Below are positions 1-64,000 of a stretch of DNA of 64,000 bases, one piece after another (position 1 is the first letter of the stretch; each line of letters begins with the position of its first letter). The notes below the pieces were generated by a model. It had not been told where the DNA came from, searched no databases, and was given only the letters and a program-made list of their open reading frames with translations. Origin of the DNA: a bacterium (GTDB taxonomy: Bacteria; UBA8248); the NCBI GenBank assembly GCA_965219955.1, contig OZ244799.1:704001-768000 (forward strand), given 5' to 3'. The position numbers were made by a program, and so were the translations under genes.

Positions 1-639
1 CCGCCCGAGGCCGGTTTCTTGGAGGTCTTGCGGGAGGAGACCGAAAAGGCGGGCGCCTTGCTCATTTTCGATGAGGTGATGACGGGGTTTCGGGTGGCGA
101 GAGGAGGCGCCCAGGCCCTGTTCGGGATCAAACCCGATTTGACGACCCTCGGGAAGGTGATCGGCGGCGGCATGCCCGTTGGCGCTTACGGCGGAAGGCG
201 CGAGGTGATGGAGTGCGTCGCGCCCCTGGGTTCCGTCTATCAGGCGGGCACGCTATCGGGGAACCCTCTCGCCATGACGGCGGGGATCGAGACGCTTAAA
301 GTCATCGAGGAGCTTGGACTGCCCGAAGCGCTCGATGGAAAAGTCGAAGCCCTTTCGGACGGCATGGCTGACGCGGCGCGGGCGGCGGGAATCCCGCTCA
401 CCGGCGCGCGCTGCGGGTCGATGTTCGGCGCGTTTTTCCAGGCGGGTCCGGTTCGCAATTTCTCCGACGCCATGCGCTCGGATACAGACCGGTATGCCAA
501 ATTCTTTCATTCTATGCTAAAACGGGGCGTGGCATTGGCCCCGAGCCAGTTCGAAGTGGGGTTCATGTCATCCGCCCATACGGATGAGAGCGTGGAGGCC
601 ACGCTGGCCGCCGCGCGAGAGGCGTTCGCCGAGCTGTAG
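1..639 (+). CDS. hemL: Glutamate-1-semialdehyde 2,1-aminomutase, 5'-truncated by the window edge
   Basis: [32 protein letters not shown] (PLP lysine), [13 protein letters not shown] and PSQFE motifs; frame open from base 1. Confidence 0.95.
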
Positions 640-674
640 CCGATGAGGCTCGCGCGCCTCGGAGTCTGAGCGCG

Positions 675-998
675 ATGCGAAAAGCAGGACGATCATCCAC
701 CAAGGGCCAATCCCCGAAAGCCAGACTCTTCTTCTGGATGTGCGCGGGCGTCATCGTCTTGCTGCTCGGCTCCGCCTTGCTGGGCCGGGACGGGTATCTC
801 GCCGTCATCGTGAACAAAGAGCGCGTGTCCGAACTCAAGAAAGAGAACGCGGAAATCGAGGCGAAGAACAAGGAGTTGCGCTCTGAAATTCGCTCCTTGC
901 GCTCCGATGAGCGCGCGATCGAGAAAATCGCGCGCGAAGACCTAGGCCTCGTCAAGAAAGGCGAAGTCGTCTACGAGTTCATCCCCTCGAAAAAATGA
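675..998 (+). CDS. ftsB: Septum formation initiator, FtsB/DivIC family
   Basis: Single TM helix, coiled coil, IEKIAREDLGLVKKGEVVY C-terminal motif. Confidence 0.85.
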   Translation: MRKAGRSSTKGQSPKARLFFWMCAGVIVLLLGSALLGRDGYLAVIVNKERVSELKKENAEIEAKNKELRSEIRSLRSDERAIEKIAREDLGLVKKGEVVYEFIPSKK

Positions 999-1064
999 AT
1001 CATGGTTTTCGGTTCCTCGATCCCGGGGGAGCCTCCTGGTGATTCTCAAAATACCTCTCTCTCC

Positions 1065-1093
1065 TTGACAGAACGCCCGTGCGGGAGTAGATA
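1065..1093 (+). promoter_or_regulatory. Sigma70-type promoter for tRNA-fMet
   Basis: TTGACA (1065-1070), 17-nt spacer, TAGATA (1088-1093), just upstream of the tRNA. Confidence 0.6.
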
Positions 1094-1104
1094 ACACATA
1101 TTGA

Positions 1105-1181
<77 letters not shown>

Positions 1182-1191
1182 AGCGAATAAC

Positions 1192-1216
1192 GGCCGCGGG
1201 GTCTCCGCGGCTTTTT
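1192..1216 (+). terminator. Intrinsic terminator after the tRNA
   Basis: GGCCGCGG/CCGCGGCT hairpin followed by a T run. Confidence 0.7.
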
Positions 1217-1277
1217 CCTTGCCGGCTACATACACGAAGTCATAGAGACGATACTCATCAGAGTGAAAGGATCAGGA

Positions 1278-2408
1278 ATGGCGGACAAAAGAGAACTCGG
1301 GCTGGCCATCGTCGGCTGCGGGGTCGTGGGACGCATGCGGGGCGCGCTGGCCAGGGATTTCCCCGGGATCGGCTGGATCGGCCTCTCCGACATGAACGAG
1401 AAGGTCGGGCAAAAACTTAAAGCAGACATCGGGGCCGATTTCTTCACCACCGATTTCAAGGAACTCATCGCCAGGCCAGAAGTAGATGCGGCGATCATCG
1501 CCACCTCGACCTGGGCGCACGTCGAACCCACGCTCGCCGCGGCGGAGCGCGGCCTGCCGATGCTGATCGAAAAACCGCTCGCCACGGACGCGCGCGAGTC
1601 GGCCTCCGTGCTGGCGGCGATAGAATCTGCCGGCGTGGACGCCGTCGTCGGCTACACACAGCGGTTTCGCAGGCGTTTTCTGGCTGTGAAGGATCGCGTC
1701 GACAACGGTCAGATCGGCGACGTCACGGCGGCGGTCACGCGCGCCTTCATGAACCGCATGGCGCCGACCGGAGAGGTCCGCCTCTCCCAGGACCGCCGGT
1801 TCCTGACGCCCATGGTCGTTTCCGGCACCCACAGCCTCGACATGTGCCTGTGGCTGATGGGCGACGCCAAACCGGTCTCCCTCTATGCGCGCTCGACGGA
1901 AGGCATATTGAGCGATCTCGGCACCAAGGACGCCACCTTCGGCGTGTTCACGATGGACAGCGGCGCCATCTGGAGCATGAACATCTGCTGGGCGCTGCCC
2001 AAGGAGTGGCCAGGCGCGGTGTATGGACTCGAAATCGGCATCGTGGGCACCAAGGGGGTGGTGGACATCGAGGACACGCACCGCGACGTGGTGATGGCGT
2101 CTGAATTCTCGCAGGGGCCCGCCTATAACCCCGAGGACCTCAACCTGGAAGCGCGGCGAAACGTCGAATTCCTCACCAGCTTCCCGCCGGGCGACATGTA
2201 TGACGGGGAACTCTGGGGCCCCATGCGCGAGGAGACGAACTCCTGGTTCCAGCGGATATATTCGGGCAAGCGCACGCCCCATGCGACCGCCGCCGAGGGG
2301 CACCGCAACCTCGTGCTGACCATGGCGATGGACCTCTCGGCCAAGCGCGGCGAGGAGTTGAAGCTGCCCATCGATCCCGCGGAGTTGATGGCGGGTCTGG
2401 AAGCGTAA
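1278..2408 (+). CDS. Gfo/Idh/MocA family NAD(P)-dependent oxidoreductase
   Basis: IVGCGVVG Rossmann motif, IEKPLA, GYTQRF, GTHSLD; ATG after AGGA. Confidence 0.88.
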   Translation: MADKRELGLAIVGCGVVGRMRGALARDFPGIGWIGLSDMNEKVGQKLKADIGADFFTTDFKELIARPEVDAAIIATSTWAHVEPTLAAAERGLPMLIEKPLATDARESASVLAAIESAGVDAVVGYTQRFRRRFLAVKDRVDNGQIGDVTAAVTRAFMNRMAPTGEVRLSQDRRFLTPMVVSGTHSLDMCLWLMGDAKPVSLYARSTEGILSDLGTKDATFGVFTMDSGAIWSMNICWALPKEWPGAVYGLEIGIVGTKGVVDIEDTHRDVVMASEFSQGPAYNPEDLNLEARRNVEFLTSFPPGDMYDGELWGPMREETNSWFQRIYSGKRTPHATAAEGHRNLVLTMAMDLSAKRGEELKLPIDPAELMAGLEA

Positions 2409-2448
2409 GACATTCCTGGAAATTCAATCAGTAGGACTGAGCAAATAC

Positions 2449-3606
2449 ATGGCGACGCGGGAATTGGGAATCATTCTGCACGGGGCGACGGGCGGCATAG
2501 GCTCCTTCCAGCACCTGAGAAACTCGCTCATACCCATCATCAATGAGGGCGGCCTCGACGTTGGCGGCGAGAGAATCCTGCCAAAGCCCCTGCTCGTCGG
2601 CAGGAGCGGGGAGCGCCTCGCGAAGCTGGCGGCGGAACACGGCGGCCTCGACTGGACGACGGACTTAGACGCGGCCCTTGGGAACGCAGCGTATCCCGTC
2701 TTCTTCGACGCGGCGGCCACGCACTTGCGGGTGGGCGTATTAGAGCGCGCCATCGCCGCCGGGAAGCACATCTATACCGAAAAGCCCGTCGCGCCCAGCG
2801 TAAAGGAGGGGATGGATCTCCTGCGCGCGGCGCAGGCGGAGGGCATCAAGCACGGCGCGGTGGAGGACAAGCTCTTCCTGCCGGGGTTCCTGAAACTCAG
2901 CCGGGTGGTGGAGAGCGGTTTTCTGGGGCGCATCATCGGTTTCCAGATCAACTTCGGCTGGTGGGTGTTCGACGGTATCGAGGCGGAATGCCAGCGTCCG
3001 AGCTGGAACTACCGGAAGGCGGGCGGCGGCGGCCTCATCTCGGACATGCACCCCCACTGGCGCTACATCGTCGAGGGGGTTCTCGGGCCGATTGCGCGCG
3101 TGGCGGCGCTCTCCTGGACGGGGCAGACCGAGCGCGCCGACGAGGCGGGGGAGCGCTTCGATGTCGACGTGGAGGACAACGCGCATACGCTTTTGGAACT
3201 CGAAAGCGGCGCGCGCGGCGCGATTCTGAGCTCCTGGTCCACCCGCGTGCGGCGCGAGGACCTGGTGACCTTCCAGGTGGATGGAACAGGGGGCTCCGCG
3301 GTGGCGGGCTTGAGACGCTGCTGGAAGCAGGCGGCGGGCGATACGCCGTTGGTGCGCGGTTTTCTCATGGGACGCGACGCGGACACGATGGACGTCTCGG
3401 TGGACTACCGCGAAAACTGGGAAGAAGAACTCGACACCGCGCCATATAAAAATCCCTACCGCTTCGGCTGGGAGCGCTTCATCCGCCACGTGGCGGGCGA
3501 TGAGCCTTTCTACGCCGATCTCTCCGCAGGCATCCGCGACGTGCGACTCGCCGAGGCTTGTCTCAAAAGCGCGCAGGAGGGTGGTTGGGTGGACATGAGG
3601 GCGTGA
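2449..3606 (+). CDS. Gfo/Idh/MocA family oxidoreductase
   Basis: HGATGGIG, GKHIYTEKP, RPSWNYRKAGGGG, DMHPHW. Confidence 0.88.
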   Translation: MATRELGIILHGATGGIGSFQHLRNSLIPIINEGGLDVGGERILPKPLLVGRSGERLAKLAAEHGGLDWTTDLDAALGNAAYPVFFDAAATHLRVGVLERAIAAGKHIYTEKPVAPSVKEGMDLLRAAQAEGIKHGAVEDKLFLPGFLKLSRVVESGFLGRIIGFQINFGWWVFDGIEAECQRPSWNYRKAGGGGLISDMHPHWRYIVEGVLGPIARVAALSWTGQTERADEAGERFDVDVEDNAHTLLELESGARGAILSSWSTRVRREDLVTFQVDGTGGSAVAGLRRCWKQAAGDTPLVRGFLMGRDADTMDVSVDYRENWEEELDTAPYKNPYRFGWERFIRHVAGDEPFYADLSAGIRDVRLAEACLKSAQEGGWVDMRA

Positions 3607-3680
3607 TTCGGCGTTTAGAGCCAAGCAGGGGGAGGGGGGTGACAACTCTCCCTCTTGCAGAGCGCCAACAAACCACTCGT

Positions 3681-4410
3681 CCTTTGAGGGGGTTGTTGAA
3701 AAACCCCTCGTCGGGGGACATTGCCTTTAGCGGGAAGGCCGTTTTCGCGCGAACCCCCGACCTCCCTCTTTAGAAGCAACCCCCCCTACCCCCTTGTCGG
3801 GGCTGTTGAAAAAGTTTTCTTCAAGGGAGTACCCCCCCTCCAACCCCTCTTGTCAGGGCTGTTGAAAAACCCGGCATTGGGAGCGGGCTTTGCAGAAGCC
3901 CTGAAACCCTCATCCTGAGTAGGCGCGTAAGCGCCGTATCGAAGGATGGGGGGCGCGAACTTCGCCCTTCGATACGCGGCTTCGCCGCTACTCAGGGTGA
4001 GGCGGATGGAAAGACCGTCGCACAGGATGAGGCGGCGCGCTTTTGATCGTCATTCCGGCGAAAGCCGGAATCCATTTTGACTTTTCACCGGGCGGAGCGA
4101 CCACGACCTTGTTGTTGCGCGGCGTCGGGATGCGGAATCCAGAGAATTCGCCTTTCGTTTTTGTGTTCGATTCCGCTCCTCCCCGCCCGAGAGTAAAGAC
4201 GTCCGAACGAGGAGGCGAAAAGGCGAAGGCGCAAATGGATTCCGGCTTTCGCCGGAATGACGGCAGAGGTCAATTCCGAGCGAGGAGGGTTAATCAACAA
4301 CACCTACTCGCTCGGTTTTGACCCCCCACCGCATCAGCTTTCGCCCACAGGGCTCGGCTTCTGCGTCGAACTTTCCCCTCAGGAAGCCCGGTCCCCTCAA
4401 GGGGAGTGAG
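3681..4410. repeat. Mosaic cluster of palindromic repeats and MITE-like ends
   Basis: GGGG(T/C)TGTTGAAAAA ends, CCCCCCTACCCCCTTGTC unit, CCTCATCCTGAGTA...TACTCAGGGTGAGG unit, and a 215-bp element at 4048-4262 bounded by CGTCATTCCGGCGAAAGCCGGAATCCA inverted repeats. Confidence 0.9.
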
Positions 4411-4503
4411 TACATCATTCACTTTCGCCTCCAGAACCCGGAACTCATTGTCGAGTTATGGGTATCATTTCCCTTTCATTCGCTAACCTTGAAATCTCCG
4501 GTT

Positions 4504-4995
4504 TCACCCGACAGGGTCCCGCCCGCCGCCGTGGTTCGCCACGTCCTCCTCATTCAGTTGAACGAACGCCTGCGCCAAGACGATGGCGGCGGTGTTGGCG
4601 AGGTTGTAGGAGCGAATCGGGCCGGGCATGGGCACGTAAATCCGCCGCTCGGGCCAGCGCGCGTGCCACGCATCGGGCAGGCCGGTGTTTTCGTTCCCGA
4701 GGAGCAGCACGTCTTCGTCTTTGTATGAAACTCTATCGAAGCGCGAAGCGCCGAACTTCGTGATGAGCCAGGGCGTTCTCTCGCCCAGCCATTCGAGAAA
4801 GAGGGCTTCGTTCCCGTGGATGGTGAGCTTAACGTCGGGCCAGTAGTCGAGAGCCGCTCTTTTGAGGGAATTGTCCGAAAAATCGAATTTCGCAGGCTCG
4901 ATGACGTGCAGGTGCGCTCCCATCCCCACGCACAAGCGGCCGATGTTCCCGGTGTTCTGCGGAATCGCGGGATGATAGAGAGCGACGTGGAGCAT
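4504..4995 (-). CDS. trmL: tRNA (cytidine(34)-2'-O)-methyltransferase
   Basis: PAIPQNTGNIGRLC, KRAALDYW, GNENTGL, PMPGPIRSYNLA SPOUT motifs. Confidence 0.92.
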   Translation of the reverse strand: MLHVALYHPAIPQNTGNIGRLCVGMGAHLHVIEPAKFDFSDNSLKRAALDYWPDVKLTIHGNEALFLEWLGERTPWLITKFGASRFDRVSYKDEDVLLLGNENTGLPDAWHARWPERRIYVPMPGPIRSYNLANTAAIVLAQAFVQLNEEDVANHGGGRDPVG

Positions 4996-5033
4996 TTGAT
5001 TCTATTCGAGATTTGGGGACCCGGCGCCGGGCA

Positions 5034-6350
5034 TCATCCAGAGACGGCGCCGCGAACGCTTGCCTTGTCCACCGCGTCGGTGAGAATGTCCATCGCCTGA
5101 TCCATCTGGCCTTCCGTCGTGGTGGCCGGCGGCACGAAGCGCAGCACGCTTCCCCCGCGCCGCTGGCTGAAGATGAGGCCGTTCTCCAGGCACCGGCGGT
5201 TGATCTCGCTTCCCTGCCTGGTGGCGGGCGTCTTGGAGCGCCTGTCCTCCACCAGTTCGATCCCCTGCAAAAGCCCCCGGCCCCGGATGTCGCCCACCAT
5301 TTCATACTGCTCGCCCAGCCAGGTGAGGCGCTCTCTCAGGTGCGCGCCGATTTTTCTCGCCTTGGCGGGCACGTCTTCTCCCTCGATGACGTCGAGGCTC
5401 GCCACCCCTGCGGCGCAGGCGAGCGGGTCGTTGGTGTGCGAATGGGTGACGACGAACTCGGTGGACGCTATCTTGTCCTCCACCTCCGCGCTCGTCGAGA
5501 CCGAAGAGATGCTCACGCCCCCGCCGAAGTGCTTCGCCAGCGTCACGACGTCGGGCACCACCTCGTCCTTCTCGAAGCCGAACATCGTGCCCAGCTTGCC
5601 GAGTCCCGTCTGCTCGTCGTCCACGATGAGGAGCATGCCGCGCTCCTCGCAGCTTTGTTTCAGCTTCTTGAGCCACCCGGGCGGCGGCTCCACCACCCCG
5701 CCCGCGCTGAAGAGAGGCTCGGTGATGACGGCGGCGGGCTTGCTCGTCGTTTGCGCGTCGATGAGTTCGAAACTCGTGTCCAGGCAGGCGATCTCGCAAT
5801 CGGGGAATTTCTGGGCGAGCGGACAGCGGTAGCAATAGGGCGCGACCATGGCCATGCTCCCCGGCGAGAGCGGCCCGTGCCCGCTGTGCCAGCCCGCGAA
5901 GGTGAGCGAGCGCGCCGTGTCGGAGAGGCCGTGGAAGCTGATGTGGGGGCTCGCCACCTCGAAGCCGTCGGTGTATTTGCGGGCGATCGTCACCGCCGCC
6001 TCGTTGGCGTCGGCGCCTGACCCCAGAAAGAGGCTTTTCTCGAGTGGGGGCGGCAGCAGCGCGCCCAGGCGTTCGGCGAGGATGATTTCCTGATCGTTGA
6101 AGAAGCTGCTGTGCGCGTGGATCAGCTCATCGCAGCTTTTCTTGATGGCGTCCGTGACGGTGGGGTGGTTGTGCCCGAGGGCGGAGCACATCTGGCCCGA
6201 GTTGAAATCGAGGTACTGCTTGCCGTTCACGTCCTCGACGGTGGAACCCTCGCCGCGCACGAAGACGGGCCCTGAGAAAACCGACTTGTCCACCCGGCCG
6301 CGGAAGCTGTATTTCTTCGCCGAATCGAGCAGGTCTTTTTCGCTTCGCAT
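5034..6350 (-). CDS. Class III aminotransferase, 2,2-dialkylglycine decarboxylase-like
   Basis: DFNSGQMCSALGHNHP, EPLFSAGG, DDEQTG, TLAKHFGGG, SHTNDPL; GGAGG before ATG 6350. Confidence 0.8.
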   Translation of the reverse strand: MRSEKDLLDSAKKYSFRGRVDKSVFSGPVFVRGEGSTVEDVNGKQYLDFNSGQMCSALGHNHPTVTDAIKKSCDELIHAHSSFFNDQEIILAERLGALLPPPLEKSLFLGSGADANEAAVTIARKYTDGFEVASPHISFHGLSDTARSLTFAGWHSGHGPLSPGSMAMVAPYCYRCPLAQKFPDCEIACLDTSFELIDAQTTSKPAAVITEPLFSAGGVVEPPPGWLKKLKQSCEERGMLLIVDDEQTGLGKLGTMFGFEKDEVVPDVVTLAKHFGGGVSISSVSTSAEVEDKIASTEFVVTHSHTNDPLACAAGVASLDVIEGEDVPAKARKIGAHLRERLTWLGEQYEMVGDIRGRGLLQGIELVEDRRSKTPATRQGSEINRRCLENGLIFSQRRGGSVLRFVPPATTTEGQMDQAMDILTDAVDKASVRGAVSG

Positions 6351-6592
6351 GGGAATGCCTCCATGGGTGTCGCGAGAGTGGACGCCCGGTGCGCTCCTCC
6401 CGCCTATGCGGTTTTCCCGCTCAAGCCGCGCTCCATGTAACGCTGATGTATGCTTTAATACTAGCGCATATTCATGGATTCGGATATGGCTTATCATCGA
6501 GCCATGAGGCGGTGGTCTTCCAAAGACGAATCGCCCGAGAGCCGCGCGATTGCGCGTATCATGGGCCGTGACTTGCGGGAGGGTGGTTTCGA

Positions 6593-8140
6593 ATGAACAT
6601 GGCGGAATTCTTGGCCCGGGCGGCCAGAGCCTGCGGGGAGCGGCCGGCCATTTCGTACGGTGAGGCGGTTCACTGCACGTATGAGGAGTTCGCTCGCAGG
6701 GCGGGCTCCATGGCGGGTTTCCTGCGGGAAGATCTTGAGATGAAGCCCGGGGACCGCGTCGCCATCACCATGAAGAATTGCCCGGCGTTTCTGGAGGTCC
6801 TCTACGCCATATGGCACGCGGGCTGCTGCGCGCTGCCCGTCAACGCCAAACTCCATCCGAAGGAGATGGCCTTCATCCTCGAAAACGCGGGCGCGCGCAG
6901 TTGCTTCGCCACCTCCGACTTGATGGGGACTGTGGCGCCGCTCACCGATGAAATCGAGACGCTCGAGAACGTGATGGAGGTCGATACCCCCGAATACCGG
7001 GCGATTCAGTCCCGAGGGGCCGTTCCCATCGAACCTCAAGAGCCGGATGATCTGGCCTGGCTCTTCTATACGAGCGGCACGACGGGCAGGCCGAAGGGCG
7101 CCATGCTCACCCACCAGAACCTGCACAGCATGTCCCTGAGCTATTTCGCCGACGTCGATCCGGTCACCGAAAACGACTGCATCCTGCATGCCGCGCCCTT
7201 GTCCCACGGTTCGGGGCTGTACGCGATACCGCACGTCTATCAGGGCGCCAACAACATCGTTCCCGAGAGCGGGGGGTTCGAGCCGGCGGAGATTTTTCGG
7301 CTTATCGAGGCCTACCCGGGCCTCGCCATGTTCGCGGCGCCCACCATGGTGACGCGCCTGGTTCAGAGCGAGGCGATAGGGGATGCGGACACCACGAATC
7401 TGAAGGTCATCGCATACGGCGGCGGGCCGATGTACCTGGAAGACCTGAAAAAGGCGATGGAGGCGCTGGGGAACAAACTCGTTCAGGTCTACGGGCAGGG
7501 GGAAAGCCCCATGACCATCACGGTCGTCTCCAGGGAACGGCACGTCGATACGGATCATCCGCGCTTCGAGGAGCGGCTCGCATCCGTCGGGGTGCCGCAT
7601 ACCGTGGTCGAAGTGCGCGTGGTGGACGCCGGGGACAACACCCTGCCGCCGGGAGAGACCGGCGAGGTGCTCGTGCGCGGCGACGTCGTCATGAAGGGCT
7701 ACTGGAACAACCCCGAGGCCACCGCGAGCGCGCTCAAGGGCGGGTGGCTCCACACGGGCGACGTGGGCGTGATGGATGAGGACGGCTTCCTGACCCTCAA
7801 GGATCGCTCGAAAGACCTCATCATCAGCGGCGGCAGCAACATCTATCCCCGCGAGGTGGAGGAAGTGCTGCTCCGCCACGAGGGCGTTCAGGAGGTCTCC
7901 GTCATCGGGCGTCCCCACCCGGACTGGGGAGAAGAGGTGATGGCCTTCGTGGTGCCCAGGGATGAGCGAGGGGTGAACGAAGAAGACCTCGACGGCTTGT
8001 GCCTCGAACACATCGCGCGCTTCAAGCGCCCCCGGGCGTACCGCTTCATCGAGGCCCTGCCCAAGAACAACTACGGAAAAGTTCTCAAGACGGCGCTTCG
8101 CGAGATGGCGGAGGGCGAATCCCGGGAAAACGGTGGATGA
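6593..8140 (+). CDS. AMP-dependent acyl-CoA ligase
   Basis: YTSGTTGRPKG, YGQGE, GWLHTGD, LPKNNYGKVLK. Confidence 0.92.
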   Translation: MNMAEFLARAARACGERPAISYGEAVHCTYEEFARRAGSMAGFLREDLEMKPGDRVAITMKNCPAFLEVLYAIWHAGCCALPVNAKLHPKEMAFILENAGARSCFATSDLMGTVAPLTDEIETLENVMEVDTPEYRAIQSRGAVPIEPQEPDDLAWLFYTSGTTGRPKGAMLTHQNLHSMSLSYFADVDPVTENDCILHAAPLSHGSGLYAIPHVYQGANNIVPESGGFEPAEIFRLIEAYPGLAMFAAPTMVTRLVQSEAIGDADTTNLKVIAYGGGPMYLEDLKKAMEALGNKLVQVYGQGESPMTITVVSRERHVDTDHPRFEERLASVGVPHTVVEVRVVDAGDNTLPPGETGEVLVRGDVVMKGYWNNPEATASALKGGWLHTGDVGVMDEDGFLTLKDRSKDLIISGGSNIYPREVEEVLLRHEGVQEVSVIGRPHPDWGEEVMAFVVPRDERGVNEEDLDGLCLEHIARFKRPRAYRFIEALPKNNYGKVLKTALREMAEGESRENGG

Positions 8141-9519
8141 TGAAGCCGGGCGCCGCGCCTTACGCGAAAGAGATGAGGTTCTCCCGGCTCAAGCAATCGT
8201 ATTCCTCGGGCGAGCGCACGCCGGTGGGCGTCATTCATGAGGTTTGCGAGCGGATCGCCGCGCGCGGTGAGGACGGCGTGTGGATTCACGTCGAACCTGA
8301 GGAGAAATTACTCGCGCGCGCGCAAGAACTCGAAGCCCGCCGGGCGGATGCGGGCGCACTCCCTCTATACGGCGTTCCCTTCGCGGTGAAGGACAACATC
8401 GACGTGGCCGGGGTTCCGACGACGGCGGCGTGCCCCGAATACGCCTATACGCCCGAGGTGAGCGCTCCCTGCGTGGGGCTTCTGCTCGATGCCGGGGCCG
8501 TTTTCGTCGGAAAGACGAATCTGGATCAGTTCGCGACCGGCCTCGTGGGCACGCGAACGCCTTATGGCGTGGCGCGGAACCCGTTCCACGCGGGCTACAT
8601 ACCGGGCGGTTCGAGTTCCGGCTCGGCCGTGGCCGTCGCTTCGGGGCTGGTGAGTTTCGCGCTCGGCACGGACACGGCGGGCTCGGGCCGGGTTCCTGCG
8701 GGGTTCAACAACATCGTGGGCTTGAAACCCTCACGGGGGCTGGTGAGCGCGCGGGGCGTGGTTCCCGCCTGCCGCACGCTCGATTGCGTCTCGGTCTTCG
8801 CGCTCGAGGCTTCGGATGCGCTTTGCGCTCTCGAGACGATGGCCGTCCCCGATGACGACGCTTACAGCCGCGCTCTTCCGGCGGGGGCGTCCCTGCAAAT
8901 GGCCGCCGGTTTGCCGCAGGGGCTGAAGGCGGGCGTTCCTCTGCCGGGACAAAGGGATTTCCTGGGAGATGATGAGGCGCGAAGCGCCTATGAGCGGGGA
9001 ATCGAACGTCTCTCCGGGATGGGCGTGGCTGTGCGGGAAGTCGATTTCTCGCCCTTTTTCGAGGCGGCGAAACTCCTCTACGGCGGTCCCTGGGTGGCGG
9101 AGCGGCTGGCGGCGATTGAGGAATTTTTCGGAGAAAAGCCCGAAGCCTTCCATCCCGTCACGAGAGAGTTGATCGCGGGCGCCGCCCGGTACTCGGCGGT
9201 CGACGCTTTCCGGGCTTTCTATCGTCTGGAAGAATTAAAGCATGAAGTGAGAAAAACCCGGAAAAGCATTGATCTTATGATGGTTCCAACGACACCTACG
9301 GCCTATACGATAGACGAGGTGAATGCCGACCCCATCACCTTGAACGCGAACCTGGGGATGTATACGAATTTCGTGAATCTCCTGGATTTATGCGCCGTCG
9401 CCATCCCGAACGGGTTCTATGCGAACGGTCTCCCCATCGGGGTGACCCTCCTCGCGCCCGCCTTTCAGGAGGGCTTCCTGTGCGCGGTGGCGGAGGAATT
9501 TATATCGGGGGAAGGTTAA
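8137..9519 (+). CDS. atzF: Allophanate hydrolase-like amidase (amidase domain only)
   Basis: VKDNID, KTNLDQFATGLVGTRTPYG, PGGSSSGS, GTDTAGSGRVPA, LLYGGPWVAER, YTNFVNLLD; ATGA overlap with the upstream stop. Confidence 0.8.
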   Translation: MMKPGAAPYAKEMRFSRLKQSYSSGERTPVGVIHEVCERIAARGEDGVWIHVEPEEKLLARAQELEARRADAGALPLYGVPFAVKDNIDVAGVPTTAACPEYAYTPEVSAPCVGLLLDAGAVFVGKTNLDQFATGLVGTRTPYGVARNPFHAGYIPGGSSSGSAVAVASGLVSFALGTDTAGSGRVPAGFNNIVGLKPSRGLVSARGVVPACRTLDCVSVFALEASDALCALETMAVPDDDAYSRALPAGASLQMAAGLPQGLKAGVPLPGQRDFLGDDEARSAYERGIERLSGMGVAVREVDFSPFFEAAKLLYGGPWVAERLAAIEEFFGEKPEAFHPVTRELIAGAARYSAVDAFRAFYRLEELKHEVRKTRKSIDLMMVPTTPTAYTIDEVNADPITLNANLGMYTNFVNLLDLCAVAIPNGFYANGLPIGVTLLAPAFQEGFLCAVAEEFISGEG

Positions 9520-9565
9520 GATAGATGAAGATGAAAATGAGAGACTATTTCGTGGAGGATGTCTG

Positions 9566-10465
9566 ATGAAGCGACTGGGTTTTGTAGGAGTCGGGGCGAT
9601 GGGCGGCCGGATGGCGCCGCATCTCCTCAAGGCGGGCCATGAAGTGGGCGTGGTGGACGTCGTCCGCGAATCCGTGGAGCGCGCCGTATCAAATGGCGCC
9701 TTCGAGGCGTCGAACCCGGCTGAACTGGCCTCAACGTGCGATATCGTGCTCACCTCCCTGCCCACGGGAGCCGAGGTGGAAGACGTCTACCTGGGCGAGG
9801 GCGGCCTCATGGAAGCCGTGGGCGAGGGCTGTTTGCTGGTCGACCTCTCCACCATCGAGCCCGATCAGAGCCGAAAGCTCGCCGCCGAGGCGGCGGAGCG
9901 CGGGGCGGTGGCGCTCGATGCGCCCGTCTCCGGCGGAGTGATGGGGGCGGACGCGGCGAGCCTCACCATCATGGTCGGGGGGCCGAAGGAGGCTTTCGAG
10001 ACGGTGCAGCCCGTTCTGGCGCTGATGGGGAAGAACATCATCCACGTCGGAGGGTACGGCGCGGGGCAGGTCGCCAAACTCTGCAACAACCTCATCGCGG
10101 GCGTCACCATGGTGGCGGCGGCGGAGGCGTTCGCCATGGGCAAGGCGTCCGGCGTGGACACCAAAATTCTCCACGAGGTGATCCGCACGAGCAGCGGCGG
10201 AAGCTGGGTGATGGAGAAAGACCCGCCGTGCCCCGATCTCATCGATGGCGCGCCTTCGAGCAAGGATTTCGAGGCGGGCTTCACGGTGGACCTGATGCTC
10301 AAGGACATGTCCCTGGCCGTTTCGGCCCTGATGTCGCTGGGGATTCCGTGCCCTGCCGGCGCGGCGGCGAACCAGGTCTACCGCATGGCTTCGCGCGACG
10401 GCCTGGGGGATCTGGATTTCTCCGCGGTGGCCATGCTGACGGGCGCGGCGGAGCGTCTCCGATGA
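9566..10465 (+). CDS. 3-hydroxyisobutyrate dehydrogenase family (beta-hydroxyacid dehydrogenase)
   Basis: GVGAMG, DAPVSGG, AKLCNN, LMLKD. Confidence 0.88.
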   Translation: MKRLGFVGVGAMGGRMAPHLLKAGHEVGVVDVVRESVERAVSNGAFEASNPAELASTCDIVLTSLPTGAEVEDVYLGEGGLMEAVGEGCLLVDLSTIEPDQSRKLAAEAAERGAVALDAPVSGGVMGADAASLTIMVGGPKEAFETVQPVLALMGKNIIHVGGYGAGQVAKLCNNLIAGVTMVAAAEAFAMGKASGVDTKILHEVIRTSSGGSWVMEKDPPCPDLIDGAPSSKDFEAGFTVDLMLKDMSLAVSALMSLGIPCPAGAAANQVYRMASRDGLGDLDFSAVAMLTGAAERLR

Positions 10466-10522
10466 GCGAAGTATCGAAGGAATGCGCCTGACGACGAAGC
10501 GCGCCGATAGGAGGAATGTCCG

Positions 10523-11860
10523 ATGGAAGAGACGAATCCGGCTCAGATGAGCGCCCTTCGCGCCGCGGAGGCGATACGAGAAGGCGAGTTGACCTCGGAG
10601 GAACTCGTCGGGGCGTGCCTGGCCCGCATCGGGGAGTGCGAGGAGCAAATCGGCGCCTGGGAGCACCTGGATGAGGACTTGGCCCTGAGGCAGGCGAGAG
10701 AGGCCGACCTCGCCAGAGGGGAAGGGAAGGCGCTGGGGCCTTTTCACGGCGTACCCGTCGGGATCAAGGACATCATCGACACCGCCGAGTTGCCGACCGA
10801 AAACGGCTCCCCCCTTCACGCGGGCCGCCGTCCCACCGAGGACGCCGCACTCGTATCCCTGCTCAAGAACGCGGGCGCCGTCATCATGGGCAAGACCGTG
10901 ACGACGGAGTTCGCCGTCTATCATCCCGGCAAGACGAAAAACCCCCACGACCCGGAGCGCACGCCCGGCGGCTCGTCGAGCGGTTCCGCCGCCGCCGTCG
11001 CCTCCCGCATGGTTCCCGCTGCGGTGGGCAGCCAGACGAACGGCTCGACCATACGGCCCGCCTCTTATTGCGGCGTGTGCGGCTTCAAGCCCACGCACGG
11101 AACGATTTCACGCTACGGCATGCTTCCGCAGTCGAGGCCGATCGACCATGTGGGCCTTTTCGCGCGCTCGGTCGAGGACGTCGCCTTCCTGGGCGATCAG
11201 TTGATGGTCTTCGACGCGCGCGACCCGGACATGCGCCATCGCGCGGCCCCGAGACTGCTGGAAACCGCCGCCTCGGAGCCTCCGGTCGCGCCTCGCTTCG
11301 CGTTCGTGAAAACCCCCGTCTGGGATCAGGCCGATGAGGACGCGCAGGCGGCGTTTGAGGAACTGGCGGCGCGTCTGGGCGGGGAGGTCGTGGAGGAGGT
11401 CGAACTTCCCGAGCCTTTTGACAACGCTATTGAGTGGCACCAGATCATCCTGGAATCGAACCTCGCGCGGAACTTCGAGGCGGAATACGAACGCGGCAGG
11501 GATAAGCTGAGCGATCTCCTGCGCAAGATGATGGAACGCGGCAAAGAGTATCTTGCGGTGGATTACACCCGGGCGGTAGAGAAGGTGCCCGTCCTGAACG
11601 GTTTGCTGGGCGAGACGTTCGAGCGGTTCGACGCCCTGCTCACACCGCCCGCGCCGGGGCAGGCGCCGCTCGGGCTGGGCGCGACGGGGAATCCGGTTTT
11701 TTGCACCATCTGGACCCTGTGCGGAACGCCGGCCGTGACGCTGCCTCTGCTTAAGGGAGCCGACGGGATGCCGCTCGGCGTGCAGCTCGTGGGGCCCAGG
11801 GGAGACGACGCCAGGCTGCTCCGGACGGCGAGGTGGCTGGAATCCCGCCTCGGCGGATAA
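10523..11860 (+). CDS. Amidase signature family enzyme
   Basis: GIKDII, TPGGSSSGSAAAV, GSQTNGSTIRPASYCG. Confidence 0.92.
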   Translation: MEETNPAQMSALRAAEAIREGELTSEELVGACLARIGECEEQIGAWEHLDEDLALRQAREADLARGEGKALGPFHGVPVGIKDIIDTAELPTENGSPLHAGRRPTEDAALVSLLKNAGAVIMGKTVTTEFAVYHPGKTKNPHDPERTPGGSSSGSAAAVASRMVPAAVGSQTNGSTIRPASYCGVCGFKPTHGTISRYGMLPQSRPIDHVGLFARSVEDVAFLGDQLMVFDARDPDMRHRAAPRLLETAASEPPVAPRFAFVKTPVWDQADEDAQAAFEELAARLGGEVVEEVELPEPFDNAIEWHQIILESNLARNFEAEYERGRDKLSDLLRKMMERGKEYLAVDYTRAVEKVPVLNGLLGETFERFDALLTPPAPGQAPLGLGATGNPVFCTIWTLCGTPAVTLPLLKGADGMPLGVQLVGPRGDDARLLRTARWLESRLGG

Positions 11861-11951
11861 GCGCCCTGACCTGCATGGCCCTGCGGGTAAATCGGCCGCT
11901 CCGGCCCGCGTCCTGTTTCGTACATCCATCACCAAAGAGGAGGCTTAGACG

Positions 11952-12851
11952 ATGAGCCGATCCGTCGCCTTTATCGGAACCGGCATCATGGGCAAGCCCA
12001 TGGTGTTGAACTTGCTGAAAGCAGGCCATTCGGTGGCCGCCCACAACCGCAGCAAGCCGCCTCTGGAGGAACTGGCCGAGGCGGGCGCGGTGGTGTGCAC
12101 GTCCGCAGCGGAAGCGGCTTCGAAAGCCAACGCCATCATTACCTGTCTGCCCGATTCGCCGGACGTGGAACTGGTCGCCCTGGGCGAGGGGGGCGTCATC
12201 GAAGGCGCGGGGGAGGGTTCTCTTTTCATCGACATGAGCACGATCTCCCCCGGCGTCTCGAAAAAGGTGGCGGGGGCCTTGGGAGAGCGGGGCGTGCGCA
12301 TGCTCGACGCTCCCGTGAGCGGGGGAGACGTCGGCGCCAGGGAGGGCACGCTCTCGATCATGGTGGGCGGTGCTGCGGCGGATTTCGAGGACGCTTTGCC
12401 CGTCTTCGAGGCGATGGGGAAGACCATCGTCCACGTTGGGGAGAACGTGGGCGACGGCGGGTACGTGAAGATCGCGAACCAGATCATGGTGGGCCTGCAC
12501 ATCGCCGCGATGAGCGAGGCGCTCGTGCTGGGCGCGAAAGCGGGCGTGAATCCCGATAAGATGATCGCGGCCCTGTCCGGCGGCCTCGCGCAATCGCGCG
12601 TGCTGGAATTGCGCGGGCCGAACCTGGTGAGGGGCGAATACCCGCCGGGTTTCCGGATCCGCCTGCACCGCAAGGACCTTCGCCTCGCCATGGAGGCGGG
12701 CGCGGACCTTGGGGTGGCGATACCTGCGGCGGGGCAGCTCTATCAGATGTTCACGGCGCTCCTGGCGGCGGACCGCGGGGAGCTGGACCACAGCGGCTTC
12801 GCCACCCTCATCGAAGACCTCGCCAGACACAGGGTCTGCGATACGGACTAG
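11952..12851 (+). CDS. 2-hydroxy-3-oxopropionate (tartronate semialdehyde) reductase-like, GarR/GlxR family
   Basis: FIGTGIMGKPM, LPDSPDVE, DAPVSGG, KIANQI, PGFRIRLHRKDL. Confidence 0.85.
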   Translation: MSRSVAFIGTGIMGKPMVLNLLKAGHSVAAHNRSKPPLEELAEAGAVVCTSAAEAASKANAIITCLPDSPDVELVALGEGGVIEGAGEGSLFIDMSTISPGVSKKVAGALGERGVRMLDAPVSGGDVGAREGTLSIMVGGAAADFEDALPVFEAMGKTIVHVGENVGDGGYVKIANQIMVGLHIAAMSEALVLGAKAGVNPDKMIAALSGGLAQSRVLELRGPNLVRGEYPPGFRIRLHRKDLRLAMEAGADLGVAIPAAGQLYQMFTALLAADRGELDHSGFATLIEDLARHRVCDTD

Positions 12852-12855
12852 CCTT

Positions 12856-13398
12856 GGGGGGTGTTGAGAAGCTCCTCGCAGGGGGATATCGCCTTTAGCG
12901 GAAAGGCCGCTTTCGCGCGAACCCCCGACTCCCCTCTTTGAAAGCAACCCCCCCTACCCCCCCTTGTCAGGGGGGCAAGAAAAAGCAAAACCCCTCTCAG
13001 CCCGGCGGGGGCGCATCGCCTTTTTATACCCCCTGACAAGGGGGGGGTAGGGGGGGTTGCCGTTGGGGTTGGCCCACCGCGCGGCATCGGGTTTCGCGGA
13101 GCGCTTGACGCCCTCATCCCGAACAAGCGCCCCAAACCCTCATCCTGAGTAGGCGCGTAAGCGCCGTATCGAAGGATGGGGAGCGCTCTCTCCGGCGAGC
13201 GCGAATTTCGCCCTTCGACAGGCTCAGGACAGGCCCCTTCGATACGCCGCCTTCGGCGGCTACTCAGGATGAGGAAGATGGGGGGGCGGAGCTTGTCCCG
13301 AGCGAAGTCGAGGGGCCGCTACTCAGGGTGAGGCGGAGCGGCGGGCTGCGCAGGATGAGGAGGGGGATTGCGTGGCTTCGGGCTTTTTCAACAACCCC
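12856..13398. repeat. Mosaic repeat cluster bounded by TIR-like ends
   Basis: Begins GGGGGTGTTGAGAA and ends TTTTTCAACAACCCC; contains an intact CCCCCCTTGTCAGGGGGG doublet and CCTCATCCTGAGTA units. Confidence 0.9.
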
Positions 13399-13399
13399 C

Positions 13400-14788
13400 T
13401 TACGCGACGACCTCAGGCTCTCCCTCGCCGATCCAGCCGATGGCCGTCATCGAGACTTCCGTGCCCGCCACGGGCGAGACTTCCGGTATCTGAATGGCGG
13501 TGAAGGCCGGCCTGCGCTTCGGGAAGTATTTCCTGAACAGGGGCTCGAGCGCCGACACGTGGGAGATGTTCTTGAGGAACAGCGTCAGGTGCGTCACCCG
13601 GCTCATGTCGGCGTCTGCGGCTTTCATCGCGTCTTCCATCTGATCCAGAACCGCCAGCCCCTGCAAGACGACGTTTCTCGTCGCCGGCGAAGACGCTTTC
13701 GGCAGTCTCCGGCGGAGCGCTCCCTTGAGCTCGCTTCTTTTGCTGATCGGCTCATCGTCTTCGGTCAGGCCGATGATGTTCGAGAGGAAGAGTACGCCGC
13801 CCGCGGCGACGCCCAGGCTCATTTGCGCGCCCGACTCATCCCCGCGAATCACCTCGCGCTTGATCTTGCTGCCGTTCATCAGCGCCGTCGGTTCGATTTC
13901 GATCTTCTCCCCCTTGTGGCCGACTTCCGCCACCTGCATCACCGTGAGGGCGGGCGGGTCGTTTGGGAAAAACCGCTCGTGGATGCGGTGGAAGGTGGGG
14001 AAATCGCGCATGTCCCCGAGATAGACGGTGAGGTTCAGGATGTTTTCCAAAGACGAGCCCGAACCTTCCAGGTGCTTGCGGATGAGGTCGTAGACGAACC
14101 ACGTCTGCGCGGCGATGGGGCCGTTCCTGCTGTCCTCATGGCTCTGGCCGACGGAGAGGAATCTCCCCCGCTTGGGGATGTCGGGGTAGTTGCGGATGAG
14201 GGGGGAGCCGGGTTTCGAGGTATCGGTCGGAATCTGCCCGGCGACGAAGAGATACGGCCCGGCGCCGACGACGTGGGAGAAATGGGCGGCGGCCGAATGC
14301 GCCTTCGAGCCTTCATGCTTCATCCTTTGCCCCAGAGTCTTCGCCGCCTCGGGATGGAGCGCGATGGCGTCGATGTTGAAGCGCACGGTTCTTTCCGGGT
14401 CGAACGCGCCCATGCCCACGGCGGTGCTCGGCGTGGGCGCTTTCGGCTCGTAGTGACGCCTGATGCTGTCGAACACCGGGAAAAAGCGCTTGTCGAGCTG
14501 ATAGAGATGGAACCGGAGCAAATTCTCCAGCCCACCGCCGTTGGCCTTCAGCGCTTCCCCCACGCCCTCGTAAGTCGCGATGGCCTGCGCGCCGATGGGC
14601 GCTTCGATCTTGTCGACCCAGGGGTAGTTCTTCGTCCGCGCGGGTCCTTTCTCCCCGATTTCGGCGTATCTGGTGCAGATGTTTCCCGACTTGGAGTGCA
14701 TCCCCATCTGCCCGCTGAAGAACAGGAACGGCCCGCCCGAAACGCAACGGGGCCACTTGGCGTGGTCTGAAAAGAATTTTTTGGACAT
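13400..14788 (-). CDS. Triple-domain Rid (YjgF/UK114) family protein
   Basis: Three repeats of the Rid pattern (FLFFSGQ / YLFVAGQ / VLFLSNI ... LTVYL ... P-x-x-T ... IEIE); ATG directly follows the upstream TAA. Confidence 0.75.
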   Translation of the reverse strand: MSKKFFSDHAKWPRCVSGGPFLFFSGQMGMHSKSGNICTRYAEIGEKGPARTKNYPWVDKIEAPIGAQAIATYEGVGEALKANGGGLENLLRFHLYQLDKRFFPVFDSIRRHYEPKAPTPSTAVGMGAFDPERTVRFNIDAIALHPEAAKTLGQRMKHEGSKAHSAAAHFSHVVGAGPYLFVAGQIPTDTSKPGSPLIRNYPDIPKRGRFLSVGQSHEDSRNGPIAAQTWFVYDLIRKHLEGSGSSLENILNLTVYLGDMRDFPTFHRIHERFFPNDPPALTVMQVAEVGHKGEKIEIEPTALMNGSKIKREVIRGDESGAQMSLGVAAGGVLFLSNIIGLTEDDEPISKRSELKGALRRRLPKASSPATRNVVLQGLAVLDQMEDAMKAADADMSRVTHLTLFLKNISHVSALEPLFRKYFPKRRPAFTAIQIPEVSPVAGTEVSMTAIGWIGEGEPEVVA

Positions 14789-17116
14789 TTACGCCTCAAT
14801 GAAGGATGGGGGTTGAAACGCCGTGATCTCGGGAAGCTCTTCCTCGTAGCGCTCCATCTCCACCAGCGCGCTGTGCGCGCTCGGGCCCTGCCCGAGGCTG
14901 GAGGTTCCCTTGTCGGGCGTCAGGACGTTGGGGTTGCCGTGCTTGTCGAGCGCGCCGATTCTCCCCGGCTCCTGCGGGTCGTACCACGCGCCCGTGGAGA
15001 GCTGGATGACGCCCGGCAGCAGTCCCTCGGTGATGACGGCGCCGGCGAGAATGGCGCCTCGCCCGTTGAAGATTCGCACGACGTCTCCGTCCCGAATCTC
15101 CCGCGCGGCGGCGTCTTCGGGATGAATCCACACCGGTTCCCTTCCCTGAATCTTGCTTTTGGTGCTGGTCGAGCCGCTGTCCATCTGGCCGTGAAGCCTC
15201 GTGCGCGGCTGGTTCGAGATCAGGTGCAGCGGGAATTTCTCCGCCGTCTCACTCCCCAGCCATTCTACGGGTTCGAGCCAGGCGGGGTGGGGCGGGCAAT
15301 CGGCGTACCCGAAGCTCTCGATGCGCTCGGAAAATATCTCGATTTTCCCGGAAGGCGTCTTGAGCGGATTTTTCTCAGGGTCTTCCCGGAAATCGGCCAG
15401 ATAGACGTGGGGCGTCTCCGGCGGGGCGACTTCGGTATGGCCGGTCTCCCAGAAATGCTCGAACGTGTCGAGGACCACGCCCTGGGCGGCGGCTTTCCGG
15501 CGCGCCTCCTCGTAGATGTGCCGGAGCCATTCCGTCTCGCCGCGGTCTTCGGTGAAGGCGCTCTTGAAGCCGAGGCGTTCGGCCAGTTCCGAGAAGATGT
15601 CGAAATCGTGCCTGGCGTCGCCCACCGGTTCGATCACCTTGTGCATGGCGAGGATGAAACGATCCCTCGAACTCGAGCCGATGTCGTTGCGCTCGAGCGT
15701 CGTGGTGGCAGGCAGCACGATGTCCGCATGGCGCGCCGTGGACGTCCACCACGGGTCGTGGACGACGATGGTTTCGGGCCGCCGCCACGCCTTCACCAGC
15801 CGGTTCAAGTCCTGGTGGTGGTGGAATGGATTGCCGCCGCACCAGTACACCATGCGGATGTCCGGGTAGGTGCGGCGTTCGCCGTTGAAGTCGTATTCCT
15901 CGCCCGGGTGGAGCATCATGTCCGCGATGCGGGCGACGGGGATGAAGCTGCCGGTCGGGTTTTTCCCGAAACTCATTCTGACGGAGGGGATATCCTCACG
16001 CGGTTCGCCGCGCCCGCCCATGCTCCCGTAGCCGAAGCCGAACCCCCCGCCGGGCAGGCCGATTTGTCCGAGCATGGCTGCGAGCGTGATGGTCATCCAG
16101 AACGGCTGCTCGCCGTGGTCCCCGCGCTGGAGCGACCAGTTCGTGTTGAGCATGGTTCGCGCACCCGCCATGCGCCGCGCAAGATTCCGGATGACGTCCG
16201 CCCCGATTCCCGTGATGGGAGCCGCCCAGTCCGCGTTCCTGGGCCGCCCGTCGATTTCGCCCGCCAGGTAGGCTTCGAATTTTTCGAAACCCACGCAGTA
16301 GCGCGCGAGGAAGTCCTTGTCGTGCAGGTTTTCCTCCCAGAGCGTATGCGCGAGGCCGAGCATGAGCGCCACGTCCGTATTGGGCCGCACGGCGAGCCAC
16401 TGGGCGTCCAGAAAGCCGGGCGCATCGTCTTCCAGGGGGCTTACGTTCACGAATTCCACCCCGTTCGCCTTCGCCCTTTCCAGCCAAATCTCCAGGGAGT
16501 GTTCTCCCGCGCCTCCGGCCGCCACCTGCGCGTTCTTGACGGGAACGCCGCCGAACATGACGAACAGCCCTGCGTCTTGCGCGATGCTGTCCCACGTCGT
16601 GATGTGGCCCGAACAGGCGACGTAGTCCCCCAGAACGTGGGGGAGGATGATGTAACCGGCGGCGATGCTGTAGGTGGTCACCTGGTCCGTGAAGCCGCCG
16701 TAGCAGTTCAAGAATCTCTTGAGCAGCGTATTGGCATGGTGGAAGCGTCCCGCGCTCGCCCAGCCGTATGAACCCGCGAAGATGGATTCGTTGCCGTGTT
16801 CGGTCTTGATGCGCTCTATCTCGTCGGCGACCAGGCCGAGGGCCGTCTCCCAGGAGACGGGCACGAAAGGCTCGCCGCCGCGTCCTTCGGAGTTCTTCCC
16901 GGGGCCGCCTTCGAGCCAGCCCGCGCGGATCATCGGTTGGGAGATGCGGGTTTCGTCGTAGATGGCGTCCTGGATGGACTCCAGGATGGGGGAGGGCGCC
17001 GGGTCCTTGGCGAACGGCTCGAAGCCCACCATGCGGCCATCGCGCACGTGCGCCCGGAAGGCCCCCCAGTGGGAACTGTGGTGACGTTTTTCGATTCCAC
17101 CTCGCCCGTCGGGCAT
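14789..17116 (-). CDS. Cytoplasmic molybdo-bis-PGD S/N-oxide reductase, BisC/TorZ/DorA family
   Basis: SSHWGAF N-terminus, GSYGWASAG, TTYSIAA (serine Mo ligand), QRGDHGEQ, GGNPFHHHQD, RLHGQ, HGNPNVLT; no Tat signal; GGAGG before ATG. Confidence 0.9.
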   Translation of the reverse strand: MPDGRGGIEKRHHSSHWGAFRAHVRDGRMVGFEPFAKDPAPSPILESIQDAIYDETRISQPMIRAGWLEGGPGKNSEGRGGEPFVPVSWETALGLVADEIERIKTEHGNESIFAGSYGWASAGRFHHANTLLKRFLNCYGGFTDQVTTYSIAAGYIILPHVLGDYVACSGHITTWDSIAQDAGLFVMFGGVPVKNAQVAAGGAGEHSLEIWLERAKANGVEFVNVSPLEDDAPGFLDAQWLAVRPNTDVALMLGLAHTLWEENLHDKDFLARYCVGFEKFEAYLAGEIDGRPRNADWAAPITGIGADVIRNLARRMAGARTMLNTNWSLQRGDHGEQPFWMTITLAAMLGQIGLPGGGFGFGYGSMGGRGEPREDIPSVRMSFGKNPTGSFIPVARIADMMLHPGEEYDFNGERRTYPDIRMVYWCGGNPFHHHQDLNRLVKAWRRPETIVVHDPWWTSTARHADIVLPATTTLERNDIGSSSRDRFILAMHKVIEPVGDARHDFDIFSELAERLGFKSAFTEDRGETEWLRHIYEEARRKAAAQGVVLDTFEHFWETGHTEVAPPETPHVYLADFREDPEKNPLKTPSGKIEIFSERIESFGYADCPPHPAWLEPVEWLGSETAEKFPLHLISNQPRTRLHGQMDSGSTSTKSKIQGREPVWIHPEDAAAREIRDGDVVRIFNGRGAILAGAVITEGLLPGVIQLSTGAWYDPQEPGRIGALDKHGNPNVLTPDKGTSSLGQGPSAHSALVEMERYEEELPEITAFQPPSFIEA

Positions 17117-17299
17117 CAGATGATTTCCTCCACGAATCTGGGTCGAACCAGTGGTTTTGGGGAGTATATCACGAGTGGGAGCCAAGTCCCTCCGCCCCGG
17201 CGTTTCAAGCGCCCAAAACAGGTTGCAGGGTGATTTTAGGGCCGGAATGTGCCATTGTTCCACCTTCTGGGTTCAATTTTTTCTCATCTGGAGACGCTC

Positions 17300-17797
17300 A
17301 TGGATGTGCTCACGCGAATGGCCGGTGAAATCGGGCAGTTGCTGAAGGATAAGGGACAAACGGTCGCCGTTTCGGAAACCTCCGCAGGCGGTCTCGTATC
17401 GGCCGCTCTGCTCGCCGTTCCGGGGGCTTCGGCCTACTACATGGGCGGCGGCGTGCTCTACACCTATGATTCGAGGAGCATTCTGCTGGGGTTGCCCGAG
17501 GACGCCTTCGAGGGCATGCGGCCGAGCACGGAGCCCTACGCGGCGAAGCTGGCCGCGGCGATAAAAGACCGGCTGGGGGCGACATGGGGCGTTTCCGAAA
17601 CCGGGGCGGCCGGCCCTGCCGGCAACAGATACGGGGACGCGCCGGGGCATTCGTGCATGGCCGTTTCCGGCCCGGTGGAGAAGGTGATGACGCTGGAGAC
17701 GGGCAGCGCGGACAGGGAGGCGAATATGTGGGCGTTCGCGGAGGCGACGCTCGGCCAGCTCAAAGAGGCAATCGAGCAAAACGGAACAAATCAATGA
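17300..17797 (+). CDS. CinA C-terminal domain (PncC-like) protein
   Basis: AVSETSAGG, VPGASAYY, ETGAAGP. Confidence 0.85.
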   Translation: MDVLTRMAGEIGQLLKDKGQTVAVSETSAGGLVSAALLAVPGASAYYMGGGVLYTYDSRSILLGLPEDAFEGMRPSTEPYAAKLAAAIKDRLGATWGVSETGAAGPAGNRYGDAPGHSCMAVSGPVEKVMTLETGSADREANMWAFAEATLGQLKEAIEQNGTNQ

Positions 17798-17890
17798 GCC
17801 TCAAGGGGGTGACCCTCCATTAAGTTCGGTTATTGGGGATTCTTGAAAAACGTCGGGTTCCGTTCAAACTAGATCGGAAGATCGGTCTTG

Positions 17891-18199
17891 TCACATTCTG
17901 GGTTCGGATCTTCTCCTGGCCCTTCTTTCGATTTGCTGTTTTTCAATCGAGTCATGGACCTTGACGAGCAATTCTCTGATGTTGAGCAACACGGCGAGTG
18001 TGCCGAACACGATTACGGCAACGATCCAGCCGAACACGAGGCCGATGGCAACGCCAAACAAGCCGCCGTAATCCGAAATCTGTTCTTTGCCGAAATGGAA
18101 GCCAACTACACCGGAAACGGAAATGACGATGATCGACAAAATTGCGTTGAGTGCACCGAGGGATCTGGCAAGAAATTCATTCACCTTCCGCCCTTTCAT
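17891..18199 (-). CDS. Hypothetical 2-TM membrane protein
   Basis: Two hydrophobic segments and a basic tail; lower-GC surroundings. Confidence 0.6.
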   Translation of the reverse strand: MKGRKVNEFLARSLGALNAILSIIVISVSGVVGFHFGKEQISDYGGLFGVAIGLVFGWIVAVIVFGTLAVLLNIRELLVKVHDSIEKQQIERRARRRSEPRM

Positions 18200-18304
18200 T
18201 CAATGACGAATTCTCTTGTGATTTTGATGGGGGGTCGTATATCAAATATTATGCTTAGTCAAGGGAATGATTCCCCACAAAACTAACCTATGGAGAGATG
18301 CGTT

Positions 18305-19291
18305 ATGTTTCGTGCTCTGGTTTTGGAGGAAGCGGACGGGAAGGTCAGTTCATCGGTTCAGGAACTCGACGAGGCGAGCCTGCCGGACGGCGACGTGACG
18401 GTCGCGATCGATTATTCGACGCTCAACTACAAGGACGGGATGATTCTGCGCGGCATCGGGCGGCTGGTGCGCAATTATCCTCACGTACCGGGCATTGATT
18501 TTGCGGGCACGGTGGAGGAGAGCGCGCACGCAGGTTACAGCCCTGGAGACAAGGTGATCCTCACCGGCTGGCGGGTCGGCGAGGCGCACTGGGGGGGATA
18601 TGCCCAGAAAGCGCGCGTCAAGGGAGACTGGCTGGTCCGCCTGCCGGAAAATATGTCCACGAGGCAGGCGATGGCGCTCGGCACGGCCGGCTTCACGGCC
18701 ATGCTCTCCGTTCAGGCGCTGGAAGACCACGGCATCGGCGTAGAAGACGGAGAAGTGCTCGTCACGGGCGCCGCGGGCGGGGTGGGTTCCGTCGCCGTGG
18801 CCGTTCTCGCGAACCTGGGCTATTCCGTCACCGCGTCGACGGGCAGAGAGGAGACCCACGCTTATCTCGAATCACTCGGCGCCTCGACCATTATCGCCCG
18901 GAGTGAACTCGCCGAACCCACGAAACGCCCGCTCGAGAGCGAACGCTGGGCAGGTTGCGTCGATTCGGTGGGCGGCACGACACTCGGACGCCTGCTGACG
19001 CAGATGAAGCACCGAAGCTCCGTGGCGGCGGTGGGACTGGCGGGCGGGAGCGCCCTCGAGACGACGGTGATTCCCTTTCTCCTGCGGGGCGTGAACCTGC
19101 TGGGCATCGATTCCGTCATGTGCCCCTTCGAGCCTCGTCAAAAGGCGTGGACGCGGCTTGCGGAGCAGATGCCGATGGACAAGCTCGAATCCATGAGCAC
19201 CGAAGCGTCGCTATCCGACCTGGCCGGACTGAGCGGCGATATCCTGAAGGGGCAGGTGAAGGGCCGCGTGGTCGTGGACGTGAACGCCTAG
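18305..19291 (+). CDS. acuI: Acrylyl-CoA reductase-like MDR oxidoreductase, YhdH/AcuI family
   Basis: YSTLNYKDG, PGIDFAG, GTAGFTAML, TGAAGGVGS, PFLLRGVNLLGIDSV. Confidence 0.85.
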   Translation: MFRALVLEEADGKVSSSVQELDEASLPDGDVTVAIDYSTLNYKDGMILRGIGRLVRNYPHVPGIDFAGTVEESAHAGYSPGDKVILTGWRVGEAHWGGYAQKARVKGDWLVRLPENMSTRQAMALGTAGFTAMLSVQALEDHGIGVEDGEVLVTGAAGGVGSVAVAVLANLGYSVTASTGREETHAYLESLGASTIIARSELAEPTKRPLESERWAGCVDSVGGTTLGRLLTQMKHRSSVAAVGLAGGSALETTVIPFLLRGVNLLGIDSVMCPFEPRQKAWTRLAEQMPMDKLESMSTEASLSDLAGLSGDILKGQVKGRVVVDVNA

Positions 19292-19740
19292 GCGTTTCGT
19301 TTTTTCGTCAACTCACGGTCTAAGGCCGCTGCGAACTTGTGGCGGTCCGGGGTGGCCATGGGCGGCGGGCCGCCCTGGACGAGGCCGCCCGAGCGCATGT
19401 CCATCATGAAATTTCTCAAAGACAGCCGCTCGCCCACGTTTTCCTCGGTATAGACCTCGCCGCGCGGGTCGATGCCCAAAGCGCCTTTTTCGACCGCTTT
19501 CGCCGCGAAGGGAACGTCCGCGGTGATGACGAAATCGCCCGGGTTCAGGTTCTCGACGATGTACTCATCGGCCACGTCCGCTCCGCCGGGGACCTGAATC
19601 GTGGAAACGGAAGGGATGTCCGGCGTTCTCAGCTTCATGTTGGCGACCAGAACCGTCGGAATATCAAGTCGATCGGCGGTTTTGTAGAGAATCTCCTTGA
19701 TATCTTGCGGGCATGCGTCGGCATCGACCCAGATTTTCAT
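19288..19740 (-). CDS. YaiI/YqxD (UPF0178) family protein
   Basis: IWVDADACP, DVADEYI, ITADVPFA, GGPPP. Confidence 0.9.
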   Translation of the reverse strand: MKIWVDADACPQDIKEILYKTADRLDIPTVLVANMKLRTPDIPSVSTIQVPGGADVADEYIVENLNPGDFVITADVPFAAKAVEKGALGIDPRGEVYTEENVGERLSLRNFMMDMRSGGLVQGGPPPMATPDRHKFAAALDRELTKKRNA

Positions 19741-19860
19741 GCGTTTTCCCTCTCATCGCCCTTAATCCCTGCGGCTCCTTTATAGTATGATGCTTTTCAT
19801 TCGAGATACCTAACACGATATTCCGGATCGGGTGATATTCGTGCAGCCGGGAGAGTGAAT

Positions 19861-20076
19861 ATGTCACAACCGCAAGCGAATCACGAGAAAACAGCGGCGC
19901 GAATCGCCGAGATGGCCGATACCGTCTTTGGCGTGCCCCGGGATGAACTCGGCCTCAAGACGGCCGATGATTGCGCGCGGATGCTCCGGATTCTCTCGGG
20001 CACACCCGTTGAGTCCACCGATGAGCCGTTCCTCCCCCCGCTCGAAAAGCCCGAGGCCGATGAGAACGCGGAATGA
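19861..20076 (+). CDS. Small protein coupled to an amidase, possibly a GatC/AtzG-like partner
   Basis: About 71 aa; stop overlaps the amidase ATG; acidic P-x4-EP C-terminal pattern. Confidence 0.55.
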   Translation: MSQPQANHEKTAARIAEMADTVFGVPRDELGLKTADDCARMLRILSGTPVESTDEPFLPPLEKPEADENAE

Positions 20077-21416
20077 GTGAGCACTGGCGGCTCTCCCTGA
20101 GCGACGGCTTGCGCAGGATGGAGGAAGGCGATCTCACGGCGGTGGAGTGGGTGCGCTCTCTTTTATCCCGCATCGACGCTTGTGAGGAGCAGGTGAAAGC
20201 CTGGGTGCAGGTGGATGGAGAGGGCGCGCTGGAGGCGGCGAAGGCGGTGGATGACGCCAGAAACGCCGGGGAGGAGTTGGGGCCTCTGGCCGGAGCGCCC
20301 TATGCGGCCAAGGATATTTTCGGCGTCCGGGGCCTCAAGCTCGAAGCCGGAACGCATATCTTCAAGGGACAGACGGCCGAGGAGGACGCCGAGTGTGTGG
20401 CGCGCCTGCGGCGTGCGGGCGCGATCGCCCTCGGCAAGGCGGTGACGACGCCTTTCGCGCAGGGAGACCCCTCCATCACCCGCAACCCCTGGAACGTCGA
20501 GCGGAGCCCGGGCGGGTCGAGCAGCGGCTCCGCCGCCGCCGTGGGCGCGGGCATGGCGCCCGCCGCGTTCGGCAGCCAGACGACGGGCTCCACGCTTCGC
20601 CCCGCCGCGTACTGCGGCGTGCCGGGCCTGAAGCCCACCTATGGACGCATTCCCAGGACGGGCGTCATCGAAGTTTCGTGGAATTTCGATCATTTGGGAA
20701 TCATAGCGCGCACGGTCGAGGACATCGCCAGAATCCTCGAAGTGGCGGCAGGCCCGGACGGGATGGATCACAGCGCCGTGCAGTCCCCGCCGCCCGCCGC
20801 GAACCAGGCGCCGCAAAAGCCGGTAAAAATCGCGTATCTGAAGCATTTGCTCGCGCTCGCCAGCGGGGAAGTCGTCGAGTGGACCGAGCGGGCCGTAGCC
20901 CGGGTAAAATCAAAGGGTATCGAAGTCGAGGAGGTGGAACTGCCCCTGAGCATGGATGAGATAAACGCGGCGCATTTCGTCGCCCGGTGTGTGGATACCG
21001 CATCCTGCCATGAGGATTTGTATGCCGCGCACAAGGACGAACTCCCTCCTTACGTGCGCAGGAGCATGACGATCGGCTATATGGCGCCCGCCGTCCACTA
21101 CGTGAAGGCGCTGCGCGTGCGCGCGAATTTCGTTCGCAAAATGGACGCTCTGATGGAGCGCTACGATCTGTTCGTGCTGCCGAGTTTCGACGCGGGGCCG
21201 CCGCCGTGGGCGGAATCCACCGGGGGGCCGGCCTTCTTGCAGCCGCTCACCTTTTCGGGGCAGCCCGCGATCACCCTGCCCCTGGGGCGGGGGGACATGA
21301 ACCTCCCCCTGGGGATCCAGTTCGGCGCGATGCGCTGCGGCGAGGAGAAGCTGCTCGCGATGGCGAGGTGGTTCGAGGACGAGATGGGCTGGATGGTGGA
21401 GTTTCCCGAATTCTAG
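20073..21416 (+). CDS. Amidase signature family enzyme
   Basis: AAKDIF, SPGGSSSGSAAAV, GSQTTGSTLRPAAYCG. Confidence 0.92.
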   Translation: MSEHWRLSLSDGLRRMEEGDLTAVEWVRSLLSRIDACEEQVKAWVQVDGEGALEAAKAVDDARNAGEELGPLAGAPYAAKDIFGVRGLKLEAGTHIFKGQTAEEDAECVARLRRAGAIALGKAVTTPFAQGDPSITRNPWNVERSPGGSSSGSAAAVGAGMAPAAFGSQTTGSTLRPAAYCGVPGLKPTYGRIPRTGVIEVSWNFDHLGIIARTVEDIARILEVAAGPDGMDHSAVQSPPPAANQAPQKPVKIAYLKHLLALASGEVVEWTERAVARVKSKGIEVEEVELPLSMDEINAAHFVARCVDTASCHEDLYAAHKDELPPYVRRSMTIGYMAPAVHYVKALRVRANFVRKMDALMERYDLFVLPSFDAGPPPWAESTGGPAFLQPLTFSGQPAITLPLGRGDMNLPLGIQFGAMRCGEEKLLAMARWFEDEMGWMVEFPEF

Positions 21417-21458
21417 GACTGCATATATATTTTAGCTCTTGACATAGAGGGGCCTGAA

Positions 21459-22604
21459 ATGAACGAGACGGGGCCGGGAACGGCGGTAGAAGAAACAACC
21501 GATGCGGTGAAGCTCAAGATCATCGACGCGGACATCCATCCGCGCATGAACGGCATGTACCAGCTTCACCCGTATCTGTCCGAGTCGTGGCGCAAGCGCA
21601 TGGGCGTGGCGCCGCTCAGTTCCGCCAAGGACCCGACCACCGCGCGGAACGTCTTCTCGATACCCAAGCGCTGGTACTACCACCCCCACGGCGCGGAGCG
21701 TCCCGACGCCCTGCCGCCGGACGGCGGGAGGCCGGGTTCGAACCTCGACATGCTGCGCTCCCACCATCTGGACAAGTACGGCGTCGACGCGGGCATCCTC
21801 ATCGCGGGCGACCTGTTCGGCATCGGGGGATTGCCGGACGCCGACATGGCGGCCGCGTTCATCGCGGCGAACAACGACTGGCTGCTCCACGAGTGGTGCG
21901 AACCCGAACCCCGGCTCAAGCTCGCGATGCACGTCGGCCCGCGCGATCCCGGGCTCGCCGCCAAGGAAATCGAGAGAATCGGCGCGCATCCCGCCGTGGT
22001 CCAGGTGCAGATTCCCCAGATGGACGTTTTGCTGGGGAACCGCCACTACTACCCCATCTACGAGGCCGCGGAAGCCATGGGTCTGCCCATCGGGATGCAC
22101 GGCGCGGGCGAGGGGGCGGGGGTGAACACGCCCATGAACCCCACGGGAATTCCCGCCTATTACATCGAGGTGCACACGGGCGCCGTGACGATTGCGCAGG
22201 CCCAGGTCATCAGCCTGGTGTGCGAGGGCGTGTTCGTGCGCTTCCCGAAGCTCAAGGTCGTCTTCCAGGAGATGGGCTACGCCTGGCTGCCGAGTATCAT
22301 GTGGCGCTTCGACCAGGAATGGCGCTCGCTGCGCGCGGAGGTGCCCTGGCTGGAGCGTCCGCCGAGTGAATACATCGTCGACCACATCCGGCTGACCACG
22401 CAGCCCATCGCGGAGCCGCCCACGAACGAGGACCACCGCCAGATTCTCAGGATGGCGAGGGCGGAGAAGACGCTGCTGTTCGCGTCCGACTATCCGCACT
22501 GGGATTTCGACAATCCCCGGCAGGTTTTCCAGGAAGTCTCGGACGACTTGAGGCGCCGCATCTACCACGAGAGCGCCGAGGAGCTCTACGGGCACAAGCT
22601 CTGA
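21459..22604 (+). CDS. Amidohydrolase-2 family protein resembling AibH2/PtmU3-type dinuclear oxygenases
   Basis: IIDADIHP, RPDALP..G.PGS, YYIEVHTG, TTQPIAEP, FASDYPHWDFD. Confidence 0.8.
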   Translation: MNETGPGTAVEETTDAVKLKIIDADIHPRMNGMYQLHPYLSESWRKRMGVAPLSSAKDPTTARNVFSIPKRWYYHPHGAERPDALPPDGGRPGSNLDMLRSHHLDKYGVDAGILIAGDLFGIGGLPDADMAAAFIAANNDWLLHEWCEPEPRLKLAMHVGPRDPGLAAKEIERIGAHPAVVQVQIPQMDVLLGNRHYYPIYEAAEAMGLPIGMHGAGEGAGVNTPMNPTGIPAYYIEVHTGAVTIAQAQVISLVCEGVFVRFPKLKVVFQEMGYAWLPSIMWRFDQEWRSLRAEVPWLERPPSEYIVDHIRLTTQPIAEPPTNEDHRQILRMARAEKTLLFASDYPHWDFDNPRQVFQEVSDDLRRRIYHESAEELYGHKL

Positions 22605-22731
22605 GGGGGAGATTGTAATAGGGGAGTTGAGATAGCCCCTTGTCGGAGGACATCGTTTCTACCCCCAATGCGAGATGGTTTGCCGGGCGACGGGGAAGAG
22701 GAAGTTCACCCGCATCAATCAGGCTTTCACC

Positions 22732-23100
22732 TGTAGGGGCCGCATATATGCGGCCCATGACGGGGGAGAAAAAGGCCGGGTCGCATATATGCGACCCCTA
22801 CAACAGGAGCGACAATGACGCCGGAATGACGGCGGTGGTCAATTCCGACCGAGTATGGCTTTTTCAACAACTCCTCACCGGGCGCGTTCGACTCCCGCAA
22901 ACCGCCAACGCCTATTTCCTCACCCTGAGTAGCCGCCGGAGGCGGCGTATCGAAGGGCGAGGAGAATCGAACGCCTCGCGCCGGGCGAGAGGGCCATCCT
23001 TCGATATGCGGCTCCGCCGCTACTCAGGATGAGGCGGAGTGGCGGGCTGCGCAGGTCATGGAGGGGGACTGCGCCGCGGCGGGACTTTTTCAACAACCCC
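22732..23100. repeat. Mosaic repeat cluster
   Basis: GTAG-type REP doublet (GTAGGGGCCGCATATATGCGGCCC...CCCCTAC), half CCGGAATGACGG unit, CCTCACCCTGAGTA unit, two TTTTTCAACAAC ends. Confidence 0.88.
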
Positions 23101-23150
23101 TTCAGGTGTGGGCTGCGATATAGCTGAATGGCTCGGAATGCCCGCCCGTA

Positions 23151-24248
23151 TCAAATATCGAGGCGGAATTTGTGGACTGCCTCCTCGTTCACTTCCACGC
23201 CCAGGCCCGGACCCTCGGGCACCTTGACGACCCCGCCTTCCGCCTCGAAGCCGGTGACGATGTCCTCATCGTGCCAGGCGGGGGCCTTGCCCGATTCGTT
23301 GTAGACGATGGAAGGGGTCGAGGCGAAAAGGTGCGCGCAGGCGGCGTCGTTCAGCGCGCTGTGGATCACGCTGCCGCAGATGCCCTCGATGCCGTGTATC
23401 TCGATGAGGGCGGCGGCCTTTTTCGCATGGAGCAACCCGCCCTCGCGGTTCACTTTGAGGTTCACGATGTCGGCGGCGCGCCTGCGCGCGATTTCGGCCA
23501 GGTAGTCGGGGCGGAACGATTCGTCCGCGCAGATGGGGATGCGCGTGTTCTTGTTGACGAACTCCAGGCCGTCCAGGTCGTTGCCGGGCACGGGCTGCTC
23601 GAGCATCGTGATGCCGTACTCCTCGATGCGCGCACACATCTGAACGGCGAGCTTGGGCGTCCAGCTCATGTTCGCGTCGACGACGATGTGCGCCTCATCC
23701 CCGGCCGCCTCCCGGGCGGCCGCGACGCGCGCGATGCTCGTCTTCGTATCGCGGTTCATCTTCACCTTGAACGAGGTGATGCCCAGCGCCATGGATTCCG
23801 CCGCGAGTTCGGCGGTCCTTTCGGGTGATTCGAGCGGCAGGATGTCGAAGGCGGGCATCTCGTCCCTGATTTTTCCGCCCAGCAGGTCGTAGACCGGACA
23901 GCCCAGCATGCGGCCGATGAGGTCGTGCACCGCGCAGTCGATGGCCGCCTTGGGGGAATGGTGGAAGGGGATGGCTTTTTCCATCCTGTGGACGATGCGT
24001 TCCCTGTCGAAGGGGCTGCAGTCGGCGACGGCGGGAACCAGGTATTCATCGAGTATCTGGTACGCGCTCTTGAGCGTCTCCCCGGTCGGGAACGAGCGCA
24101 GCGGCGCCCCGCCCCAGCCCGAAACGCCCTCGCAGGTGATTTTTACGACGATGTCTTCTGAATGCGTCGCGGTGCGCGTGGCGCTCTTGTAGGGATGGTT
24201 GAGCGGGATGGCGACGGGGAAGAGTTCTATTTTCTCGATTTTTCTCAT
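23151..24248 (-). CDS. Enolase superfamily enzyme, muconate cycloisomerase/dipeptide epimerase subgroup
   Basis: FKVK, VDANM, EQP, ADES, NLKVN, PGLGVE. Confidence 0.88.
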   Translation of the reverse strand: MRKIEKIELFPVAIPLNHPYKSATRTATHSEDIVVKITCEGVSGWGGAPLRSFPTGETLKSAYQILDEYLVPAVADCSPFDRERIVHRMEKAIPFHHSPKAAIDCAVHDLIGRMLGCPVYDLLGGKIRDEMPAFDILPLESPERTAELAAESMALGITSFKVKMNRDTKTSIARVAAAREAAGDEAHIVVDANMSWTPKLAVQMCARIEEYGITMLEQPVPGNDLDGLEFVNKNTRIPICADESFRPDYLAEIARRRAADIVNLKVNREGGLLHAKKAAALIEIHGIEGICGSVIHSALNDAACAHLFASTPSIVYNESGKAPAWHDEDIVTGFEAEGGVVKVPEGPGLGVEVNEEAVHKFRLDI

Positions 24249-24268
24249 TCGTGCTCTCGGCTCCAAAA

Positions 24269-24427
24269 GGGTTTGTTGAAAAAGTCCGATAAAGGAGGGT
24301 TGCGGTTGTAGGGACAACCCTCCGTGGTTGTCCTTCGTCAGGACAGGCACGGAGGCCTGTCCCTACGGCAAACAATTCGATGATCGGGATTCCCTCCCTC
24401 CTCGCGGAGGGCTTTTTCAACAACCCC
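24269..24427. mobile_element. MITE-like element carrying a GTAG REP doublet
   Basis: GGGTTTGTTGAAAAA ... TTTTTCAACAACCCC; first ~100 bp match the reverse complement of 41721-41820. Confidence 0.75.
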
Positions 24428-24441
24428 GAATAGCGGGGGAA

Positions 24442-24840
24442 TCACACGTGCAGCATCACCAGGTCTTTTTCGAGCGTGACCTCATACGTCTCGATGGAGG
24501 GGTCTTCTTCCGCCTCGAGCGTGACCTCATAGGTTTTGACGCGCATCCTGTGGGGGTTGAATACGGAGCGCCCGTTCGTGATGTCGAACTCCCAGCAGTG
24601 CCAGGGACACACGAGAACCTGCTCGTCCATCACGTATTCGTAGGTATGGGGCCTGGAGGACTTCATGGTCCCCTTGACCTTGCCGAGGCAAAGCGGCGCG
24701 CCCTGGTGCGGGCAGGAGTTCCTGACAGCGTACAGGGAATTCCTGATGTTGAACACGCCGATGGAGCGGCCCTCGACCTCGACGATCTTCCGCGCACCGG
24801 GGGGCAGTTCCGATATTTTGCACACCAGGTGTTTCGCCAT
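24442..24840 (-). CDS. Rieske [2Fe-2S] ferredoxin
   Basis: CPHQGAPL ... CPWHCWEFD. Confidence 0.93.
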   Translation of the reverse strand: MAKHLVCKISELPPGARKIVEVEGRSIGVFNIRNSLYAVRNSCPHQGAPLCLGKVKGTMKSSRPHTYEYVMDEQVLVCPWHCWEFDITNGRSVFNPHRMRVKTYEVTLEAEEDPSIETYEVTLEKDLVMLHV

Positions 24841-24857
24841 GCGCGATACGCCCCGTT

Positions 24858-25685
24858 CTAGTTTCCGGCCGCCGCGGCCGCCGCCTTTTCCCTCAGTATC
24901 TCTTCGAGCTTCGGCATGGCGCGCACCGACGCGTAGCGCGCGTGCTGGCCGCTTTGCGTGGAGAGGCTTCGTTTCGAGCCCTTGGGGATGTGGATGATGG
25001 AGCCGGGGCCCGACGCTTGCCGCTCGTCGTCCACCTGGGCGTCGATGACCCCCTTGATGACGTAGACGAACTGCTCGTGCGCGTTCTCGGCCGTCGAATC
25101 CTCGAATCCTTCGGGTATTTCGCCGTAGCCGAACGCGAGGCGCTCGCCCTCGATCCACACGGTGTGGCGTCCCGAGGATGCGGGCGCGTCGAAGGAGGGG
25201 AGTATCGGGTAATAGGAGTTGTTCAGGCCCTCGACGATGATTTCCGCTCTCTCGGCGTCTCTTTCGTATTCTTCCGCAGTGCCATCCTCGTATCGCTGGT
25301 TGATTTCCTCGACGGTGAGCGCCTTGTCCGGCACCACCTGGTCCCTGTCGAGCCCCACGACCGTCCAGGAGCGGTCCTTCACGTAGAGGTAGTCCATGTC
25401 GCCGTCTTCGGTGGCGCCCATTTGGTGCTGGGCGTAAGGGGGCACGTGAACGAAGGTGCCCGGCGCGACGACCCTTCTGTCCTTCCCGACGAGGGCGTTG
25501 ATTTTACCGCTGATGGGGAAAATCATGAGTTCGTTGGGGTGGTAGTGGATCTGGGAGCCCGTGCCGGCCACTTTGCTGACCTGGCAGAAATACATGAATT
25601 CCCCCTCGATGATGGCTCCCTGGCCGGAGGAGAGATGGGGCGTGACGGCTTTTTTCTCTATTTCTTCGAAACGATGGAACGGCAT
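24858..25685 (-). CDS. Bicupin protein
   Basis: HYHPNE...H in the first cupin domain; HEQF..IHIP in a degenerate second domain. Confidence 0.8.
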   Translation of the reverse strand: MPFHRFEEIEKKAVTPHLSSGQGAIIEGEFMYFCQVSKVAGTGSQIHYHPNELMIFPISGKINALVGKDRRVVAPGTFVHVPPYAQHQMGATEDGDMDYLYVKDRSWTVVGLDRDQVVPDKALTVEEINQRYEDGTAEEYERDAERAEIIVEGLNNSYYPILPSFDAPASSGRHTVWIEGERLAFGYGEIPEGFEDSTAENAHEQFVYVIKGVIDAQVDDERQASGPGSIIHIPKGSKRSLSTQSGQHARYASVRAMPKLEEILREKAAAAAAGN

Positions 25686-25934
25686 CCGGTAAACTCCTTT
25701 TCTGACGAAATTATCCCCGCATTGGTTTTCGGTGAATCACGGCAAGGGGTCGCCGGGAATCAAAAAATTATTGTTGTCAGGTTTGTTGAACCCAAGGCGC
25801 GAATGTTACCCTTTCCCGTCGCGTCTGACAATTTATGATCGATAAAAATAATGAGGCGTCCCCCCGGCGTTTCCCGGCGGCGGGGCGCAAGCAAGGAATT
25901 TTCACGGCACTTATCAAACATACTGGAGATTGTT

Positions 25935-26936
25935 ATGGCGGATGAAAAAGTACGGCTGGCGTCCATCGGCCTGGCCAACTGGGGAACCATGCTGGGGAAT
26001 GCCGCGAAAAGGGCGGGGAACGTGGAAATCACCCGGTGCTTCACGAGAACGGAGTCCTCGCGCGAGGAGTTCGCGGAGAAATTCGGCTGCCGCCCGGCGG
26101 CGTCTTACGATGAAGTCCTGAAGGACAGCGAGGTGGAGGGCATCCTCATCGCCACGCCCCATTCCACGCATACGGACCTGATCACGCAGGCGGCATCGGC
26201 GGGCAAGCACGTCTTCGTCGAAAAGCCGCTCACCCTGACGGTGGCGGATGCGGACAAGTGCATCGAAGCCACCGAGAGCGCGGGCGTCACGATGCTGGTG
26301 GGACACCACAGGAGGCGGCAGGGAGCGAACCGCCGGATTCGGGCGATGATAGACGAGGGCGCGCTCGGGATGGTTCACGCCCTGGAGGCGAACCTCTCGA
26401 ATCCCAACGGCCAGAACCCGAGAAGCGGCTGGCGGAACGACCCGGCGGAATGCCCGGCGGGGGGCATGACGGGGCTCGGCGTCCACATGGTGGACAATCT
26501 CCAGTACCTGGCCGGCCCGGCGAAGCGGGTGAGCGCGTTCAGCAAGCAACTCTACGCCGCGGGCAATCTGGATGACGTGACGAACATCATCCTCGAATAC
26601 GAGAGCGGCCCGCTCGGCTACATCACCACCTGCTACGTCACCTCCAAGCAGTGCACGACGTCGGCCCACGGCACCGAAGCCTCCGCGTGGAGCGAGGATG
26701 AGGGCGAGCGGCTGTATCTCCAGAAAAAAGGCGAGAACGAACGGAGCGAGCTCTCCGTGGACGGCGGCGATGCGCTCGCCGAGGAAATACAGGAATTCGG
26801 CAGGTGCATCCGCGGTGAGGCCACACCGGAGACGGACGGGAAGGCGGCGCGCGAAGTGGTGGCCGTCCTGGAGTCGATCGTCGAGAGTGCGAAGAGCGGG
26901 CGCGTGGTCGAGGTTTCGGAGATCAGGGGGCATTGA
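25935..26936 (+). CDS. Gfo/Idh/MocA family oxidoreductase
   Basis: ATPHSTH, KHVFVEKP, GHHRR, GVHMVD; GGAG before ATG. Confidence 0.9.
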   Translation: MADEKVRLASIGLANWGTMLGNAAKRAGNVEITRCFTRTESSREEFAEKFGCRPAASYDEVLKDSEVEGILIATPHSTHTDLITQAASAGKHVFVEKPLTLTVADADKCIEATESAGVTMLVGHHRRRQGANRRIRAMIDEGALGMVHALEANLSNPNGQNPRSGWRNDPAECPAGGMTGLGVHMVDNLQYLAGPAKRVSAFSKQLYAAGNLDDVTNIILEYESGPLGYITTCYVTSKQCTTSAHGTEASAWSEDEGERLYLQKKGENERSELSVDGGDALAEEIQEFGRCIRGEATPETDGKAAREVVAVLESIVESAKSGRVVEVSEIRGH

Positions 26937-27967
26937 GCGTGAGCGAAACGAGTGCGGATTCCTGGGAAATCGGGGGTGTGGAGATAGCCGCAGGTTCCTA
27001 TGAATACGTGAAAATCCCGGTGGCGCGGATGCTCACCGGCTCGGAGACGGGCCTGCCCCTCCATTGCGTGAGAGGGGAGAAACCCGGCCTCACCCTCTCC
27101 GTTCTGGCGTGCGTCCACGGGGATGAGCCGCAGCCGATTCGCGCGTTCCAGAACGTGATCGCGCAAATCGACCGGAAGCAACTGAGCGGCGCTCTTCTTC
27201 TCGTTCCGGTGGCGAACCCGTTCGCCTTTGCGAATTTTTCGCGCCAATCGCCCGATCAGCACGAGCAGACGAACCTCTGGGGCGCGTTTCCGGGGTCCGC
27301 CAAGGGGACGCTCACGCAGCGCTACGCGCACAAGATTCGTGAAACCCTGATCGAGCGCGCGGATTATCTCGTGGAGTTTCACTCCGGCGGGGCGTCGGGG
27401 AGAATCCAGAGGCGCGTCGACATGGACCCGGACGCCGAAGGCGCCGTCGGCGAAAAATCGCGCGAGATGGCGATTGCTTTCGCGAGCGGGGGCGCCGCGC
27501 TGGTGCATGGCGTGCCTTTCAGCACGTCGAGCGCTTCGGGCCATGCGCTCACGCAGAAGATACCGGCCATCAGCGTGGAGATTGGCGGCGCCTACCTGCC
27601 CGAATGCGAGGAGAACCTTTACCGGGAGAACCTGGAGGAGGGGTTCTTGAACCTGCTCGTCCACCTCGGGATGCTCCCGGGGGAGGAGAAGAGACTGAAG
27701 ATCACCTATTTCGGTTTCGCCAACCGCGCCGAGGCCAACCCGTCGAGCGGCGGATACCTCGTCTCGCGGAAAACGCACTTCGCGGACCTGGGCGCCAGGG
27801 TGAGCGAAGGGGAGCTTCTGGGTGAGATGCTGGATCCTTTCAGCCTGGAGGTGGTGGAGGAACTGCGAAGCCCCGCCGACGGCGTGCTTTTCTTCAGCAG
27901 GTGCAGCGGGCCGTTCGAAGTGGGCAACAAGGGGTTCGCCGTCGCCACCGAATACCGGGAAATATAA
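26933..27967 (+). CDS. Succinylglutamate desuccinylase/aspartoacylase family (M14-type deacylase)
   Basis: VHGDE, PVANP, VEFHSGG, VEIGG, C-terminal barrel-sandwich segment; start could be GTG 26939. Confidence 0.85.
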   Translation: MSVSETSADSWEIGGVEIAAGSYEYVKIPVARMLTGSETGLPLHCVRGEKPGLTLSVLACVHGDEPQPIRAFQNVIAQIDRKQLSGALLLVPVANPFAFANFSRQSPDQHEQTNLWGAFPGSAKGTLTQRYAHKIRETLIERADYLVEFHSGGASGRIQRRVDMDPDAEGAVGEKSREMAIAFASGGAALVHGVPFSTSSASGHALTQKIPAISVEIGGAYLPECEENLYRENLEEGFLNLLVHLGMLPGEEKRLKITYFGFANRAEANPSSGGYLVSRKTHFADLGARVSEGELLGEMLDPFSLEVVEELRSPADGVLFFSRCSGPFEVGNKGFAVATEYREI

Positions 27968-28035
27968 TCCGCCGCGCTCAGGCGCGAAATCTATCCATGG
28001 GTCTTTGAACAACCGAATGGAGGAAACGCAAGACA

Positions 28036-28482
28036 ATGCCTTTTTACGATCCCGAGACGATGGAGCAGAAACTGGCGGGGGCGAGCTACAGCACCTCCGA
28101 GGGCGTGTGGGTCGACGGCGACCGCGTCATATTCGGCGTCATCAACAAGCCGGCGGGCACGGGCAGCAGGCCGCACCGCCACCCCAACGAGCAGTTCATC
28201 TTCGTTCAGCAGGGCAGCCTGCAGGCGATGATCGACGGCGAGCGGAAAACGGTCGGCAAAGGGGGAATCATCCACATCCCGGCCAATTCGCTCCACAGCA
28301 TGGTGGCCACCGATGATGAGGACGTCATCTTCATCGTGGCGAAGGATACGACCTGGCAGATCGAGGGGGTCGCCGAGGATGATTCCTCCTACGGCGCGTA
28401 CATCGGCGAGGGCGCGGACGGGAGCGTGGCCGCGCGGTTTCGCGAGATCGCCGAGCAAGGCCCCGAGTCAAGCGGCTGTTGA
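28036..28482 (+). CDS. Cupin domain protein
   Basis: PHRHPNEQF ... HIPANSLH. Confidence 0.88.
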   Translation: MPFYDPETMEQKLAGASYSTSEGVWVDGDRVIFGVINKPAGTGSRPHRHPNEQFIFVQQGSLQAMIDGERKTVGKGGIIHIPANSLHSMVATDDEDVIFIVAKDTTWQIEGVAEDDSSYGAYIGEGADGSVAARFREIAEQGPESSGC

Positions 28483-28966
28483 AAAAAAGTCCTTCTTGCT
28501 CGCGTTTGATCTCCCACAGCATCAGCCTGCGGGGCAGGGGCAGGCCCCCGTGCCTGTTCGAGGCCCGCGCCGGTCTACCGATCTGGTAGGGGCCGTTCGC
28601 GAACGGCCCTTGCCGGAGAAACGGGCGCTTCACGAAGCGCCCCTACGACACCCTTTTGGGGAGATCACAACACCCGTCATTCCGGCGAAAGCCGGAATCC
28701 ATTTTGACTTTTCACCGGGCGGGGCGGCCACGACCTTGTTGTCGCGCGGCGTTTGGATGCGGAATCCAGAAAATTCGCCTTTCGTTTTTGTGTTCGATTC
28801 CGATCCTCCCCTCCTCGGAGTAAAGACGTCCGAACGAGGAAGCGAAAAGGCAAAGGCGAAAATGGATTCCGGCTTTCGCCGGAATGACGGCCAATACCCG
28901 AACCCGGGCGGAGGCGTCACTTCCTCCTCAAGGGCTTTTTCAACAGCTCCCTCAAGGGGGGAGTGA
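28472..28966. repeat. TIR-bounded mosaic repeat cluster
   Basis: GCGGCTGTTGAAAAA ... TTTTTCAACAGCTCC then CTCAAGGGGGGAGTGA; contains a GTAG REP and a 215-bp element (28675-28889) near-identical to 4048-4262. Confidence 0.9.
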
Positions 28967-29346
28967 TTGTTTATCTCGCGACTGATGGGATGGTCCTCAA
29001 GAGAGTGAAATTTAGTGCGCTCCTTCTGTGGGGTTTTTCAGAAGCCCTGATAAAGCGGAGATTTACTTGAGTCCCGTAAAACCGGCCGCGTGCGTTTCCT
29101 CGCAAGGGTAGAGAATAAGAAAAGCGCGAAGAGGGGGTAATCTCGTGCGCAATTCCATGATCCCGAAAACGCGCAAATCTTGGCGCAAGATTTTGACTTG
29201 GAATTCTATTTTTGCAAGAATGGCCGCAAATCGGACTTAAGCCGCAATGAGCCATCAAGAGCTGACGGGAAAATTCCATGGCTTAGGCTTTGGCCGCATC
29301 GCATACGTGATATTTTTGAAATTCGCATGATTTGGGAGGCTGTTTG

Positions 29347-30216
29347 ATGGCCACGGCAACGGATGAAGTCAGAAGGGACGAGGTAAAACTGCCTGACGAG
29401 TATACCAAGCAGGAAAGATTCTGGATGTGGATCAAGGACAACATCCCGAGTTTTATTGCGGTGCTCGTGATATGGGAGTGCATCGCCTGGTACGTGAGCG
29501 AGCCCGCGCTGTTCCCCCGTGTATTTCCCATCGTCCACCGATTTTACGAGGTCACTTTCCTGAGGTCCGGTGAGACCCTGTGCGTCTTGTGCGTGCACTC
29601 CTACCACACCGCCTGGCGGATCATGGTGGGCATGATCATCGCCGGCTTCGTGGGGATAGCCATCGGCATCGCGATGGGCCGCATCGGCTGGTTCGAGAAG
29701 TTCATGATCCCCATCCTGAGCATGCTCCTGCCCATCCCGGCGCTGGCCTGGAGCCCGATTCTCGTCCTGTGGTTCGGCCTCGGCAACACGACCATGATCT
29801 TCATCACCGCGTTCGCCGCGGCGCTGCCGGCCATCTCCTCGACGTGGACGGGGGTGAAGACCATTAATCCCATCTGGATACGGGCGGCGCAGTCGATGAA
29901 CGCCGAGGGGATGACCCTGTTCTGGAAGGTCATCTTCCCCGGTTCGCTGCCGTTCATCCTCTCGGGCATCCGCATCGGCCTGGCGCGCGCATGGCGCGCC
30001 GGCATCGCGGGCGAGATGGTGGCCGCGAGCGACTGGGGCCTGGGCTACGCCATCTTCGACAGCCGCGAGGACCTCGACACCGCCTTCATGCTGGTGGGAA
30101 TCGCGGCCATCGCCCTGGTCGGCTTCGTGATGGAGAAGTTCATCTTCGAGAAGTTCGAAAAGGTGACCGTCGTCAAGTGGGGCATGATGGAAGAGGTCGG
30201 CGGACAGCGCCAGTAA
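29347..30216 (+). CDS. ABC transporter permease, NitT/TauT/SsuC type
   Basis: PIPALAW, LWFGLG, RAAQSMNA (EAA loop), LPFILSGIR, EMVAASDWGLG. Confidence 0.92.
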   Translation: MATATDEVRRDEVKLPDEYTKQERFWMWIKDNIPSFIAVLVIWECIAWYVSEPALFPRVFPIVHRFYEVTFLRSGETLCVLCVHSYHTAWRIMVGMIIAGFVGIAIGIAMGRIGWFEKFMIPILSMLLPIPALAWSPILVLWFGLGNTTMIFITAFAAALPAISSTWTGVKTINPIWIRAAQSMNAEGMTLFWKVIFPGSLPFILSGIRIGLARAWRAGIAGEMVAASDWGLGYAIFDSREDLDTAFMLVGIAAIALVGFVMEKFIFEKFEKVTVVKWGMMEEVGGQRQ

Positions 30217-30240
30217 CGAATATCACCGACAGGCCATATC

Positions 30241-30275
30241 AAAGGCCGGCTCCCCTTGGGGGGGCCGGCCTTTTT
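30241..30275 (+). terminator. Intrinsic terminator after the permease
   Basis: AAAGGCCGGCTCCCC/GGGGGGCCGGCCTTT hairpin with a T run. Confidence 0.85.
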
Positions 30276-30294
30276 GTTTGCCGGTGATTCTCGC

Positions 30295-30580
30295 GGGCCG
30301 TTTGAAAAACTCCTCCGGGAGGAAGTGACGCCGACACCTCGGCCCGGTTTGCGGTTTTGGCCGTCATTCCGGCGAAAGCCGGAATCCATTGAATGATCTT
30401 TTGCCTTTTGTTTTATGTTCGATTCCGCTCCTCCCTGCCCGGGAGTGAATACGTCTGAGCGAGGAGGCGAAAAAACGAGAGCGAAAATGGATTCCGGCTT
30501 TCGCCGGAATGACGGCGGTGTGGACGGCCTCGACCCATGCGAGAGGGATTGCAGGGGTGGTTTACGGTGACGTTGAAAAA
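30295..30580. repeat. Repeat cluster with a 153-bp CGTCATTCCGGCGAAAGCCGGAATCCA-bounded element
   Basis: Inverted repeats at both ends of 30362-30514; core shared with 4048-4262; TIR-like end at 30295. Confidence 0.88.
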
Positions 30581-30600
30581 CCTCTCGTGCGGGAGCCGCG

Positions 30601-31353
30601 CTAGTTGCCGCGCACCGCTTCGGTCGCCTGGTGTTCGAGTTCGATCACCCTCGGGTCGAACGGGTCCCGGGGGCGCGGCACGTCCACGATGATCTCTTTA
30701 TGGACGACTCCCGGCTGGCCCGCGAGAACGATGATCCTGTCCGCGAGGTAGACCGCTTCGCTCAGGTTGTGCGTGACGTAGAAGATGGTCTTTTTCGTTT
30801 TTTCCCACACCTCGACCGTCAGCGACTGGAGGTTCTCGCGCGTCTGCGCGTCGAGCGCGCCGAAGGGCTCGTCCATCAGCATGAACTGGGGCTCGTAGGC
30901 GTACGCCCGCGCCACGGCGACGCGCTGCTTCATGCCGCCCGAGAGGTTGTGGGGATAGAGATGCGTGAACTTCTCGAGGTGAACGAGTTCCAGGTATTCC
31001 TGCGCCTTTTGCATGCGCTCTTCCTTGCCCAGGCCCTTCATCTCCAGGCCGAACTCGACGTTCCTGAGAGCGGTGCGCCACGGGAAAAGCGCGTATTCCT
31101 GAAACACGACGCCCCGGTTCATGCGGCCCGCCGCCGAGATGGGGTTGCCGTCGAGCAGAATGGAGCCCGCCGTATGGTTCAGGAACCCTGCGAGAATGTT
31201 CAGCAGCGTGGTCTTCCCGCATCCGGAGAGCCCCACGACGCAGACGAACTCGCCGTCCTGGATGTCGAGGTTGATGTCCTTTAAGGCATGAACCCTTCTG
31301 TCCTTCAGGTAGTATTCCATGTGCAGGTCTTTGATGCTTACTTTCACCGGCAT
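30601..31353 (-). CDS. ABC transporter ATP-binding protein, NitT/TauT type
   Basis: GLSGCGKT, VFQEYALFPW, LSGGMKQR, DEPFGALD, VTH. Confidence 0.95.
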   Translation of the reverse strand: MPVKVSIKDLHMEYYLKDRRVHALKDINLDIQDGEFVCVVGLSGCGKTTLLNILAGFLNHTAGSILLDGNPISAAGRMNRGVVFQEYALFPWRTALRNVEFGLEMKGLGKEERMQKAQEYLELVHLEKFTHLYPHNLSGGMKQRVAVARAYAYEPQFMLMDEPFGALDAQTRENLQSLTVEVWEKTKKTIFYVTHNLSEAVYLADRIIVLAGQPGVVHKEIIVDVPRPRDPFDPRVIELEHQATEAVRGN

Positions 31354-31485
31354 GTTGTTCGGTCCTTATGAGATATTTGACGTAGCGTGATTTCGCTGTT
31401 TTATCTTTTGTGATGAATCCGAAAAATAACGCAGATGAATCGCCCCCGTCAATTCCGTCAGGCTCCGCGAACCGTTTCTCCCGAA

Positions 31486-32337
31486 TCAGAAAAAAGCAGA
31501 GATTCCCTCGAAGTTCATGACGAGGAGGATGACGCCCATCAGGAACAGAATAACCGTAACGATCCGGAAGAACGCCTGATCCGTAAAAATGTTGTATATC
31601 TTCGTCCCCACGAAAAAGCCGAGCAGCACGGGCGTCATCAGGATGAGGATGAGCCAAAGGGCCGTCGCGCCGATGTAGCCCGCGGCCGCGATGGAGGCGA
31701 TGGCCGCGACTCTGAGCACGACCTGGCTCGCGCTCAGCACGAAAAGATAGCGCTCCTTGGAGATTTTCATCCCCGTGAGGTAGGAGGCGATAACGTGGGA
31801 GGGAATGTTGATCGTGCCCAGCATGAGTCCTGCGACCGCTCCCATGCCGAGGGAGCGTTTGAGGGAGTCCTCGGGTGCTGGTTTTTCGGGCTGAAGCCAC
31901 TGCCAGACGATCTGGCAGATCAGGAAGGCGCCCAGGATGAATTTCATCAGGCGCGGGTCCGTGTTCAGGAGGATCGTGAGGCCGACGGCCAGGCCCACCA
32001 GGCTCATGGAGAAAAAGGGAATGAAGGGCCTCAAGCCCTCGTGGACGGCCGCGCGCGTTCGCCAGGCGTTCATGAGGCTCGTGCACAGGGTGGGGATGGA
32101 GATGACGGCGATGGCCGTCGGCAAATCCCAGAAAATGGCCACGGTGGGCGTCGTGAGGGTGGCGAAGCCGAACCCGCCCACCGCCTTGAGGCCCGAACCG
32201 ACGAACGCGGCGCAAAAAACCAGAATGTAGACCAGAGAACTCAAAATGACCCCGTAAAATAGAACTTTTACGCCAGGCGAGATGAGGCTGAAAGCGTCTC
32301 TCGAAGACGTGAACGGCTCAATGCGAGAAATCCGCAA
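31486..32337 (-). CDS. TSUP (TauE/SafE) family sulfite/organosulfur transporter
   Basis: GLKAVGGFGFA motif, about 8 TM helices; start codon uncertain, probably downstream of 32337. Confidence 0.8.
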   Translation of the reverse strand: MRISRIEPFTSSRDAFSLISPGVKVLFYGVILSSLVYILVFCAAFVGSGLKAVGGFGFATLTTPTVAIFWDLPTAIAVISIPTLCTSLMNAWRTRAAVHEGLRPFIPFFSMSLVGLAVGLTILLNTDPRLMKFILGAFLICQIVWQWLQPEKPAPEDSLKRSLGMGAVAGLMLGTINIPSHVIASYLTGMKISKERYLFVLSASQVVLRVAAIASIAAAGYIGATALWLILILMTPVLLGFFVGTKIYNIFTDQAFFRIVTVILFLMGVILLVMNFEGISAFF

Positions 32338-32508
32338 ACATGGCGCTGAACCTTGACGCCGCTGCGATTATATCGGCATTATAACCGCCAACCCTGAGTA
32401 CGGGAAATCTCACAGGCTTGTTTCATCGTCATGTGTCGGATGCCCCTTTCGACATCTGAAACCGAGCCGTCAACCACGGCTTCGGCGCACTGGAATCGAG
32501 GGTTTCGA

Positions 32509-33579
32509 ATGGATTTTTCCTTGTTCTACATCCTGTATCGCCCCGAAGACATGACCGAGGTTCAGGTCCATGAGGATATGATCGTAGAGAGCATCCTGGC
32601 GGATGAGTTGGGCTACTCTTGCGTCTGGTACGCCGAGCATCACTTCTCCCGGGTCGGGATGATCCCCGATCCGCTTCTCATCTGCGCCGCAGTCGCGCAA
32701 AAGACGAAAAAAATTCACGTAGGCACGGCCATTTCCATCATGTCGTTCCACGATCCCATCCGCCTGGCCGAGCAGGCGGCCATGGTCGATCTCCTGAGCG
32801 GCGGCAGGCTCGAGCTGGGTATCGGGCGCGGCTCCCAGCCCAAGGAGTTTCAGGGGTTCGGCGCCAAGCCGTCTGAAAGCCGCGAGCGCCTGAAAGAGGG
32901 GCTCCATATCCTCTCCCGCCTTCTGGAAGGGGAGAAGGTGACGTTTGAGGGCCGGCATCATCAGTGCGCGGACGTCGAAATCTTCCCCAAGCCCCTGCAA
33001 AAGCCCAGGCCCCCCATCTGGCTGGCGGGAACGAGCCCCGAGACCTACACCTATGCGGGCGAGAACGGCTTCAAGGTGATGGCGTCTGCCGGCTTTACGG
33101 GTCCGGAAGTCTACAAGCAGAAGTTCGGGCTTTACGAGGACGCCATCCGAAAGTCGGGCGGCGACCCCGCCGGGATCGACAGGCCGCTCGTTCACCACAT
33201 CCATGTATGCGACGCCGAGGATGCGGACGAATGCTTCAACCTCACGGTGGAAGGCGAGGGCGAGTACCTGCGCTACCGGGCGAAGATGAACGAGGTGGAA
33301 ATGCCCGAGGAAGAGGCGAGGCACCTGAAGCGCAACTGGAGTTATGAACTGGACGTCGCCGAGATCGTCAGGGGCGGCGGCATCATCGCCGATCCGGGGG
33401 CCGTGGCCGAAGACATTTGCAGGCTGCGGGATGAGTACGGGGTCAATCACGTCATCCTGGCGCCCTGGCGCGGGCCGGACCACGCTTCGGTGATGCGCTC
33501 GATAGAGAGCTTTGCAAACGACGTCATGCCGCTGGTGAACGCCACCGCGCCCGTCGGCACAGGTGGAAGTCAGACTTGA
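32509..33579 (+). CDS. Luciferase-like (LLM) flavin-dependent monooxygenase
   Basis: WYAEHHF, PIRLAEQAAMVDLLSGGRLELGIGRG, PKPLQKPRPPIW. Confidence 0.93.
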   Translation: MDFSLFYILYRPEDMTEVQVHEDMIVESILADELGYSCVWYAEHHFSRVGMIPDPLLICAAVAQKTKKIHVGTAISIMSFHDPIRLAEQAAMVDLLSGGRLELGIGRGSQPKEFQGFGAKPSESRERLKEGLHILSRLLEGEKVTFEGRHHQCADVEIFPKPLQKPRPPIWLAGTSPETYTYAGENGFKVMASAGFTGPEVYKQKFGLYEDAIRKSGGDPAGIDRPLVHHIHVCDAEDADECFNLTVEGEGEYLRYRAKMNEVEMPEEEARHLKRNWSYELDVAEIVRGGGIIADPGAVAEDICRLRDEYGVNHVILAPWRGPDHASVMRSIESFANDVMPLVNATAPVGTGGSQT

Positions 33580-33626
33580 TGTCTTGATGGTTTCTTTTGG
33601 TCTCAAAATTCAGGAGGCGCTTTGTC

Positions 33627-34607
33627 GTGGGAATCAGTTTTAGTCTTCATTTGGTGCCGGATGACATCCGGGTCGTGGCGGAGCGTTCGAAATACGCCGA
33701 GGACAACGGTTTCGAACAGGTCTGGATAGCGGAGAGCCACCTCACCTGCCGGGATCACAACATCGCGCTCGCCCTGGCGATAGAGAACACCTCGCACGTG
33801 AAAATCGGCCCCGGCGTGACGAATCCGGTGCTGCACGACGACAGCGTGGCGGCGAGCGCCATCGCCACGCTCGATGAACTCTCGGGCGGCCGCGTGCTGT
33901 TCGGCATCGGCTCGGGCGATACGCCCGTCTACACGCTGGGCAAGAAGATGGCCCGGCTCGCCCGGATGCGCGAATCCATCGCGGCCATACGCGCGTTCAC
34001 GCGCGGCGAGACGGTGGAATACGCCGAGGGCGTGAACGTGAACATGTGGTGTGAGCGGAATATCCCCATCTACACCTCCGCCGAAGGCCCCAGGACGCTC
34101 GCCATGTCGGCCGAAGTCGCGGAAGGCGTCATCGTGGGTTCTGGCGTCTACCAGGAGACGGTGGACTGGGTGATGAAGCACCTGAACGAGGGGATGGCGA
34201 ACCGCGATCCCTCCCTCGGCGAGATGGACGTCATATTCGGCGCGGTCGTCTCGGTGGATACCGACAGCGTGCGCGCGCGGGAGAAGGTGCGGGCGCGGGT
34301 GGCGAACCGCGCGCACCATAACTTCCGCATGACGCTCGACTCCGTGCCCGAGCCGTACAGGCCCGAAATCAAGCACCTCCTGGACAACTTCGACGTGAGC
34401 AACTGGCGGGATCCCAAGCACGTGCCCCTCATCACCGACTACATCCTGGACCGCTTCACCATCACGGGAACGCCCGAGGAGTGCGTCGACCGCATCCAGG
34501 AGATCGAGTCCTACGGGGTCAAGAGCATCATGATCGACCCCCCGAACCAGGATTTCGACGAATCTCTCAGAATGTTCACCGAAGAGGTTTTGCCCAGGTG
34601 CGTATGA
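33627..34607 (+). CDS. LLM oxidoreductase of the Mer-like (possibly F420-dependent) group
   Basis: IGPGVTNP, IATLDELSGGRVLFGIGSGD, AEGPRTL, GTPEECV; GTG after GGAGG. Confidence 0.85.
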   Translation: MGISFSLHLVPDDIRVVAERSKYAEDNGFEQVWIAESHLTCRDHNIALALAIENTSHVKIGPGVTNPVLHDDSVAASAIATLDELSGGRVLFGIGSGDTPVYTLGKKMARLARMRESIAAIRAFTRGETVEYAEGVNVNMWCERNIPIYTSAEGPRTLAMSAEVAEGVIVGSGVYQETVDWVMKHLNEGMANRDPSLGEMDVIFGAVVSVDTDSVRAREKVRARVANRAHHNFRMTLDSVPEPYRPEIKHLLDNFDVSNWRDPKHVPLITDYILDRFTITGTPEECVDRIQEIESYGVKSIMIDPPNQDFDESLRMFTEEVLPRCV

Positions 34608-34617
34608 CCGCATCCCG

Positions 34618-34638
34618 GGCGGAATCGACCGCCTTTTT
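34618..34638 (+). terminator. Short intra-operon terminator-like hairpin
   Basis: GGCGG-AATCGA-CCGCC followed by TTTTT. Confidence 0.4.
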
Positions 34639-34655
34639 CATATGAGGAACCCAAC

Positions 34656-35054
34656 ATGGCGCTGATACCCGATTCTCATGCCGGCATTCTCGACACCAAG
34701 GCCCTCCTGTATCTGGGCACCCAGAACAAGGACGGCTCCCCGCAGGTTTCTCCCGTGTGGTTCGGCACCAACGGCGACATCATCGAGGTCAATTCGGCCA
34801 AGGGCCGCCTGAAGGACCTGAACATGCGGGCGCGCCCGCAGGTGTCCATCGCCATCGTCGACCCCGAAAACGCCTACAGGTGGGTGGGGATACAGGGTAC
34901 GGTGGTGGAGATCACCGAAAACGGGGCGGAGGAGCACATCGACGTCCTGGCGAACAAGTACCTGGGGGTGGACAGCTACCCGAACCGCCAGGAGGGGCAG
35001 GTGCGCGTGATCTACCGCATCCGGGCGGACAAGGTGTTCACCATGGGCGCGTAA
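34656..35054 (+). CDS. PPOX-class (split beta-barrel) probable F420-dependent oxidoreductase
   Basis: DGSPQVSPVW, GRLKDLNMRARPQV, HIDVLANKYLG..YP, RVIYRI. Confidence 0.88.
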   Translation: MALIPDSHAGILDTKALLYLGTQNKDGSPQVSPVWFGTNGDIIEVNSAKGRLKDLNMRARPQVSIAIVDPENAYRWVGIQGTVVEITENGAEEHIDVLANKYLGVDSYPNRQEGQVRVIYRIRADKVFTMGA

Positions 35055-35099
35055 GCCGCCCGGCGCGCACGATTTTTGTACGGGACGGAGACCTGAAAG

Positions 35100-36155
35100 A
35101 TGAAATTCTCGCTTTTCTATATTCCTGCTTGTCAGGAGGGAGAAAGCTACAAGCACGAGTTCGATCAGCTGATCGAACAATGCGAGGTGGCCGACGGACT
35201 CGGCTACGACACGGTGTTCCTCGCCGAGCACCACTTCTCCCGCGTGGGCATGTGCCCCGACGCCCTGATGGTCGCGCTCGCCATCGCGCAGCGAACGAAG
35301 AAGATCAGGATCGGCACGGCCATCTGCATCATGCCGTTCCACAACCCGGTGCGTCTGGCGGAGCAGGCCGCCCTGGTCGACGTGCTGAGCGGCGGCCGCC
35401 TGGAGTTGGGCGTCGGCAGAGGCTCCCAGCCCAAGGAGTTCCAGGGCTTCAACATCTCGCCGTCCGAGAGCAGGGAGAAGATGCAGGAGGGACTCGAGGT
35501 GATGACGCGCCTGCTGGAGGGCGAATGCCTCACCTATCACGGGAAGCACTACAGCTGCGTCGACGCGGAGATTTTCCCCAAACCCATCCAGAAGCCGCGC
35601 CCTCCCATCTGGCTGGCCGGCACGAGCCCCGAAACCTACGTCTTCGCGGGCCAGAGAGGGTACAACATCATGGCGTCGGGCACCTTCAAGGGGCCGGACG
35701 TGTATCTCGAGAAAATGGCGCTCTTCCAGGAGACGGTGCGGAACCGCGGCGGCGACCCGAGCGATTATCCCTCCCTCATGGCGCACCACGTCCACGTGTG
35801 CGACGACCCCGAACACGCCTGGCGGCAGATCGAACCCTCCGAATCCTGGTATCTCTCCTACCGCAGCGCGGTGAATTCCATCGAGATGCCGCTGGAGGAG
35901 AAAGAGGCCCTCAAGCGCAACTGGAGCTACGACGTCGACATCCGCCAGGTCATCGAGGGCGGCGGCGTCATCGGTCCGCCCGAGAAGGTGATCGCCGATC
36001 TCAAGCGGCTCCAGAAGGAGTTCCAGGTGAATCACATCATGATCTTCGTGCTGCGCGGCATCGCGCAGGACGAGGCGATTCAGTCGATAGAGCGGTTTGC
36101 GAAAGAGGTGATGCCCGCGTTCGCCGAAGAGCGCGCGGCGAGTTCCAGCGAATAA
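35100..36155 (+). CDS. Luciferase-like (LLM) monooxygenase, paralog of 32509-33579
   Basis: AEHHFSRVGM, GRGSQPKEFQGF, PIWLAGTSPETY and LKRNWSY shared with the paralog. Confidence 0.93.
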   Translation: MKFSLFYIPACQEGESYKHEFDQLIEQCEVADGLGYDTVFLAEHHFSRVGMCPDALMVALAIAQRTKKIRIGTAICIMPFHNPVRLAEQAALVDVLSGGRLELGVGRGSQPKEFQGFNISPSESREKMQEGLEVMTRLLEGECLTYHGKHYSCVDAEIFPKPIQKPRPPIWLAGTSPETYVFAGQRGYNIMASGTFKGPDVYLEKMALFQETVRNRGGDPSDYPSLMAHHVHVCDDPEHAWRQIEPSESWYLSYRSAVNSIEMPLEEKEALKRNWSYDVDIRQVIEGGGVIGPPEKVIADLKRLQKEFQVNHIMIFVLRGIAQDEAIQSIERFAKEVMPAFAEERAASSSE

Positions 36156-36179
36156 CACCGGTATCGAGGAGAACGGAGA

Positions 36180-36779
36180 ATGTGGATATCCCCCTTAAGG
36201 CTGAATGACGCCCAGGAACCCGCGCGCGGGATTCTCGAGGGCATCCGGGCGAAACGAGGCGCGGTTCCCAAGCTGCTGCTCACGATGGCGCGCAGGCCCG
36301 AAGTGCTGAACGGACGCCAGACGATGAACATGGCCGTCCACGGCGGCAATTCGACGCTGGGCCAGAGGCGCGAGGAGCTGATCTCCTACTACGTCGCCAC
36401 CATCGGCGGGTGCTATGGCTGAACGATGAACCATGGCCAGGCTTTCCGTGCTGAAAGCGGCGACGACGTAACGCTGGCCGACGTGGCCACCGTGGTGACG
36501 GACAGGGACAATTCCCCGGCCCTCGACGATGCCGACAAGGCGATGCTCGCCTTCGCCGAAAAACTCACGTTCGACCACTACGCCATGAGCGAGGCGGACC
36601 TGGACGAGTTGCGCGAGGCGGGCTTCTCGGATGAGAACGTGCTGGACATCATCGGCTCCGTCTCGTACCGGAACATGAGCAACCGGCTGAACATCGCGCT
36701 CGGCCTGGACGCCATAGAACCCGAAGGCCCCGACGAGTTGATGGAGGTGGTGCGCTTCTCCCGAACCGCGCGGGCTTGA
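36180..36779 (+). CDS. AhpD/CMD-family peroxidase-related protein, predicted selenoprotein (Sec at codon 81)
   Basis: ORFs 36180-36422 and 36426-36779 are in frame; read-through gives RREELISYYVATIGGCYG-U-TMNHG and an intact 199-aa AhpD-like sequence (AMLAFAEKLT, LREAGFSDE, NMSNRL); GGAG only before 36180. Confidence 0.85.
36423..36461 (+). promoter_or_regulatory. Putative bacterial SECIS element
   Basis: GCTTTC-CGTGCT-GAAAGC hairpin at 36441-36458; loop starts 24 nt after the UGA with G then U at loop positions 2-3. Confidence 0.7.
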
Positions 36780-36899
36780 AATCGTACATCCGTTCGCCGG
36801 CCGGGCAGGTCCGGGCCGGTGATTACCAGGCAAAATAATTGCCATCGTTCATTTGCGGCCCTCTGCGGACGCGATACAAAGCAGAAAGGAACAGTTTCC

Positions 36900-37670
36900 A
36901 TGTCAGACCTCACCATCCGTCCGCTGAACTGCGGCACCATTCACACGGATTACTCCAATATGGTGTATTGGACGAACTTCGGGACGAAACTCGAGATTCC
37001 CTCGTTCATCTACATGATCGAGGGGGCGAAGGACCACGACGGAAACGACGTGAAGGTCGTGGTCGACACCAGTTTCCTGGACCCCGAGCGCGGCGGCGCA
37101 CCCTGGCCCGCCAGCCGGGAACCCGGCCAGGGCGTGCGCGATCAGCTCGAAGGAGCGGGCTGGAAGCCCGAGGAAGTGGACATCCTCATCCTCACGCACC
37201 TCCACTGGGACCATTCGCAGAACTGCGACCTGTTCACCAACGCGATCAAGTACGTCTGGGCGGAGGAGCTTCAATACTCCATGTGCCCGGTGGCGCTGCA
37301 GGCGAAGCCCTACGACGCGCCGATCCACCCCAACACCCGCTGGCCGGTGATCGCCCAGCAGGGCATCATTTTCGAGCCCATCTGGAAGGACAATACCGAG
37401 ATCGTGCCGGGCGTCACCTATTTCCACACGCCGGGCCACACGCCGGGGCACTGCTCGGTCGCCGTGGAGACGCGCGTGGGCACCTACGTCATCGCCGCCG
37501 ACGTCATCCAGATCAACGAAGGCCTCGAGCGCCGTGTTCCCGCCGGCCAGATGTCGAGCATGCGCGACGCGATGGACTCCATCCACAAGTGCATCGAACG
37601 CGCCACGAAGGAGGAATACATCCTGCCCGGGCACGAGATTTCCGTGCTGGAGAAGGAAGTCTATCCATAG
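36900..37670 (+). CDS. Metallo-beta-lactamase fold hydrolase, N-acyl homoserine lactonase family
   Basis: VVDT, THLHWDH, TPGHTPGH, AAD, PGHE. Confidence 0.88.
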   Translation: MSDLTIRPLNCGTIHTDYSNMVYWTNFGTKLEIPSFIYMIEGAKDHDGNDVKVVVDTSFLDPERGGAPWPASREPGQGVRDQLEGAGWKPEEVDILILTHLHWDHSQNCDLFTNAIKYVWAEELQYSMCPVALQAKPYDAPIHPNTRWPVIAQQGIIFEPIWKDNTEIVPGVTYFHTPGHTPGHCSVAVETRVGTYVIAADVIQINEGLERRVPAGQMSSMRDAMDSIHKCIERATKEEYILPGHEISVLEKEVYP

Positions 37671-37723
37671 GGGCGGATAACGCTCGCCGGTATGAGCGGG
37701 TGTCTGCATAAGGAGGATTCACG

Positions 37724-38101
37724 ATGGCGATGAGCGAGCGGGGCAGGGCCTTGTACGAGGAGATGAAGGCGGCGCGGGGGTTCATCTACCCGGCGTACGA
37801 ACTCCTGTGCGAGGTGGACCCGGAGCTTCTGGAGAACTACGAGAACCTGAAGAACCACATCATGAAGAAACAGGGCCCCTTTCACGAAAAATACAAGGAG
37901 CTCTTCATCGCCGTGGCGAGCGCCTCGCGCGACCCCTCCGACACCGAGGGCATCAAGAACCACCTCAAAAAGGCGCTGCAGCTCGGCGCGACCGTCGAGG
38001 AGGCGACCGAAGCGCTCGAGTGCATGCTGCCCCCCTGCGGCATGACGGCGCTCGTGGCCGGCTGCACGCAGCTCAAAGAGGTGATCGACGAGGGGTACTA
38101 G
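37724..38101 (+). CDS. Carboxymuconolactone decarboxylase (CMD) family protein
   Basis: KYKELFIAVA, HLKKALQLGATVEE, PCG. Confidence 0.85.
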   Translation: MAMSERGRALYEEMKAARGFIYPAYELLCEVDPELLENYENLKNHIMKKQGPFHEKYKELFIAVASASRDPSDTEGIKNHLKKALQLGATVEEATEALECMLPPCGMTALVAGCTQLKEVIDEGY

Positions 38102-38123
38102 AAGCAGGACTGAAAGCGGTTCG

Positions 38124-38157
38124 ACCGGGGGAGCCTGAAAACTCCCCCGGTTTTTTT
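38124..38157 (+). terminator. Intrinsic terminator ending the LLM/AhpD operon
   Basis: ACCGGGGGAG/CTCCCCCGGT stem followed by a T run. Confidence 0.9.
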
Positions 38158-38210
38158 GTGTGTGAGGGATGATGGTTCGAACATCGCTTCCTGCTGGTGC
38201 TGGAATTCTT

Positions 38211-38742
38211 TTCACTCCCCCCTTGAGGGGTCTGTTGAAAAAGTCCTGTCCGACCCTCGAGATTGTTCGCCGTAGGGACAGGCCTCCGTGCCTGTCCTGA
38301 CGAAGGACAACCACGAAGAGCAGGACAGGCACGGAGGCCTGTCCCTACAAAACCATCACGTCTGCGCCGCATGAACCTCCTTGCCGCCGATCCCGCATCA
38401 GGCTTTTTCAACAACCCCTTTGAGGGTCTGTTGAAAAAGTCCTCACATCTCTCTCGTCCTGAGTAGCGGCCCCTCGACTTCGCTCGGGGCAGGCTTTGCC
38501 CCCCATCTTCCTCATCCTGAGTAGCCGCCGAAGGCGGCGTATCGAAGGTCAATCGCGCCCAATGAGGAAGCGATTGCTCCGCATGTCGGAAGACGCCTTC
38601 CATCCTTCGATACGGCGCTTACGCGCCTACTCAGGATGAGGTTTTATGGCCACCTGCGCGGTAGGAAGGAGGGCCGCCGCGTAATCCCAATATGACCCGC
38701 TCCCGAATCAGGCTTCTTCAACAACCCCTCAAGGGGGAGTGG
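38211..38742. mobile_element. Two tandem TIR elements inside a CACTCCCCCCTTGAG/TCAAGGGGGAGTG palindrome
   Basis: 38228-38418 carries a GTAG REP; 38424-38728 carries a CCTCATCCTGAGTA REP; separated by 5 nt (TTTGA). Confidence 0.78.
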
Positions 38743-38950
38743 ATTTCCCTGCTCCCTGGATGGCAAAGCCCTCAAGCGGGGAGGAATTGAACCTCTTGCG
38801 AACCTGCAGGGGGACCGGTCGCGTCTCCCTGCCACTTCCGTGGTTGTCCCTCAACAGGACAGGCGCGGGGGCCTGTCCCTGCCTCCGGCTACTCCAGGGT
38901 GAAAATCAATTTCCACCATGCTTTTCCCCCGGGAGTTGCGCATTCGCGAT

Positions 38951-38975
38951 AAAGATGTATATAATATATATGTTT
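38951..38975 (+). promoter_or_regulatory. NsrR operator overlapping a -10 box
   Basis: AAGATGTATAT-A-ATATATATGTT (11-1-11 imperfect inverted repeat, 9/11) containing TATAAT at 38960-38965. Confidence 0.8.
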
Positions 38976-38989
38976 AGGAGGCGTGCTCC

Positions 38990-39430
38990 ATGCGGCTGAC
39001 CGTTCAGACAGACTATGCCCTCAGGATGCTGATGCATCTGGCCTGCCGCGCCGGTGCCCTGGTGACGATCCACGAGATCGCCGAGCGGTACGGGATCTCG
39101 AAAAACCACCTGGTGAAGGTCGCGCACGGGCTGGGCCGCGCGGGGTTCATTGAAACGCTCCGCGGGCGAAGCGGCGGCCTCAGGCTCGCCAGGCCGGCGG
39201 AGGAAATCCCCGTCGGGACGGTGGCGAGGCACACCGAACAAAACAGCGCCCTCGTCGAGTGTTTTCCGGGCGGAAGCGGGGGGTGCCTGGTGATGCCGCA
39301 CTGCAAACTGAAGGGCGTTCTGGCCGAAGCGCAGGAAGCCTTTTTCGCCGTTCTGGATCGCTATACCGTCCACGATCTGGTGAAACGCAATCCGGCGCTT
39401 CTCGAATTGCTTGCAGGAGACGGCGCATGA
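38990..39430 (+). CDS. nsrR: Rrf2 family NO-sensing repressor
   Basis: MRLTVQTDYALR, ISKNHLVKV, RGRSGG, three cysteines (VECF...GCL.MPHC). Confidence 0.9.
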   Translation: MRLTVQTDYALRMLMHLACRAGALVTIHEIAERYGISKNHLVKVAHGLGRAGFIETLRGRSGGLRLARPAEEIPVGTVARHTEQNSALVECFPGGSGGCLVMPHCKLKGVLAEAQEAFFAVLDRYTVHDLVKRNPALLELLAGDGA

Positions 39431-39876
39431 ACACCACGCATCTCAAAATCGTGGGAGAACGCCGGGCCGAGGTCCAGGCGAAAGCCGCCGCGATGGGGAT
39501 CGACGAGGCTTACGTCTCCGAACTCGTGAATGCCTTCTACAGCCGCGTCCGTGAAGACCGGCTGCTCGGGCCGATATTCGATGACGCCATCCGCGACAAC
39601 TGGGGGCATCACCTCGAGAAGATGAAGGATTTCTGGGCGACGGTGGCCTTGAACGCCGGGCGCTACTCGGGGGAGCCGATTCAGGCCCACAAGAAACTCG
39701 TGGAGGTCCAGCCGTGGCATTTCGACGTCTGGCTGGAAATGTTCGAAGAAACCTTGAAAGACACGGCGCCGACGCCGGAGGCGGCCGTCTATTTCATGGA
39801 GTACGCCGCGCAAATCGCCAAGGGGCTTCGAATCGCCATGTACGGCGCGGGCGGTTCCGGGCATCCGGTGGCGTGA
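39427..39876 (+). CDS. Group III truncated haemoglobin
   Basis: LVNAFYSRVRED.LLGPIF, WGHHLEKMKDFW, YSGEP..AH, HFDVWL.MF. Confidence 0.92.
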   Translation: MNTTHLKIVGERRAEVQAKAAAMGIDEAYVSELVNAFYSRVREDRLLGPIFDDAIRDNWGHHLEKMKDFWATVALNAGRYSGEPIQAHKKLVEVQPWHFDVWLEMFEETLKDTAPTPEAAVYFMEYAAQIAKGLRIAMYGAGGSGHPVA

Positions 39877-39961
39877 GCAATGATGCGGCATTTATCCTCG
39901 CGCCCATGTTCCGTGCCGCCGGCATCGGCGCATCACGCAATACCGGCAAGGAGGGTTCACT

Positions 39962-40243
39962 ATGAATGAGAGTGTTCCGGACGGGCTCGTCAAGTACTTC
40001 GAAAGCGAAGTCTTCACCGAGAAGACGGTTCCTGAAAGACTCCTGACCCTGCACGACACGAAGCCGGGAATATGGGCCCGAATCGTGGTGCTCGAAGGCC
40101 GCCTCGACTATGTCGTTCCCGATTTGCCCGAGCGGAACCGCCGCCTGGAATCAGGCGATTACGGCGTCATCCGGCCCGCCGAACCCCACCGCGTGGAACT
40201 CCTCGGAAAAGTCAGCTTCAAGCTGGAATTTCTGGGCGCGTAG
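39962..40243 (+). CDS. DUF1971 / YeaR / TehB N-terminal domain protein
   Basis: FTEKTVP..LL..HDTKPGIWA.I.VLEG.L.Y, PAEPHRV, LEF. Confidence 0.85.
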   Translation: MNESVPDGLVKYFESEVFTEKTVPERLLTLHDTKPGIWARIVVLEGRLDYVVPDLPERNRRLESGDYGVIRPAEPHRVELLGKVSFKLEFLGA

Positions 40244-40303
40244 ACGCGGAGGACGCGGATGAGCAGGGGTGGTTCGCGAACCGCCCCTACGGACTCAACC
40301 TTT

Positions 40304-41512
40304 CTACTCTTTATTACAATGCGCCCGCGCGGCGGTGGCGAACATGCCGGCGGCGTCGATAAGGTTCTGCGCTGGCACGCGCTCGTTCGGCAGGTGGGCT
40401 TCGGAGATGAACTCGCCGGGGCCGAAGAAGACGCCCGGAATCCCGTTCTCGATGAAGAGCCTGAGCGCGCCCGGAGACTCGATGCCGGGCAGGTACTCGT
40501 TCGGCGTCCCCCGCACGGCGGGCACGACGCGCTCCATGAGCTGCACGACGGGCTCTTCTTCCGCGATTTCCGTCACCTCGCGCGCCCCGCTCGGCATGAT
40601 CTCGACCGACGCGTCGAATTCCGGGTCATCCGCCGCGAGTTCTGCGAGGATGCCCTCTAAAGTCTCCTTGACGCCCGCTGAGGTCTGCCCCGGCAGCATG
40701 CGCACGTCGAAGGTGGCGCTGCACCGCCCGCCCACGACGTTCACGGCGGAGCCTCCGTTGATGGTGGAAAAGGCTAAAGTGCCGGGCCCCAGGAAGGGAT
40801 GCGGCGGCGGAGCGATGTGCTCGGCCCGGAAGGCGTCGATGATCTTCGCCATCTTCTCGATGGCGTTGATTCCCTTCTCGGGCACGCTCACGTGCACCGA
40901 GCGGCCGCGCACTTTTACTTCAAAGAACACCCGCCCCTTGAAGGAGCGGATGATGTTGTTGCCCGTCGATTCGGTGTAGAGGACCATGTCGCCGCCCAGT
41001 TCCCTGAAAACGCCGTTGTTGACCAGCGATTGCGCGCCGTAGTAATCGCCCTTCTCGCCGTCCGAGAGCAGGACCCAGGTGAGCGTGCCGTTCAGCGCGA
41101 TTTTCTCGTCCTTGAACGCTTTGAGCGCGCCGAGGGTGGACGCCAGCGCGCCCTTCATGTCGGCTGCGCCGCGTCCCCAGATTTCGCCGTTCTTGAGTTC
41201 GCCGCTGAAGGGGGGGACCTCCCAGGCGTCCACCTCTTCGGGGTGGACGGGCACGGTGTCCATGTGGCCGCCGATGACGAAGTGCCCGCCCGGGCCGCCG
41301 TCGCCCGTCTGGATGATGAAGTTGGGCATCCCGGCCTCGTATTCGTACGTGGTGATGTTATCGACGCCGATGGCTTTGAGTTCGGCGAGGATGCGCTCGG
41401 CCATGTCCGAGCAGTCGCCGGGCGGGTTTTCCGCCGGTATGCGAATCAGATCCTGCGCGAGATTGACGACGTAGTCCCCATCCACGGGAACCGGTGCGAT
41501 GGCGCTGTTCAT
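40304..41512 (-). CDS. M20 family (ArgE/DapE-like) metallo-amidohydrolase
   Basis: GHMDTV, GRGAADMKG, GRSVH, GINAI, AHLPNE. Confidence 0.88.
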   Translation of the reverse strand: MNSAIAPVPVDGDYVVNLAQDLIRIPAENPPGDCSDMAERILAELKAIGVDNITTYEYEAGMPNFIIQTGDGGPGGHFVIGGHMDTVPVHPEEVDAWEVPPFSGELKNGEIWGRGAADMKGALASTLGALKAFKDEKIALNGTLTWVLLSDGEKGDYYGAQSLVNNGVFRELGGDMVLYTESTGNNIIRSFKGRVFFEVKVRGRSVHVSVPEKGINAIEKMAKIIDAFRAEHIAPPPHPFLGPGTLAFSTINGGSAVNVVGGRCSATFDVRMLPGQTSAGVKETLEGILAELAADDPEFDASVEIMPSGAREVTEIAEEEPVVQLMERVVPAVRGTPNEYLPGIESPGALRLFIENGIPGVFFGPGEFISEAHLPNERVPAQNLIDAAGMFATAARAHCNKE

Positions 41513-41677
41513 GAAAAAACTCCTGTCAGATGGAATGAAATACTCGGGATGATGCTATCTTGATGTCAGCTGGATTCATAGCTCATTCACCAAAACGAAT
41601 CCCTCGTGCCTGGGTATTTCCGGCTCGCCCTTGAAATTTTTTATTCCAAGGAGGACTTCATAATTACTCCCCCTCAA

Positions 41678-41820
41678 GGGGCCGTTGAAAAAGTCCCGAT
41701 GAACGGGGATCGCAGGTTTTGTAGGGACAGGCCTCCGTGCCTGTCCTGACGAAGGACAACCACGGAGGGTTGTCCCTACAACCGCCAATCCTCTTTTATC
41801 AGGACTTTTCCAACAACCCC
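41678..41820. mobile_element. MITE-like element with GTAG REP cargo
   Basis: GGGGCCGTTGAAAAA ... TTTTCCAACAACCCC, flanked by CTCAA and CTCAG (near 5-bp duplication). Confidence 0.78.
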
Positions 41821-41866
41821 CTCAGGGTGGAAGTAATTGCATCATTCGAGCATGCAAGTCATCCCC

Positions 41867-43045
41867 CTACAAATTCAGCGCGAGGCGGCTCACGGTGATT
41901 TCGGTTTCCTCGAGGATTTCCGCCCGCGTCATCTTTCCGCTCAAGACGGCCGTCAACTCCTCGTGGAGCAGGTCCACGGCCTCATCCCGTGAGATTTCGC
42001 CGCGCATGACGCCGCTGATGTCGAGATCGGAGTTCTCCGCCATGCGCGCCGCCGTCCGGGGATTCGCCGTCACCTTGATGGTGGGGGAGACGGGATGGCC
42101 GATGGGGTTTCCGTTCCCGGTGTTGAAGACGATGGCCTGCGACCCGCACGCTCCGAGCGCGGTGACGTTCTCGACGCCCGCGCTCGGCGCGTCCAGGAAC
42201 ACGCAGCCGCGCTCATTCGTCAACTCACCGGGCACGATGACGTCCACGATATCGCGCGTCCCCGCTTTTTTCACCGCGCCCAGGCTTTTCTCCTCAATCG
42301 AGGAGAGCCCGCCCTGGATGTTGTCCTCCGTCGGGTTGCAGCCGATGATGTCCATCCCCATCTCGTGGGCGTAGTCCATCGTGCGCTTCACAGCATCCAG
42401 CAGCTTCCGCCGCACCTTCGGGCCGGCCGCCCGCTTCGCGAGAAGGTGCTCGGCGCCGACGATCTCCATGGTCTCGGAGAAGAGAACGACGCCCCCCGCG
42501 TCCACGATCCTGTCCGCAAGGACCCCGGTGACCGGGTTCGCCACCAGCCCGCTCGTGGTGTCAGAACCCCCGCATTCCGTGCCCAGGGTGATCTCGGACA
42601 GATCGCACCGCCCGCGCCTCGCGGCGCTTAAGTGTTGATACAATTTCTGGGCGATCTCCACCCCCCGGCTCGCCGTCTGGAGCGTGCCGCCCGTCTCGTG
42701 GACCGTGAGGGTCTCGATAGGCATCCAGGGCGATGCCTCCGCCGCCACGTCGGCCACGTCCTGCGCGCTCTTGGGCTCGAGGCTCACGACGATAGCCGCG
42801 CCCACGTTCGGGTGGCCCGCCGTGCGGCCCATGACCCGGTAGTGCTGTTTTTCATCCTCGCCGAAGAGGTTTCTCCCGAATGTCGTGTTCACGACGACCG
42901 CCTCGCGCACGAGTTTCCCGATGCGCCGCGCGAGGGGGTTGGCGTTGTCCATCGCGCTCACGACGACGAGGTGGTTCCGCGCGCCCGGCGCTCCGCTCGG
43001 CCGCCTGTAGCCCATGAAGGTGTTTCGCGGTTTTCTTCTCGGCAA
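41867..43045 (-). CDS. UxaA family dehydratase/lyase large subunit (UxaA/GarD/SuyB-like)
   Basis: FMGYRR...GARNH, ECGGSDTTSG, ETMEIVGAEH, NPT.DN..GG, EKSLG, FNTGNG; TTG after AGGAG. Confidence 0.88.
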   Translation of the reverse strand: MPRRKPRNTFMGYRRPSGAPGARNHLVVVSAMDNANPLARRIGKLVREAVVVNTTFGRNLFGEDEKQHYRVMGRTAGHPNVGAAIVVSLEPKSAQDVADVAAEASPWMPIETLTVHETGGTLQTASRGVEIAQKLYQHLSAARRGRCDLSEITLGTECGGSDTTSGLVANPVTGVLADRIVDAGGVVLFSETMEIVGAEHLLAKRAAGPKVRRKLLDAVKRTMDYAHEMGMDIIGCNPTEDNIQGGLSSIEEKSLGAVKKAGTRDIVDVIVPGELTNERGCVFLDAPSAGVENVTALGACGSQAIVFNTGNGNPIGHPVSPTIKVTANPRTAARMAENSDLDISGVMRGEISRDEAVDLLHEELTAVLSGKMTRAEILEETEITVSRLALNL

Positions 43046-43175
43046 TCGCTGTCTCCTGTTTTGGGGGTTGGTGAAAACCCCTGATTTCGTGATTCCGGGT
43101 ATTTAGACGACTGGCTGGACAGGATACAACACTCCTCCTTGAGGGTCATTGCCAGCTGAGTAAAGAGGAAGAACC

Positions 43176-43487
43176 ACTCCCCCCTTGCCAGGGGACAAGG
43201 GCAACCCCCCCTACCCCCCCTTGTCAGGGGGGCAAAAAAAAAGAAAGACCCCCTTGTCAGGGGGCAAGAAAAATCAAAACCCCCTCAGCCCGGCGGGGGC
43301 GCATCGCCTTTTCATACCCCCCTGTCAAGGGGGGTAGGGGGGGTTGGTTTTGTAGGGACAGGCCTCTGTGCCTGTCCTGATGGCAACTATCCTGCGAAGG
43401 ACAACCACGGAGGGCAGGACAACCCCGAGGAGGGGTTGTCCCTACAACCGCCATTCTTCCTTTATCGTGCCTATTTCAACCACCCCC
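43176..43487. repeat. Mosaic repeat cluster
   Basis: CCCCCCTTGTCAGGGGGG units, GTAG REP, degenerate TTTCAACCACCCC end. Confidence 0.88.
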
Positions 43488-44327
43488 TCAATCCTCGAAC
43501 GGCGCGGGGCGGTGGCGGACGTTCACCTCGCGCGTCTTGATATACTCGATGACGCCGATGAGCCTTTCCACCACGGCTTCGTGGAAGGCGCGCCCTTTCT
43601 CCGGGGTGGCTTGCGTCGGGTCGCCGGATTGCCCCTGATCGCCGATCTCGGCCCGGTATTCCTCGACCGTCTTGGGGTAGAAAAAGCGCGGCGCGTCCAC
43701 CGCAGGATCCGAAATGTGGTGCCCCGTCATCCACTCGGGGTTCGGGTTCGAGCTCTGCGGCGTTGCTTTCTCCATGTCGACGAGGTGGGGATTCATGTGC
43801 AGCGCGTGCGAAGCTTCCAGCTCACACGCGTGGCCCTGTCCGCCGGGGGGCGTGGTTCTGATATCCGGGATCCTGTCGAAGGCGATGATGCCCACGTCCA
43901 CGATGGCGAGCGCCGCGCCCGTCCTCTGCCGCATCTGGTTGACGGCGATCTCGAGCGGCGCCAGGTTGGCCCGCCTGTGCCCGTTCACCAGGATCACCCG
44001 GTTGAAGCCGTGGTAGAGGAGGCTCGCCATGATGTCGGTCACGACGGCGGTCAGGGTCTCGGGCCTCAGCGTAACCGTGCCCGTGAGCGCCATGTGGTTG
44101 TTGGTCCAGCCGTACCAGAGGGTGGGGTAGACCAGGACGCCCGCGCGCTGCCCCGCGTCCCGGGCGACGTGGTGGGCGGCGAACGCGTCGTGGCCGATGG
44201 GCATGTGCGGGCCGTGCTGCTCCACGCTTCCCACGGGCAGAATCGCCATATCGTTTCCCGAATCGAGATATTCGCGCACCTCGCGCCAGCTTTTCTCATG
44301 CGCCCAGGGGGTTTCGGCGGTATCCAT
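43488..44327 (-). CDS. Creatininase family amidohydrolase
   Basis: PVGSVEQHGPHMP..HD, NGHRRAN, GHACELEAS, GDPTQATPEKG. Confidence 0.9.
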   Translation of the reverse strand: MDTAETPWAHEKSWREVREYLDSGNDMAILPVGSVEQHGPHMPIGHDAFAAHHVARDAGQRAGVLVYPTLWYGWTNNHMALTGTVTLRPETLTAVVTDIMASLLYHGFNRVILVNGHRRANLAPLEIAVNQMRQRTGAALAIVDVGIIAFDRIPDIRTTPPGGQGHACELEASHALHMNPHLVDMEKATPQSSNPNPEWMTGHHISDPAVDAPRFFYPKTVEEYRAEIGDQGQSGDPTQATPEKGRAFHEAVVERLIGVIEYIKTREVNVRHRPAPFED

Positions 44328-44371
44328 AGTGGTTCTCCTCTCGTGTGGGGGTTGTTGAAAACCCCCTCTTC

Positions 44372-44567
44372 GGGGCTGTTGAAAAAGTCCCCGGTCTGCC
44401 CCTCCGCAAACCGCCAACGCCTCTTGCCTCACCCTGAGTAGCCGCCGAAGGCGGCGTATCGAAGGGCGCGGAGAGTCGAACGCCTCGCGCCGGGTGAGGG
44501 GGCATCCTTCGATACGCGGCTCCGCCGCTACTCAGGATGAGGCGGAAGGGAGTTTTTCAACAGCCCC
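44372..44567 (+). mobile_element. 196-bp MITE-like element
   Basis: Perfect 15-bp TIR GGGGCTGTTGAAAAA/TTTTTCAACAGCCCC; near-identical inverted copy at 47321-47514. Confidence 0.85.
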
Positions 44568-44652
44568 CTCAAGGGGGGAGTGAACTTCAAAAGCGTGCGC
44601 TCAACTAGAATCACTCCACAGGGCTTTTTCAAAAACCCCATATGGGTTCGGC

Positions 44653-44985
44653 TCAAAACAACAGGCCCCGCAGGCCCGGAAACAGCATGAACGCGCAAAC
44701 GCCCGCGGCAAGACCGGCGAGCAGGTTTTTCCTCAAACCATAGAAGACGCCCACGCAGACCGCCAGACCCGCGAGGCGGTCGATGATGTGTGATTCCGCG
44801 AGCGCACCGCCGGGCAGCAGGATGATCTTCATCATCAACCCGGTGGCGATGGCGTAGGCCACGCAGGTCACCCACTCGAAGACGGGGCTGTCGTCCTCTA
44901 TCCGGCCCGCGATGAGCACGCCCATCCACCGCCACGAATACGTGCAGACGACGGCGATCCCCAATAAAATCGCGGCGTCAGGCAT
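44653..44985 (-). CDS. AzlD family membrane protein
   Basis: TYSWRWMGV, 3-4 TM helices, overlaps the AzlC-like gene. Confidence 0.8.
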   Translation of the reverse strand: MPDAAILLGIAVVCTYSWRWMGVLIAGRIEDDSPVFEWVTCVAYAIATGLMMKIILLPGGALAESHIIDRLAGLAVCVGVFYGLRKNLLAGLAAGVCAFMLFPGLRGLLF

Positions 44986-45703
44986 CCTTCTTCCTCATTC
45001 TCCCGACGCCGAACGCGAGCGTTCCGGCCAGGACGCCGCCCGTGAGGAGCCCCCAGTTGGTGGAGACCAGATAGCCCGCCGGCACGAGCGCGCAGCCCAA
45101 GACCACCGACAGGAGAACCGCGCGCCGGCTGCTCTGCGCGGCGAGCAGCAGCATGAAGAGCGGCGTGATGAGCATGAGCGCCCGTGCGATGAGGCCGGGC
45201 ATCCTGGCGGCCATCGTGTAGCCGAACGCCGTGCCGAGAAGCCCCAGTGACATGCAGGCGGTCGTGAAGCCGAAGAAATAGGCGGCGCGCAGGTTTTTCT
45301 CTGATACGTGGCGGCACATCTCGACGACCTGGACGAACGAGGTGACCGAGTTGACGTGGGCCATCCAGAAATGCACGTTCTCGACGCCGGGCCGTTTCCG
45401 CAGCAGCGGCATGGTGGCGATGGTGAGCGGGAACATCCGTACGTTGGCGATGGTGACCGAGGCGATGAGCGCGACGCCCCCGACGCCGGCGGCGAAAAGC
45501 TCCACGAAGGCCACCTGGCCCGGCGTGCTCCACATGCCGCCCGTCATGCCCAGCGCGATCAGGAGCGAGACGCCGCTGTCCTTCGCAAGCGCGCCGAAAC
45601 CCGACATGGCGGCGAAAAGCCCGATGCCGGGCGCCCGGACGCAATGCTTCATCCCCTGGCGGAAATAGGCGCCCCGGGTCTTTTCGGTGCGGCGGAAATC
45701 CAT
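44978..45703 (-). CDS. AzlC family amino acid exporter
   Basis: GFGALA, PGQV, ANVRMFP, multi-TM. Confidence 0.85.
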   Translation of the reverse strand: MDFRRTEKTRGAYFRQGMKHCVRAPGIGLFAAMSGFGALAKDSGVSLLIALGMTGGMWSTPGQVAFVELFAAGVGGVALIASVTIANVRMFPLTIATMPLLRKRPGVENVHFWMAHVNSVTSFVQVVEMCRHVSEKNLRAAYFFGFTTACMSLGLLGTAFGYTMAARMPGLIARALMLITPLFMLLLAAQSSRRAVLLSVVLGCALVPAGYLVSTNWGLLTGGVLAGTLAFGVGRMRKKDA

Positions 45704-46836
45704 CAGGCGCTCATGATCTTTTCGAGCTTGTCGGCGGCCTTGAGACCGTGGCCCGTCACGGGGACGACGGCGGTTTCAGACGGGTTGACCTTCCCTTGTT
45801 CCTTCAAAAGTGCGAGCGCGGCGAAGGCGACGGCGCTCGTCGGCTCCATGAGGACGCCCTTCGCGCCGAACTCCCGGAGGAGGGGAGGGATGGCTGCGTC
45901 CTCCACCGATATGAAACAACCTCCGCTCTCGCGCACCGCCTCGCGCATCTGCTTCCAGCGCACGGGCGCGGCGATGGAGATGCCCTCCGCGATCGTGTCC
46001 TCAGGCAAAATCTCCGGCACGGCTTCGAGATTCTCCTCCCACATCCGCACCATCGGCGCGCAGTTGGCCGCCTGGGCCGCGAAGATTTTGGGGAGTTCAG
46101 CGATATAGCCGGCGCGTAAGAGTTCCGAAAAGCCGAGATAAGCGCCGAGCAAAGCCGAGCCGTGCCCGGCGGGGGCGACGACGGCGTCGGGTGCGCGGAA
46201 GCCCAGTTGCTCCCATACCTCGAACGCCCAGGTCTTGGTGCCGTGGTTGAACCAGGGGTTCCAGAAATGGGAGGCGTAGAAGCGCTCTTTCGCCGCATCC
46301 ACCGCGACGGCGGTGGATGCGGCCCGGGGGCCGGGGATTTTCTTGAGATTGGCGCCATAGGCGGTGATCTGCGCGCACTTGGCCGATGAAGTGGAGGCGG
46401 GCGTGTAGATGTCGCACTCGACCCCCGCGCGCGCAGCGTAGGCGGCGACGGCGGCGGCGGCGTTGCCCGAAGAATCCATGAGCACCTGCGCGAGACCCCA
46501 CTCCTTGAGCTTGCTCATCAGCACGGTGGCGCCGCGGTCCTTGAACGAGCCGGTGGGGAAGAGGAAATCGAGCTTGCAGAGGATTTCCATCCCCGAAAAG
46601 GGGAGGGGGACGAGCGGCGTCATCCCCTCGTTCATGGAGACGACGTTCGCATCATCATCAACGGGTATCGCCTCGCGGTAGCGCCAGAGAGTGGCGGGGC
46701 GGGTGGCCAATGATTCGCGGGTGAAGATGCCCCTCGGCGCCATCTCCAGCGGCCCGCCGCAGGCGCATCGCCAGCGGGGTTCACTCGGGGGGTAGTTCTC
46801 CCCGCAGTCGATACAGGCGAATTCCGCTTCACTCAT
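45703..46836 (-). CDS. Threonine synthase-like PLP enzyme with an N-terminal zinc ribbon
   Basis: CxxC...CxC, LWRY, EGMTP, PTGSFKDRG, DSSGNA, EPTSA, TGHGLK. Confidence 0.85.
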   Translation of the reverse strand: MSEAEFACIDCGENYPPSEPRWRCACGGPLEMAPRGIFTRESLATRPATLWRYREAIPVDDDANVVSMNEGMTPLVPLPFSGMEILCKLDFLFPTGSFKDRGATVLMSKLKEWGLAQVLMDSSGNAAAAVAAYAARAGVECDIYTPASTSSAKCAQITAYGANLKKIPGPRAASTAVAVDAAKERFYASHFWNPWFNHGTKTWAFEVWEQLGFRAPDAVVAPAGHGSALLGAYLGFSELLRAGYIAELPKIFAAQAANCAPMVRMWEENLEAVPEILPEDTIAEGISIAAPVRWKQMREAVRESGGCFISVEDAAIPPLLREFGAKGVLMEPTSAVAFAALALLKEQGKVNPSETAVVPVTGHGLKAADKLEKIMSA

Positions 46837-46948
46837 TTTCTGGCGCCGATTCATTCGTTATAGTTAGGGTAAATGACGTTAAAGGCTAAATGTTCCGCTT
46901 GCCTGAGTCCAGTCGCGCGGGGGAGATTCGGGTGGGAATGACCCTTTT

Positions 46949-47597
46949 TGGGGGGATGTTGAAAAAAATCCCGATGAATGAAGGTTCGACGTAAATGGGT
47001 AGGAGGCGGTTTTTTGTAGTGGACAATCCCTCCTCGGGATTGTCCACGCATATATGCGGCCCATAACGGGCGGCGAAAAAGGCCAAGTCGCATGGATGTG
47101 ACCCCTACAGGTGAAATGCGATTGACGCGCGAGGAATTGTAGGGACAGGTCGCGACCTGTCCCTACGGAGAAGGACAACCACGGGGGGATGTTCTTTTGT
47201 AGGGGACGCCTCTTTCGGCTGGAAAAGCAACCCCCCCTACCCCCCCTTGTCAGGGGGGTAAGAAAAGGCAAAGCCCCTCAGCCCGGCGGGGCGCATCGCC
47301 TTTCTATACCCCCCAGACAAGGGGCTGTTGAAAAACCCCCTTCCGCCTCATCCTGAGTAGCGGCGGAGCCGCGTATCGAAGGATGCCCCCTCACCCGGCG
47401 CGAGGCGTTCGACTCTCCGCGCCCTTCGATACGCCGCCTTCGGCGGCTACTCAGGGTGAGGAAAGAGGTGTTGGCGGTTTGCGGAGGGGCAGACCAGGCT
47501 TTTTCAACAGGCCCGACAAGGGGGGGTAGGGGGGGTTGCCTTTATGGGGAGCTTTCAGGGAGGTTGCCATTACCCTCTCAGGGGGTTTTTCAACAAG
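46949..47597. repeat. Nested mosaic repeat cluster
   Basis: Outer TIR-like ends, several GTAG REPs, a CCCCCCTTGTCAGGGGGG doublet interrupted by the element at 47321-47514. Confidence 0.9.
47321..47514 (-). mobile_element. 194-bp MITE with a 5-bp target site duplication (GACAA)
   Basis: TIRs match at 14/15; GACAA at 47316-47320 and 47515-47519; an uninterrupted host repeat is seen at about 12944-13060. Confidence 0.88.
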
Positions 47598-47709
47598 CCT
47601 CCAGAAGAAGTGGTTCTTTTCTCACGCGCCGGTTGCCGATGCCGTTCGAAGAAATCGTGAACTCCGGTATATAATTCCGGTTCATCTCGAAAATTTCAGG
47701 AGACATTAG

Positions 47710-49011
47710 ATGGTAACGGACCCCAGGTTTTTTGCGAGAGACGGCCGCGCGGGCGACGCGGCGGCTGCGTTCTCCAGTGAGGAGCGCGACAGGCGGTGGA
47801 ACGCGGTGCGCGCCGCCATGGATGCGCGCGGGCTCGATTGCCTCATCGTCATCGGGCGCGGCTCGAACGGAAGCGGCGACACCCGCTGGCTCGACGGGGG
47901 CGATTACGGGGAGCGCAGCATGGTGTTCCCCCGCAAGGGCGCGCCCGTCACCTTCTGGCTCCTCCAGAACTGGGGCAAGTGGTACACCGAGTCGTGCTTC
48001 GAGGGGGTGCGCTACCGGGGGCACGAGGGGAAGGTGAGCATCGTGGCCTCAGACGCCGTCAAGGAACTGGGCTACGAGGGCGGGCGAATCGGCGTCGTCG
48101 GCCTGATCGGCGGGGGATACGGTTCCGAGGGCGCGATCCCCTACATGACGTACCGGAACCTGAAGCGCCTTCTGCCGGATGCGGAGTTCGCGGACGCTTC
48201 GGACATCCTCACGCGCCTCCGCATGATAAAGAGTCCTGAGGAAATCGAGATGCTCGAAAAGGCGGCCGAGATGGTGAACATCGAGATAGACGCCGTGCTC
48301 GGCTGCTGCCGCCCCGGGGTGCGGGAGAGCGAGGTGTACGCCGCGCTGTTCGGCGCCAGCCTGCGCGCGGGCGCGGAGCCGGGGCGCGACAGCTGGCTCA
48401 TCATGTGCTCGGGCAAGGGCTACCCGGTGAACAGAAGGCCCACGGACAGGATTCTGCGCACCGGTGACATGATGTGCATCGGTTACTACGCGCGCTACGG
48501 GGGCTACTGGAGCCATCCGCACACCTCGATGTCGCTGGGGCCGATGGATGAGGAATACAGGCCGCTTCGCGAGGCGGTGCGCGAAAGCCTCCACGCCGCG
48601 CTCGACGCCTTGAAGCCGGGCACGCCGTGGAGCGAGGTGGACCGCGCGTCGAACGAGGCGGTGCTGAGGGGCGGGTTCTACCACGAGATTCCCCAGGTGC
48701 ACGGGGTGGGGATCGACGGCATCGAGCCGCCCATGACGACGATATGCGCGGGCGAGATTCCCCGGAAATTCTCCTGGCGCGAGCCGTTCGTGGAGGGGAG
48801 CCTCGCCGAGAACCCCGAATGGCGCGAACTCGCGGGTGAGCGCTACGGTTTTCTGGCGGATTTCGAGGTCGAGGCGGGCATGTGCCTGGCCGTCGAGATC
48901 AAGGCCGCGCACGAGGACAGGATATTCATCGTCTTCGGCCCGCAGGTGATCGTCGAGGAGAACGGCCCGCGGGTCCTCACGCCCGAGGCGATGGACGTGA
49001 TCGAGTTGTGA
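47710..49011 (+). CDS. M24 (creatinase/Xaa-Pro peptidase fold) protein
   Basis: FSSEERDRR N-terminal domain, LRMIKSPEEI, RPGVRE, HGVG, AVE. Confidence 0.85.
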   Translation: MVTDPRFFARDGRAGDAAAAFSSEERDRRWNAVRAAMDARGLDCLIVIGRGSNGSGDTRWLDGGDYGERSMVFPRKGAPVTFWLLQNWGKWYTESCFEGVRYRGHEGKVSIVASDAVKELGYEGGRIGVVGLIGGGYGSEGAIPYMTYRNLKRLLPDAEFADASDILTRLRMIKSPEEIEMLEKAAEMVNIEIDAVLGCCRPGVRESEVYAALFGASLRAGAEPGRDSWLIMCSGKGYPVNRRPTDRILRTGDMMCIGYYARYGGYWSHPHTSMSLGPMDEEYRPLREAVRESLHAALDALKPGTPWSEVDRASNEAVLRGGFYHEIPQVHGVGIDGIEPPMTTICAGEIPRKFSWREPFVEGSLAENPEWRELAGERYGFLADFEVEAGMCLAVEIKAAHEDRIFIVFGPQVIVEENGPRVLTPEAMDVIEL

Positions 49012-49027
49012 GCGAACGCGGCCGTGG

Positions 49028-49385
49028 AGGGGTTGTTGAGAAAGCCCTCGTCAGTCGGTGTTGCGGTTGTAGGGACAACCCTCCGTGGTTGTCCTTTTGC
49101 AGGATGGTTCGAATCAGGACAGGCACGGAGGCCTGTCCCTACAGGGCGGCGCCTCCTCGGTCGGTTCGATTGCCCCCTCATTTGTTGAAAACCAACCCCC
49201 CCCTACCCCCCCTTGTCAGGGGGGTAAAAAAAGCGCCGCCCCCCCGTCGCCGGAGGGGTCTTGGTTCTTCTTGCCCCCCTGACAAGGGGGGGTAGGGGGG
49301 TTGCCTTTATCCCTTGAGGAGAGAGGCTTTTTCAATTCAAACCCTCATTCATCAATCGGGTTTGACCCTTAAGGGAGGAGTGAAG
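49028..49385. repeat. Mosaic repeat cluster
   Basis: GGGTTGTTGAGAA end, GTAG REP doublet, CCCCCCTTGTCAGGGGG doublet. Confidence 0.88.
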
Positions 49386-49511
49386 TCTCTTTACTCCCGG
49401 GGGTCCGCCCACCGGCCGCCGCATCGGGAAAACCCCTTTCGGGAAGTCAGCCGTTTCCTTCACCGCTTTCATCGACGGCGCCCCCGGCGTCGCCGCCGAT
49501 TTCGCCGCCTC

Positions 49512-50810
49512 TCATAAGCCGCCGGGAGTCGGCGGCGCAATGGTGGCGACGAAGCCGCCCTTCATGGTCCCCTTCACGTCGAAGATGCCGCCGACCGTGT
49601 TCGCGTTCGTCCCCGTACTCGCTACCTGGCTGCGGAAGGCGCCCGTGAGCGTACGTCCGGCGGAATCGTCCGAAAACTCGCCGCCGACGAGGGCCAGGCC
49701 CGTCCAGCTCTGGTTGGGATAGCGATGTGGGGGGAAGCCGCCGCTAGGCGGCTGCGGGTCCCGCCCGCTGGTGGCCCAGGCGCTCCGGAGGTCCGTGAGC
49801 GACACGTCCACCGTGGGGCTCTCGCCGAAATTGACGGTGACCGCAGCGTCGCCGCCGATTTCGTCGCCCCTTGTCAGGTAAGAATAGAATGCGCTGTCGA
49901 AAGCGATGACCTTGCCGGTCCAGGTGGCGCTCGTTTCGCTCCCCTGGGGAGCGGGCTGCACGGCGCTCCCGGGCGCCTGGAGATAAGCTTCGGTCAGGAA
50001 GAAATCCTCGACGGTGAAGCCGTAATAAGGGCCGTATTCGGCGGCGGCCAGGAGCCAGTTCAGCACTTCCACCTTGTCACTGCCGTTCTTCGTCGACTGC
50101 ACTTTCTTGGCCCGGACGTGGACCGCCAGATCTCCGTCGCCGGCGTCGGCCGGATAGGTCAGCCACGTATTGTGGATGTGGACACCACCGTAATACAAGG
50201 AGTCGTAAGCGAATTTCCCGCTCCCCCCGCTGACCGGGAGGGTCAGGGTCCTGAACTGGCGTTTTCTTCTCCTCCGGACCACCACGTGCGGCCCGTTGTT
50301 TTTGCTGGCGCTGTGCCCCCCCGGCTGATAGGCCTCCAGCCCCCATAACCCGAGTGTATTGATGTCGATCGTCTCGTCCGTCTCCGAGGGAAACGGGAGC
50401 GTGGACGGATCCGTCACTACATACCTGGAGGCGGCCGATCCCGGAGTTCCCTGTCCCGGGGACGAGGGGTTGTCGGAAATCGTCGGGGGTTTTTCTCCGG
50501 GACCCGTCGGGGGCGTTCCCCCGGGAATCGACGGCGTATTCCGGGCGACCGGAGCCGCTTTCTCGACAACCGGAGCCGGCGCGACCGCGGCGGCCGCCTG
50601 GATGGAGAGGGCCGATCCCCCGAGGACGGTCCCGGCGTTCGTCGCGCCCGCCCCCCCGCCCCCGCCGCCGCAGGCGGAGAGGAGCAGGGCCAGGCCCGCG
50701 GCGGCGGCAACCCCCGGCAGTCCACCGCGGCCGGGGCGGCCCCGGCGGACCGGTCCGGCGGGGAGAGAATGGAGGGAATCGCTCTTTTGCTGCTTGTGAG
50801 AGTCGCTCAT
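49512..50810 (-). CDS. Surface lipoprotein with a TbpB-like C-terminal beta-barrel
   Basis: AAGGAGG before ATG 50810; lipobox LSAC followed by six Gly; Pro-rich linker; ATWTG...VTVNFG...VGGIF...GGFVA C-terminus. Confidence 0.7.
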   Translation of the reverse strand: MSDSHKQQKSDSLHSLPAGPVRRGRPGRGGLPGVAAAAGLALLLSACGGGGGGAGATNAGTVLGGSALSIQAAAAVAPAPVVEKAAPVARNTPSIPGGTPPTGPGEKPPTISDNPSSPGQGTPGSAASRYVVTDPSTLPFPSETDETIDINTLGLWGLEAYQPGGHSASKNNGPHVVVRRRRKRQFRTLTLPVSGGSGKFAYDSLYYGGVHIHNTWLTYPADAGDGDLAVHVRAKKVQSTKNGSDKVEVLNWLLAAAEYGPYYGFTVEDFFLTEAYLQAPGSAVQPAPQGSETSATWTGKVIAFDSAFYSYLTRGDEIGGDAAVTVNFGESPTVDVSLTDLRSAWATSGRDPQPPSGGFPPHRYPNQSWTGLALVGGEFSDDSAGRTLTGAFRSQVASTGTNANTVGGIFDVKGTMKGGFVATIAPPTPGGL

Positions 50811-51003
50811 TTTATCCTCCTTGCTCATCAAGAAACCGGAAGAACAGGCGGCGCCCTGCGTTGTCGTTACTCTTGGCGACGTTTCTTCATGCGCGCCATT
50901 TTGTAATGAATAGTCAAATAAAAAGATAGCCGTAATTAAACGTATAGTCAAATACGGGCAAAACGACCCTCCGAGCCGTGTCGCCGGGGGAGGGGTGTCA
51001 TGG

Positions 51004-51141
51004 CCGGGGTTGCATGTCACCGTGGAGGTCAAGGCCGCTCGCGGGGGCAGGACGTTCATCGCCTTCGGCCCGCGGGTGATCGCCGAGGAGACCGGCCCCC
51101 GGATTCCGACTCCCGGCGCGATGGACGTGACCGGGTTGTGG
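51004..51141 (+). pseudogene. Degenerate copy of the last 46 codons of the M24 gene
   Basis: Ungapped alignment to 48874-49011 with 32 mismatches in 138 nt by hand count; stop TGA changed to TGG. Confidence 0.85.
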
Positions 51142-51224
51142 AGAGATTCGGGGAATTCACGGCGGGGTGAAGTTCTGTAGAGCCGGACGTCGCGAGTAAT
51201 TCTCGCTTCCTCTTGAGAAGTGCT

Positions 51225-51250
51225 GTAGGGACAGGTCGCGACCTGTCCCT
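51225..51250. repeat. Single GTAG REP palindrome
   Basis: GTAGGGACAGGTCGCGACCTGTCCCT, also present at about 47138. Confidence 0.8.
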
Positions 51251-51445
51251 AGCATTGTGCCGGATGATGCGGCTGAGAAAAGAGCGAGATACTGAAACTC
51301 CACTCCCCCCTTGGGGGTTAAACTCACCAGCATGGTCAAGCTCTCACAAGTCCGCAATTTCCCGCATTTGCGGTCAGGGGCTGGAGGAAGATTCCAGGTG
51401 TGGCGACGCGTCGTGTCGACCGGATCAGGGCCAGGTGAATTTCTG

Positions 51446-51485
51446 TAAAATACGATAAAATACGATAAAATTGGATAAATTCAGG
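51446..51485. repeat. 10-bp periodic tandem repeat
   Basis: TAAAATACGA TAAAATACGA TAAAATTGGA TAAATTCAGG. Confidence 0.75.
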
Positions 51486-51634
51486 GGGTATTTCTGAAAA
51501 TTTCCAGGCGTAAAATCGGCGGAAGCGATTTCACGCGCGAGACGCACCATGCCGCATCCCGGTCGTCTCACATGAACTGAAAATGCGGGGAAATGCGCTC
51601 CGGTGAAGGAAGAAAACAGATTAGATTGTCAATC

Positions 51635-52168
51635 CTATCTTTTTGTATTCATGTCCATTAGTCGTTTTTTGAGAGCAGGTAGAAAGCCGCCGAGTTCGAT
51701 GATCTCTCTCAGCGCATCGGGCAGCGGGCCGGACTCGCAGCGCACGCCGCGGCTCAGGTTCTCGACCTCCCCGGTCCGGAAATTGACGCGGAGCTCATCC
51801 CCGTCCTCAACAAACGCGCCTATGTCATTGAAAAACGGGAGACTGGGCAATCCCGCCGCGACGATCATCCGGTAGGTGAAATGCGGGACGCTCTCCGCGA
51901 TGAGGCCCAGCCCCAGGCCCGCCATGCCCAGCAGGCCGTATATGTGCGGATTCCCCTGGCCGAACCGCTTTCCCGCCACCACGACGTCGCCCGGTTTCGC
52001 GCGCTCGGGAAAATCGGGGATCAGGTTCGTGAAGACGTGCTTTTTCAAGTAGTTAGGGTCCGAGACGCGCACGCCCCCCACGAAGACTTTTGCGAATTCG
52101 AGGATGTCGTCATCCAGAGAGAGGTTGTCGCCGAATTTCCAGCAACGCCCCTGCATCGTCCAGTTCAA
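51635..52168 (-). CDS. LeuD/HacB-like aconitase-family small subunit
   Basis: GRCWKFGDNL, PGDVVVAGKRFG, DGDEL.VNF.TG, IIELGG. Confidence 0.85.
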   Translation of the reverse strand: MNWTMQGRCWKFGDNLSLDDDILEFAKVFVGGVRVSDPNYLKKHVFTNLIPDFPERAKPGDVVVAGKRFGQGNPHIYGLLGMAGLGLGLIAESVPHFTYRMIVAAGLPSLPFFNDIGAFVEDGDELRVNFRTGEVENLSRGVRCESGPLPDALREIIELGGFLPALKKRLMDMNTKR

Positions 52169-52178
52169 GATGCGCTCC

Positions 52179-53438
52179 TCAAGCCAGGAAATCCCTGGGG
52201 TCTGTGATCTCGCCCCGCACCGCGGAGGCCGCCACCGTGGCCGCGCCGGCGAGGTAGATCCGGGCCTCCCGGCTCCCCATCCTCCCCACGTCGTTTCGCG
52301 TCACCGTGGCGATGCAGGTCTCCCCGTCCGCCAGGGGGCCTCCCCTGCCGATGGCGCAGGGGCCGCATCCCGGCGGGCCCACCATGGCGCCCGCCTCGCA
52401 GAAAACGTCCATCAATCCATCCTCGACGCAGCGGGCGAGCACCTCCCGGCTGCCGGGCGTCACGATCATCCTCACGCCGGGCGCCAGCTTTTTGCCGCGC
52501 AGAATCTCCGCCGCCTCGGCCATGTCCTCATACTGATCCGCTGCGCAAGATCCCAGATACGCCGCGTGAATCGGCACGCCTATGGCCTCACCGAGCGGGG
52601 CCACGTTCTCGGGTCTCGGCGGTAGCGCGACGACGGGTTCCATCTCGGAAAGATCGAACTCGTAGGTTTCGGCGAATTCGGCGTCAGGGTCGCTTCTCAT
52701 CGCCTCGAAGCCGCCGATGTTTCTCTCGCGCATCCCTGCCGCCACGACCTCATCGGCGGGAACGATGGCGCTTTTCGCCCCGATCTCTATCGGCAGGTTG
52801 CAGAGTTTGACCCGCGTGTCGACCCCCAGACGGGCGAGAGCATCCCCGGTGTACTCGAAGACGCGGTAATCGGCGGCGTCTGGGCCGATTTCGTGAATGA
52901 TGCGGGCGGCGGCGTCCCGGATTCCCACACCCGGCTGGAGTTTCCCGCTCAAGTCGATCCGAATTGTCTCGGGAACTTTCAGCCAGTGGCTGCCGGTGGC
53001 GAGCACGGCGGGGAACTCGAAGACGAGCGCGAGGCCGAGACAGCCCACCGCGCCGTAGTTCGTGACGTGAATGTCATACGCCAGGACGCATTCACCTGGC
53101 TTTACGATGCCGATTTCCATCGGGAACACATGGCCCTGACCGCGGCCCGGCCCGAAAAAATGTTTTATACCCCAGCGTTTGACGATCTCCCTTATCTTTT
53201 TGGCGCGGTTCGCGACGGCGACGGTCTGGGGGATCGTGTCGTGATCGAAGCAGACGAACACGCGCTCGGGGTTCCAGGGGCGCTCCACCCCGAGTTCGGT
53301 GAGCTGGCGGTCGGCTTCCACGACGTAGAGGTCGTGAATCGTCGCCAGATCGGCCTCCGGGTAGACGATGTCGCCTGCGCGCAACTCCTCCCGGCCCGAG
53401 GCTCTAGCCATGATTTTCTCCGTCAGGGTCATGCCCAT
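52179..53438 (-). CDS. LeuC/HacA-like aconitase-family large subunit
   Basis: MGMTLTEKI, FDH, WLKVPE, LGSC, PGCGPC, RN..GRMG. Confidence 0.88.
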   Translation of the reverse strand: MGMTLTEKIMARASGREELRAGDIVYPEADLATIHDLYVVEADRQLTELGVERPWNPERVFVCFDHDTIPQTVAVANRAKKIREIVKRWGIKHFFGPGRGQGHVFPMEIGIVKPGECVLAYDIHVTNYGAVGCLGLALVFEFPAVLATGSHWLKVPETIRIDLSGKLQPGVGIRDAAARIIHEIGPDAADYRVFEYTGDALARLGVDTRVKLCNLPIEIGAKSAIVPADEVVAAGMRERNIGGFEAMRSDPDAEFAETYEFDLSEMEPVVALPPRPENVAPLGEAIGVPIHAAYLGSCAADQYEDMAEAAEILRGKKLAPGVRMIVTPGSREVLARCVEDGLMDVFCEAGAMVGPPGCGPCAIGRGGPLADGETCIATVTRNDVGRMGSREARIYLAGAATVAASAVRGEITDPRDFLA

Positions 53439-53585
53439 GGCGCATCCTGTCTTTGATTGAGGGAACCGAGCCTAGCATCCTGGCCGAGCAAAGAGAAGAG
53501 GAATTTGATACACTGGACCTTTACGACCTCAGAAAAATACGTTGATACTGCTGAATAATGCGGATTTAAGGCTTGGAGGAAAATC

Positions 53586-55481
53586 ATGGGTTATGCAGAC
53601 GTTTACGGTCGCTCCCTCTCGGAGGCGGAAGCGTTCTGGGCGGAAGCGGCGGAGGATATCCACTGGTATAAAAAGTGGGACAAGGTGCTTGACGACTCGA
53701 ACCCGCCCTTTTACCGCTGGTTCACGGGAGGCGAGGTCAACACCTGCTACAACACGGTCGACAGGCACGTCGAGGAGGGACGCGGGGATCAACTCGCGCT
53801 GATATACGACACCCCCATCACGGGCGAACCCACCCGGAAGATTACTTTTAGGGAATTGCAGCACAAAGTGGCGCATTTCGCGGGCGCTCTCAAGGCTCAG
53901 GGGGTGGAAAAGGGCGACCGCGTCATCATCTACATGCCGATGGTGCCCGAAGCCGCCATCGCCATGCTGGCCTGCGCGCGCATCGGCGCGGTGCACTCGG
54001 TCGTTTTCGGCGGCTTCGCGCCCAATGAGTTGGCCACGCGAATCGAGGACGCGAAACCAAAGCTCATGATATCCGCCTCGTGCGGCGTCGAGCCCTCGGG
54101 CGTCATCGCCTACAAGCCCCTGCTCGATGAGGCGATCAATTTATCCAGCACGAAACCTGACAAGTGCATCATCCTGCAGCGCCCTCAGGTCGAGGCGGAA
54201 CTCATCGAGGGCAGAGACATCGAGTGGAGCGATTCGCTCGAAGGCGCAGAACCTGCGGACTGCGTCCCCCTCGCCGCCACGGACCCCCTGTATATCCTCT
54301 ATACTTCGGGCACGACGGGCGAGCCCAAGGGCGTGGTGCGGGACAACGGCGGCCACATGGTGGCGCTCAAGTGGTCGATGCGAAACGTGTACGACGTGTC
54401 GCCGGGTGAGGTGTTCTGGGCCGCGTCCGACGTCGGCTGGGTTGTGGGGCACTCTTATATCGTATACGCGCCGCTGGCTCACGGCTGCACGACCATCCTC
54501 TTCGAGGGCAAGCCCGTGGGCACGCCCGACGCAGGCGTTTTCTGGCGTATCATCTCCGAGCACGGGGTGGAGGTTTTCTTCACCGCGCCGACGGCGTTCC
54601 GCGCCATCAAGCGAGACGATCCGGACGCCGAACTCATGAAGAATTACGACCTCAGTCATTTCCGCATTCTTTTCCTGGCCGGGGAGCGCTCCGACCCCGA
54701 TACGATCCAGTGGGCCGAAGAGCATCTCAAGGTTCCCGTCATCGACCATTACTGGCAGACGGAGACCGGCTGGCCGATGCTGGCGAACCCCATGGGCATC
54801 GAGCATATGCCCGTAAAATACGGCTCTCCCTCGAAGTCGGTGCCAGGCTACGATTTCAAGGTGCTCGACAGCGAGTGCCGCGAACTGGGCGCGGGTGAGA
54901 TGGGCGCGCTGTGCGTCAAGCTTCCCCTGCCGCCCGGTTGTCTGCCGACCCTCTGGAACGCGGATGACCGCTACGTCGACTCCTACCTGAGCGAGTACCC
55001 GGGTTTCTACAAGACGGGCGACGCGGGATACATGGACGAGGAAGGCTACGTCTACGTGATGTCTAGGACGGACGACATCATCAACGTGGCGGGCCACAGG
55101 CTCTCCACGGGCGGTATGGAGGAGGTTTTATCGGCCCATCCCGACGTGGCGGAGTGCGCGGTCATCGGCGTGAAGGACCAGCTCAAGGGCCAGCTCCCGC
55201 TCGGTTTCCTGGTGCTCAAGGCCGGCGTCGATAAACAAGACGAAGATATCGTCAGCGAGGTGGTGCAGCTCGTTCGTCAGCAGATCGGCGCGGTCGCCTC
55301 CTTCCGTCAGGCGACGGTGGTGAAGCGCCTGCCCAAGACGCGCTCGGGCAAGATTCTGCGGGGGACGATGGCGTGCATCGCCGATGGCGAGGAATACAAG
55401 ATGCCCGCCACCATCGACGATCCGGCCATCCTGCCCGAGATCACGGAAGCGCTCGCCGGGCTGGGTTATCCCCCCGCTTAG
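53586..55481 (+). CDS. prpE: Propionyl-CoA synthetase
   Basis: YTSGTTGEPKGVVRDNGGH, ASDVGWVVGHSYIVYAPL, DHYWQTE, LPKTRSGKILR, MPATIDDP. Confidence 0.9.
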   Translation: MGYADVYGRSLSEAEAFWAEAAEDIHWYKKWDKVLDDSNPPFYRWFTGGEVNTCYNTVDRHVEEGRGDQLALIYDTPITGEPTRKITFRELQHKVAHFAGALKAQGVEKGDRVIIYMPMVPEAAIAMLACARIGAVHSVVFGGFAPNELATRIEDAKPKLMISASCGVEPSGVIAYKPLLDEAINLSSTKPDKCIILQRPQVEAELIEGRDIEWSDSLEGAEPADCVPLAATDPLYILYTSGTTGEPKGVVRDNGGHMVALKWSMRNVYDVSPGEVFWAASDVGWVVGHSYIVYAPLAHGCTTILFEGKPVGTPDAGVFWRIISEHGVEVFFTAPTAFRAIKRDDPDAELMKNYDLSHFRILFLAGERSDPDTIQWAEEHLKVPVIDHYWQTETGWPMLANPMGIEHMPVKYGSPSKSVPGYDFKVLDSECRELGAGEMGALCVKLPLPPGCLPTLWNADDRYVDSYLSEYPGFYKTGDAGYMDEEGYVYVMSRTDDIINVAGHRLSTGGMEEVLSAHPDVAECAVIGVKDQLKGQLPLGFLVLKAGVDKQDEDIVSEVVQLVRQQIGAVASFRQATVVKRLPKTRSGKILRGTMACIADGEEYKMPATIDDPAILPEITEALAGLGYPPA

Positions 55482-55699
55482 TCTGAACCGGAGGGGATTC
55501 CCGGCGCGTCAATTTCGCAAGCCGCTCTGATTATCGGGCCCTTTCTGCCGGGGGGCACGCGCCCGCCCGAGCGGCCAGGCGGAGTGGGTCTTGGATGATC
55601 CTCGGGTTTATGCGAGCAAGATGAGCCGGGGGCGAGCCCGAGGTCCACTTCGGCGGGTGCTTTTCATGGCAGCGCTAACGCCGTCGTTCCTTTTATGGG

Positions 55700-56602
55700 G
55701 TGGTTTTGCTCAAATCCTTGGACCCGAACCTCCTGTCGTTCATCGCGGCGTTTTTCGTCGCCATCTCCCAGGTATTCTATCGGAAAGCGCTGATCCACAT
55801 CGGACCTGCGATTGCGGCCATCGCGATGAACGTACTCTCCGCGTTGTTGGCGGGCGTGCTCTACTTCGCATGGGACGAGAGCGTTACATGGCACTTGAAG
55901 GGCGTCATGTGGTACATGCTCATCGGCCTGTTCGGGAGTTCTATCGGGCGCTACATGATTTTCGGCTCGATGCGCCTGATCGGCCTGGCGCGAACGCAGA
56001 TCATGGTGCAGTCGGTCCTGGTGTGGTCGGCGCTCATGGGGGTGTTCATACTGGGCGAGCGGTTCTCGGCGGGCGTAGCCGTCGGTACGCTGGCCATCTT
56101 GATCGGGGCGATTCTTCTCGTCTACAAGAGAGAGTCGTCCAAGAGAGAGTCCGGCGAGAAGGATGTTTCACTCCTTTACTTTCTCGTTCCGGTCATCGCT
56201 TCCTTCCTGTTTTCCCTGACGTTTGTCTTTAGAAAATACGCCCTCCTCCTGATACCTTCTGAATCTTTGGGGATTGCGATTTCCACCACCACTGCGTCGG
56301 TCCTGCTCCTTCTCGCCATGCCGTTTACGAAGGAAGAAGGAGGGATGAAAGGCTGGAGCCTCAGAGGACTTGTGACGATAGCCTGCGGGGTTGTCGCGAA
56401 TATAATAGCCGCCCTTTGCTTCTGGGCAGCGTTCAGGGAGGGGGAGGTGGTGCAGGTGATACCCATCAACCGCCTCTCCGTCTTGTGGGTCATCGTCTTC
56501 TCCTGGATGTTCTTGAAAAAGCAGGAGAGCGTCACGCTGCGCATCGTGATCGGCGGCGTCTTGTCCGTGGTGGGCGCGTTCGCGATTGCTTGGGGGAAAT
56601 AA
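55700..56602 (+). CDS. DMT/EamA family transporter
   Basis: About 10 TM helices in two repeats; FILGER and FLKKQE loops. Confidence 0.85.
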   Translation: MVLLKSLDPNLLSFIAAFFVAISQVFYRKALIHIGPAIAAIAMNVLSALLAGVLYFAWDESVTWHLKGVMWYMLIGLFGSSIGRYMIFGSMRLIGLARTQIMVQSVLVWSALMGVFILGERFSAGVAVGTLAILIGAILLVYKRESSKRESGEKDVSLLYFLVPVIASFLFSLTFVFRKYALLLIPSESLGIAISTTTASVLLLLAMPFTKEEGGMKGWSLRGLVTIACGVVANIIAALCFWAAFREGEVVQVIPINRLSVLWVIVFSWMFLKKQESVTLRIVIGGVLSVVGAFAIAWGK

Positions 56603-56634
56603 AAGGCAGTTTCAAGAAGCCGGGGTGGTCGGGC

Positions 56635-57243
56635 TTATTTCTCCACCCATTTCGCCGAGAAGGGCACCTCTCCACCGAGGACGATCCCGGCGTCCGAATC
56701 CGCCCAGTCGGCGTAGAAAAGAAGCGCAGCCTCATAGCTCTTCGAGCGTGTGTTGCTCGTGCGCGTGTGGGTGATGACCAGATGGGCCAGCTCGGTGGCC
56801 TTGGGCAGTCCTTTCTCCCAGATTTTGTGTGCCCCGTAGACGCCGTGCTGAATCTTCTCGCCGAACTCGGTGATTTTCCCGGGCGGCACGCTGGTGCCCG
56901 TAGGAGTCCCGCCGGGGTGGGGCGCGGATTCGAGCGGTTTCGAGATGTCGTGCAGGATGCACGAGGCGATGAGCAGGTCGCGGTCGACCTCGACGCCGTG
57001 GAGACTTTCGGCGATACCGGCCATGGCGAGCGCCATCTTCGTGACGCCCTGAATGTGGCCGATGAGCGTCATGTGTTTTTCTTCTTTGAGGTTTTTGGGA
57101 ATGTCCTCGAAACGCTCCCAGGCGGTCTCCTGAGCCAGGTCCAGCCAGATATCGACCACCCCGTCACGCAAGGCGGGGTCTTGGATTTGCGCTACTTCGG
57201 GGAAAAGTGCCCGAATCTCGTCCGCGTTCGTCTGAATCGCCAT
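56635..57243 (-). CDS. HD domain protein
   Basis: LIGH, ILHDISKPLE, HGVYG, ITHT, YAD. Confidence 0.85.
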   Translation of the reverse strand: MAIQTNADEIRALFPEVAQIQDPALRDGVVDIWLDLAQETAWERFEDIPKNLKEEKHMTLIGHIQGVTKMALAMAGIAESLHGVEVDRDLLIASCILHDISKPLESAPHPGGTPTGTSVPPGKITEFGEKIQHGVYGAHKIWEKGLPKATELAHLVITHTRTSNTRSKSYEAALLFYADWADSDAGIVLGGEVPFSAKWVEK

Positions 57244-57267
57244 GTTCTTCGCTCCGCCCGGTCTTTC

Positions 57268-57582
57268 TTAAGCGTCCGGGACTTCGAGGCCGACGAGGGG
57301 CCCGAACTGCTGACCTCCATAGCAGTCGCCGTCTTCGAGATCGCACGAAAATACGGGACGGGGAATGGAGATTTTAATCGCGCGCGCGGCATCGTGGTGC
57401 ACGAGCAGCACCTTCTCCTCGGCCAGGTTGTAGAGGCGGCAGAACACCTCTTTGGTGAGGACGTTCGATGCGACCACGCGCCGGTAGGTTTCTTCCTCGT
57501 CGAACATGACGTCGAACGTGAGGTTGAACGGCCCTGCGTTTTTCGAGCGAATCAGTTTTGCGAGTTCGCCGAGCGCCGCCAT
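57268..57582 (-). CDS. DUF4387 family protein
   Basis: IRSKNAGPFNLTFD, AIKISIPRP, DCYGGQQ. Confidence 0.88.
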   Translation of the reverse strand: MAALGELAKLIRSKNAGPFNLTFDVMFDEEETYRRVVASNVLTKEVFCRLYNLAEEKVLLVHHDAARAIKISIPRPVFSCDLEDGDCYGGQQFGPLVGLEVPDA

Positions 57583-58970
57583 CAGTTCGCCACCTCCATC
57601 GTCTCGGTCGGGAACATCTCGTAGGGGTCGTCCGGGTAGACGACGTGGTTCAGGTTGAACCGGTATACGGGGCCTTTTTCGAGTTCCGCCGGCGTGAAGG
57701 GAAACGCCAGCGTCGAAATGAGACCGCCCCACTCGGGGATGGGGTAGTGGAGCGCGAAATGAGCCAGCGTGGCCGCCATCGTGTTCGCGGATACCTGATC
57801 TTGCGCCGTCACCTCGAAGAGGACGCCCACTTCGTGCGGAATCCGGCCCGCCTCTGGTTCGAGCGTTCCCATCACGGCGTCGCGCCCGAAAACGCGGATG
57901 GTGAGCTGATAGGCGGGCGGTGATTCGCGGTCGGGGAAGATTTCCTGAACGCGCGTCTCGAAGCCCTCTCTGATACCGTCGAGCCAGGAGTCGAGTTGCT
58001 TGAGGATCATGGGGTCGCGCACCCCGCCGATGATCACCGACTGGTAGCCGACGAGTTTGGCCCCCTCGAGCTTGATGGAATAACGCTCCGCCGTATGAAA
58101 CTCGGAACCCCCCACGCGCACGGCGCGCTCACTCTCCGCCGAGTAGGCCGAGCGGGTCGTGTCGAGGACGCCCGCGGGCTCGGTGATGCGGTAAGGGTCC
58201 GTGTTCTCATACAGGGTATGCGAGGCCACGCTCTGCGGGGTGCAGTACATCTGCGGGTTGAGCGGCTCGACCACGAAGTGATCGTCGCGAATCCAGGCGA
58301 AACAGCCATCCGGCCGCGCGCGGTGCACGGCGCAGGCCGCGCCGCATTCGAGTATCTTGGCCGCATGCCAGGCGAGGCCGCGGTCGGCGCCCATCCGCAC
58401 GGGATGGCAGGCGAAGACGGAGGTGTCGGAAGCCCTGCCGGCCAGCACCACGTCCGCTCCCTCGTCGAGCGCCCTGGCGATGGGTTCATCCCCCATCATG
58501 CCAACGATGTGCGCGCTGTTCTCGATGATCTCCTCATCGAGCGGGGGCGCCGGGTCGAGCGCCTGGATGCGGCCCTCTTTGTATCTTTTCTTGAGATACG
58601 CCTTGTCCTGTTCGCCGCTGACCAGGGCGAGGTTGAAGCTCAATCCCTCCTCGCGGGCGATTTCGAGACAAATATCGCGGGCCCACTCCAGCCCAGCGTC
58701 GCCGCCCGCCGTGCCGCATGAACCCACGATCATGGGGACGCCCAGGCTGTCACGCCCCTGGAGCATGAGTTTCAGGTCGCGCTTGGTCGCCGAGCGGGAG
58801 AAGTTCGGTGTTCCCGCGCCGAGAAAGGCGGGCCCGTTGTCCGTCGAGCCCCCGTCGCAGGCGATGACGTGGGGCTTCATGGACAACCCGCGCTCGAAGG
58901 AGCTTTCGGGGAAGCCTGAGCCGATGACGCCGCAAGGAGAGAGTACGCGCGCTTCCAAGGTTTGTTTCAC
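57582..58970 (-). CDS. AtuA (DUF1446) family protein
   Basis: CDGGSTDNGP, GSCGTAG, AGRASD, WHAAKILECGA, SHTLYEN, KLEGA, GVRDP; GTG start inferred. Confidence 0.85.
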   Translation of the reverse strand: MKQTLEARVLSPCGVIGSGFPESSFERGLSMKPHVIACDGGSTDNGPAFLGAGTPNFSRSATKRDLKLMLQGRDSLGVPMIVGSCGTAGGDAGLEWARDICLEIAREEGLSFNLALVSGEQDKAYLKKRYKEGRIQALDPAPPLDEEIIENSAHIVGMMGDEPIARALDEGADVVLAGRASDTSVFACHPVRMGADRGLAWHAAKILECGAACAVHRARPDGCFAWIRDDHFVVEPLNPQMYCTPQSVASHTLYENTDPYRITEPAGVLDTTRSAYSAESERAVRVGGSEFHTAERYSIKLEGAKLVGYQSVIIGGVRDPMILKQLDSWLDGIREGFETRVQEIFPDRESPPAYQLTIRVFGRDAVMGTLEPEAGRIPHEVGVLFEVTAQDQVSANTMAATLAHFALHYPIPEWGGLISTLAFPFTPAELEKGPVYRFNLNHVVYPDDPYEMFPTETMEVAN

Positions 58971-59110
58971 TCCATTCTGGTGAGGTTCGTGCGCATCCTG
59001 CGATGAAGACGCGTCACGAGGCGGCCCGGATGCAGCCATGTCGAATAGCGGCGCATCCTACACCGATTTTCTCGTGAGAGAAAGACAGAAGACGTATCCG
59101 GGTCGCGGCG

Positions 59111-59812
59111 CTACTCTCCTTCAAATTTTCGGCGCACCGCGAGGAGCGCGGCGAGGTTGCTCGTCATCACGGGCAGGCCGGGGTAGCGGGCCTGAATCTG
59201 GGGCAGGGCGTCGACCGCGGGCAGGTTCGTGCAGGAGATGAAAAGGCAATCCGCTTTCTTCAGGTTCTCCGGAGAAATTTTCTCTTCCGCGAACGCGAGG
59301 ATTTTATCCGCCCGCGTGTTGCCGATCTCGATGTTGTCCGTTATCCCCATGCCGTCTATGGAGAGGACCTCCCGCCCGTCTTCTTCCAGGGACTCGCGAA
59401 TGGGCCCGTTCAACTCGTCGATATAGGGCGTGAGCACCACGAGCTTCTTCGCGTTCATTTCGGCGAATTCACGCGCGAGCGCCGAGAGAATGGTGGCTGT
59501 CTCCGCACCTGTCTGCTCCTCGATTTGCGCTTTTATCTTCTGGTCGTGCGATTGCCCGAAGAGTGCGCCGCCCGACGTGCAGCCGAAGACGCAAAAATGC
59601 GGCTCCACCGTCTTGAGCATCCGGTTCGCCTCGGGCAGGGATTCTTCGAGCATTCGGATTTCGGCCTGTTTCGTCGTCTCGTCCAGGAACATGCGGGAGG
59701 TGGCGACGTAGACACCCTCGGGCAGGTTCTTGTGGAAATCCCGCTCCATCGTGGCGTTCGAAGAGGGAACGAGAAGGCCGACGCGGAACTGGGCTTTTTT
59801 TGTCGCGGTCAT
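59111..59812 (-). CDS. Maleate cis-trans isomerase / Asp-Glu racemase family protein
   Basis: GLLVPSSNATME, FGCTSG, LTPY, FISCTNL, TSN. Confidence 0.88.
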   Translation of the reverse strand: MTATKKAQFRVGLLVPSSNATMERDFHKNLPEGVYVATSRMFLDETTKQAEIRMLEESLPEANRMLKTVEPHFCVFGCTSGGALFGQSHDQKIKAQIEEQTGAETATILSALAREFAEMNAKKLVVLTPYIDELNGPIRESLEEDGREVLSIDGMGITDNIEIGNTRADKILAFAEEKISPENLKKADCLFISCTNLPAVDALPQIQARYPGLPVMTSNLAALLAVRRKFEGE

Positions 59813-60055
59813 CGCAGACTCCAGAGCGGCTAATGGGTTCAGGAATTGTAGAATAATTATTGAAGCTGTCCAAAGCGCTTTCACGCCCGCTGCCTGGAAT
59901 GGTTCAAGCAGTGTGCGCCATCGCCTCGCCTCAATACGCAAGGTGATGTAAAACTTGGGGACGCCGCACATTTCCTGGAAAACGATTCGCCGGGTCAGGA
60001 AGCGCATTTGAAATTTCGCAGCGGCATCATTTGAACGGACAGAAGAGGGGGTTAC

Positions 60056-61207
60056 GTGGATTTCAGGCTCGAAGACTCGGACCGCCTGCTCCAGCAGACG
60101 GCGCGGGAGCTGGCTATAAGGGAGTTCGCAAGTGACGCCTTCTCCTATGCGCGGACGGGCGAGTACCCCCGGCGCTCCATGAAGGTGCTGGCCGAGCACG
60201 GCATGATGGGGATGACGGTGGCCGAACCCCACGGAGGGGGGCAATCGATTTTCGAGGCCTGCCTGGTGATGGAGGCGGTCTCCCAGGTATGCCCCCACAG
60301 CGGCGACGTGGTGCAGATGGGAAACATGGGCCCCATCCGCGTGATAGACGAACTTGGCTCCGCCGAACAAAAGGAGCGTTTTCTGCCCCCGATATGCCGG
60401 GGGGAGAAGATCGTCTCCATCAGCATGACGGAGCCCGACGCCGGTTCGGCCGCCACGGATTTACAGACCACGGCGGAATATGACGGCGAGAGCGTCCTCG
60501 TGAACGGCCGGAAATGCTTCAGCTCCAACGCGCCGCACGCGGATTTGTTTGTCGTCTACGTCCGCTTCGGCCCCAGGACGCGCGATTGCGGCGCCGTGGT
60601 GGTGGAGACGGGAACGCCCGGCTTCACGAAGGGGAAGACCGAGCACTACATGAGCGGGGAGGCGCACTGCGCGCTTCATTTCGAGAACGCGCGTATCCCC
60701 AGGGAGAACGTGCTGGTGGATGAGGAGGGTTTCCGGGTCCTCATGCCCGTGTTCAACGTGGAGCGGCTCGGGAACGCTACGCGCTGTCTGGCCCTGGCGC
60801 AGGCGGCTTACGACATGACTGTCGCCCACACCGGCGAGAGGCGCCAGTTCGACCGTCCCCTGTGCGAGTTTCAGGGCGTGCAGTGGATGGTGGCGGACAT
60901 GCGGGTGAAGCTCGAGGCGGCGCGCCTGCTGCTCTACCGCGCGCTCTCGAACGCGCGCGCGGGCCTGCCCTCGGCGGTGGAGACGACGAGCGCCAAGCTC
61001 TACTGCAACGAGATGGCTCGCCTGGTGGCCGACGACGCGATTCAGCTTCACGGCGGGTACGGCTTTTCCACCGAGATGCCGCTCGAGTTCCTCTACCGCA
61101 AGATTCGCGGGTGGTCCATCGCGGGCGGCTCCACCGAGATGCTGAGAAACCGCCTGGCCTCCCTGATCTACGAGCGCCCCTTCAGCCAGCGCCCGCCAAA
61201 AGCGTAG
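60056..61207 (+). CDS. Acyl-CoA dehydrogenase family protein
   Basis: MTEPDAGS, NGRKCF, FNVER, RRQF, FQGVQW, QLHGGYG, IAGGSTE. Confidence 0.92.
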   Translation: MDFRLEDSDRLLQQTARELAIREFASDAFSYARTGEYPRRSMKVLAEHGMMGMTVAEPHGGGQSIFEACLVMEAVSQVCPHSGDVVQMGNMGPIRVIDELGSAEQKERFLPPICRGEKIVSISMTEPDAGSAATDLQTTAEYDGESVLVNGRKCFSSNAPHADLFVVYVRFGPRTRDCGAVVVETGTPGFTKGKTEHYMSGEAHCALHFENARIPRENVLVDEEGFRVLMPVFNVERLGNATRCLALAQAAYDMTVAHTGERRQFDRPLCEFQGVQWMVADMRVKLEAARLLLYRALSNARAGLPSAVETTSAKLYCNEMARLVADDAIQLHGGYGFSTEMPLEFLYRKIRGWSIAGGSTEMLRNRLASLIYERPFSQRPPKA

Positions 61208-61244
61208 TTTTCCTCAGCATGAATTTTTGGGGATTCGCCTGATC

Positions 61245-63356
61245 ATGAAACGCCCCACCGCCGAGAGCCTCGAGAAACTTCTCAAACCTGAGTCGGTAGC
61301 CGTGGTCGGAGCGTCGGCGAACCTCGAGCAATTCAACGGCCGCGTGGTGAAGAACCTGCTGCGCCACGGCTATGGGGGCAGGGTCTATCCCGTGAACCCC
61401 AAATACGAGGAAGTGGCCGGGCTGCGCTGCCGGCCGAGGCTCGGTGCGCTTCCCGAAGCGCCGGACGTCGCCTTCATCACCGTGGGGAAAGAGCGCGTGG
61501 CTGGTGTTTTGGCCGAGTGCGCCGATGCGGGAATAGGCGCGGCCATCATCTACACCGGCGGTTTTTCAGAAGCCGATGAGGCGGGCGCACGGCTGGAAGC
61601 CGAAATCCGGCGCATCGCCCGAGATGCCGGCATCCGCGTCTGCGGGCCGAACACGGCGGGCGTGCACGATTTTCATCACAACTTTCACCTGGCGGGCCTG
61701 ATCGCGCTCGACGTGGAGGAGATGCTGCCGGGCGGCGTCGGGGTGGTCTGCCAGAGCGGGAGCATCGGAGGCGCATTGCTCTCACGCGCGACGCAGCGCG
61801 GGGTCGGGTTCAGCCATCTCATCTCCTGCGGCAACGAGATGGACCTGGAAGTTTCGGATTATCTCGACTACCTCATCGACGACCCCCACACCCGGGCGGT
61901 CGCGGTCTATCTCGAAGGGGTGCGCGACGGGGAGAAGTTCAAAAAAGTCCTCCAGAAAGCCCTGCAGCGGGAGAAGCCCGTGGTCGTCCTGAAAGTGGGG
62001 GAAGCAAGCGAGGGCGCGCGCGCGGCCCTGAGCCATACAGGCGCCATGGTGGGCGAGGAGGGGGTGTATGAGGCGCTGTTCCGGAGGTGGGGCGTCACGC
62101 GGGTGGATGACCTGGAAGCGCTTTTCGAAGTCGCCCACATGTTCTGCGTCTCGGCGCTTCCCGAAGGAGATAGAGTGGGCGTCGTCACGACGACGGGCGG
62201 GGCCGGCGCCTTGATGGCCGACAAGTGCGGCGCCTTGGGCTTGGAGGTCGCCGATGCGGATGACGCCCTCAGGGTCCGGATGAAGCAGAAACACCCCGCC
62301 TTCGGGCGGATAGAGAATCCCCTCGACACCACCATCGCCGATATTCACCTGTATTCTGATTTTCTCGAATCTTTTCTCGATAGCGGCTGCTTCGACGCGG
62401 TGATCCCCATCGTGGGCTCGAGCGCGCAGTTTCGGCCCGAGATAGGGGTCGAGCCCATCGTGCGCTTGAAGCGGAAAAGCCCCGGCGTTCCCATGCTGGC
62501 CTATTTCAATCCCCATGCGGAAGATGCGCACAGGCTCCTGGCGAAGGAAGGAATCGCCTCTTTTCAATCCATCTCGGGCTGCGCCCGCGCGGCGGCGGCT
62601 CTGGTTCGGTATGCGAGAGTTTTGAAAAGAGAGAAAAAAACAGCATCGCGCCCTGCGTCTCAAGCGCCGTCCCCCTCGATGGCGGAAAAACTATCGACGG
62701 CAGGCGCCCTGAATGAGGCGCAATCTCTGGCGCTCGTCCGTGAATTCGGCTTGCCCGTGGTGGCGCACCGGTTTTGCCGTTCGAAAGATGAAGCCCGAAG
62801 CGCGGCGCGCGATTGGCGCTTCCCGCTCGTTTTGAAGGGAGTTTCCTCGAAAATTCACCACAAGACGGAGCGGGGGCTGGTGAAAACGGGCCTCGACGAT
62901 GAGGCGGCTTTTGAGGCCGCGCTCGCGGAAATCTCAAGTTTGAGGGAGACGTGCGATCTGGAAGGCTATCTGCTTCAGGAGCAGGTCGAGGGCGGTGTGG
63001 AATTCCTGCTCGGCGTGAAGCGAGACCCCCAGTTCGGCCCGGTAGTGACGATTGGCCTGGGCGGGAGGGATGTGGAATTGCTTGGCGACGTGAGCACCCG
63101 CGTCGCTCCGCTCACCCTCGATGACGCCTTTGAGATGATGGATGAACTCAAGTGCAGGAAGATATTCGAGGCTCACCGGGGGCGCGGGCCGCTGGATGCG
63201 GAAGCTCTCGCCGAGGCCATTTGCCTTCTGGGTGATGCCGCTTTCGCCTGTCGCGGGCAGATTGAGGAGATGGATTTGAACCCCGTTTTTCTGCGCGAGC
63301 AGGGTGGGGGATGCCTGGTGGCGGATGCGCTCATCATCACGGTAAATGATACCTGA
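61245..63356 (+). CDS. ADP-forming acyl-CoA synthetase (acetate--CoA ligase family, fused alpha/beta)
   Basis: VAVVGAS, YPVNP, GPNTAG, QSGS, GNEMD, ALSHTG (phospho-His), HKTERG, DLNPV. Confidence 0.9.
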   Translation: MKRPTAESLEKLLKPESVAVVGASANLEQFNGRVVKNLLRHGYGGRVYPVNPKYEEVAGLRCRPRLGALPEAPDVAFITVGKERVAGVLAECADAGIGAAIIYTGGFSEADEAGARLEAEIRRIARDAGIRVCGPNTAGVHDFHHNFHLAGLIALDVEEMLPGGVGVVCQSGSIGGALLSRATQRGVGFSHLISCGNEMDLEVSDYLDYLIDDPHTRAVAVYLEGVRDGEKFKKVLQKALQREKPVVVLKVGEASEGARAALSHTGAMVGEEGVYEALFRRWGVTRVDDLEALFEVAHMFCVSALPEGDRVGVVTTTGGAGALMADKCGALGLEVADADDALRVRMKQKHPAFGRIENPLDTTIADIHLYSDFLESFLDSGCFDAVIPIVGSSAQFRPEIGVEPIVRLKRKSPGVPMLAYFNPHAEDAHRLLAKEGIASFQSISGCARAAAALVRYARVLKREKKTASRPASQAPSPSMAEKLSTAGALNEAQSLALVREFGLPVVAHRFCRSKDEARSAARDWRFPLVLKGVSSKIHHKTERGLVKTGLDDEAAFEAALAEISSLRETCDLEGYLLQEQVEGGVEFLLGVKRDPQFGPVVTIGLGGRDVELLGDVSTRVAPLTLDDAFEMMDELKCRKIFEAHRGRGPLDAEALAEAICLLGDAAFACRGQIEEMDLNPVFLREQGGGCLVADALIITVNDT

Positions 63357-63400
63357 TACGAATCAACACGCCTCGCTTTGCGGCAGAAGAAGGCTGCCCC

Positions 63401-63917
63401 TGTAGGGGCGCTGATGAAAAAGCCCCTGACTAACGAGGGTTCGACGCGTCCGCGGAGGAAGGGTTTGCCGCGGTGGGATTGTAGGGGCGGTTCGCGAACC
63501 CCGGACAGGCGTAGGGGCCTGTCCGGCTACGGGCGAACGCGCTTTTGTTCGTCATTCCGGCAATCAATGCCGACCGAGGAGGGAGGGATTGCCCGGAATC
63601 CATTTGTTTTGCCTTTGTTTTTTTCTTGTTGGTACCCCGCCAATGACGGGGAGATAAAAAGCAGGCGTATTGTCATTCCACTTGAAAATGGATTCCGGCT
63701 TACGCCGGAATGACGGCGGTGGCCAATTCCGATCAAGGGGGACTTTTTCAACAAACCCTTTACAGGGGGGCAAGAAAAATCAAAACCCCCCTCAGCCCGG
63801 CGAGGGCGCATCGCTTTTTTTACCCCCCTGTCAAGGGGGGGTAGGGGGGGGTGGTTTTCAGGGCGAGAGGAGCGTCCCCTCTGCCCCCTGAAAAAGGGTC
63901 TTTTTCAACGGCCCCCT
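63401..63917. repeat. Mosaic repeat cluster
   Basis: GTAG REP, GTCATTCCGG...CCGGAATGACGG element, CCCCTGTCAAGGGGGG unit, two TTTTTCAAC ends. Confidence 0.88.
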
Positions 63918-64000
63918 ATAGGCCGAAAATCGCCGATTGACTTTGCAGTCAACAAGATTTAGTGTTCTCCATACCTTGGGCCCACAAGGAATCAAAAGAC

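Follow-up and report, generated by a model that had tools for sequence, protein, structure and literature searches.

Positions 36180-36779 of the 64,000-nt stretch of DNA analysed here (the window) most probably hold one gene, encoding an AhpD-like thiol-selenol oxidoreductase in which UGA81 is decoded as selenocysteine (Sec); from the sequence evidence we put the probability of this reading at roughly 0.93. An earlier note on this DNA had proposed a single 199-aa selenoenzyme at this place, a proposal that is now supported by the conservation of the TGA, by a family HMM match that runs across it and by the Sec machinery of the genome. The window gene is a further member of the published AhpD-like CxxU family (TIGR01926/COG2128/YciW), and the result counts as an annotation rescue and a confirmation; it is not a discovery.

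Reading frame, family and fold across the TGA

On inspection of the sequence we found an 80-aa ORF at 36180-36422 on the + strand, terminated by the TGA at 36420-36422, and a 117-aa ORF at 36426-36779, also on the + strand and in a frame identical to that of the first; the sole codon between the two is ACG (Thr, 36423-36425), and the peptide across the junction reads C-Y-G-[TGA]-T-M-N-H. Two same-frame ORFs parted by a TGA and one Thr codon are what the earlier note had described, and its remark that the second ORF has no clear ribosome-binding site holds as well: by eye, GAGGAG is found only before the first ATG, and no comparable Shine-Dalgarno site lies upstream of the ATG at 36426. The gene has the following features.

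36166-36171, + strand: Shine-Dalgarno-like GAGGAG, 8 nt upstream of the first ATG (read from the sequence)
36180-36779, + strand: predicted AhpD-like / peroxidase-related selenoprotein CDS, 199 codons plus a terminal TGA (TIGR01926, Pfam CMD, AlphaFold2, dN/dS)
36375-36377, + strand: Glu66 codon, 12 residues before Cys78; candidate proton-relay residue (at least 90% conserved in the 19-sequence alignment A2; aligns with a Glu of 6k40)
36411-36413, + strand: Cys78 codon TGC, position 1 of C-x-x-U; likely resolving thiol, by analogy (A2 column invariant)
36420-36422, + strand: in-frame TGA, putative selenocysteine codon 81 (26/26 orthologues, Cys alignment, Sec machinery)
36432-36434, + strand: His85 codon, four residues after Sec81 (A2 column invariant; aligned to a His of 6k40, 3c1l and 2pfx)

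The read-through product, with the active-site motif E66 ... C78-x-x-U81-x3-H85, matched the NCBIfam 'peroxidase-related enzyme' model TIGR01926 with 112.2 bits (cut-off 81.8) over residues 2-176, a match that spans the TGA. The match to Pfam CMD (PF02627; residues 40-121) likewise spans the TGA; at 25.3 bits against a gathering threshold of 23 it is marginal, holds at the domain level only and says nothing on decarboxylase activity. AlphaFold2, run with the 19-sequence alignment, predicted the read-through product to be a single all-helical domain (pLDDT 93.3, pTM 0.88) with residue 81 at the N-terminus of a helix formed by residues 79-92, and the model matched the AhpD-like crystal structures 2prr, 3c1l, 6k40 and 2oyo with TM scores of about 0.72-0.78 over ~190 columns.

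The earlier note had placed the TGA at the second Cys of a CxxC motif, and the alignments bear this out. A2 shows no variation in the columns of C78, position 81 and H85, and the three best PDB matches (6k40, 3c1l and 2pfx) each have a CxxC-x3-H aligned to C78, U81 and H85 and a Glu aligned to E66. Five Cys homologues, drawn from related genomes and, in one case, from this genome, have CSFC, CEYC, CEFC or CHFC as the aligned motif; a check for a non-Cys residue such as Trp at the TGA position of homologues found Cys, not Trp. In addition, more distant homologues have a TGA of their own at the motif (CHYU, CRYU, CVYU and CKYU). By analogy with Mycobacterium tuberculosis AhpD, with which the E...CxxC...H spacing of 12, 2 and 3 residues agrees, Glu66 may have a catalytic role.

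Conservation of the TGA and the decoding machinery

A search of 60 related genomes identified orthologues (59-98% protein identity) in 21 of 22 further congeneric genomes and also in two other genera, with exactly one in-frame TGA in every orthologue found. We translated 26 of these loci, i.e., that of this genome and those of 25 other genomes, from three genera in all, and codon 81 is TGA in each of them, within a shared ...C-Y-G-U-T-x-N-H-G...; a check for relatives with TAA or TAG at this codon found neither in the 26 orthologous loci. Judged from these sequences, the conservation of the TGA exceeds chance. The dN/dS values of the window gene against five orthologues were 0.03-0.20 for the part N-terminal to the TGA and 0.14-0.21 for the C-terminal part, values that indicate purifying selection in this frame before and after the TGA alike.

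The genome has the complete machinery for Sec insertion, with tRNA-Sec, SelA, SelB and SelD all scoring above curated cut-offs: a check for selA, selB, selC and selD found a tRNA-Sec with anticodon TCA (75.9 bits), selA (578 bits) adjoining selB (390 bits), and a selD (332.7 bits) whose own reading frame contains a TGA, at the usual G-G-U-G site. Of the 12 TIGR01926 matches of this genome, 10 have an in-frame TGA. By motif inspection, the CMD/AhpD superfamily is represented here by 12 CxxU genes and one UxxU gene; besides the window gene, twelve further CMD/AhpD genes have a TGA at this point of the motif. The catalytic position is thus encoded by TGA in at least 13 CMD/AhpD genes here, from which the selenium dependence of peroxide and redox defence would be both large and under-annotated. 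The UxxU gene is a sister paralogue located outside the window (G000:C1:4094842-4095441), with ~48% identity to the window gene and a TIGR01926 score of 86.9 bits; its motif is U-Y-G-U, specified by two TGAs three codons (9 nt) apart, such that the position of Cys78 in the window gene is also a TGA in the sister. We verified UxxU in 23 of the 25 sister loci examined.

The earlier expectation that gene callers would split the gene is borne out by a public protein collection, in which the exact 80-aa and 117-aa pieces each have an entry of their own and fall into clusters of 57 and 93 members. Of the two, one is labelled 'hypothetical protein [Nitrospinota bacterium]', the only name attached to a relative, and the relatives originate from marine, sponge and coral metagenomes. 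Because the gene is stored only as two 'hypothetical' fragments, studies of this lineage that rely on annotation cannot see the active site of this conserved redox enzyme. The TGA is bridged by two contigs from metatranscriptome libraries of two studies (X15 record 2, 36175-36493, and X16 record 7, 36312-36498). A check for TGC, TGT or TGG in reads found that these contigs show no difference at codon 81 (36420-36422) among the differences listed (40 of 84). The junction is bridged in these two RNA-library runs only; X17 and X18 have no coverage there, from which nothing follows, and contigs from RNA libraries cannot prove transcription or its level.

That the TGA is a true stop, so that the locus consists of two distinct small genes or else is a pseudogene with a nonsense mutation, we consider extremely improbable. 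Such a reading would agree with the two separate proteins, in their clusters of 57 and 93, given by gene callers and with the ATG that begins the second ORF in this genome; however, the TGA is kept in all 26 orthologues although dS among them reaches 0.4-0.6 and beyond, and a nonsense lesion is not expected to persist with both halves at dN/dS values of 0.03-0.21. The would-be start codon of the second ORF is ATG in 21 of the 26 loci and GTG in 1, but in the other 4 it is a non-start codon (ATA, CTT, CTA or CTC), and a Shine-Dalgarno site is likewise missing; moreover, the TGA falls inside the family HMM match, the Pfam domain and the predicted fold, and an 80-residue piece would stop inside the active-site motif. 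Read-through of the UGA as a standard amino acid (Cys, Trp or Gly), whether by near-cognate decoding or by a changed code, is highly improbable too. Cys is the residue that non-Sec homologues have at this place, and insertion of Sec and of Cys at a UGA are indistinguishable by sequence analysis, but the genome encodes RF2 (502 bits) and the window gene itself ends in TGA, from which it follows that TGA is used here without genome-wide reassignment. A complete and evidently used Sec system, including a selD with its own in-frame TGA, also speaks against a standard amino acid, as do the absence of any drift to TGC or TGT among the 26 orthologues and an RNA-level constraint immediately 3' of the TGA, to which we now turn in support of the Sec reading.

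Candidate SECIS elements 3' of the TGA

Over the whole gene, the synonymous-difference fraction across 26 distinct CDS is 0.33, and it falls to its minimum in codons 85-96, just 3' of the TGA. This minimum makes an RNA element overlapping the CDS likely, and the SECIS likely lies within 36432-36467, where two mutually exclusive hairpins, here called H1 and H2, are candidates.

36432-36467, + strand: suppressed synonymous change in codons 85-96 (synonymous-difference fraction 0.108-0.123)
36441-36446 / 36453-36458, + strand: hairpin H2, SECIS candidate, with a perfect 6-bp stem and a 6-nt loop CGUGCU at 36447-36452
36432-36436 / 36446-36450, + strand: hairpin H1, alternative SECIS candidate, with a 5-bp stem CAUGG/CCGUG that includes one G-U pair and a 9-nt loop

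H2 is the hairpin that the earlier note had put forward as the SECIS. It has an energy of -6.7 kcal/mol and a distance of 24 nt from the UGA to the loop, and its pairing is kept in 95.8% of 96 cells across 16 distinct sequences, with one compensatory change (G-C to A-U) in a single genus. H1, whose stem begins at the His85 codon, 9 nt past the UGA, has an energy of -3.0 kcal/mol in this genome and is paired in 80 of 80 cells across the same number of distinct sequences, with no compensatory change. The hairpin of the earlier note is real and conserved and a plausible candidate for the SECIS, but H1 is conserved to the same degree.

In bSECISearch a bacterial SECIS has 16-37 nt between UGA and loop and a G in the apical loop. 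Our hairpin rule required an uninterrupted stem of six or more base pairs, a 3-14 nt loop starting 16-37 nt after the TGA and a G in loop positions 1-2, and 3302 of 60000 random TGA triplets of this genome (5.5%) conformed to it; the H2 hairpin by itself is within chance expectation. The local MFE is unremarkable too, that of 36414-36480 having a z-score of -0.93 with 34 of 200 shuffles folding at least as well. An Rfam scan of 36100-36900 with E-values up to 10 returned no SECIS family and two chance-level matches, HIV-1_DIS and sR42; RNAalifold with the 16 distinct orthologue sequences returned neither H1 nor H2 and gave two weak helices without covariation; and ensemble folding over 63 nt showed neither H1 nor H2 to be dominant in most orthologues. 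An outer stem, GGCCAG/CUGGCC, present in the single-sequence MFE structure, was dropped, as inspection of the alignment by eye showed that genera g5 and g8 do not conserve it.

A much clearer element, a 5-8 bp stem with a GGUC tetraloop that starts at nt 22 after the UGA, is found in six paralogues encoded by this genome. The window gene differs from these six in having no GGUC tetraloop, and both H1 and H2 are unlike their SECIS type.

A reading in which the gene is a selenoprotein but H1 is the functional SECIS, H2 being a competing fold or a side effect of codon choice, is one to which we give slightly less than even odds. Hairpins of the H1 type, with 6-9 bp stems from the His codon and loops of GUC, GUU or GGC, are the strongest local hairpins both in the UxxU sister clade and in six remote CxxU homologues with different peptides. 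None of the 26 orthologues varies at the synonymous sites of UUCCGUG, the 3' arm of H1, and the same holds for 22 of the 23 UxxU genes; in genus g5 H1 is lengthened to 7 bp as H2 is shortened to 4 bp, observations to which the unbroken pairing of H1 in all cells adds. Set against this, H1 is weak in this genome and genus, where it has a short stem with a G-U pair, a 9-nt loop, less than half the energy of H2 and a pair probability of ~0; in addition, the only compensatory change seen belongs to H2, and H1 is without covariation.

Whichever hairpin acts, the parts present would allow the following course for the preferred reading of UGA81 as Sec. SelB with Sec-tRNA(Sec) would read UGA81 as selenocysteine, directed by an mRNA stem-loop in codons 85-96, either H2 (36441-36458) or the overlapping H1 (36432-36450). 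By comparison with the family, Sec81 at its helix N-terminus would stand in for the second, nucleophilic Cys of the AhpD CxxC, and its selenolate would attack either a peroxide or a partner protein in its oxidised form; Cys78 would then resolve the intermediate as a selenylsulfide, with His85 and Glu66 relaying protons, and a thiol or lipoyl donor would re-reduce the Cys78/Sec81 pair.

For the UxxU sister paralogue, by the same sequence-based reasoning, the product may form a diselenide, as opposed to the selenylsulfide of the CxxU window gene. The CxxU and UxxU clades are both without a GGUC-tetraloop SECIS and have in common the constrained UUCCGUG, which fits either of the exclusive hairpins. 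Taking these together we tentatively propose, at odds of perhaps one in three, that the two form a conserved CxxU/UxxU AhpD-fold pair in which one hairpin would serve both UGAs of the sister and a second, or switching, SECIS type would be read by the same SelB.

Known relatives and gene neighbourhood

The earlier note was correct that AhpD-like CxxU selenoproteins are known as a class, which has been on record since 2005. An AhpD-like CxxU family (COG2128) was then described as new from the Sargasso Sea, with 27 sequences (PMC1088965); AhpD-like 1 was among the most abundant selenoprotein families in GOS 2008, with 299 sequences (PMC2398784); the family is listed in a table of a 2026 review (PMC13188914); and BSepDB (PMC13326102) has an AhpD-like family page, with Nitrospinota-labelled organisms among those richest in selenoprotein genes. 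The family and the window gene share the same HMM, a CxxU with Sec at the second Cys and, as a candidate SECIS in the window gene, an in-CDS hairpin 3' of the UGA, and the relatives likewise come from marine and host-associated metagenomes; nothing essential differs in the window gene.

The UxxU sister paralogue is more unusual than the window gene. The review tables consulted list TIGR01926 as 'CxxU, 1 Sec', and UxxU is recorded in the tables covered for thioredoxin-fold, metal-binding and FmdB families; a UxxU AhpD-like form is absent from these tables, and the supplements of the selenoproteome papers may list it or the window gene. The pairing of 'diselenide' with 'AhpD' in this sense was not found in the portion of the literature searched.

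Among characterised proteins, the nearest relative is DR1765 of Deinococcus radiodurans (PDB 6k40), the best sequence match with a solved structure (E-value 5.8e-19, residues 11-176), which has ~30% identity to the window protein and a TM score of about 0.77-0.82 against its model. DR1765 shares the aligned Glu, CxxC and His, and differs in that its second motif position is Cys instead of Sec. According to a secondary account, a DR1765 mutant is sensitive to H2O2 and its complementation requires the cysteines of the CxxC (Zhao et al. 2020, per PMC8945050). Canonical M. tuberculosis AhpD (TIGR00777; PDB 1gu9/1lw1) has the CMD/AhpD helical fold class in common with the window protein; membership of canonical AhpD itself was rejected, the TIGR00777 score being 12.9 bits against a cut-off of 191.95 and the Foldseek match to 1gu9 having an E-value of 0.31 and a TM score of 0.46, and a lipoamide/AhpC partnership is consequently not implied. 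Bmp8, a debrominase of the CMD fold that acts as a thiol-dependent reductive dehalogenase (PDB 6ohj/6ohi), is a full-length Foldseek match (E-value 1.4e-6, TM 0.69-0.72) with 17-18% identity and no counterpart among the PDB sequence matches listed; the match shows that the fold can support reductive reactions besides that on peroxides.

A minor peculiarity of the window gene is its place in a conserved block with a luciferase-like monooxygenase and a metallo-beta-lactamase-fold protein, the neighbours being as follows.

34656-35054, + strand: PNPOx-like flavin/deazaflavin-binding protein, upstream (Pfam PF01243, E-value 2.8e-12)
35100-36155, + strand: luciferase-like monooxygenase, 24 nt upstream of the selenoprotein gene (Pfam PF00296, E-value 8.8e-65)
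36900-37670, + strand: metallo-beta-lactamase-fold protein, downstream (Pfam PF00753, E-value 4.5e-16)
37724-38101, + strand: small CMD-domain protein (125 aa) without a TGA, downstream (Pfam PF02627, E-value 3.2e-9)
38123-38152, + strand: terminator-like hairpin and T-run after the five-gene block (weak)

A promoter scan of 34500-38300 found no sigma-70-like promoter, and the three terminator-like sites in that interval equal the shuffle expectation; for these reasons the operon boundaries are only suggestive. The metallo-beta-lactamase-fold protein gave weak lactonase-like matches, with scores far below the cut-offs of the NCBIfam lactonase models. The luciferase-like monooxygenase gene and the metallo-beta-lactamase-fold gene each adjoin the selenoprotein gene in 25 of the 25 other orthologous loci, and the small CMD gene is present in 24 of these, the 25th locus ending early. 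We speculate that this conserved block hints at a role for the selenoprotein beside the flavin monooxygenase, e.g., in the removal of hydroperoxides.

CMD/AhpD selenoprotein genes across the genome

Searching the whole genome (G000), we found genes for selenoproteins of the CMD/AhpD superfamily to be strongly expanded, with 12 of CxxU type and one of UxxU type, all of which carry TGA at the position of the second motif cysteine. In six of these genes a stem of 5–8 bp is capped by a GGUC tetraloop that begins exactly 22 nt past the UGA, and this hairpin is a clean in-genome SECIS consensus. The selenophosphate synthetase gene lies outside the window:

C1:2942487-2943449, minus strand, selD, whose G-G-U-G-S-K site includes an in-frame TGA

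Downstream of this TGA comes a 7-bp hairpin whose loop is GGA. Selenophosphate synthetase is therefore also a selenoprotein.

A UxxU sister paralogue and two orthologues

The UxxU gene is a sister paralogue of the window gene (~48% identity) and is likewise located outside the window:

C1:4094842-4095441 (positions 8-607 of locus L021), minus strand, UxxU paralogue, 200 codons

It contains two in-frame TGAs, three codons apart, so that its motif reads U-Y-G-U against the C-Y-G-U of the window gene, and both UGAs would have to be served by a single hairpin with a CACGGG/UCCGUG stem. The paralogue passes the TIGR01926 peroxidase-related enzyme model (86.9 bits; cut-off 81.8), and the UxxU motif was present at 23 of the 25 loci examined, spread over three genera; in the portions of the review literature and of the papers reached by our searches, we found no UxxU form of this AhpD-like family.

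The window gene itself has two orthologues in the related genome G014, at C3:31036-31632 (96% identity) and C1:3328474-3329070 (94% identity), and each keeps the in-frame TGA. Because the stated contamination of the G014 assembly is 7%, these paired copies may represent a strain mixture rather than a duplication.

Genes flanking the selenoprotein gene

Past the terminator-like site at 38123-38152, neither strand has a convincing long reading frame in the ORF list over some 800 bp (38150-38900). Downstream of the cluster are two consecutive genes that may form a redox or NO-sensing pair:

38990-39430, Rrf2-family regulator
39427-39876, bacterial-globin-like protein

Directly upstream of the selenoprotein gene is a row of three luciferase-like monooxygenase genes, with a PNPOx-like gene between the second and third:

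32431-33579, luciferase-like monooxygenase, first
33597-34607, luciferase-like monooxygenase, second
34656-35054, PNPOx-like protein
35100-36155, luciferase-like monooxygenase, third

The composition of this row points to a cluster for oxidations that depend on flavin or F420.
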